Source of the DNA: Chrysomallon squamiferum
Lineage: Eukaryota; Animalia; Mollusca
Assembly (NCBI GenBank): GCA_012295275.1
Contig: CM022670.1
Coordinates: 10,850,001-10,914,000, forward strand
DNA length: 64,000 nt
Direction: 5' to 3'
The stretch's first letter is position 1. Each line of letters begins with the position of its first letter. This document shows, piece by piece, positions 1-64,000 of the stretch. Both the position numbers and the translations under genes were made by a program. The notes beneath the pieces are model-generated. The model did no database searches. It was not told the origin of the DNA and saw only the letters and a list, made by a program, of their open reading frames with translations.

Positions 1-3000
1 GCAGCAACAGCAGCAACAACAAGCTGAACTGGCCAACATGGCGATGGCTGTGTCACTGCCTCAGATTTACGGAGACGAACGTGACACAATCATTGCTAAG
101 TGGAATCAGCTGCAAGCCTTCTGGGGAACAGGCAAAGGTTTCTACAGTCAGAATGCTGCTGTCACCTTCAAACCAGATAATCCATTCTGTCGTTTTAAGG
201 TAATAAAAAGCAGCCTCTTAATTCATTTTATGTCCATAATTTTGTTGTTGTTGGAGAAATAATATTTGTACCAAAGGAATGCATATATTAATAAATGTAT
301 AGTTATATGAGATTTTATACATTTGTGCAAACAAATGGAAAAACATATGCACACTCTTATACTAACCTCCCAAAATGCAAACAATGGAAAAACATATGCA
401 CATACACCTATACTAACCAACCCAAAATATTGGCATAGAATTGAAGTATAAAAAAAATATGTATGTATAAATCTATTTTTATAGATTTTAAAACTAGGTC
501 TATTAACAATTTAAGTATGTGTTTTTATTCTTATAATCTATGAATTTTATACACACACACACCACATAAAGGGGTGAGACACAGAGTGAATGTTTTATAT
601 AAATCTCCATAACTTCTGTTTTCTTTTTTTTCTTTCTTGCAGGCAATTGGGTACTGTGTGATTCCCAGTGGTAAAAATGAAGATGGTCTAGTCGCTCTCA
701 TGTTGAAGAAGAAACAGCCTGAAGTGTCAGCTGTACAGCAGCAGATAGTGGACACCATTTACAGAATACTAGGAAGTAAACACACTTTGTCTCTCTGTGT
801 GGAAGGTGTCAGGCCCATACCAGAGGACAGGTGTGTTATTGTTTTTCATTACATTCAAATGCATATAGCAGTGAAACAAATAAATTAATCAGTAAAGGAG
901 AAAGAGAAAGACTAAATATATGAGAGGATAAGTTTATCTGTTGTAACAGAGAATACTTCACTGAGAAACTGTGTTATACATGTGTTAATATTTTAATATA
1001 TAGAAACAGATTTTATGTTTTATATATATAGATAGATCTGTATGTGTGTATGTAAATCAGTGAGTGTATGTGTGTGAGGCTGCATGTCTGTCTGTCTGTC
1101 TGTATGTATACAATTATTCTTTGTGCTCATCTATCTTGAGCATTACTAATATCTTTATCTTCTCCAACATAGTTCCATATCCTCACAAATTCTTAAAAAT
1201 GCAGCTTATAAATATTTGTATTTTATTTTAAAAAACCATATATTTTATGCATCTATTTCATCTGTTAACTTACCTCTGTATTGAAAATGTTTTAATGTTG
1301 TTTTTCCACAGAACAGAACTTGTTATTTATGTGCTAGAAAGACCACCATCGGGGCCAGCCAAGCGGGTCCCTTGTATTGATCTCTACAACTTTCTTAATC
1401 AGCCAAACATCAAAACTCAACTAGAAACACAGCTCACTGTCAACAACATTGTGCCAAAGATGGGCTGGTCAAAGGAACAGCTGAAGGAGTATCTGGACAA
1501 GCCTCCTGCAGGTAGAAAATTTTCTCTGTTGTTATTATACATTGTTAGAATTGATTTCAGTTACTTTAATTCATCTGATGATGTTCACATGTTGTGATTA
1601 TTTGCATGAAAACATTTTTAGAAGGATAACACATTAATTTCTATAACAACTGGTTTTTAATCCTCTTTTTTTTCACTCTGCTTTAATTCAGTAATGGTTC
1701 CAATATTATTTAACTGGATGTAGAACTGTTTTGATGTAATTATAAAACTATTGTAGAAAAAGAACAGTTTATTTAAATTTCATTAAAGTCAGCTTTAGTA
1801 ACTAAAAATTCCTTTTTTAACAAGGATTATATATAAATAGCTATGCAGAAAAACATGGGGACAGAAGTGAAAATAAATTCAGCACATGTCATTTTGTAAA
1901 ACATTGGATTGAATAAAATTTGGTAAATACTCTGATGCTGTTTGTGTGTATTACAGGCATTGATCCATTGCTATGGCAACAAGCAAAACTAGATAATCCT
2001 GATCCAGAGACTCTGATACCTGTTCCAGTGATTGGCTTCAGAGAAGTTCAGCTGCGATTGAAACATCAGGAGGAACAAACTCGACTTCACCAACAGAGAC
2101 TTGATGTAAGTGAGAAGTAACTGCCAAGTTTTAATTCTTTTAACAAGTTCAGTGGTGAAAATTATTTTTAAATTTAATTCAGCTTTGTTCTGTGCTATTT
2201 CATACACTTTTTAAATTTTATTTTTCAGGTTATGGCTGAAGATTTGACAGAATTACAAACTAAACACAGTAACATGTTAGCAAAGTTGGAAGAATACAAA
2301 CGAAAGCATCTTGAACTTGGTCACTCACTTCTTGAGGTAAACACCGTATTACGATTTACAGATCACATATTCTTTAATAAATTAAAATTACAGAAGCATT
2401 TTATTTTTGTTTTATATTTAGGCTTCAGTGCAACAGAAAGATGTATTTACAGATAATGTATTCTATAATAAACGAAAATGACAACAGTAATGTTTTTATT
2501 TTCACGCTGTAGTAAAACAGGATATATACAGAAAGCTAGAAGTTATAGATCATTATATAGTATAATAAAATTACAATAGAAGTGTTTCATTTTCAGGTTA
2601 TTGTGAAACAGGAGATATACAGAAAGATGGGATATGCAATCCAGGCTGAGGAAGAACAGCTCAAAGTACAGCTAGAAGCTCTACAGACAGAGCTGAACCA
2701 CCCAACTCAGTTTAAGGTATGTCATTAAAGATAAAACTTAATAATGTTTGAAATCTACACAGTAATTAGTATTATAAGAATTTACTGAATCACAGAAGAG
2801 GTAATAAAAAGTAAAGAAAAAGAATGAGTATGATTATTCTTATATTATTTTATTTTTTTTTTCTACTTTGATAATTATATATTTGTTTTATTTATTTATT
2901 TATTTTTTTTTTTTTTTTGTTAGACCAAGCTGATGATATAAAATTAAAATAATATTTATTAAAGTTTTATTTTATGTTCAGAAATTCTACAATTATCTTC

Positions 3001-3886
3001 CTGTTATTTTTCCTTCTCTTGGTTAAGTTTGGAATTTTTTTTTTTTATAAATATCTATTGATGCCAGTGTCATTACAAATTTAGAAGAATTGAAAAATCA
3101 TTAATCATTTTAACAGGAGTGAAAATAAATAAATAAAATTATTTTTATTTTATTTTTGCAGGGCCGACTGAATGAATTAATGTCACAGATTCGTATGCAA
3201 AACCAGAATTCATCTCAGCGGCCAGAATCAAGTTACGAGCTGGATCGTGATCTTCAGATAGAAATGCAGCAGGTATTTCAGTTCACTTTAAATTTTACTT
3301 TGTTTGCTGTAAGAATAAAATTGCATATAATATTTTCTTGTTATATTCTTCATGAGGAATTAAATAAAGAGGGAAATTACCGTTTTTAAATCTTTATTCA
3401 GAAACTGTTAACTCACTTTAGGCAATGTACTCAGGAAATTCAGTAATCTGAACATTTTTCTTTTGACAGATTTAATACATATTAAATATATATTATATAT
3501 ATATATATATATATATGTAATTACCAGATCAATATGAGTAACTTTGTGATAGAATAAAACATAATATCCAAAATAATTATCATTAATGAACTGGTAATGT
3601 AACTAAAAAAATCTTAATACTTTAATACTGTTCAACTTCAGTGCAATTTATTAAAGATTGTTAATTTAATATATAGCAACTATTTTGTTATAATAAATCA
3701 GTGATCTTTTGTTTATACTATATTATTTCTTTCTGCTAATGTTTCTTTTTTTTTAATTTAACTTTTTAGATGCTAAAACAACAGCAGGAAGGATTACAAC
3801 ACCTGATTGAGATAATAAAAGAGGACACACAAGATCTTCACTTGATAGAACAAGGACTTAATGATTCTGCACCAACTCGAAGATGA
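1..3886 (+). CDS. NUP54: Nucleoporin p54, 5'-partial. Exons <1-199, 643-830, 1312-1511, 1957-2105, 2229-2336, 2597-2716, 3162-3272, 3770-3886
   Basis: GT-AG exon chain stays in frame. Motifs IYGDERDTIIAKWNQLQAFWGTGKG, NPFCRFKAIGY, PPAGIDPLLWQQAKLDNPDPETLIPVPVIGF and PTQFKGRLNELMSQIRMQN match recalled Nup54 sequence. Stop TGA at 3884-3886. Confidence 0.95.
324..428. repeat. Two-copy ~50-bp tandem duplication in a NUP54 intron
   Basis: tgcaaaca(a)atggaaaaacatatgcaca...tatactaacc...cccaaaat occurs twice in tandem. Confidence 0.75.
2464..2630 (+). repeat. Degenerate ~92-bp tandem duplication covering a NUP54 splice acceptor and exon start
   Basis: 2486-2539 (tgtttttattttcacgctgtagtaaaacaggatatatacagaaagctag) parallels 2578-2630 (tgtttcattttcaggttattgtgaaacaggagatatacagaaagatgg). 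Confidence 0.7.
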
Positions 3887-6170
3887 AAAGATAAATTATA
3901 TTTCAGTTTTCATTTCTTACAGCACTGATTGCAGGTTTCGAAATTAAGTTAAAATGAGAGAAGAAAAAGACATTTCTCTTTTGAGAATGTGTTCAGTTCG
4001 TTTATTTTTGGAACAAATTTAAATGGATATTGTTTGTACTTTAAAATGAGTTCATTGTAAAATAACATCACTAATTAATTTTATTAAAGGATTACTGTTG
4101 TAATTATGAAAATCCTGATTCATTTGTGATGTTCAAGTTATTTTGTATCATTTGTATCATGAATATGTGAAATTTTTAAATAAAATAAAAACTGTAATGC
4201 CTTTTATAAATGTTGTTATTTTTCTAGTGGAATGTTGTATTTTATTTATAAAAGTGTGCAACAAAGTAATTTTACTTTTTATATTTCATCAATTGTTTAA
4301 TTTATTTTGTTTTAATTTATTCTATACATTTTTTTTCTTTTCTTGTTCTGTCCAAACTTCAGTTGTTTTGATTCAGCAATCCAACAGATAAATGTCAGTG
4401 TTGAATACAAGTTTTGTAATGTTAAAATCTGAAATAGGAAATCTGTTGATCATTTCATTTACCTTTGACATATTTCTTCAGAATAATACAGATAAAGCTG
4501 ATCATAATAAAAGATTGTATTCTGTAATGTTGTTTTTTTTTTGTTTTTTTTTGTTTACCATTATGTTGATCCCATCCAGGTAAAGTTATAATTGTTTTGC
4601 TAATAGTAATAGATTTAAATATTTAACAACAACAAAAACATCCTATAATCATTCAAAAGAAACAAGAACATCAGTAAAACAATTTATTCATTATTTAAAT
4701 AAATTCCAAAATCTTAACATGCTGTTTAAACATATAACAGTTTTACAGGAATTTCTTTTTATTTGATATTTTATAGCATAACTTACAATTACTTTTGATT
4801 CAGTATTTCATTATATGGTTTACTATTAAATTTCAAACCAATATCCATTATACATATTTTTTTAACTCCATTATTTCATAATAAATAGGATTTATTTGTT
4901 TAAATCATACATACATTACGTGTCATTCAAAACTTAGGCCAATATTTTATTGTTACATTGTGTTACTCTCTAATCACCATTCTATTAAATTATTTGATGT
5001 TAATAATAAATAAATATATATATATATATATATAAACCATTACATTCAGTTAATTATTTTAATCTATAATTTTCTTACATAAATATATTTATTTTACATT
5101 TTATCTGATGATCTGACTATTGGTTGTATATTTTATTATTTCTGTTTAATCAAAAGTGGGTAAATATGTATAATTTACAATCTAAAATTTAATTTTAATT
5201 TTCTTGATTTACAAAGAACACAATTAACAAAGACAAGAATTTTTTTTTTTATAAATTATTTATGACAGAAACACACAGTTTACAGAAAATTACTAATGTT
5301 TTTAAATTTTCACAAGGTACACAAAAAGACTTATTTAGAAAATAAATATTTACCACAATTACAGAAAAGAAAAAAAAGAAGAAAAAATTACTAGGCTTAT
5401 ACATTTATTCACCGGTTTATACGCCATAAATACATTTTTAAAAGTTATATTTATTTTATGATTTGATTATAAGATTATCTGGAAAACATATACTTAAAAA
5501 GAAAAAAATATAGGAATCATGAAACATTTCAGAGACCAAGTAAAATTAACATAATGTAGTTATTTCACACCTGCAATCATTTAATGATGCTTAACTTTTT
5601 TTGTTAAATTCTATTCATGGTACATTTTAATGTGCATGAAATTAAGCATAGTTTTAATGTTAAAGTTTATTTTTGTTTAGGAAAGAAAATGAAAACTAAC
5701 GCTGTTCTGACATTTTGTTAAATGCAATAGTCCAAAATATTTTGTACATTAAATTCACAATGTATGACACTATGTAACTTATGACATATAAGATATGCAT
5801 GCACACAAACACACATACATACACAAAGAATTCACAGAATATTTGCAAAGTAACTTGTCTCTATTGACAACTGCACTCTGAATATATTTTTCAAAAAGCT
5901 GATACAGAAAAACACCAATTAATAAATATAATTTACACCAAGCAAATAAGGACAATTGTCATGTGCAATTATTCCAATTATGTACAATTAAATTTAAAAC
6001 AACAGTGTCTATAATTGTTTATTTAATCTCGATAAGACTATCACAGAAAATTCCTTGTATTTCACAGATTGTGTTACATAGCAGAATAAATTACTGAAAC
6101 AAAAATTTTATCAAAATTTTCAGCATTTTGCTGACATTTTTATTACAACAAATAAATATTATTAATACGA

Positions 6171-6207
<37 letters not shown>

Positions 6208-7408
6208 TATTACAAGAATAAATAGAAATGCATGGAACAAAATATTTCACAAATGTCATAACAGCCGAGTGCATGCTCATAGTTAAATTAACAGTAGTGC
6301 ATTAAATGCAAACAATTATTAATTAGTTTCAATAATGTTTGTGTGCAAGTGTCTGTGACTTTTCTATATAATATAAAAACTAGCAAAAGTGAAAAAAATG
6401 TTCAAAAAAATTAATTACCAAGCAGAGTCATTAATGGCCAAATAATGATCTAAATCTGGCTGAAAAATTCAAAACAATTAAAAAGATGCACCCAGTATTG
6501 TGACAAATGAAAAATAAATCTTTATTTTCAAAAATCCATATCTGTAATTTATTCACCCTCAATCACTGACTACAGAGATCATGAAACATAATATTTATGT
6601 GAGCAAGTTTGAAAATGCATTAGGTATGTTCAGGATTGTTAAAACAACACAAACACATTAACAAAAGAAAATAATAAATAAATAAATATGTTTATCAATT
6701 TCATTAGAACTGTGCTTGACTAGCAATTAAATTTGAAATTCTGAGATATTTTGTTGAAAAATGAAAATATTAATATTTATCATGCCTCTTTTCTTGATGC
6801 CAAAAGCAACATAATGCTAAAACGTACAAGATGTTTTAATTATTCCCTAAAATTAATAAATAACAAAGTAAATATTTTATTTTTGGTTTTACTTCACTTT
6901 ATTTGCAAATGCAAGAACAGAAACTCTTTTTTGTTTCGTTTTAATAAGCAAAAACAAAAATGAATCTAAATACATGTAACAATTGTAAATTAAATATATA
7001 AATAAATTAACATTCTGACATAATGTAACTGATGTAGAGCACTTGAAACATACAAAAAACCTCCAATAGCTTACACTACAATGTCCAATTTTTTTTAAAT
7101 TAAATTTGCCACATGAGAGTCAGAAGGATGTAAAAATGTAAGAAAAGCAACTTTCAGAAATTCAAGGATAACTGGTTGTAAAGTGTTGATCACAGAAAAC
7201 GTAAGCAGGCAATGCTATTCTGAATATAGTATATGGAGTTTAATTTTTTTGACATAATGTTATCAAAGTTATCTTCTTCAAATTACCATACCAATGGAAT
7301 TGAACAAAACCCTTGAAAAATTTCACAAATTAAGCATAACCAATCATGTTTCTCAAAACCAATTTGTTTGTGGTTTCTCCCTTCTTGTGATATTATGCAA
7401 AAAATTAT

Positions 7409-9128
7409 TCACTGATTTCGATCATTCATCCTTCTCGTTTTTGGGGGGCTCAGCAAAACGTTTGCCGACACCGAAGTTTCATCTGTTTCCATAGAAACCT
7501 CACTCGCCTGAGTTTCACGAGTCTCAGATTTGGCAGACGATTTCTTCCTTTTCACTGCTTTGCCTGTTGCCGCCCTGGCTGCTGTGGCCTGCCACTCGCT
7601 CTGTACCTTCAGTCTCAGACTGTGAAGCAGTCGACTCATGCACATGTTGGAGGGCAGATCGGAGACACGGGACATGACCTCCATCCTGCACTCGGGACAC
7701 CTGAACGTGCTGCTCTGACAGAAAACACATTTTGTCGAATTGATCGTCTCCAGCAGTTTCTCCAGACACCGTCGATGAAACGTGTGCTGACAGGGCAGAT
7801 ACTTGTTGGTATGATCCAAGGTCTGCAGGCAAATGGCACACTCCAGCAGTTTGCCCACTGCATTCGGCATCTTGCTAATAAATGCTACAACCAGCTCCTG
7901 CAGCTTCCTCTTCAATGTCTGACACAGAGGAACTCGGCAACTGTCGCTGTCGAGCTGGCAGTGTTTGGCATGGTATAGACACAGAATTTTGAAGTTTTTG
8001 CACGTGGCACAACCTCCTATCAGTCCGATCCTACATTTACGAGTGTGATCCTGCACATACTTCATCTTCATGCAATTCTTAATGCGACAGCGAACTTCCG
8101 TACAGTGACATGAGTGAACTAATACTGTCATACACTTCTTTAATGTCTTCTTTCTCTCCTCTGATGTTGCTTTCTCTTTCTGAGTGACATTTTTGTTTTC
8201 TGAAGACATTTTACTAGTTTCTTTTTTCTTTTCAGCATCTTCTTTGGCCTATTTATAAAAATAAAATTTTAATTTATCTTTATATGTGTGTATATGTATG
8301 TATGCATGTGTGCCTCTCTCCTATATATATATACATATACACCTTATAAACATCCAGTTAAACATTCTCAAATTCAAAGCACTTTTATAATTGTATGAAC
8401 CTTATCAGTTTTACTCTTGTGTAATGCAACAATAGAAATCGTGAATTTCTGCCCATCATAATTTCAAACTGGATATTTTGACAGCAAAGGCAGAAATAAT
8501 CACTTACCTTTCTACGAGTTTGAGAGCGAGTAACTATAGTTGAAGGAGGAGTCTGAGAACAACCTCTTCTAAAAGCTGATGCTGTCTGCTGAGCTACTGA
8601 TTCTGCTGTTACTCGCAGAGCCTTGTCTGCAGAAGATGAAATCTGGGAATCAGCTGATTTTAGAAGTCTTTTTGTGTGCAATCGAGTCCTTGGACCCCCT
8701 GTTCGTAAATCAACATGATTTCCTGCTGTGTTTTCTGCTGGAGATGATGTACAGTCAGTGGTAGTTGATTGAGGTTCTGTTGCTGTAACACACCTTTTTG
8801 ATGACAACGATGATGATGAATTGGGCTTGGGCACCTGTGCTGACAAAGTTTTTAAAGCAAGAACTGTGGCTTGGGATTCAATGTTCAGCTCACATTTGTT
8901 TTCCAGGAGTCTGTTAATCCATATGTTAGTTGGTAGGTCCACAATGTTTTTACCTACTGATTTCTTACACTCAGGACATCTCCAGAAACGAGTCAGCCGT
9001 ACACGATTCTCTAAACACTCTATGCAAAGTGTGTGTTGGCATGGCAACAGCTTACTGGTGCTGTCTAGAGAATTGTTGCAGGCTGTGTTATTACACTGTA
9101 GGAGAGACAGAAGTGTCTGCTGCTCCAT
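7409..9128 (-). CDS. Uncharacterised RING-TAZ-RING zinc-finger protein, ~486 aa, putative E3 ligase. Coding exons 9128-8508 and 8248-7409
   Basis: Acceptor at 9164-9163, ATG at 9128, donor AAG|GTAAGT at 8508/8507 (phase 0), acceptor TAG| at 8249 in frame with the 8209-7409 ORF. RING1 is LLQCNNTAC-x12-CQHTLCIEC-x12-CPEC..DLPTNIWINRLL. The TAZ domain has three H-C-C-C clusters. RING2 is LLECAIC-x12-CQHTFHRRC...CPEC..DLPSNMCMSRLL. Confidence 0.85.
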
Positions 9129-10377
9129 TGCTGTGTGAAATTTCACAACAGCATTTGTGACCCTGAAAATAAAATGTTTTAATTACCACTTGATAAATTT
9201 GACATGGTCCTTTTTTTTCTCTTTTTTTTTTTTGTTGTTGTTTTCTATATTTTTATATGCAGGATGTACTTATCTGCTATAAAGAGTACTTTAAACAAAA
9301 TTACAAACAGATATACACATTTAACTTTGAATATTATTATAACAATGCACACATCTCATTCTTGCTATATAATAATAGTTAATATAATTTAATTTGCATG
9401 ATGACCACCACCACCCAAAAATCAACATATTATAAAAACAATTATGAATCACCAATATTAAAAATAATAAATTTAAACCTGTGATGTGATATCTAAACTA
9501 TTATTTTCTAAAGTTTCCTGAATGGGAGGGGGATATATATCCAAAACATTAAATTCTCAGGCTAAATTCTGACTGTACCAAGACAGCTATGTTAACTATC
9601 TGATTACCATCAGAACTTTCAGTCTACCTCTCTATCAAATTATTAACCCCCTGTTGTGTCACAGACGTTTTCCTAAGGAAAAAAAGGAAATAAATAAATG
9701 AAAAAATATTAGGCTGATATGTTACAAGTACAACTGTGGATTATACTTTCAGTTTTAATATTTTTCTGGTGATGCTGTACTACCTCTTTCAAAAATATTG
9801 ATACAAACTCTAAGTTTTGTTTATCCAATATCTGAATATGATGTACTAGAAATAATCAATTAAGAGATATGCATGCAAACCAAACCACAAAATAATAAAT
9901 AAAAACACAAAAAAGCTATATAATATAATTATATTCAATTATATTGTGCTGTGAAGACGTCTTCATTTCCTTATGAGTTTCTAAGTCTAACAGTGCTACT
10001 TCACGTATGTGTGTAATAGTAACAGCATTACATGATTACTTTTACTACTGTAAAAAATTACAGATGGTTTTGTCTAGAACTGATACATCATGTATTACAT
10101 GCACACCCTGTTGGGGATAACATTAAGTTGATTAACAGTATTCAGTAACAAATACATATCGTTTGTGATAGTTATGCGAACTACATTTGTTTCAATATTG
10201 GTTATCTCTTAGTTTCTTAAAACAAAGAAAAATGTTACAAAATAATGTAACTGAAGCTGAGTGATGACATGCAGTGATAGGCAGTTCACAAATGAATTTG
10301 AGATTATTTCCACGTCCTTTATTTACAAAATCGAGACTGTGTGTGTCATAAGTTATTTTTATAATCGAATTATATAC

Positions 10378-10762
10378 CTTTTCTCTTAAAAAAATTCCTT
10401 TAAATGCTATGTTTCTGCAAAGGTAGCAAAATCTAAACCGGTATTATGGATATAAGAAGAAAACGGAATTAAGAAAATGGCGACTATTTGGGTGCGGAAA
10501 TAAAAAAATTGTAACAAAACAGTCTGTCCGCAGGGTTAAACAAAAGAACTACGGCGAAAGAAATATACTGATACTTACAAGAAACCTGAAAGTAACAACA
10601 CATAAATACTTTTACTGTATATGTACCGAAAGTAAACGTAATTGTATCCAAGAAACACCAAGCCAAGTAGATCGTCAATAAAAAAAAATTCTTAGGTTTA
10701 GCACTTAGCACAGTCTTAAACTTTCAGCTTCCGTCGACAACTTCCTGTTTAAAAAATCCAGC
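10378..10762. promoter_or_regulatory. Probable bidirectional promoter and 5' non-coding exon region between the RING-TAZ-RING gene and KRI1
   Basis: Locally CpG-richer. Minus-strand donor candidates at 10378/10377 (AAG|GTATA) and ~10579 (|GTAAGT). YY1-like AAAATGGCG at ~10474-10482. ETS-like CTTCCG and ACTTCCTG just before the KRI1 ATG. Confidence 0.5.
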
Positions 10763-19762
<9,000 letters not shown>

Positions 19763-22049
19763 AAATCAGCAGGTTTTACATTATACATTCTTCATAAACT
19801 GGCAGCAGATTTTCTTATTTTATCTAGATGTCCTGATTTTTAAATATGAATTGTATGCATATTGATGTACTAAAGTATTTATTTTATTAATGCAAACCAA
19901 TCTTTTTTTTTCTTTTGTCTTTTTAACTAAAATCAGATATCTTATTTATGATGAATTTTTTAGATTTAAAATTATTTAGAAATGGGGGAGAGGCACTTTT
20001 CTAAAGAGTGGAATCTTTAAATATAAATTTCTATTATCAGACTGTAAAATGTAAAACATTATTTTGTCAAAAAGCATGTGAAAACAAAACACAACACAGT
20101 AATATTTTTGCATTGTTTTATTTGTAATTATATTTACCTGAATTGTATTCAACCCACTAACACTACTTGGTTTAAAATAAGGCACACTACTAAAAAAAAC
20201 CAGTTTAAATTCTGAATTACAACACAATGCTGTAACACTATATACATACATTTTTAAAAGGGGATAATGAAAATGTTAGCCAACTCCAAATAAAACTAAA
20301 ACATTAATGCCAACAATTACTAAACATTTTTTGATCATGTGCATCCATAAAGTGTAAGTTTTCAGTTGATTAAAAAATAAATAAATAAATAAATAGAAGA
20401 AAAGAAAATTGATATTAAATAAAACTGAATTTTTTCATTAATAAATTCAACCACACAATCAAAAGGGTAAATTTCTCATAGCATCACAAAAAAAAAAATA
20501 ATAATAAAATAAAAATTGTCAGAATTATCAACTTTAAAAAAATACATGTATGACAGTTAGAAGGTTAATTTCTTCCAAAAATGTATACATTTATAAATAA
20601 AGACTAATTGATCTTGTATAATTACTAATTCATTAATACTCAATCTTTTTAACAAACAATAATTGGACAGATTTCATTTTCATGAAAGAATGTCAAACTG
20701 GTTCTACAAAACTAAGATAAATTAGTTTTCAATTTTGGCAAGTCATGATTTAGTGACAGTCATCAGCATATATGCATGTATATATAAATTATATTCTGTA
20801 TAAAATGTACTAGATGCATATGACAACTGACCTTTAATGTAAAATATCAGAAACACGAAACAACAATCAATTTGGAAAGAACTGAGTAAATTTAATAAAC
20901 AGATGAAAAAATCATTACTTTTAATAATATTCTAGTTCAGTGACGCATCTGAAATTGGGAACACTGCTTACTGGAATAGAAGGTGTGTTCAAAATAAACA
21001 GTCCACATTTATATACTCCCATTATTACTTTTAATAAGAATGTTCTTTTTTTACATAACAGTTAAATGGATTAATAGCATAAAAAATTCTGCTAAAAATG
21101 TGATAAAATTCAAGATTTAAAACAATTTAAAGTTTAAAAAATAAATAAAAATGAAAATAAAACGTTTGAAGAAGACACTGCAACAATAAATGAATTGTAA
21201 AATACAGTTTTAACATTTAAAAATAACACATAGAGCCACTGCATCAGTAGACATGCAACAGAAAAACTAACATACTGTTTTAATGTCGGGAATAAAATGT
21301 GTTTGGTAATAGAGTAACAATTTAGGATTCTGTGAAATGTCATGACATTGTAATCAAATATTTATCTGTAAGTCTTAAACTGATTGTCTAAAGCAACCTT
21401 TTTGAATATTGTTTCAGCCTAAAAATCTTCAACAAAAATACTTTATGTGCATTTTTAATAGATACAGATAAAGCATGAAAGCTGGAACTTCTTTTAAAAA
21501 ATTCTTTTCTAATGACATTTTTTAAAATTTTGTTTCTAATGCAGATTATGATCAGTTTCTGAATACAACCAAATGTACTTAACATTGTGTCGGGTGACAA
21601 ATCCTGTATCTCACTGCCATTTTATATTTGAAAGTGTAATCAAAATGTGAGAAAACCAGCAAAACAGACTAAACATAATTTCAAGTCACTAATGAAAAAC
21701 TCATCAAAATCTTTAACAGAACAAATATTAAGAATTGTACAGAAAATTCTGAAATAAAACTGTTGGGTTATGCTCACTGTTATTAATTTTTAGCGTAACT
21801 AAAATTACGATAATTATACTAAGACCATTATGCATTTATAAATATTGAGCCTAAAGTTTATAAAACACTTGTCTTATTCAAAGTATTTAAAATCATATTT
21901 TTTTTTTTTTTTTTTACATGCTTACTGAGTTCAGCATGACTAAGCAAATGATGCATCACATGATTTCATTTAATGTTTCAGTATCACAACATTTTTAGTC
22001 TTTCATTTTACTTTGTTTATAATATTAACTAAGATGGTAATGCCTTTTG

Positions 22050-25000
22050 TCAAATTACATTATCTCTAACCCTAAGCCCCCATATACTGGTTCTTCTGAT
22101 GCCTGTAGTGGGACGTGCAATACTAGAGAAAGGGAACTTGTTTATCTCAATACTGGTCATCGTTTTCTTCAACTGTTCCAGCATAATTTCACGCAACATT
22201 CCAAACACATCTACTGCCAGAAGATTTGGAAGCTTTGAGAGAATACTGAAAAATACAAAAAAGTCAATAAGCTATGTTTTCATTTATATAAAGTGAAAAA
22301 AATAGTTTAACTATACTTAATGAACAGACAAGTATATCTTTTAAACATGCTTTGAATGTTCAATTTAAATGAAAATTCACTTAAATATTTTTTTGAAAAC
22401 TGTTTTTGCCTCTCTCAGTCAAAAGAGAACACTTCTGACTAAAGTGGAACAGTTTAGAAATTTCAGTGTTGATGTACTCAGATGACATTTGTAAACAACT
22501 TACGGGATGGTGAGAGGCATGATGTGGTAACAGCGACTGACAGCCAGATGCTCCAGCTTTGTCAGGTTGTCTGCAATGTAGTGTATTGATGTGCACGTCA
22601 ATGCTGTTGCATCACTGATGTCCAGTTCTTTCAGGTCAGGACAAGCTTTACACAACTGTAAAATATCTGTGGAAAAAAAAATATATATATATATATATAT
22701 TTTTTTTTTTTCACTTTTGAAAAGATGTTAGAAATTTATTAATTATGTAAATTAATAATAATAATAATAATAATAAAAGACATTCATGAAAATATATTTA
22801 TTTTGCTAAATCTTTTTAAAGTCATTAAATTAAAAATAAAATAAAAATACCATCATCAACAAGATTCTGCCGACAACCACTCAGATTGAGCTTGGTTACG
22901 CTGGCTGGAAGACAAAGAACTAGGTAAACAATGGTATGATGAGGTAGAGATGTCCAAGAGAAATTCAGTGATTCGAGGCTGAAAACAAAAGAGCAGGAGA
23001 AAATCCTTTTTAATAACATTTAAAGAAAAATTTTACATTTTTAATTCCAAAAATGCAAAACAACAATAAAAATTTACAGTTTATACAGTAAATTAAATAA
23101 ATCTGACAATATTTATTCCTCTAAATTATAATATTTTAAAACAAAACCAAAGATACTTACTTTTGACAGTTAGAGGTAATAGGCACAAGTCCATTAGCAG
23201 TAATTCCCTGACACATGCAAAGATTCAATGTTTGCAAATGTTTATTTTCTCCAATGTAACTGGAAAAAAAGAAAAAAAAAGATTCTTTACTCTTTAGGAT
23301 ATATATTAATATATTCATTTGACTTAACAATTATGTGGAAGTACTGTTATTTCACAAAATATCCAAAGACAACTTATAATTTAAAATGTCAATATTTTGG
23401 AAAATAATTATTATTTATTTGTAATTGAACAAAAATGTGCATCTTTCTGTGCATATAATCAACAATGAGCTAAAAATATATCTGTTCATAATCCTATATG
23501 ATAAAAACTGATACACACAATTATTAAATAGAAATTAAAAAAAGGGGAAAAATAAATAAATAAATAAATAAATAAATAAATGTGTGTACCTTAAAATATT
23601 TAACCTATTAAGAAATTACAATTAATGAGTTATTCTTAAAACTAACCAGCAAATTGCTTCATTGATCTCTGTATTTTCCAGGCTAATTTTTCTCAGATCA
23701 CGGCAAACTGAAAATAATTCTTCCAAGGTATTTGTTGAAATGGTTGCCATACTAAGGTCAAGATACTGGAGCTTTGTTAATCTACAATTCAAATAAAATT
23801 TGCATAAAAAATTTCCACTGTAAACTACATTTTGAAAGTCTTCCGAGTAAATTCAAGAAATATTTTCCTACATATTTATTTAGTCACAAATGCATAATAT
23901 AAACAGAACCAGACATTAACCGTTTATTTGTCATTCAGGTGTAGATTTCACAGAGATAAAATAATCTGCCTTTTACTAACCATCTTAATTACATCCGTCT
24001 TCAACTTAGAAACAAATTATTTGAATAAACTTTATTATAAATTTGATCACTGACATTAATATTATTGAAAGAATGTTTTACATTTTTGCTAGTGGATCAA
24101 ATTTAAAATTTAAAAAAATAGAAATTAAAAATTAAAAACCTGCATCACTTATTACCTTGCCATTTTTATCTCTCGTGCTGGCCCTAAAAAAAGTGGATCT
24201 TCAATCTAAAGTTAAAAAATATATGATCAAATAATTGTTTGTAATATCCAGCAGTGTGAAACTATTATTAATGTTAATTTAATGCAAATGACAAATAAAA
24301 TAAATATGGTTCTTTTTTCTTCACATACTTAAAAATTTATGCAAAAAATAGAAAATATATATGTATATATTTGTTTTTTTACATTCTTACTAAATAAATA
24401 AATCTAAGCACCATTTGTAAGTGATAATGGAACATTTTTTATATAAAGAAATATATATCAATGCTCACGAGATGCAGTCAATCAATAAATGAATTAAAAA
24501 GTACACAAAACAGAGACAAATGTTACCTCAGTTTTTGCAAGTCGGAGCATAGTTACACCTCTTGATATTACATTTCCTAATGTTCCTGCCGGTAAATTTT
24601 TGTTAGACAAATCTATACGTTTCCATAATGTTTCATCAAGGCTGAAAAGAAAATAAAATATAATAAAGTATACAAAAATAATTATTAAAAATCACATTTC
24701 ATTAAATTAAGCAAATTATGTCATGATAGAGAAGAAAAATTTGATACTTACACTAGATTGTTCCATCTGTGGCAAACACGTGCACACTTGGCTAAAACAT
24801 ATTTTGGCAACCAGTGAAAAATATTGAGCATTATTTCGTCAGATAACTTGTTCATATTATCTGAAAAAAAAAAATAAATAAAAAATAAATAAATATCAGT
24901 TAAAATTATATTTAATTTCTAAAATCTTATGAATACCCAGGTAAAAAAAATATAAATTAAAAAATCATTTATAACTAATCTGAAAACGGTTTACCTTCAT

Positions 25001-27126
25001 TTTCATATTTGCTGTGGTAATTTGAGTAGATGAGTTTCTTGGAGGTTTTTCTGGGTGTGTTACACTGAACTGATCCTTTACTGTGATGTGAGACATTATC
25101 TCTTTGGTATGGTTGAAGAACCCTTGGTGCCTGAAAATACACCACCATTAAAATTTAAATAATACTAATCTGCGACACGGAAAAACTAAATTATCACTTG
25201 TGACATTATCAAGGACGTTGTTAGACTGAAATAGACAAAAATACATAAAACTGGTATATAAAATATCAAAACATTCATCAACTATTTGTATAGTTCCAAA
25301 TCATAGCTTTTTCTACAATTTTATAAAATACTTATGAGTTTGTTATTTTGAGAAAACTTCTTTATTTTACTGAAGTTTAGATAGACAACACTGATACATA
25401 TCAAATAACTTTATAAATAGTAACATTATAAGGCCTCTTTAATTTAAAAAATATTATCTTTAATAAATCACAATTTATGAACCATGCTTGATTAAAGTTA
25501 TTTCATTAGAAATGAAGTGTTTAAATTATCAGAATAGAAATAACTAATTATAAGAACTTCCTAATATCATCATCCTTTGTAAGTTAGTACCTGTAAATAC
25601 TATATATCTAGGAGAAGGTGTGTTTCAAATTAACACAAGCATAAACACAAAATAATTCCTATTCGGCTAGACAAACATGTTTTTTTCCAATGCTGATGCT
25701 GACTGACAAAAATAAATTATTAAAATTTAACAAATGAATGATCTGAAATTAAAAGTTAATATAAACTTACTGATGGCATTAACAGTACTTCATTTCTGTC
25801 AGTTACACTGCATGCTGGTGTATTTTCTGTAGTGCTCATACAGCTTTCGTGACTACTTTCTGAAAGAAGGTCCACTCCCATCTCCTTGTAAATGTCTTCT
25901 AATTTATCAGCATTAGCTGACCATGACTGTTTGGTTGATTTACTTTCCAATTTCCGTTTTTTCCTGAAATTTTATTAGTTTTAAAATAATTTATAAATGT
26001 GAAAACAGAAAACAAAACCAGAAAGTAAATTTAACAAATGTTAAATAATAAAAGGAACATTCTAAATAAAAATAGTAATATTTGTTATCAGGCATTTTAT
26101 TAAGTAGTCCCCATGAAAAAATATTTTTTGTTACAGGATTGTATTTTTTCATCCACTGATTCACAAGTTACATATATATTAAATAATAAATAAATTATCA
26201 TGTAGATAACCTAAATAAATATTTCACTTTTGTTTTCATATACTAATATATTTATGACCAAAGAGTTAGCAATTAGCTGAGCTACGAAATTAATTAATAT
26301 TGTTTTTATACTAGATTTGTCTACACATGCCAATAAAATATTCTTTGATTTAGCTAGTAATGTGAGAACCTTGTTGCTCACAATCAGTTATATTAGTGCC
26401 AATGATCAAGTGATCTGCAGCCATTATAATAATGATTAATATTTTTCTATGAAGTTTCAACAAATTAAATGTTATCTATGAATAGCCAGTTGTCTCTGTC
26501 ACCTAATGTGAGCTTCTCAGCTTGTTACATGTAGAAATACGTTTGCATAATAAAAAAAAGACGATGCAGTTTTGATTATTCTTCGGTTTTTAAAATGTAT
26601 TACCTGTGGTATTATGTTAATTATAAACTATAGTGTCTACTTTTGCTGCTATTACTAATAGTAATACTATGAGTATGAGCGGTACAAGTTACATTTAGAT
26701 GATTTACTGATTTAGTTTTATCATTCATCATCATGATCATGATTATATATAAAACTAATAACTTAAATAAGAACGCTACAAAAACGAGAAATAATATCTA
26801 GTAACACAATTTCAAATATTTTGTAATCTTAGTGAAATAAAATTATCTTCAACTAAAATATTTTTTGAGACACAAAGTGTATGAAACAGGACTAAGAGTA
26901 AAAATAAAGGTTCACACTAGTCACTAGTCTATCATGACTGCGGCCGCCAAATAATAAATTTAGGCTTTAATATTTATTACATTCTTACCACCTGCTAAAT
27001 AGTTTGGATTTAATAAGATCCGAGAAAATAATAATATAAAGTTAATGATTATTTGAATATGCAATACCTTGGACTTTCATCGCGGTTTTCTTTCATATAT
27101 GTTTTTGACATTTTTGTCTTGGCCAT
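22050..27126 (-). CDS. SKP2: S-phase kinase-associated protein 2 (F-box/LRR). Exons 27126-27068, 25963-25771, 25130-24995, 24860-24752, 24641-24527, 24205-24156, 23781-23647, 23259-23161, 22978-22851, 22666-22504, 22245-22050
   Basis: F-box LSDEIMLNIFHWLPKYVLAKCARVCHRWNNLVLDETLW, followed by LRRs (LQYLDLS, LNLSGCRQNL, CPDLKELDISD, HLAVSRCY) and the Skp2-type tail INKFPFSSIARPTTG-x-TSIWG. Splice phases are consistent. Confidence 0.9.
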
Positions 27127-27138
27127 TCTTTACTTTTA

Positions 27139-27190
27139 AGTTTAGCGCCAGCATACATACAAATTAATGACTCGAAGGCGCACGCGCAGG
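27139..27190 (-). promoter_or_regulatory. SKP2 proximal promoter/5'UTR with E2F-like and NRF1-like motifs
   Basis: TTTAGCGCC at 27141-27149 (E2F/CDE-like variant) and GCGCACGCGCA at ~27178-27188 (NRF1-like) lie in a CpG-rich patch just upstream of the ATG. Confidence 0.45.
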
Positions 27191-27845
27191 TCAGTGAAGG
27201 TCTTTCTCGTGTCCTGCGTGAATACTCGAGATTATAAAAGCAATAGAGAAGTAGACTACGGATGCCTTTTAGTGCCAGAGTGGATGAGTTAGCGAGTGAA
27301 AAAATTAGTTACGAGCAAGCTGTTGTGAAGTACGCCTGCGACAGTCAATATAATATAATTCAGACTTCACAAAATTTTATATAACTAAATTTGGTTTGAA
27401 ATATTTCCAAATGAATGAATAAATTATTAATAAAATAATTAAGCATTTTTTTAGACGTCCGCTATAATTTAAAAATATTTTAAATCACTCCAGGCCCTGC
27501 TAATTAACAAATTAAATAAAATCCTTGCTTATTTCATATCGTGTTATATGATCTATGGCTGTTACTGCAGCTATAACAGTTACATTATCGGTTAATGCGG
27601 TAATTACAGCAGAACTATTTATATGTTTTTATACCTATAGTAAGTAGTATCAAAATAATAATAATAATAAATAATAATAATAATAATAATAATAATAGTA
27701 GTAGTAGTAGTAGTAGTAATAATAATATCAATGATGATGATGATCATCATAATAATAATAACAATAAAAGTTTGATTAATAAATGTACGGTCAAGAAGTA
27801 AATGTTTTTTTATGTTCAGTTGATTTCATTCTTATTTCAAGGATC

Positions 27846-27941
<96 letters not shown>

Positions 27942-27958
27942 AATAAATAAATAAATAA
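27846..27958. repeat. (AAT)n followed by (AAAT)n microsatellite
   Basis: Directly visible. Similar AAT tracts at ~14639, ~27653, ~33722 and ~62888. Confidence 0.95.
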
Positions 27959-29057
27959 AATTAAATATAAAAGTTCATATCTTAGATGCTTTTCTTCATT
28001 TCGTTATATTTTATTTATTTATGTATTTTCAGTTTTGAATTAAATAATTAAAAAAAAAAAAAAAAAAAATTGCATTTATTATTACACCTTTAATCTTTTT
28101 ACACATTCAATCTCAAATGCACTTCACAAAAAAGGTTTTGTCTCACTAAAGGTTTAAACGCCATGAAAATTATATGCATGGTTAGAAAAATGAGGGCTTT
28201 ACTTATATCACAGTAAAATTAATATTTATTAAACAGTATAAATATAAGGTGTTATCTAGAAATCAATACTTATGTCATTAACATATCAAGTGTTTCAAAT
28301 GGAGCACAAAGTGTAAACATTGCTTAGCCTAAAGTATTTGTATGTAGAAACATTTGAATTTATATAGTAACATGGACTGATGAATGGATGTCTGCTTATT
28401 TGTTGATTTATATTATTTAATATACATGGACCTTTTATTTAAAATTCTTGATATACGTGATTCTGATATTTCATTATTTGTGTGAATATGTGCCTGTTCT
28501 TTATATCATATGTATCTTCTTTACTGCTTCATTTATAATTTTCTTATAGATCTACTTTTTGAATAATAATTGAATACATCTTTGTTCTGTGTTAAACATT
28601 TATTTTTCATCATTCAAACATAAAAATGACAATAGTGATTTTCGAATGTGTTTGTGTGTGCATGTTTATTTACAGTATGTATTACAAAATATATTGGATT
28701 GTGGAGATACAAATATGATTTCAAAAGTATGGTTTTTAAAAAAATAAAAAATAAATACAAATTTTTAACTCACCATTACATAAGTATTTTTCATGCACAC
28801 TTTTTATTTTGATATGACAATAAATCAGTTTAAAAAAATACAAAAATAAAAATATAAATACAAAGACATGATTAAGACAACATTAAGTAGTTTTCCATAC
28901 ATCAACAGAACACTAAAAAAAAATGTACAATATAGGTAACAGAAAATGTTTAAAAGATTTAATGTTTTTTCTTTAAAGATGTTCAATTTAAACAGATGTA
29001 CTGCAGACATTAAACCTTATGCTCACTGGATGTTATCCAGTTTGGGGCTCAAGAATA

Positions 29058-32000
29058 TTACAAGGAATTTCCTGTTAACCAAAGTGTGATTATGTTTATT
29101 TCTTGAATGCGTGCTGCTCTCACCGATGGTGTGTCCAGTGCATTTGCAAATCTCAGGTCAAGATGATGAGCACCATACGGAATCTGAATACTGATCATAG
29201 TGTCTGACAAAGACTCCATAACACCACCACTAGACCAGGGATCATACAAGCCATTGCTGAAAGAAGATTTCACTTTTGATAAACAATTTAAATTCTCTGA
29301 TTATAAACACAGACACTCTTAATGACTGAAATGGATATACTGGTAAGGGAAGCTTCTTTTTTATCAACCAGCTGAATTAATGACTTTGTTGTAGAAACAG
29401 AATTAAGTGAGGAGTGCCTGTATCAGGTTTAATTAGGTGCTTGTTTAAAAAAATCATATTACAGGTTAAAATCTGTTTTATCTTGGTATCAAATCTGCAG
29501 AGAAATTTATTTAGATTAGATTTTAATTTTCAAGCATTCTGTGCAAATCATGATGATATGTTCTATTCCAAACAGTTTGTTATTTCACAGCAGAATTTTT
29601 AATTTTAAACATATTTCAGTTACTATTAAAAATGAGAAAATAAATGATCAGCATACTAAAATATTACCTAAAAATAATATTTCCTGCATCTTTGATATTT
29701 TTTCCATTATACTGCTCAGTGATCCAGTTCTCTCTGGGTTTTATTTTGAACTGTTTGTAACAATCTTCAGTGTATTTTGTAAAATTCCATGTTGAATATT
29801 CAAACATGCTGTCGGTGTCAGAACACTGTGGCATCACCATTTCTGTGCAGGCCTGGACACAAAAATGTGAAATAAAATTTTAAAAAAGGCCAACTATTAA
29901 ACAGGTCCATAAAGATTTTTGTTAAGCCTAAATGTGAAAATCAGAGGAACAAAAATTAGGATATATCTATGGCAAAAAGATTTGTCATATCTGATTCCTT
30001 GAAATGCAAATAATTTATGAATTCACAATTCAAATCTGACAAATATTAATTTTCTTGTGTTAAAAATGGTATTTAAAGAAAAATAATTAAATTAATATTA
30101 TACAAATACTGTTACAACTTTTTTTTTTTAAACCTGTTTCATGGAGTGAAAATACCTGATAATTCCAACCAGCATCTCCTAAATTGCTAGTTGCGTCTTC
30201 TGATGTGTTGAGACATTTAATGTTACCAGTGGTGTTGAAGTACACATTGATCGCTTGATAAAGACCTCTGATAAGATCTGTTCCGGCCAAGATATCTGAC
30301 AAATGGGAGCAAGCCACCTGATATTGAAAATAATAAATTATTTTAATCATTTATGTTTCTGATCAATGCCCTTCAAAATCATTATGTGTCTGCAGTTTTA
30401 ATTTCCACTGTCTCTAGTGCAATGTTCAAAAACAGCTTTCTGAAGAATGATAGTCTCAGGTTTATGTTAGTGTAAATACACTTTTTTTTACAATGACCAA
30501 TAAATAATTATCATGCATAAAGACTACAAATGAAAGTATTTTAAGAAATCTTTTCTTTTTTGTGGATTATGGTTTTTAGAAAACCTCATTTATGAATTAA
30601 TTTGTAATTATATATACCCTAATAAGGTACTTTGTGAACTAGTCAGTAACTGGTAATACTGATAATTTTTCTCACTTTGACAGGCCATGCTGGGAGAGGT
30701 TCAAGAAAGTTGGCAGGATATGGATAATTCACCATGGCCAGGTTCACCCAGATATCTGACAGCCAGTCTTTGAATACAGTCCCATCAGCTTCTGTTTTCA
30801 GATCTTTACATAATTTGAATATTTTACTGATTTGCATTCTCCCTTCAGCTGTTAAAGAATAGCTTAATATTACTAATGGCATGATCAGTCACAAGTTTTC
30901 ACATTTAAATTAATTCATAGCAGTCAAAAAAAAATATATATATGAATAACAAATAAACAATTTTCTGTGAAATTTTTCTAGCTGTTTAAAAGATAATAAA
31001 TTATAATTATTGTTATCTTTTTTGTAACAATACATAATTAAACTATGCATTTTATAACTTAGCTATATAAAAAAAAAAAAACTTTAAGTAATCAGTCACA
31101 ATATTACATATATGTACATGCATCATCTCTCTGATTTCATTACTGTAATCAGACCTATTAAGGATTCTGTCTTCTGTAGAAGAAATTCCAATATATAATA
31201 TTATTTCTACCATTATTTATGGCATACCTGTAACGATCATATCACTGATTGTTTTCCATGATCGACGTATATTATCAGCACAGGAACGGGAAGTGCTGCT
31301 GAATGTATTTGTAGTGACATTGAGAAATGCTGAACATGGGGTCAGTCCCTGAAACTGCCAGATAGGGGCTGATGCTGCTAGTGCTCTAAAGTAAGTTGAA
31401 AAAGAAAAGATAAAATATTAAAGTAATTTCAAATTAATTTAGTGCTTTAGACCCAGATCAGCACATAAGAACTAAAGGGTTTGTGTATTAGTAAGACATT
31501 AGCCTGAATTATCTCCCTTTAGATTTAAGATATACAAAGTTACAATATTTAAGAAATTGTATTTACAATCCTCTGAGGTGAACACTTTAAAAAAATAATA
31601 AATCCTTAAGTAAATAGCAGTTATATTTATCATGGTGTGACAAGTAATTTACACACAGTGTTGGTTGGTTTCAATTATGGTAACAAAACATTTTAAATAC
31701 AATACCCATTGACTATGCCTGAGTATTTGATTCTAAACCAGGCTGCAAGCATACCACCATAGGATCCACCAAAAGCAATTACAGAGCTGTTTGTAGCTCC
31801 CGGTATTGTTTCCTTTAGATATTTTACAAGAACTGCAAAATCTGCAAGTGCTTGTTCTGAAGTTAAGAAGTTCAGTTTCTGGGGATCCTGGAAATATGAA
31901 TAAAGAATATTTTATCACTTTTGACTAATCAGTTACAAAAGATAAAACAGATGAATTGTTAATCAGTTTTGTTAATTGTGAATCACTTTTAGTACATAAA

Positions 32001-33464
32001 TAGCATACATTTTGTTAATTCTGAATATAAAACTAATTAAAATTCATTGAATTTTTATTTTTGCTTATAGTCTCCAAATATCTTATTATGGAGTAAAAGG
32101 GCCAACATTATAAATGAATATAGTTATATACATTAAAGTATCTTCTCATATAAGTAAAAGATTACTGTTATATTGTTTAAAACAACATTTTTAAATATAT
32201 AGGGATATATTTTACTTTGAAAGCAGCTTGGCCATAAGGAATAGATGTCCCATAATATCGGTGCTCAGCAAATACCAGTAATGCCTTAAATTCATTAGCA
32301 ATGTCCCACATAAAACCCTAAAAAATTGAAAATAAAGGTGTTTTATTACATCGATGCAAACATACAAAACATTATAAGGATATAAATATTGTGTTGTAGT
32401 AACTGTATATATTTCCATACAGATTTTTGAATTGTATATATGTTTAACATTATTTTTCTGATATAAACTATGTAAAAAATAAAAAAGTAATAAAAATAAA
32501 AAGTAAAAGTCTACTAAAATACCAAATAAAATTGCTACATGCTCAGTCTAGAAAGGATTTTTGTAAAATGAAGCACATTTTGGTTTGTAATTAAATATAA
32601 GTCATCTGAACTCTATAAAATTAATTGGTTGAAGATGTGTGAATTCAGATTAATATCCATTCCATAAGATTGAAATAAATAAATAAATAAAATTTTGTGT
32701 AGAAGAACAAACTATGTAATTCTAACTGTATTATTGCAGAACCAGGTGATATCTCCTTCATTCCCAGTATAAAAAAATATTGGTCCTCCATTGTGATTCC
32801 AGAACTGATCAGCAATCAGATAGCGCTGACTGAAAGTGTCTTTGTTGTAGAAACCAAAGTGATCCACCTGCAAAAATACATAACTGAGTAATTTATATTT
32901 ATCAGAGATATTAAAATTATTTAATTTTAATTGTTTGATAATAATATTAATAAATCACATTTTTCATATTCTAAATATATTAATGACCATTTAATTTAAC
33001 TGCCTTTTTATTTCTTAAAACAAAATGTTATAGCCATGTTTTACTTATTTGTACATGCCATTAAATATCTAAAAATAACCTAAAAAAAAAAAAAAAAAAA
33101 AATAAATAAATAAAAAACAAAATAAAAATAAAAAAATAAAAAAAAAAAAAAAAAAAAAAAAAAATAAAAATAAAATAAAACAAAAGGAATTGTGTTTAAA
33201 AATTATCGCGAAGCGTAGGTAAGACGAGGGGCGTATTTATAATAATGAAAAAATTAATGACATTTAAAAAACAACCTGCTGTTCGAAAAAATGTGTTTCG
33301 TAATGAACAGTATTAGGTAACGACTGCTTAATTTTAGGATTATAAGGCGATATCCTCCTCTTGTAGATTAACGAAGAACTGCATGTTGCTGTAACTGTAA
33401 GTATAAACACAATAAAAAACTCAACATTCACACTCGGTTGCATTTCAATCATTTTGCACGTCAT
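29058..33464 (-). CDS. PRCP: Lysosomal Pro-X carboxypeptidase (peptidase S28). Exons 33464(or later ATG)-33276, 32867-32727, 32317-32216, 31887-31706, 31385-31228, 30848-30676, 30317-30156, 29852-29668, 29256-29058
   Basis: Hydrophobic signal-like N-terminus. Motifs [34 protein letters not shown] (catalytic Ser), [43 protein letters not shown] (Asp) and GAHHLDLR (His). Which ATG starts the protein is uncertain. Confidence 0.93.
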
Positions 33465-33719
33465 GTGACATCCACTGATATATGAAATCTATGATAGCCC
33501 GTTAGTGCTAGGATCTCTATCTATCTATTCATCTATGTTATGTCTGTCTATTTATCTTCTTTATTTGGGGGTATTTTCTAAATTATTTACATTAAATGAG
33601 TTTTTTTTACGACTTTAAATGACTGAGATGATATATATAAAATAACGCACTTTTTTTTTTTTTTTTTATTTATTATTATTATTATTATTATATATATATA
33701 GTGATTAAAAAAATAGAGG

Positions 33720-33764
<45 letters not shown>

Positions 33765-35404
33765 CTATTACATAATTTTCACGATCATAAATGTTCTCAA
33801 ATTTTGCTTGGTTGATATTTATGTAGTACTTCAAATGTCAACACAAAATAATTGATTGAAAATAATCAAACATTGAGAAAACACATACTTTTACCAAAAT
33901 ATTTATTTCATCATACATTAGCATAATGATAAATGTAATAAATGAATGAGCAAATTAAAAATCGTATATTATAACAAGTGCTGTTATATCGTTACACATT
34001 TAGTGACATTTATTATTGTTTGTATATTTGTTTTTACTGCAGATAGAAACATATTCATCATGAATCCAAAACACAATGATTTCCTGATATTCATATTGTG
34101 TTTATTATTATTATTGTTGTTGTTGTTGTTTCAAATTCAAAAGAAATTGATTGAAGATCCAGGTAAAATGGGGAAATAATCGTAAACGAAAGGAGGAATA
34201 TACTGTGAATGATTCGTTTAGAAAGCACAACGAAGTTAAAAGCCACGCTTCTTCGAAGAACGTTCGACTACATTCGATTAAATAGAAATGTGTATATAAA
34301 ACCAAAATAACTGATATGTGAGTTACCAGTAATTATAATATTTATGTATAAAAGCTTTTGATTATGTGTAAAGTGATGACTATTGAGTAAAAGTGGACAT
34401 TTAGAATGTAGTATCGCAAATGCAGGGTGCTGAACATTTTGTAGACTAAAAGCAGACGAAGCGTGTTTTTGTATTTGCACTTGAGGTTATGTTTTAAAGG
34501 TTATTTTATGAATGAATATTTTCCCTTTTAAATAAGATATTGCTAGGTAAATGATATTTTTTGTTCATCACGATTAAAACCTTTGATTTTCAAATACTAC
34601 TAAAGTTTTAACCAAACAAGAAATAATCATCAATGACATACCTACTACCTAGACCTAATTTCGTCATAACCATCGTTCTTATCAGCCATGTGAATCAGCA
34701 AAATAATTGTTATTATTCAGTGTTGTATACGATCTTACATTAATATACAAGGGTATGGAAACTGATTGACGAACTTACTGTTAAAATGTAAGATCAGTTT
34801 TGGTAAAGATAGTATTTAGTCACTGTTACGGTGTTAGAGTGTATCACGTATACCGTATGATGTATCACTATCAGTGTATGGATTCTGTTTGAAGTGATAT
34901 ATTATATATAATTATATTTATTACCAGTAACACTAAGTTGAATGACAGTAAGTCCTAAGGGTATTAGAAAAAAGAAGGAGAAAAGCTTCGAATGTTGTAA
35001 TAATTAAACAAAAAGAAAGAAGAAAAATCAAAGACATACTCATGATACTGATACGTTTGTGTTATTTAGTTCGATTTTCATTAATTTAAAAAAAATGATA
35101 CTGAATAATATAGTGGACAGATCACTTTGGTTAATCTTTATTTATCTATTTTTTTATTATTAAACAATTTTAAATAGTATTTAAAATAATCTTGCCAAAG
35201 TATTAGCATTAATACTTTGGAAAAGTTTAATCTATACCAGTAGACAATTTACATTACTATTTGAAACTGTTATAATGATGTTATTTGTAGTTTGTGTCAT
35301 AAATATTTTATGACTTTTTTTTTCAGTTGGTTCTGTTCTTGGAAGCTTTAAATGTTAGATTAAACACAATTTGAATCTTTTTAACATTTTTGCAGATATA
35401 CATT

Positions 35405-37222
35405 ATGGGTGGAACTGCTTCAGGTCCAGTTGGTACTTCCCAGCCAAAACAGAGAAGTGTTACTGCTGCCCCTCCTAGTGAGTGTCCCATGCATGGTGGC
35501 AATGTGCAGGAAAGTTCTGCTTCACTTCCCAGTGAATGTCCAATGAGACAAGAGGGATCATCTAATGAAATAAATTTGGAAAATATGGTAATGTTGGCAA
35601 TTTATTTATTTTTATTATTTAGCTAAGTTGAACATATTCTTTCAATTGATTTACTGAATAAGTTGAATTTGCTATTCAGAATGAACAGAAATGAAGCTGG
35701 TAATGAACTATTTTATTTATCCTGCAGTCATATATTACATAAAAAAACCCAACTAAAATAGTTGTTTTTTTAATTATCAACTTAAGTACTTTCCAAGCAG
35801 CTTGTTATACAGTTAATCTTCCTGTCCTTTTTAGTCTTAGATAGGATTGTATCAAAATAAAATAACTAAAGTAAGTATTACTAGCAACTACCTGTTTTAA
35901 AAACAATGTTTGTGGTTGGTAATTGAAATTATAAAATTTAAAATAATGTCCTGCTAAATTACAAAAATGCAAGATACACATGTACAGATACTTACAACTG
36001 TTTGATTTTATGTTTGCATGTCATGGTGGAAACCACTCGGCCAGCTATACAAGTCTCGTGACACCTTGGTCCACTTCTCTGCATCATTGATCATCAATAT
36101 TTTCTCATCTTTTAATTTATATATTTATTTTTTGTTAAAGCTATTAAACAAATATACATAGGCATAACTTAAGATTGAGATCACTATAATATGGATTCTA
36201 TAAATTTAGATTCTGACTTGTATCCAAACTGACTTGCCCTTGGTTGGAATGGAATGTGGTCGTAATTTGATCAGTTACATTCATATCCAAATCGTTCATA
36301 AATTCAGATAACAGATAGTGGCTTCATAAGACAGGAAGATCCATACATTTTATATTTAATTCCCAAATTATAATGGTAAATTATGACTGGCAAACCATTT
36401 GTTATTGAAATTTAGATTATAATCATATATATATATATATTACAATTTTTTATTTATTAGATGCCACCTCCAAATCAGCGTCCTTCTCCAGACCAGCCAT
36501 ATCCACTTCCTATAGAGAGACAAGTATCACGAATACCAAAGGCTGGATCAGAAAATGAATACTGGGTGTATCCTTCACAACAGATGTTTTGGAATGCTAT
36601 GCTAAGAAAAGGTAAATGACAGATGGATTTGTTAATATTTTTCTATGGGACACCTTTAATAATTAATCTGAACACAAATCCTTGTTTCTTAAACACAAAA
36701 ACACCTACTAAATGAAGTTTAAAAACTTAAATTGGATTAGTTTGATCAGTATGTGTTTGGATCTTTAATGTAAAAATATAATATAATTAACAAGTGCTTG
36801 TATATATTTAATGATACTTTACTAGAATTTGAATAGCATTGCTGTTTTTTATTTGTAGGCTGGCGGTGGAAGGACTCAGATATCAAACAGAATGATATGG
36901 AAAATATTATCAAAATTCATAATGCTAATAATGATCAAGCATGGGATGAAGTCCTCAAATGGGAAGCCCTTCATGCCAAGTAAGATTCTGATTGCTCTAA
37001 TTATATTTTATACTGGTAACACAATTTCCAAAAACAATAAAAACAAATACACGTACTTTATTTTTAAGAAATAATCCTCTGATCAGATCTCAGTTTATTG
37101 TTATGCAAAGTTCCAGTGATCAAAATGTGTGTAAGAAGGGAAAAGAACCCTCAGTTTTGTTCTGACAGTATTTATTAATTATTTCGATGATAATTATGAT
37201 ATAAAATTAAATGTTTTTTATT

Positions 37223-37274
<52 letters not shown>

Positions 37275-38305
37275 GTGACTGTCCGAGACTGAAACGTTTT
37301 GGGGGTAAAGCTACAGAGTATTCCCCTAGAGCTAAGATTAGGAATTTGCTTGGGTAAGGATCAATATCAGGGACTGTAACAGCCAAATATATGTGTGTAT
37401 GTATGTTCATGTGTGTGTGTATGTTCATGTGTGTATGTATATGTATATATAAATAGATATGTGTGTTGTGTGTGTATGTATATATAATATATTTATTGAG
37501 TAAGTAAGTATATCTGTATATGATATAAATTTGCTTTGCTCATATATATAATACAGCAACTGTGATGATTTAGTGACATTTACTGAGAGAAAAAGATTAA
37601 ATGATGTTACCACATATCTTCTAAAGGAGGAATATGTTGTTTACATTGCTGTAGAGTGTTTTGGATATCTATATTCTAATTTATGTTTTATACTGTTAGT
37701 TTTTCTGGATTTTTAACCTACATTATTGTTAGTGGTTTTTACTTCCTAATGTATATTTACTTATCGTAATGAATTTTATCCTGTTAAATATTAGCTCCTA
37801 TTAATTATTTTTAATACTTCATATTTACAAATATATTCTCATATACATTATAAAAAAATATGTTTAGGAAACTGAAAATTAAACTGAAATCACACATTAA
37901 TAAAAAAAAAAGAAAAGAAGAAGAATGTAAGTCATTTATCAAAATTAATGTTTCAGCAAAATTGTTTAATTATAAATAATAAAATATAAAATTTGGAGGT
38001 TATTGTTTTTAACTTGTAGATACAGCCTTCCTTTTGATCGGCATGACTGGATTGTTGATAGATGTGGAAAAGAAGTCCGATACATCATTGATTACTATGA
38101 CGGAGGTGAAGTAGATCCAAGCACCTACAGATTCACTTTACTGGATGTACGACCTGCATTTGATTCTTTTGGGAGTATATGGGATAGGATGAAAGTTGCT
38201 GTGATGCGCTGGCAGATAAATTTCTCAGAGAAAGAAATACCCACTGGTATTCATATTGTAACTCACGAAGAAAGCATGGAAACTAAAACATCAGAGAAAA
38301 CATAA
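35405..38305 (+). CDS. HCCS: Holocytochrome c synthase. Exons 35405-35587, 36461-36611, 36859-36979, ~37270-37353, 38020-38305; probable 5' UTR exon ending at ~34485
   Basis: MG start, two CPM heme-regulatory motifs, [68 protein letters not shown] and LDVRPA. The fourth coding exon lacks an in-frame AG acceptor as assembled. Confidence 0.94.
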
Positions 38306-40076
38306 ATATGTGTGGTGAAAGAGAATAAACTGATATTTAAATAGTAATTGTAATGTTTCTTCTGATCAAAACTTTAGATTATGATTTTAATTTTGATAGT
38401 ATCTTTGATTCTGGACTCAGTCTTTTACACCTCACTGCTAACAAACATCAGATAGGTTGGTTTGTGTTTTTGTTAAAGTAACACAATGTAAACTTCACTG
38501 AATTGATGTTTTGTATAACGGTAATATATCAGAAGAAATATTCCATTTTATAACAAATTTCAGAATTATTTTGATAATAAAAATTATGAGTGAACAAGCG
38601 TGAAAGCTAAGATTTTTAATAAAACATTTTATACCCTCTTTGTCACATAATCAGGAGCTGTTTTCATAAATTATCAGTATTCATGACATTGTCACTTAAT
38701 GATTTACCTACATTAAAAACTATATTTTTTTCTTATTTGAATTGAGTTCTGAAATAAAGATGCAAAAAAACAGTTTTAAAAAATATTTTGTCTAAGCAGC
38801 TAACACACTCCCTGTCAAAAGAATACATACAACAACAGTACAGATTGCCATAGACTTTGCACACTGAGTACAAAACATTGTTTCTTGTAATATATGGTGT
38901 TCTATTTTTGCATTTTTAAGCCTTTGATAAACATGTTTTTCTTATTAAAATTCATTTGTAGAGTTTGCAGAAACTTAATATTATAACTATGTCAAGTGGG
39001 ATGCATTTTTTGACAGTTTTGATGAACTTAAAGCATTTGATTGGAAAAATTATTTTATTTTGACATGAAAAGGACATTTGCTTGTGATAATACCATGAAT
39101 TGCTGATCTTTTGGAATAAGGGAAATACACTTTATTTGAATGTGAAACATTTTCAGTTTTGTGATTTATTTTCTTACATTTTTATCTATGGAATTTTCCA
39201 CTTTATAAAATGCTGTATAATTAGGTATTTATCACACCTAAAAGTTTAAGTTGAATTGTGAATTTTAAATTTGATAAATAAAAGAATATATTTACTGAAC
39301 ATGTATTTTGAAGATGTTTTCAGTAGATGTTCAGAAAAGTAATATTTTATATCAGTTTGTCAAACATGTATTTTGTTTCTCAGTAATGCAGTTATTTTTA
39401 TAAACTAGATTTCTAAAGAGATCAACATTAGAGAAGAAAAAAATAAAAAATATAAAATTCAATTTGTAATTCAGATTTTATATTGATTAAAATTTTGTTA
39501 AACAATACAATTATAATATGTAATTCATGAAAAGTTAAATAAAATATTAATTTACCAAGTCAGCTTTATTGATACTTATCTGTGAACATTTTTTTCTTAT
39601 TTTCAATGAAGTGAAGTTGTAAACTTTTGTCAGTTTATTTTTAGCTGTAACAAGAATGTTTTAAATGCATATAAATAACAAATATGTATATAAAATTTAT
39701 AATAATTTCCATATACAGCATTACCTGTACTTTTTGTTTATTTCTATTCACAGTCCACTAAGTCTAGCTTTATGTTATTTTAATGGTAAGGACTTAATTT
39801 GATTGTTTCAAAACAGATGTTGAAAAATTTTCATTCCTAAACCATTATTAATTGACACAATTTTAGATTCTATAGAAACCAAAACAAGAAAAAAAACTAA
39901 ACAAAAATATCAGTAACAAAGTTTTATTATAGTTTATATAATAAAAACATTTTTATAAAATACATTATAACAGTAAAAAATTTTGTGCAAGTATACACTT
40001 AATAAAAACAGGAATGGTGATGGTATATGATACACATGTCATTATAAAAAGTGTCATTGTATTGCCTTCCTCACAT

Positions 40077-41918
<1,842 letters not shown>

Positions 41919-41999
41919 TCAACTAACTTATATTAAAACAATCTGCAACTGTCCTGCTTCGCTCCGGTGGGAGGTGTGTCTGAATCAATTTACGCTCGT

Positions 42000-42086
42000 C
42001 TATTTATATCGTTACAACGTGATCCCACTTCCAAGAAAACGCTGATTTACTTTCCAAATAAGGACATACAGTTATACCAAATATGG
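42000..42086 (-). promoter_or_regulatory. Actin core promoter: TATA box and two CArG (SRF) boxes
   Basis: Minus-strand TATAAATAG at 42008-42000, about 100 bp upstream of the ATG. Perfect CC(A/T)6GG boxes CCAAATAAGG at 42054-42063 and CCAAATATGG at 42077-42086. Confidence 0.85.
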
Positions 42087-42328
42087 ACTTACTCCCAAGG
42101 CAAAAATGTGTCACCCATTTTATCATTATGAACATATCAGCAATTTTACCGGAGAACAATGACTTATAATCAGATTAACATCGACGTCAGATATTTATCT
42201 GCTTGTTCATCGTGGACTTATTTAGGCATTTACACATATTCACCATACGTAGTAGCCTATAAATGTACATACTTCCTCACATCTGCTGATAAAAGTATCG
42301 CGACTTTTTTTTTTTTTTGTTAACTAAT

Positions 42329-42363
<35 letters not shown>

Positions 42364-43299
42364 TTTCAGTCTTTTATTTGTTTGTTGATTGATTGTTTGG
42401 AATATTTATTTCGTTTTTATTATCAAGAGATATCTTATTTAACAATTAATTAATTAATTATTTATTTATTTGTGAATGTCGGTTATTTATTTGTTGACTC
42501 TTTGATTTATTTATTCATTTTATATATGTATATAATCGAGGTATCTTATTAATCAATTAAACTTTATTTATTTATTTATTTGTTAACAAGGTATGCGGTG
42601 GGACAACTATTTAAGTACGTCAATTAATAACTTTTGAAAGTTATTTCTAAAAACTAAACAGTAACATAAATTAAATAATAATAACAATTACTACAACCAC
42701 TACTACAAAAATAAAAAAATAAAAATAAAAAGTTGACACCTCCGTTTGCCTACTACACACTGCAGGCGCTATATAACAAGTTCCGCATTTTTTAATATTT
42801 TTTAATGGGCGTGACTCGTATTTCTTACTCGCCTACTCTGTTATAATACACACAGGATGATTAGGTTACAAAATAAACACTCTTAGTAATTTAATGATTT
42901 AGTGAATGATGACCAGTGTTGGTAATTTGAATTTTATATACTAACTGCAATGGTAGCCAAACTGATTATGAGAAAATTATGGTTTTTTTTTTTTTTTTTA
43001 TTGTAAAACTTTTATATTAGCTTTTTGGGAATGTAATAAATGCAATTCATATGAGACAGAGACGGAAAAAGTTAACTCCAGATTGTTGAATATTTATTTA
43101 TTATTTTATTTTGACACCATGACTATAAAATAATTTTATCACGTATTACATTCGCACTGTGATATGCTAGAACGTTGACAGAAAAAAAAAAAAAAAACAA
43201 CAGATAATGTAAATATAAACTAAATCTAAAAAGACTAATGTTTTATTTTATTTTATTTTTTATTATTATTATTATTATCTTACTGTTATTTAGTTATCT

Positions 43300-43334
<35 letters not shown>

Positions 43335-43895
43335 GCAAGTATTTTATTTATTTATTTATTATTTTAAACAGTATCACAGATAGGAAATCACATAGCACAG
43401 CCTGTGATATATCAGTTGTATGACAGTGGCTAATAACGTGGAATATCTCACTGAAATTGCTGATGACTGATTACACAACAAGAACGCTTCAGGCAAAACT
43501 GTTATCCAGTACATTTATAAGGTCACATTATTATAATTTTAGAGAAGTATAAAATTATAAATTCAAACACACAAAGAAAGAAAGAAAGAAAGAAATATAA
43601 ATATAACCACAAACGTGTACTGTTTTAAACATATCTAGACGCTACCATTTTCCTGTAATTTTTGTCTATACGTCATCATGCACAGGATGGACCAATTTGC
43701 TCTAACGTTACTTTAGGGTTTGCCAAACAAATTACAGTTACCGGTTGGCCACGTGCGCTATGATGTCACAACTCCAGATACTTAATTATGAGCAATGACA
43801 GTTCGCCCAAAACCATTTTTTTTTTTTTTTTCTTCTTTTTTTTTTTTTTTCAAACTAGTTTTTATGGGGTTTTGGATTTTTTGTATCCAGTGGAT

Positions 43896-43931
<36 letters not shown>

Positions 43932-44274
43932 CCATTTAATAATGCAGTAATTTTGATACTTATACTGTTATAAAGAATCTAGGAACAGCCACTTAAGTGT
44001 GGTGACAAATAGCAGGATGGGCTGACTTACAATTTGAACACGTTTAATGCCCAAACAACCGGTGTTCACAAACAAGGTCGTTTGACATTGAAGTGTTTAC
44101 CGGCATATTGCGGAAGAAAGCAAATACATTCCTGTTGATAAATCATTTCTGGTTTTCAACTGATAAAACGAGAAGAATTCGAAATAACCGATTTTCGGTA
44201 GTAGCATAAGGGTTAAATTTATTTCTCTATGTATATATTACTGGAATAGACGTAAAAAGCCCAAAGATTATATA

Positions 44275-44952
44275 CAGTGATACCTTGAATTGCGAGTTTT
44301 CCGAGTTTCGAGCAGTTGGCCGGGCGATATTTTGCTTTGAGTTACGAGCCAAAAATCCGAGTTACGAGGTAGTTGTCGCAATGAACAACTCAACATCCTC
44401 CCAGCATCCCGCGTCTCACTTGTTTGCTTCATGTGGTTACCTCGCCATGGAAGCATCTCTGTTGTGTTGTGCTGTTTTTTTGACAAATGTCCATGGATCC
44501 TAAAAAAATGAGTCCAAAGGAGAATGCTGAGAAGAACAAGTGGATGATATCCATTGAATTAACGTTAGAAATACAGAGTTGATTTGGCGTATATACGTTG
44601 ATTTGGCTTGAAGCAGAAAAGTCAGTAAAGGCTATAAGCATAAAGGCGTTAAAATAATTTCTAAGCTGATGAAAAGATGGACCAACTTTACTGAAGCAAA
44701 AGGCGTTCAGGCTTTGGGTTTCTCCATCTTTTCAGCGAAAGGCGTTAAAAATTTTTTAACGCTGCGGGCCTCTGTCCATGAAAAGATGGAGAAACCCTAA
44801 CCCTGTAAGTACTTTATAAAACAATTTATTTTTTACATTCTCCTTTGCTTTGTTTTTATACAATATTTATCATTTATAAATACATTTTTCTTATTTAAAA
44901 ACACCTTATACGGCCACGGAAATAATTAAACTCGTAAGTCAAGGTACCACTG
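44275..44952 (+). mobile_element. Non-autonomous pogo/Tigger-type (Tc1/mariner superfamily) DNA transposon with a transposase 5' remnant
   Basis: TA on both flanks (44273-44274, 44953-44954). Terminal inverted repeats cagtgataccttgaattgcgag vs reverse-complemented right end cagtggtaccttgacttacgag (19/22 match). Internal remnant MDPKKMSPKENAEKNKWMISIEL from 44493, plus KGVKIISK and SVHEKMEK fragments resembling Tigger transposase N-termini. Confidence 0.85.
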
Positions 44953-45203
44953 TATTTTTTATTTTAAATAACCGCATTGAACGACTGTTACATCTGGGAG
45001 ATGGAATTTTAGTGTTCACTACATTTATAAATATATCAAACCTGAAAAGAATATGCAAAAAACTAGGAATGTACCTATCACTTCTTTATTTTGTTTTTAG
45101 GAGACTCGACCGTAATTGTTCTTGGTTTCATGCTTAATGTATTTTGACACTGTCAGAGAAACGGTATTACAATGAAGTACTTCCCATTCACAGAAAGGCT
45201 AAC

Positions 45204-45625
45204 CAGCGTTTCTCATCCTAGGTTCCCCGGAACCTAGATTCCTCGAGAAACACGGACAGATAGGCTAATGTATTTTAGACTAATTTAGGGCTATACACGT
45301 ACTGCATTTTCTTCAAACATCATTTGATTTTTTATAATAAAGATTTCAATTTTTTATATTAATTAAATTTATGATAATCATAGGTAATACATTTAGCTAT
45401 GTCACTGGGGCAATATTGTCAATAAATTTATCAAAAAGGGAGTAATTATTTTTTTTCTTTAAACCGGTTATCTGAAAAAAACACACAAAAAAACTACATC
45501 ATATCACAAAAATATGAAAAAAGAAAGATATTAATAATGGTACATAATATTTTTTATGCAGTGGTTCCCTAAGACAAGAAAACTATTTCATGGGTTCCAT
45601 AAAGTAAAAAGGTTGAAAAACGTAG
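45204..45625. mobile_element. Probable hAT (Charlie-like) MITE
   Basis: Imperfect terminal inverted repeats cagcgtttctcatcct and aggttgaaaaacgtag (12/16 match). Subterminal ggttcc motifs at both ends. Flanks ggctaac and ggctatac resemble a decayed 8-bp target-site duplication. Confidence 0.55.
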
Positions 45626-45820
45626 GGCTATACTTTGATGTACTACTTTCTTCCTGTAGATATGATTAATAATCTAGAAATATAGATGCTGGCACAAGGT
45701 AAATAAATGTATTCAGTGCTGAGAAGAAAGGTAGCAACATTAATTGGCTACTATGAAAAAATAATCAGAGAAACAACATAAAACACTAAACAGTATTAAG
45801 ATCACCGTTTTACCATGATC

Positions 45821-46147
45821 AATTTTATTATCTTCCACTGATTAACAGCAATACTGCTCTTATCTTTTTTAAATCATGAAATATATTTCATATTAATTTA
45901 AAATTAGTTTTTTTCTGTTAACAAAATGTTTTAAAATATCAACATATGAGGTGTTTTCCATCAGTGAAATGTTAAGACATCACTGTCTTACTGTCATCTA
46001 TTTTATTATCTTCTATAAAACATCTTAACAGCAGTACTGCATTGTTACTAGAACTTTTTTCTTTCCTTTTAAGTAATGAAATACAAATTTTAAAATTTCG
46101 ACAACTGATGTGTTTTCCATCAGTGAAATGTTAAGATGTCACTGGCT
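45821..46147. repeat. Degenerate ~160-bp tandem duplication downstream of the PPWD1 stop
   Basis: gtgttttccatcagtgaaatgttaaga occurs at ~45951 and ~46110. ttttattatcttc..ttaacagca.tactgc occurs at ~45822 and ~46001. Confidence 0.65.
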
Positions 46148-46232
46148 GCTGTATCATCGTATACCAATGAGCATTTGTGTTATTTTTGTCCTTGTTTCAT
46201 CATCTTCCTCCTGACGAGTGTTTCATTTTGCT

Positions 46233-49200
46233 CTATTTTACTGTAACACTGATTATTCTAATTTCATCGTGAGGCTTGTCAGTTTTAGGGTTTGTTTTCA
46301 CATTGCTGATCGCCTGACACACTTCCATTCCCTTCACAACTCTGCCAAATACAGTGTGCTTGTTATCCAGCCAAGGCTGAAATTAAAAAAGATATATAAA
46401 TTAATGATATTAAATAATAGACAATATTGAAAAAATTAAAAAATTAAAAAGACCACTATGTCAATTATTTTTAACAAGTTCATTTCATTAAAAGTATGAA
46501 ATTAATGTGTCAGATACACATATATGTAGTTCTGTTGTTGTTGTTTTTTTTCTTCTTTATGTCTGTATATACACTTTGTTCTATATCGGTCTACAATCTC
46601 TAACATCAAACATAATATAATCCAGCTTGCAGAGATTTCTAAATAAATGTTTTCAGCATACACTGGATTTTTCGAATATTATTTTTGTCTCTATCATTTT
46701 AAAATACTTTTTCTATCTTTGTTTATAAAAATACTTACAGTTGGCACAACAGTAATAAAAAACTGTGATCCATTTGTGTTTGGTCCTGCATTAGCCATAC
46801 TCAGAGTGTACGGACGGTCGTGTCTGAGGGAGGGGTGTAATTCATCTTCAAACTCGCCTCCCCAGATGGATTCTCCGCCCGTTCCATTACCTGTTGATTA
46901 AAGCAATCAAACTTGATTTTGTTGTCAGACAGAATTTTATATTCAACCAGTTATGCTATATTTTATAAGACTTTACGTGTGTCTGTGAGTGTTTGTGGAG
47001 AAGAGGTAGCCACAGTTTATTTATGTAACTAAATTATTTATTTAAAAACAAGGTTATATGAATTCGGATATAATCAAAATAACACCCTGTCTGTCATCCA
47101 GTTTAACTTCTGGTTATACATTATTTACTTATATACTGTAAGCCAAATATGACTTAATTACTGTAATTAATACAGTTATTACCTAAAATACAAAAGGTCT
47201 AACAAAAAAAAAAAAAAAAAAAAAAAGCATTATTTTTAATTCATGATAAAAGAAAAAGAACTTATCTACAGAAAGGATAATCATATTTTTTTTCAAATAA
47301 TGACTAATTAATTTTGCACATTTTTTATACAAATTTGTATGTGTTAAATAAATGAATTATTAATTCACAAATAAAATAATTTTATGATGTATAAAAAAAT
47401 TTTTTTTAATTTTATATATTTGAAGCCATACCAAGTGGATCTCCTGTCTGAAGCATGAAACCTTTGATAACTCTGTGAAATATGTGTCCATTGAAGTAGC
47501 CATTTCGTCCATGAACACAAAAGTTTTCCACAGTTTTGGGCATCTAAGAAATAATTAGTTTTATTTAAAATCATAATATGGCTTGAATCAACAAGAATTA
47601 AGTTCCAAACATTATATAATTGGAGGTATAATAAATTGTAAAATAAGACTAATTATAAAAATCTATAACAAATGGGTACAATAACACAATAAGGGGCGAT
47701 AATCAATGTTACATGAAAATACGCTGCAAAGTATTAGTATTTATTATTTATTCTTTGTTATTCCAAATGCAGTTATTATGAAGCTGATACCAGTTATATC
47801 TTTTAACACCACCAGATTCATTTGTATAAACATTTAAAAAATCAGTTCTTTTTGAATACTGTACTAGAAGTGTTCTACAAAACAAGATTTGTTGGCTTTA
47901 AACCTTTTACATCTGAAGTGTGTTAAACAGTTGAAAGTCTACTTTGTACTATAGCAGATTTAAAAAAAGAACCATACTCTTTAGGGAAGAGTTTGCAGTG
48001 CATGTCTCCCAGTGTGGTGTGAATGATACAGGAATCAGAGACACGTGTGTAAGATGCATCCTGAAATAACAAACAGATTAGATTACTGATGCATAGCTTC
48101 ATAAAGAATAACTGTTTACAAATATCAATCCTTAACCAGAAATAAAATAAAAATGCTGTTAAAGCTTTAAATTATTCAGATTCTAAAACATATCCTAACA
48201 GTGAAAAGAAAATGAGCCAGTTACTAAAGTAAGAATGATATTATTCAGCAACCTTTGAACAGAAATGAAAGATATCTGAAAGAGAGCTTTCCAAAACCCT
48301 TGTTGTCTGTAACAGAAATCAAGAGAGTTTAAACACAGTGTACACCATCACTTTCATTCGTGATATGCATAATACTGCCTAAACTAAAGAGAAGCTGTTA
48401 TAAAATAATTAATTTTAACTGTTGTACTAACTGAAGTCATACCTGAGTGGCTGCCACCACTTCTTCTTTAGAAGGTTTCTCATTGAACACATCTCTTTCT
48501 GTGTCTGTGCTGTAAAAATACTTTCAAATGTTACTCTCATGCGAAAACCATTATTCAAAGTTGCAAATTAACTGTAACAGCCAAAAACTAATGCATACAA
48601 CACTAACGCTACATAAAAACATTCTGTAAAGCATTTAATATAAATGTGTTTTGGCATCTAAAAGTATAACTACATTTTGTTTCTCTAATTTATTAGTTGT
48701 GATATACATTTTTTTTTTTTACTAATAACACACTGTGTTACCTTTTAGTGTCGTCTGGTTCACGCCTTGTGAACATATAAAACCTGTTCTTTTTGAATGC
48801 TGTGCAAAAGAGGGTGGGATCAAGATTAACATTCTGTAAAATGGGATTGTTAGCTGCAACCATTTCCACATCAATGGTGGGCTTTGTATTTTTTCTCTGA
48901 TACAGCGCCAGATGAACGAATCTACAATTTTCAGGTTTACCCAGGATTCTCATCAGTCGATTTGTATGAAGATTTAACACTGCAAAAGACGAAAAAAAGA
49001 AAGGGAACTTAACTATAAAGTAATTATAGTGGATATTAATTTATTAAAACTATAAACAAATATGACAAATGATAGTTTAAATGTTGTTCACCTTATTTAA
49101 CACTATTTTTTTTAAATATCTATTAATATTTTTTATAAACTAATTTAAAAGAATAGAAAAAAAAGAATGGACTTCATTCTTTAAAGGGGATTTTTGTAAT

Positions 49201-52200
49201 TATGTTTTCTTAACAGCTAATTACTGACTTTATTCAAACAAAAGTGACCAATATCTGTTTGCCAAACAAATAAACAGTTTCTACATACCTTTGACACCCA
49301 ACATTGTGGCATAAAGAAGGAAATTACCACTTTCATCAAAAACTGAAAAACCAAAATAGTTTTGCATTCTCTATTACTATATCAGTAAGAAGACATAATA
49401 TTAGAATTATGTAAATAATATGAAAAAAAAGAAATGAAAGAACTCAAACCAAAACTTTTAGCAATATAATAAATTAATTAAATAAAAACAGAAGGTCTAA
49501 AATAAAGGAAGACTGTAAAAATGAATACTCGAATGTCTGTTTATAAAATTTCAACATGTTTATATATTAATGGTTTAGCTGTCAAAACTCCTTCAGAGAG
49601 AGGAAACTCAAAGCTACCCTTACATTAAATCATTAATATTAATAATACATTTTCTTTCATTAAGAGCGTAATATGATTTTGTATTACAGTATTTAAGTAC
49701 AACTAGTGGAAACAGTCAATAGTGATTTTAAATGTGTCAGATAAAAGAAACATTTCAAATGTTACTGATTTGTTCTGATTATTAAATATGGAGTTAGTAT
49801 AAACAACTGAAATCTGTTACAATTAAAAGAAATTCTAATGAAAAAAATCAAATCTGTTTCTATGACTGCAAAACTTAGTTTTACCTAAATTACAGTGTGA
49901 AAAATATTCTGATTTTTCAAAATCTCTTTCTAATGCCAATCTTCTTCCAAACTCCATATTCGGTAACTGCTGTTTATCCTATGAAAATAATTTAAAAAAT
50001 TTAAACCTTCAGATGTCATTTTTTTGTTTGTAAAATGCATACTGATTACATTTAAACCACATTTATTTTTTCTAGCTGGAAAATACATTTAATGTGAAAT
50101 GAATAAAAATAAAAATAAATAAATTACCTGTTGAAGTTGTGTGAAATGTTTCAGAGATTCATCCAACACTTTGCTCAGTTTGCCAGTTACAAATTTGAAT
50201 ATTCTCACCTGAAATAAAGTTTGGCACAAATCAAAAACAACACAAAATAAATAAAAAAAAAACAAAATATATCACTCAGGTTGTATTTGTTTGCTGCCAC
50301 ATATCCAGATAAAATTAGTTAGAACATTATCACTTAACATAGTATACGAAGAATAAGTAGTAAATGTAAGTAGGTGGTTTAAAAGGTTACCGGACCTGTA
50401 ACTGTAGAATCATTTGTTAATCAGCTGTAAAAATGATTTTAGTAATCAAGTTGTTGATAAGGATTTGCCAATGATCAATCAGATTTAATTATTATATAAC
50501 CAAAAACAAAAATTACAGTTTATTCATGAAAAATATACAAAATATAGCTTGGTTAGATAAACCTTAGTGGTGTTTATTTATTTTTATTTTTTCTGCAAGC
50601 AATGCTACCCCAAAGTTCAGGATTGAGAATCCTCATAAATGACATGATTTTTTCTTTTTGATTTTATAGAACACAACCAATTACCATATATTAATGTATT
50701 TAACATTTTTCTTATAAAACACATTTAAAAGTTTAATACTCAAGACATATTTGTATTGTTAATAAAACTCCTTTACCTTCCTGTCTGTTGCCAAAGTTGC
50801 CATTAATTTTCCATTATGAGAAAATGCAACACTCACTGGTATTGTTTTACACTGCAAAAAAAAAAAAAAAAATAAAATAAATAAATAAATAAATGAAAAA
50901 TAATAATAATAATAAATAAAAAATAAAATAAAAAATAAAATAAATAAATAAAATCAGATAGTGAAATACTTTAATGCTCTTTTGGTTTGCTGTTTATCAA
51001 ATTACAAACCTGCAAAGCAGAAGCTATAATAATACTTGTCAAAATTAAAAATTAAAATAATTATCACTTAATACCAGTCAGTACATTGTTCAGTTTATAT
51101 TTGTTAAAAAACAAAAAACAAAAAACAAACCTTCACAAATTCATAAAGATCAGTATCAAGTTTGTAAGACCACTGGACACTTTTAGGAAACTGGTAGTCA
51201 GTCTTTGGCCCTGTCCAGTATTCCAGCATTCCACTTGTGTCGACAGAAACAGCAACCTCAAATACAGGGTTATACTGAAAACATAATTACACAATAAATT
51301 GTTTGTTGAACCAAACAAGTGGAAAAATACTGAAAATCAGTCCTGTCAAATTTATGTTGACTAACTGAATTAAAGTCTAGATTTAAATGGAATTGTTATA
51401 TTTGAATATATATTTTTAGTAACATTTTTAATGTCTGTATGAGCATTTTTGAAAGAAATAACTGGCAGCAGTAATACCAGTATTAGAAATGTGAGAACTG
51501 CTTTAATGTGAATGTGTTTAAATTGTAACAATATAGATGTGATGTTTTTATGTTAATCTTTCAGTTTCATCTAGTAATTAAATATTAAAACATATTTAAA
51601 TTATCTGTAGTCAAAAAAACCCACAAAAATCTTTACAGGTAATTAAAGACAGGTTCTGACTTTGTTAAATTCTAAAATCATTTCATACTGAAAAACAAAT
51701 AATTTGTGGAGGATTATACACACATTTTACTCATACATAAACATATATTTTTAAAAATCTTTTAAACTGCTATTTTACTCATACTGTTTTTTCACCGATG
51801 TTGAAACCACTCCATGGCAGAGTTAATTAAAAGTTTAATTAATAAAAAGAAATAAAATTAAAAAATAACCTTTATTAATGTCACTGGTTTGTGGTGTAAT
51901 CTGTCCAGGGTGTGCAGAGGTGTTGCATTTCCCTTACCATCATAGACTCGGATAACAGAACTTTCCTTCTCTGAGCTACAAACAAACATTAAAAGTGATT
52001 TTAGGTATTATTACCATCATCAAGCTGTTTCGACATTTTATTTATTTATTGTAAATACAACAAACTGATGATAGTTTAAACATTACAATCATATGAGTAA
52101 ATAATACAGACTCTCACTCACAATTAATACAGTTGTTAGTCATCTGCATTTTACATACATTTACTAGATTTGATGAAAATCAGATATATTAAAGTAAAAC

Positions 52201-53886
52201 ATTTTAAGCATAAGTTCCACTCTTTAAAAAAATAGGTAATAAGAAAGTTCATGATCATGCTAATATTTTTATTTAAATAATAAATAATAAAAACATTATA
52301 TATATCAAGCATGGAAAACTGAAATTGTTTTTAACTATAAAGTTTAATGAAAAATTATATATTACATTGCAAGTGCAGAAATTGCATCACCAGCAGCAAA
52401 TATCCAGCCACAACACAAAGGCTCATAACCAAGTTTCAGCATGTTGATCATATCTGAAACAGCACAAATTAAAATTTAAAAAAATGCGAAAAATGAAAAT
52501 AATTATGGAATTTAAATCATTAACATCATAAATACAGTTAATACATTATTTTTATCTGATTATTTTTTGGTAATATATATATTTTTGGCACTTACCAAAA
52601 TTAACAATGTCAAACACTTTGGCAGTCTTGTCATCTGAGATAGAACAACAGAATTCTCCATTTGTGCTCACAGAAAGATCCTGAATATTACCTTGAGTAA
52701 TAAAAAAATTAAATTAAAAAATTTAAAAAATTAAAAATAATAAAAAAAAGGATTATGTTTGTGTTTTTAAAATCATACAATAGAATATATCACCTATTAG
52801 AGAGTTAAAAAAAAGAAAAAAGAGATATATTATTTTAAATATGAAATAATTTTTATGATTATAATGATAAATATAAATAATAATAATTAATAAATAATTA
52901 AGTAAATATATATATATATATATAGACACCTATATTAAACTATATTTTAATTATTGTTTTACCAAGATGGCTCCTGAAGTGTTTAACAAATTCTATTCCA
53001 CATTCATCTGTTTTCTTCCAGAACTTTAAATGACCATCCTTACTTGCTGTGATAATAAAATCAGATCTGAAATAAATTTTAAATATTATGAATTTTTACT
53101 TATTCTTATATTTCATTTGAATGTTGGGAAATATTAATAAATTCAAATATTTAAAAACTGATAATACACCTATCTATTAATATCTTGGATGAAATGAAAT
53201 ATAGTGATTATCTCAGATACAATGAGGTTTGATTACCTCAATTTTAATTGCCATTTGTTCAAAATTTATATATATAAAGTTTCATTACACAGAATACTTA
53301 TTACCAAACTGTAAACTTTATGAAACATGTATATGTAAATGCACATGACGTTACTGTAATCTCACTTGGCGACAGCAACATGGGTAAGCACATCACGGTG
53401 CATGTAACTTTTCTCATAATATTCTGCATTGGGAAGGTTGTCCAAATAGATTTTCTCAAAATCTAAAACTGAAATAAAAATTTAAAAAGCAAATCTTAAT
53501 GCAATCATTATGAAATAAAATACATGTGTCTCTCCTCTCTTTATAAAAATTAAATAAAACCTAAAAAGGTGGTGATTATTAAGTATATTGCATAGTCTAT
53601 AGGCATATAACATTATGATTATTAATCATCGTTCATATTTTGTTTGTTGTAAGGGCTTCAGCATAGGTAATCTTTATTGAAAAAATTACCCAATAAACAG
53701 TGGACTAACTACAGTTTTAATGGTAACAGAATATAATCTAGCAAAGTGGGATGAATTAGTGAATTAGTGAATACCTTTTCTTTTCTTCGGTTTTACAGCT
53801 TCATCTGGCATTGGTCCTATCCAGTTGTTATCATCAGGTATGTTTTCTTCATTGTCTTCAAGTGGCCGTTTCTCTTGTGTTGACAT
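46233..53886 (-). CDS. PPWD1: Peptidylprolyl isomerase domain and WD repeat-containing protein 1. Exons 53886-53775, 53468-53366, 53066-52963, 52691-52596, 52453-52366, 51975-51870, 51274-51131, 50851-50777, 50208-50128, 49978-49885, 49342-49289, 48979-48742, 48509-48443, 48060-47978, 47543-47432, 46890-46739, 46376-46233. One apparent 1-nt frameshift
   Basis: N-terminal WIGPMP and [12 protein letters not shown]40 repeats ([27 protein letters not shown]), [12 protein letters not shown], then a cyclophilin domain ([44 protein letters not shown]). Confidence 0.95.
50355..50575 (+). repeat. Dispersed ~220-bp repeat, copy 1 (PPWD1 intron)
   Basis: Colinear with 54071-54300; shared strings include tttaaaaggtta, ttgttgataa, gccaatgatcaatcagatt, ataaccaaaaacaaaa and catgaaaaat. 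Confidence 0.85.
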
Positions 53887-54051
53887 TTTTAATAAATGAT
53901 CGTTGTCTTGTTATTATAATTTGAAATTGGGTTCTTCGAAAAGGCTTAGGTAATATCAAATCTCGCACTTACTTCGTAATTACTTGCAAGAGTCAGTATG
54001 GTATAAAACACCAACCTCTAATCATAGATGTAAATTTCAGAGGTTTATAAC

Positions 54052-54074
54052 TTTTCGCGCGGTGAACAGGAAGT
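54052..54074. promoter_or_regulatory. E2F and ETS motifs in the PPWD1/PCBD bidirectional promoter
   Basis: Canonical TTTCGCGC at 54053-54060 and CAGGAAGT at 54067-54074, between divergent start codons at 53886 and 54590. Confidence 0.55.
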
Positions 54075-54300
54075 AGTAATTGTAAGTAGCCGATTTAAAA
54101 GGTTATCAGACCTGTAACCGTAACATAATTAGTTAACGAGTTGTTATAATGATTTCAATAATCGACTTGTTGATAAAGATTCGCCAATGATCAATCAGAT
54201 TCAAATCGTAAATCGTTACATAACCAAAAACAAAATATTGTTTATCCATGAAAAATCTACAAAATTTAGTTTGATCTGACACTCTTTGCCGGTATTTTAT
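54071..54300 (+). repeat. Dispersed ~220-bp repeat, copy 2 (inside the PPWD1/PCBD promoter)
   Basis: Colinear with 50355-50575 and in the same orientation. Confidence 0.85.
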
Positions 54301-54589
54301 TCATACTAAAATAGTCACATCTCTGTTTATATTTTCTGTAAAGCAGCATAATGAGACTAATTATTCTTATTTGCGTATCTATTACATTTACAACCTTATT
54401 TCCATCAACAAGTTACATTTAAAACTGATCAAATGTGACACTGAAATTTGGTAACTACATTCTTTATACATTTAACACAAATGAGAAAAAAATGTCAGAG
54501 GAATAAATATCGTAAAGTTTAACCTGCATATCCGGACAGAATCGGACACGAGTAACATTTTTGTACATTACACCGGGAAGATCAGCTGG

Positions 54590-57250
54590 ATGAGGAGCAA
54601 ACTAATTCAGTCATTATCTGCGCCGGCTCGTTTACTTTATGTCAGGAGAGGATTAAAGAAAATGGTAATTTGCATTTCACGTTAATTTTTAAAATTAGGA
54701 ATTTGTGCGGAAAATAATTTCGTAATAGACTGCAGAGTCATCAAATTTATCGTTCAGGTATCCCGCCCCATTTCCCCGAGTCCTTTGCAGGTGAAACACC
54801 GAATTAATCATTATAATAATTTTGGATCAAATTAAAAGTATCGACAATTCATAATTACTATTTTTTCTTAATAACAAACAGTTTGTTGTGAAGTATAAAG
54901 TATAGAGACTGGGCGCATTTAATATTAAAAATAAAATTAAGGTGATGGTGTTGTATTTTATGATGAAATTCCGAATAGAGTTGTCCTTCTTGCCATAAAC
55001 AGAAAAGAAATGTGAACTTGACGCATCTCAATATTTTAAAATATTAAAATTTTTAAATTTCAAAAATCATATTCAGTATTCTTAAAAAGTTTAATTAATA
55101 TTTATCATGCATATGAATCACATGATCATATTATTTAACTATTATATCTTAAATAAATTTATATTTTTAATTTATTTAAATTATTTATTTTTAATATCTA
55201 ATAAGTAATAATTATGTTCACAGATATATGTTATATAATTTGCTTGATATATTTTGTTACTGGCTGTAGATATAAATGTATTGATATTACAAACACCTCT
55301 TAGATGACAATTATAATCTTTTAAGAATTCAGGCCATTTCTATGAATAATGAAGTATATACTCTTTTTTAATTAACGATATTTGAATTTAGTATCATAGA
55401 TTCTTTTTATACATTTGTTTGATTTTCAGGCAACAGAAGCAAAGCGAGCAAAACTTACTGATGAAGAACGAAGTAAAGTTCTTGATCCACTGAAAAGTGC
55501 TGGCTGGTCTACTTTTAGTGGACGTGATGCTATATACAAGGAATTTCTCTTCAAAGATTTTAATCAGGTTCATTGTTATTCTGTCTAAAACAACACACCA
55601 GTCCAATATTCATGACATTAACAAGGCTTTTTAATACATAATCCATGATTCATATATATGTATTAAGCAAAATCTATCATTAAACTAAAAGGTTATTCAC
55701 TGCAAACAAAAATATAAATTGTACATACAGTTGAATATTTAAGTGTTACATGAGACTGCAACATTTTCTCCAAATTATTATTAACTATTTCAAAGAACTG
55801 TGGAAAGAAAAAAAAAGAATCATATTTAAGTCCTAATATTATCCCCATTTCAAATTTTCAAATTATAAAAAATTTGTTGAGAGAAATAAAAATAAATCAT
55901 ATTTACATAATTACACTCTACACAAATGTATTTTGAATACTGTAAATTTTTAAATTAAGGTCTTACTACAACTTTCAGGAATGTATTGCAGGGTATCAGT
56001 TAACAAATATTAGTTGTTGTGCAGTGATTACTTGGTATTAATTAGCATTGTACAAAATAATTTTTATTACTGAGCAAAAATGTGCTATTTGTTAAAGAAC
56101 AGAAAGCATCCTTTGGTATCAGATGTATCTAGAAGTTAAAAACAAATTCTAATCCAAAATATGCACAATTTGTAAATAAAACCACTTTTCTAGCTTTGCT
56201 GGTATCACATATTAATTTTTTATTTTTCTTAAATACTACCAAAACCAAAAAACAAAAGCAAAACCAAACACAACACAACAACAACAAAAAAGAAAATAAT
56301 AAACAACAACAACATAAAAACAAAAAATAAAAAAGATTCAAACAAATTAAAATGTTTTAATGTAGTAATTGAAATAACACAGAAGTGTTGTTTAATAGAT
56401 TTTATCTGAAATTACAGGCTTTTGGCTTCATGACTCGGGTAGCCCTGTTGGCTGATAAGATGGATCATCATCCTGAGTGGTTTAATGTGTACAACAAGGT
56501 AACGTTATCACAGCAAATTCATCATCAAGTTCATTACATAAGATGACACTGCAATATGTGCAGATATGTAGCATAAGTGATTCTTAATACAGTAAAAGTT
56601 TTAACAAAACAAACTGAAAATAAAAACCTGTACTGTCAATTTTTTTAACCTTCTGTTCAAGTTTGATAAACATAATAATCTATATTTTATATCAGCAAAA
56701 ATGATTTTGTAACATTTCACTGTAAAACAAAACAGTTTAAGTATAATAAGATAAATTAATAAATCTTTAAGCAGTTTAAAGGGATTGTAGTATTTTAACA
56801 TACTTCAACAATCGTAGACTTCAGTGTAATGTAAAATGATCAACTTGAGTATAAAATCTGGGAATGGAAATGACATCAACGTTATCTCTTTAAAAATAAA
56901 AATGTTCTTCTTTTATTTTTTAAATTATGATTTCTTTTTAATTACAAATAATAAAAACTATAGTAGATTCGAATATTTAAAAGAAAATACTATGTTTATC
57001 TCTGTTTAACTGAATTCTCTATCTATGTGTTTCCATTCTCTTAATTCATAAATGCAGTTTAGTATTAATTAATTTTTCATTTCAGAGTCTGTTTTGTAGC
57101 ATAATTAAAATGGATGCATGTTACTGATTATGATTAATTTTTCAACAGGTTCAGATAACTCTGAGTTCACATGATGTTAATGGGTTATCTCAGCGTGATG
57201 TCAAGCTAGCCACATTTATGGAGATGGTTGCCAAATCAACTAAAGAATGA
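54590..57250 (+). CDS. PCBD: Pterin-4-alpha-carbinolamine dehydratase (DCoH). Exons 54590-54664, 55430-55567, 56418-56498, 57149-57250
   Basis: Motifs [66 protein letters not shown]. All introns are phase 0 GT-AG. Exon 1 ends ATG|GT. Confidence 0.95.
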
Positions 57251-60200
57251 TACTCCTATAAAAAAATTATCATAACTTTCCACAAGGACTGATAAACAAA
57301 ACTCAAACTTCAACATTCATTTATTTCATTTTTGTAAAGAAGAGATGTATTTTGATGTTGGCAACTCTTATGTAGGATAGTAATGAATAAAATCTGAATA
57401 TTCTTGTTCTGGAGGACTGGTTAATAATCTTTTTTTCCATTTTTCCTCAAATATATTTTGACTAATGACAAACAGGATAGAAAATCTCTTCGGAACTATT
57501 TTATTTCTGTTAACATAGATGTGTTATTTTAGAGGCAATCTGTTGTTAATTTCTTATTTTAAAAACATTTGTATGAATCTTATTAAGAAAGATGGATTTA
57601 GAAACTAACAGTTGAATTTTAGGGTTTGTTTTAGACGGTTGGTTAATTATGTAAACTGTCTTCTACAAAATTCCTTAAATTAGTATTGGTAAAAAAGAAA
57701 AAATATTTGAAATTTATATGTCAAAATAAAAGAAAAGAAAAACAAACAATCTGCATTATCTTTCAGATGCATTTTATTATATTAAAAACACCATGTTAGC
57801 CTTTGGTATAAAATTTTATGTCGATTTTATGTTCATAAATTGTTTTTGGAGTCATTTTACACAGTTATTCTGTTTTCAGATAGCAACAAACGGTTGTTTT
57901 GTTTTGCTAACAAAAGTATTGTTACATTTTTACACTTATTTATCTAGTTTATGTCATATCAGTTTAAATTGCAATAAATAATCAGAACTGTTTTCTGTGT
58001 TTTGTTATTTTTTCTTTCAGTCCTTAGGTGATTCTGTTCTTTGTTGTTGACTGTCAGACTATTAACAGTTTTAAGAATAAAAAACTTTAAAATGTTTTAT
58101 TTGTCAATGTTTTTATATCTGTAACCACTCGAGTTAGTCCTTCATTTCAAATCACAAGACTTAGGAAAGTGAATATTTGGAAAATAAGAGATTGTTAAAT
58201 ATGTTTTGTTTAAATACATTAATAATATATCACTATGGTCTGACTTTCTGAACAATGTAATGGTTACGGATTAAATTTGGGATTTTAAATTTCAAGCGGT
58301 AATGTTTACGACAGTACATATAGATATATTTATATCTCATTCCTGTTTTTAATGGTGAAAGATTAAATAATATACATTTTATTATTATTATTAATAACAG
58401 AAATTCATTCGTAATCCAAGCAGCAGTTTTGAAGAACAAGTTAGTTACAGTTAAAGCATGTGATAGAATGGTTTCCTTCTCGATATGGTTATCTTTTATA
58501 TGTATCTTGCCATAATCAGGAATAACGATTTTGGAATAACCACTTGGAACTTGAATAGCCGGTCCTCTAATCCCTGATAACAAAATATCTGGAAAAAAGT
58601 TATTCTTAGGTTCGGGTTAATTGCTAGATGTAGAGCGACAATAATCACGTGACATTGTTAATCATTAGGGTGAGATTTATATATTTTTGGTGGTCCTGGG
58701 CCAAACTTATCAGTCGGCACCAAATTTACAGAACTATTTATAGAACTATTAGCATGTTTCAGCATCTTTGTGTGTGTGTGTGTGTAAAATAAAAACTGGT
58801 ATTCTAAGTATTGAATTAACAAGACAAAATAATCACTTAAAAATATAATATTTATTAATCTTACAAGAAGAAAATAAAACAAATTCTAAAAAGAAATTAC
58901 ACATGTATTAGTGAGAGATGTTTTGTTAACTTAAATATCATTAAAAAGTACATTACGTTCAGTTTTATTTTTCATATCAACTACACATCATTATGTACAA
59001 TAAAATACACCGTTTTATATATATAGTTTAATTAAACTACATTTATTTGTACGTTGACCTTAAAGCATAGATTTGGTGGTACATGGATATGGAAATTGAA
59101 TTTTACGCTTACAAGATCTTTTAACAATCTTTGCTAATAATAAAGTATGACAAAGTGATGTAAAAAAAGATGCATGGTCACTGATGTAATTCATTACGTC
59201 ATAGCGTAAGGTTAAAAATAACGAAATATAAAAAATAGGTTTTTAACAAAACTTCAAATAACACATTAAATAATAATAAAATAAAATAAAATAAAATAAA
59301 ATAAAATAAAATAAATAAACCCGTGTCGTATTTCCATTTTATCAACATTAGAACTCGGGGTCTAAATCATTGCAGTTTGTATATACCAGAGATTTATATA
59401 TGTTTCATGTAAGAGGAAAAATAAACAAAAAAGCAAAAATGAAATCAACGTCCATGCATGCATCTTTACGAGATTATAATAATATTTAGTACATTTTTAT
59501 TATTTTAGTGGCGACTGGTGTCACTCGAACATACTAAAAATCGTATTTGTATAATCAAAGATTTACCTTAATAAAAAGTGCATGACATATCCACAGTAAT
59601 TAAATAATCTTAGACGATAACTGCCTTTCTAATGACAGATTACAGTAATAAGTAATCGATCAAAATTAATAAAAAAAATAAAACAAATGAACCAAACTAA
59701 TACCAGCAGTGATAGAATAATGTTAATTTACAATGACATGACAGACAAAACATATTTTTAATTGATTTTGTTGTATTATTTTTGTTTCAAATATACGACA
59801 GAAACACATGAGCTTTTGTTGCTCTTTAGTAACGTAGAAATTCTTTCACAAGTTGACAGTTTTAAAATTTGTTTTTGATCCTTTATATTGGAAAACTGTA
59901 TTTACAGTAAGTGTAATTGTAGATTCTTCGTGTCTCTTTTTGACTTACAAGTACATGTAGCAAAACGTAATTACATGTATGTGGTTGAATTTAGACGTGA
60001 GAGATAAATGATTATAATATATTATGTGTCATATGTAATGTTATATACAGGCTATATAATACATATATATATTTTTTAATTATTATTTTATAATTTTTTT
60101 TTTTTTTTTTTCTCCTTGTATTTTCATTGTTATCTTTTATCACATTTTTGGAAAGTATACAAATAAATGTGAACAAATAGTCTACGAAGGAAATTGACAA

Positions 60201-60564
60201 GAACATACTTCTAACAAACAATACAAATAAACGACTTAGTAAATACAATTTGATTTGGTCGTTAAGATATTTTGCAAAATATTCTAGAAACTACTTCGTT
60301 TCCATGTCGACAAAATATGGACTCTGTCAAAAATGTGCTCATTTTGTTTGCACGCCATTAATATTTCAAAAAACCCGCAACGGTTCAGTAAACAATTTTG
60401 TTGGTTTTGTCGTTTCCTTACACTTCAATCCATTCACGTCCAAAACCACTTAAAAAACAGTCCAGTGTGTCCGTATTTTAAAAACAATTCTCACTGTTCT
60501 TTCCTTCTCGAGAAGCAAATTTGCCAATCAATATGGCCACTTTACGATAATGGACTCAACAAGT

Positions 60565-60682
60565 TTACAGGTTTTCCACAGTCAGAGGTTCTGCAGGCGT
60601 GTCTTTCATCGCTGCTCGTTGTTTCAGTTCCAGCAATCTCTCCCGTGTCAGCTGCGCTTGTTTTTCCTTTGCCTGGGCAAGT
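60565..60682 (-). other. Probable terminal exon of an unidentified minus-strand gene
   Basis: Strong acceptor (tttgttttgtcttctttgcag) in front of a GC-rich island. The phase-2 frame reads as a helical peptide, LAQAKEKQAQLTRERLLELKQRAAMKDTPAEPLTVENL*. Upstream exons are unresolved. Confidence 0.5.
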
Positions 60683-60710
60683 CTGCAAAGAAGACAAAAC
60701 AAATAAACAT

Positions 60711-60943
60711 AAAAATAAAAATAAAAATAAAAATAAAAATAAAAATAAAAATAAAAATAAAAATAAAAATAAAATAAAATAAAATAAATAAAATAAAATT
60801 AAATTAAATTAAAATTAAATATAAAAGAAACAACGAATTTCTGTTATCTAAACATTTTTTACTATTACTACTACCTATACCTCTACCACTATTACTACTA
60901 CTACTACTACTACTACTACAATCACTAGCGCCACTACTACTAT

Positions 60944-60974
<31 letters not shown>

Positions 60975-60996
60975 GCCACTACTACAACTATTACTA
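60711..60996. repeat. (AAAAAT)n hexamer and (CTA)n microsatellites
   Basis: Directly visible. They explain the KNKNKN and IKIKIK pseudo-ORFs. Confidence 0.9.
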
Positions 60997-62532
60997 TTAA
61001 TATTAATAAAATAATAATAAATAATAAAACGAGAACAGAAAATAAAATCAACAATACAAATAATAGAATATCACCACAGAAATCAGCAAAAATAACAATA
61101 ACAACAGCTACACGGTAGCAAAAATAATAATAACTTCAATATACTGATACCACCACCACTGCTATTATTACCATTACTACCACTGCAACTATTAATAATG
61201 TAATAAATACAATAAACTAATAACATAAATGATAAATACCAGATATTGACTAATAACACAGATCATAAACACCATAAATGAAATATGACTGTCACAGTAA
61301 CACATACATATTTTCATTTTCTGTAACATTTAGAGTTAATTATTAAATTTTTATTGCACACACGGGTCTGCGCGCCATATTTCATTCTTCACATTAATAT
61401 TTACCAATGGCAGACGTGCCAAAGGCCAACGTCAAAGAAAATGGAACGAGGCCTAAAAATGGATACAGTTGAGATGAATATATACGTTTAATGGCATTGT
61501 TTTATTTTTATTTTTAATTGACGTTATTTTAATTGTCTGTAGCACGGTTCGTTTGATTTACTCGTTTATACGTCTTGGAATTACCACTGTTCAATAAACA
61601 TTTTTATTCTCTTTCAAAGGAGAGCAACTAGGACTGACAATGGGTATGTGAATGCCTTGACACATCATAAAACGGTATTGTTTTCATCATCAATAAAATA
61701 ACGTGTTCAACTATTTGAGACAATAAGGAAAAAAAATTCAAGTATCGATCGATCGACAATAACAAATAATGTCGTGCAACTATTATGACATACATATTTC
61801 ATGTTTCTTTTCTTTCTTTTGCTTTTACCATGAATATATATATATATATATATTTTCAATAATTACCAATCATTTTATTATATGATTTTAAAAAATACAC
61901 TCTAATATAAATGATTAATTATCTAGCAAATGGGACGCAATAAAACCTTTAAATATTACTATATCCTTATTTCGAAAATTATGAAAAAGATATGGCTGAT
62001 TATATTGTGATTAAAAGTTTTTATGTTTTTTTTTTTCCCCCGATGACAGCTAGTGCTTGCATTGTATAAATGTGATTAGGTTTTACATCAAAATTATTCT
62101 CATTAGCGTTCTTGTTTCTAATGCATAATACAATGATCTGAGGAGATCAAAGAGAGATATTCGATATATCGTGAACAATATAAAACAGTAGCGGATAACG
62201 GTAAAATGTAATTGCTGTATAGTACAATAAGTCCTCATACAGTTGTGTCAAATAACCAATATGTTTGTCTGTTAAGCAAAAACTGACTAAAGCAATCATA
62301 ATAATGCAGATTATGTCTGCCTCTTAATAAATAATGCATTTTAAAAATTACTTTGATGTTATTTGATGTATAGTATTTTTTATATATTTTTGTGTGAGCT
62401 TCACACACAATTTTAGTAAGAAAATAAAACAAGAGGGATTAAAAAGAGAGAGTAAAATAGAGATGAAAGGTAGGTCATGAACTATAAACAAAATGTTAAC
62501 TGTTATCAAAAATTTTTTAAATATGGTAACCC

Positions 62533-62568
<36 letters not shown>

Positions 62569-62885
62569 AAAACAAGAAGGCGATCTTTCTCATTCAGTGT
62601 TTTCAGGCAAACCTTTCACAGAAGAAGAATATCGACCTGTTGGGCCAAAGCTGCTTACCTCGAGTGGGATCGACAAGCTATTGGGAACAATAACAAAAGA
62701 CGACAGATAAAAACCATACATCTGCTGGTTTGCTTGAAACATGTCGTAGTTGTTTTGGCACTAATAAATGGATGCTGAATTGTTGTGGTTGCTCGCTTCG
62801 GAAATGAAGTCAGAGAGAGCAAAACGTAGTTCCTGATATAATAATTTCTTTCTTTTTGTTTTTTAAAGTCAGAAGATAAGAAAAA

Positions 62886-62949
<64 letters not shown>

Positions 62950-64000
62950 GGGAATTATAAACAAAAAATACAAACTTTACTGAATTTGGTTTACATATTT
63001 TACAAAATATTCTTTAGACACTTTACAATTTGCAAACACCTTAATATATATTTTTAAAATGATACGTTTTGTGTTTATTTATCAGTTTACATCTATTAAT
63101 AACTAATATCTTTAGTTTTCGATGAAAGCCGTAGATCTCAGTGAAAGAATTATTGGTAAATAGCAGGTAAGTTAACAATACAAAACAAATGGATGTTACC
63201 ACGGTTACATTCACGTCAGTAAGAAAATCGGATCTGAGTTATCATGCGCTACTCAGTTTCTATTGAACACCCATTAATCAATAACAACTTGTATGAAAAG
63301 TCACATTCAGGTATGGAGCCACAATACACGTCATTTATTGTTTTGTCTTTGTTCGGTTTTACATATATTACTGGAGCTGAAATCAGTTAACTCGTAGAAA
63401 AGGAAACGCAATACAAGTTCATAAACCTAAATATAAACTAAGAAACAAATACAGATTAAAATTAACATTTCCCAACCAAAATTTGTATAAAGAACACACG
63501 GTGTTTTTTTTTTTTTTTTTTTTATTAAAGTGAAATAAAAACGGAAATCAAAGATTATGTGACTATGTGTATGGATTATATGAAAAATATTTTTGAAAAA
63601 AAAATTTTTGAACAATTAGTACATTATAGCCAGCTAAAAAACCCCACACATAACCCCACAGTAACTCAAGACATTTTGTATCGCAACCCTATACCCATAG
63701 TAACACAATAGCATAAAGAACTCTAACCATATCGCAACCCTAAACCGATCCTTAGATCAAACCTATCCTTGCGCTTAGCAATAATAAACTAGTAAACATA
63801 AACCAGAGATTGTCTTTCAAGCTGTTTAGAGCCAAGCTACATCAGGACACTAGCTCCTTTGATTCAGATAATCATATTGGGTGTATACAATTATTTATGA
63901 ATGCATGGATCGTTAACTTGCATGACTGGTTGCATTTCTGGATAAAAGAATGGATACATGCCTGCATGAATGGTTGCTTCTTGGATGAATGAATCTATAC

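Follow-up and report, generated by a model that had tools for sequence, protein, structure and literature searches.

A spliced, transcribed and lineage-restricted snail gene under purifying selection joins two POSH-type RINGs to a CBP-type TAZ2 domain

The window analysed here is a 64,000-nt stretch of the Chrysomallon squamiferum genome (contig CM022670.1). A minus-strand coding sequence within it (9128-8508, 621 nt, phase 0, joined to 8248-7409, 840 nt) gives an in-frame protein of 486 aa with a RING-TAZ2-RING layout. The gene sits in AT-rich animal DNA between Nup54, with which it is convergent, and KRI1, with which it lies head-to-head, and HCCS and actin are found further on. The features of the locus are as follows.

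613-3886 (exons 1917..3886 by Pfam), plus strand: Nup54 (Pfam Nup54, Nup54_C), convergent
7012..8248, minus strand: exon 3, with the end of the linker, TAZ2, RING2, tail, stop codon (7411-7409) and 3' UTR
8249..8507, minus strand: intron 2, 259 nt, phase 0, GT...AG (GTAAGT...TAG ends; RNA contigs)
8508..9162, minus strand: exon 2, with 34 nt of UTR, start codon at 9128, RING1 and most of the linker
9163..10578, minus strand: intron 1 (5' UTR), GT...AG (RNA contigs; GT donor at 10578)
10579..10714, minus strand: 5' non-coding exon, a minimum length, its far end taken from the 136-nt loose end of an RNA contig
10763..19762, plus strand: KRI1 (Pfam Kri1 and Kri1_C at 15693-18181; first exon from ORF translation, where there is no Pfam match)
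37976-38305, plus strand: holocytochrome c synthase (HCCS), an ordinary neighbour
40077-41207, minus strand: actin, one long coding exon, an ordinary neighbour

Five public runs cover the locus and we examined four of them, the RNA runs X1-X3 from one study and the unlabelled run X5 from a second, as contigs that carry no level, strand or tissue information. In all three RNA runs single contigs step from 8247 to 8507 at consecutive record positions, which is the same splice as 8508^8248 with a one-base ambiguity. RNA depth is near zero within intron 2, which also contains a repeat, and X5 reads through this intron. The RNA contigs also confirmed the end of the frame at 7409 and extended as far as 7012, 7042 and 7107. 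The original prediction of two exons spliced in frame into a protein of about 486 aa was thus borne out, while its account of the transcript had missed the 5' non-coding exon ending at 10579. Contigs X2 and X3 exit at 9162, and their continuing letters correspond to 10579-10601 with one mismatch. The 5' UTR at 9129-9162 (minus strand) holds a three-codon upstream ORF directly ahead of the start codon, and another ATG is present in the first exon. About 50 nt separate the presumed KRI1 start codon (10763) from the most distal 5' end observed for the transcript (region 10579-10860) and, since the two genes are head-to-head, a shared housekeeping promoter is plausible.

Pfam identified a RING in the first coding exon, exon 2, barely at the cut-off (zf-C3HC4, E 2.6e-4), and a zf-TAZ domain (E 2.2e-7) followed by a RING (E 3.2e-6) in exon 3. 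As predicted, the order is RING1, linker, TAZ, RING2, and there was no Pfam match to SH3, HAT, bromo, KIX or ZZ in either coding exon. Pfam likewise gave no match to TAZ1, B-box or BTB in the coding exons or in the ortholog from Gigantopelta aegis described below, and no SH3 match in that ortholog. A linker of ~130 residues lies between RING1 and the TAZ2 region, and the last helix of TAZ2 runs directly into RING2. The basic tail that had been proposed to resemble a nuclear signal is present, and its KRKK is kept in G. aegis. The protein features are listed here.

8829..9128 (zinc core 9095-8967), minus strand: RING1 and flanking helices, aa 1-100; POSH-derived C3HC4 with C-x4-C and Lys at the linchpin position
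8520..8537, minus strand: conserved island IVTRSQ, aa 198-203, within the fast-evolving linker, resembling the IE1 nucleosome acidic-patch motif
7895..8161, minus strand: TAZ2 domain, aa 237-325; CBP/p300-derived, basic, 12 zinc ligands intact, altered binding groove
7586..7867 (core 7840-7688), minus strand: RING2 and flanking helices, aa 335-428; POSH-derived, His at ligand 5, Arg linchpin
7732-7703, minus strand: RING2 insert of 10 residues with an extra CxxC
7541..7552, minus strand: KRKK, aa 440-443, a candidate nuclear localisation signal
7447-7430, minus strand: second basic patch, in the tail

The best library matches of both RINGs were SH3RF proteins at 69-75 bits, as opposed to 33-36 bits for the best solved-structure RINGs, TRIM56 and TRIM32; a TRIM origin was rejected on these scores. 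Judged by sequence, the N-terminal RING of SH3RF/POSH is the ancestor of both RINGs, flanking helices included, and the start Met of RING1 lies 11 residues ahead of the first Cys, as in POSH. The predicted origin was therefore supported, but neither domain is a plain POSH RING. They match POSH RINGs at only 31-45 of ~88 residues (octopus versus insect POSH, 58/78). The 161 POSH-like RINGs compared invariably show C-x2-C, a Val preceding the second Cys, Cys as ligand 5 and an Arg following the last Cys. In all three lineages that carry the gene, RING1 shows C-x4-C, Ala for Val and a Lys linchpin, each found in 0/161 POSH-like RINGs; it also lacks a hydrophobic residue after the second Cys. His at ligand 5 of RING2 is likewise found in 0/161, and RING2 carries the 10-residue CxxC insert, while Ile and Leu around the second Cys, the Arg linchpin and the CPxC motif are kept in both snails. 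The loop residues around the second Cys of a RING contact the E2. Eight zinc ligands are present in cross-brace order in each domain (RING1, C3HC4 with C-x4-C; RING2, C3H2C3). With CPEC as the closing pair, RING2 has an Arg linchpin; because the CxxC of the insert is at the exact POSH spacing (12 residues), it could close the ring instead, placing Gln at the linchpin. In the predicted RING2 model (pLDDT 65.6, pTM 0.46), which was steered by the POSH alignment, the CxxC insert is a low-confidence loop. Three unnamed POSH-like RING proteins (P0098, P0127 and P0143), on a separate long branch, carry an insert of comparable size between ligand 6 and ligand 7 that lacks an extra CxxC.

Phylogenetic trees put RING1 and RING2 on very long branches without placing either, and a RING1+RING2 clade was neither recovered nor rejected (p-AU 0.10). 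The two share an E-x-Q-A motif that the other 162 of the 165 matched POSH-like RINGs do not have, and it is this motif alone that points to an internal RING duplication. The predicted pairing of RING1 with RING2 scored 0.46 (best control, 0.02), with at least 41% of contacts agreeing between runs and a partner pLDDT of at least 70, and gave no interface. The mark was reached by 51/78 solved and 2/108 mismatched pairs in the benchmark, and the range up to 0.60, into which this score falls, held only 5/78 solved pairs and all 4 passing mismatches. We take this as a weak indication of pairing, which may reflect memory of solved RING dimers. Fold matches of the RING2 model were the RINGs of TRIM2, TRIM32 and TRIM25, and BRCA1-BARD1 and RING1B-BMI1 were included alongside many other RINGs. 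An Arg linchpin and a four-helix RING dimer are described as underlying TRIM RING activity, and covalently linked RINGs as rescuing an inactive one (excerpts of PMC13769585 and PMC9732051). RINGs with other linchpins can still be active (PMC13769585, in part), and some RING proteins are inactive alone (PMC9732051, in part).

The middle domain matched the TAZ2 structure 2KA6 at E 1.8e-19, and TAZ1 chains made up 0/16 matches. Its predicted model (pLDDT 80-98 over the domain) superimposes on 2KA6 with a TM of 0.87 and an rmsd of 1.4, compared with a TM of ~0.5 to TAZ1. All 12 zinc ligands (three HCCC sites) are present, as had been claimed, and the net charge is +12, as in CBP. These matches indicate that the domain derives from CBP TAZ2 and, together with the SH3RF scores of the RINGs, uphold the predicted chimeric origin. 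The TAZ2 string quoted in the original prediction, on the other hand, is CBP/p300's own sequence and not that of the window, whose domain is identical to CBP-type TAZ2 at 30/68 residues; quoting it hid changes in the groove. Using contact positions taken from the text available for PMC3534135 and bioRxiv 2022.08.28.505448 and mapped via a stored CBP-type protein, we found that 8/17 B-Myb-shifted and 1/6 MITF-contact positions match the CBP-type reference. At positions 1763, 1774, 1775, 1781, 1786, 1787 and 1790 both snails have the same residue, which occurs in 0/56 CBP-like domains (those of 92 other matched domains that passed a 70% identity filter), and several TAZ2 replacements common to both snails are found in 0 or 1 of the 56. 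The ligand of the altered groove may not be an activation domain at all. For CBP itself, the TAZ2 clients have been reviewed (PMC12547938, in part).

Mixed TAZ-plus-RING alignments misaligned on cysteines and were set aside. The TAZ-RING2 model had alignment depth only for TAZ, so it says nothing reliable on TAZ/RING2 packing. Six small proteins (P0003, P0004, P0007, P0009, P0024 and P0033, one named from the mayfly Cloeon dipterum) consist of only two or three tandem diverged TAZ2 domains, and TAZ2 seems to have been copied out of CBP repeatedly in animals.

The ortholog is XP_041359763.1, annotated in RefSeq as 'uncharacterized protein LOC121376052' of G. aegis, with 488 aa and the same RING-TAZ2-RING layout; it was the sole match for the exon 2 query among 219 candidates. 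Identity between the two snails is 99/104 in RING1, 85/92 in TAZ, 13/13 in the TAZ-RING2 join and 81/87 in RING2, while the linker and tail reach 50/129 and 40/61. Overall, 278/296 domain residues are identical (94%) as opposed to 90/190 (47%) in linker and tail (Fisher p 5e-32). The four runs differ from the window at 16 coding sites, of which synonymous changes account for 6/6 in the domains and 6/10 in linker plus tail, in a comparison that pools alleles with contig errors and whose outcome is flattered by transition bias. Selection on the domains is seen in both comparisons. A third lineage is represented by the exon-1 ORFs P0002 and P0152, which share the first coding exon, and the P0152 ORF runs off at the same intron position; three lineages thus have the gene and the intron position in common. 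The split of two peltospirid genera is placed at 66 and at 116 million years in two genome papers (PMC7736800 and PMC7895826, in part), and these dates serve here as a time scale only. Each of the three domains sits on a long branch yet has scarcely changed between the snails, which would fit copied domains that changed role and were subsequently constrained.

We found no wider RING-TAZ2-RING family, and only one complete ortholog in the protein collections searched. A full-length search of 7994 candidates of 268-854 aa gave only the G. aegis ortholog and one SH3RF. In a 50%-representative library, the best 150 of 1323 proteins at E 0.001 included 55 with a POSH-type RING, 96 with TAZ and 1 with both, bearing in mind that library clusters can conceal members, as the G. 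aegis ortholog itself sat behind P0002. No relative was confirmed among the 97 and 105 pattern matches from JGI metagenomes or the 6 from viral contigs. Atlas searches returned sub-threshold RING or TAZ clusters only, none listed with both families, and a viral fold search returned nothing at E 0.001. The one viral structure resembling the TAZ domain was A0A8E7BZP1, annotated as a 'TAZ-type domain-containing protein' of white spot syndrome virus (E 0.44, 25% identity), with no sign of a link. We found no published description of the architecture in a search of open main texts, and gene lists in supplementary material could include the gene; 'TAZ' is absent from the main text of the two peltospirid genome papers as available (PMC7736800, PMC7895826). 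RING-TAZ2-RING is a real domain architecture whose description we did not find in print.

The pairing of a POSH RING with TAZ2 is not quite unique, and the original statement that no animal family with this architecture had been described holds for a widespread family, none having been found. The ant Vollenhovia emeryi has a 229-aa protein (XP_011880020; P0028), named 'SH3 domain-containing RING finger protein 3-like', in which a POSH RING is followed by a CBP TAZ2 with no SH3. It differs from the snail protein in having one RING, which is near insect POSH, includes the POSH linker and keeps the Pro-x-Cys-Arg end intact, and it is known from a single species as a predicted RefSeq model. In a tree of 25 rows chosen from matched proteins, with no non-POSH outgroup, the ant RING fell with insect POSH (99/97), and placing it in one clade with the snail RINGs was rejected (p-AU 0.041). 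The ant TAZ groups weakly with an ant p300-like protein, and no second RING-TAZ2 protein like it was present among the 120 listed of 216 matches. Because its RING groups with insect POSH and union with the snail RINGs is rejected, the ant fusion would be independent, if the model is right.

Within the linker, VTRSQ is invariant in the three lineages, whereas only 19/103 linker columns are invariant; an invariant run of five has p 0.011 by shuffling, and the strict motif occurs in 0/262 other proteins compared and in 0.15% of shuffled linkers. These p-values are flattering, since the motif was spotted after the fact. In cytomegalovirus IE1, Met483-Val484-Thr485-Arg486-Ser487 includes the Arg that anchors the protein to the nucleosome acidic patch (PMC4764553, in part; see also excerpts of PMC9040877), and the snail hydrophobic-V-T-R-S core matches this core in three lineages. 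All three have Ser where IE1 has His481, the loss of which is reported to weaken IE1 binding about 100-fold (PMC4764553, in part). Acidic-patch motifs vary widely in sequence (PMC10606924, in part). The island adjoins the splice donor, so its conservation can reflect splicing signals; the resemblance hints at nucleosome docking. A small basic island, P-x-T-R-L-x-x-K/R-R at 8667-8693 (minus strand) of the linker, is also conserved in all three lineages.

Going beyond the gene structure, transcription, domain origins, constraint and residue changes set out above, we infer a nuclear single-chain ligase in which RING2 is catalytic, RING1 is its partner and a re-specified TAZ2 recruits a few regulators, leading to degradation or regulatory ubiquitin; we give this reading about an even chance. 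RING2, with its Arg linchpin and POSH-like first zinc loop, would bind and activate the E2-ubiquitin conjugate. RING1, with a Lys linchpin and altered first loop, would fold back over the 130-residue linker to act mainly as dimer partner, in an arrangement resembling linked or heterodimeric RING pairs. The basic, zinc-complete TAZ2, changed on its helix-3 face, would bind acidic activation-domain-like segments with a specificity unlike that of CBP. Nuclear entry would be directed by KRKK, nucleosome docking may be mediated by the IVTRSQ island, and a narrow set of nuclear regulators recruited by TAZ2 would be tagged with ubiquitin. In a more specific version, vent snails have fixed an animal 'anti-coactivator', a single-chain, chromatin-docking RING-RING ligase that reads its substrates through a re-tuned TAZ2, and an ant has evolved the POSH-RING plus TAZ2 pairing a second time, independently; we offer it tentatively, as possible but somewhat improbable.

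The broad decoy of the original prediction, which would capture CBP TAZ2 clients (p53, STAT, C/EBP) or viral transactivators and destroy them, fared poorly and now appears quite unlikely. The fold, zinc ligands and basic charge are intact, TAZ2 binding is described as promiscuous and partly electrostatic (bioRxiv 2022.08.28.505448, in part), and apple MdBT2 is reported to target a viral protein through BACK and TAZ (PMC8828459, in part). However, the groove common to B-Myb, STAT1, MITF and E1A is described, in excerpts of PMC3534135, as absolutely conserved across CBPs, yet fewer than half of the mapped contact positions match the CBP type here and seven positions are altered identically in both snails; fixed changes across this groove make a broad CBP-client decoy improbable. 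The domains are highly conserved rather than fast-evolving, contrary to expectation for an antiviral arms race, and the viral-contig scan and viral fold search yielded no viral counterpart. Non-catalytic behaviour, as an adaptor or dominant-negative scaffold with both RINGs serving as interaction modules, would fit the departures from POSH-invariant positions, the low match to POSH and the RING proteins reported to be inactive alone. We consider it unlikely: RING2 keeps its Arg linchpin, CPxC motif and the hydrophobics flanking the second Cys in both snails, and the flanking helices are kept.

A chromatin-directed ligase seems rather unlikely. Here TAZ2 would do no more than bring the protein to loci bound by activators, as it does in CBP, and nucleosomes or other chromatin proteins would be ubiquitinated by the RING pair, docked by the IVTRSQ Arg. 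The invariant VTRSQ with its match to the IE1 core argues for it, as does the presence of the nucleosome-acting pairs BRCA1-BARD1 and RING1B-BMI1 among the fold matches, which included many other RINGs too. Against this stand the post hoc nature of the motif, the absent His481 counterpart, the variability of acidic-patch motifs and the adjoining splice donor. Finally, only one complete ortholog was found in the protein collections searched, as might be expected if the gene were a neutral chimeric relic or an artefact of assembly or annotation, but the exons are joined by RNA contigs, three lineages have the gene and intron position, constraint is strong and the neighbours are ordinary host genes; this explanation is largely refuted and very improbable.

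The gene offers a clean case of a new regulatory protein made from pieces of two old genes, with fast change followed by strong constraint. If the single-chain ligase is active, a CBP activator-docking module would have been turned, in an animal, into the substrate reader of a ligase, as TAZ domains have so far been described to act in plant BT adaptors, and the protein would show in nature how disordered transcription factors can be degraded or marked. With its altered groove, the domain amounts to a natural experiment on what determines TAZ2 specificity, the two unequal RINGs of the single chain would be a natural counterpart of laboratory linked RING dimers, and the ant model suggests that the POSH-RING plus TAZ2 pairing can recur. 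The reach is limited to one snail family, with a RING-TAZ2-RING function that is predicted and has no link yet to vent life or symbiosis.

In comparison with known systems, the protein is not a member of the SH3RF, CBP/p300, TRIM or BTB-TAZ families, since their defining domains are absent. It has the N-terminal RING type, flanking helices and RING1 start Met spacing of SH3RF/POSH, but lacks SH3, has two RINGs changed at POSH-invariant positions, and carries TAZ2 instead, with candidate nuclear signals. With CBP/p300 (KAT3) it shares the TAZ2 fold, the 12 zinc ligands, the +12 charge and 30/68 residues, but has no HAT, bromodomain, KIX, ZZ or TAZ1 and an altered activation-domain groove. TRIM2/3, TRIM32 and BRCA1-BARD1, the best solved-structure matches, have the same RING core with N- and C-terminal helices and, as predicted for the snail protein, unequal partner RINGs; in contrast, the snail protein has no B-box or SH3 by Pfam and carries both RINGs in one polypeptide with TAZ2 between them. 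The closest working analogue would be the plant BTB-TAZ (BT) CUL3 adaptors, such as apple MdBT2, in which a non-CBP TAZ works for a ubiquitin-ligase system and contributes to the choice of substrates, either transcription factors or viral proteins (PMC7468283 and PMC8828459, in part). MdBT2 is reported to need its TAZ domain to bind MdbHLH104, while other substrates bind via BTB/BACK and not TAZ (PMC7468283, in part). The likeness is one of working only, as BT adaptors have a BTB and no RING of their own, whereas the snail protein has its RINGs in one chain, no BTB and a separate animal origin. Overall, by analogy, its way of working would come closest to that of a single-subunit RING ligase that has captured a recognition domain.
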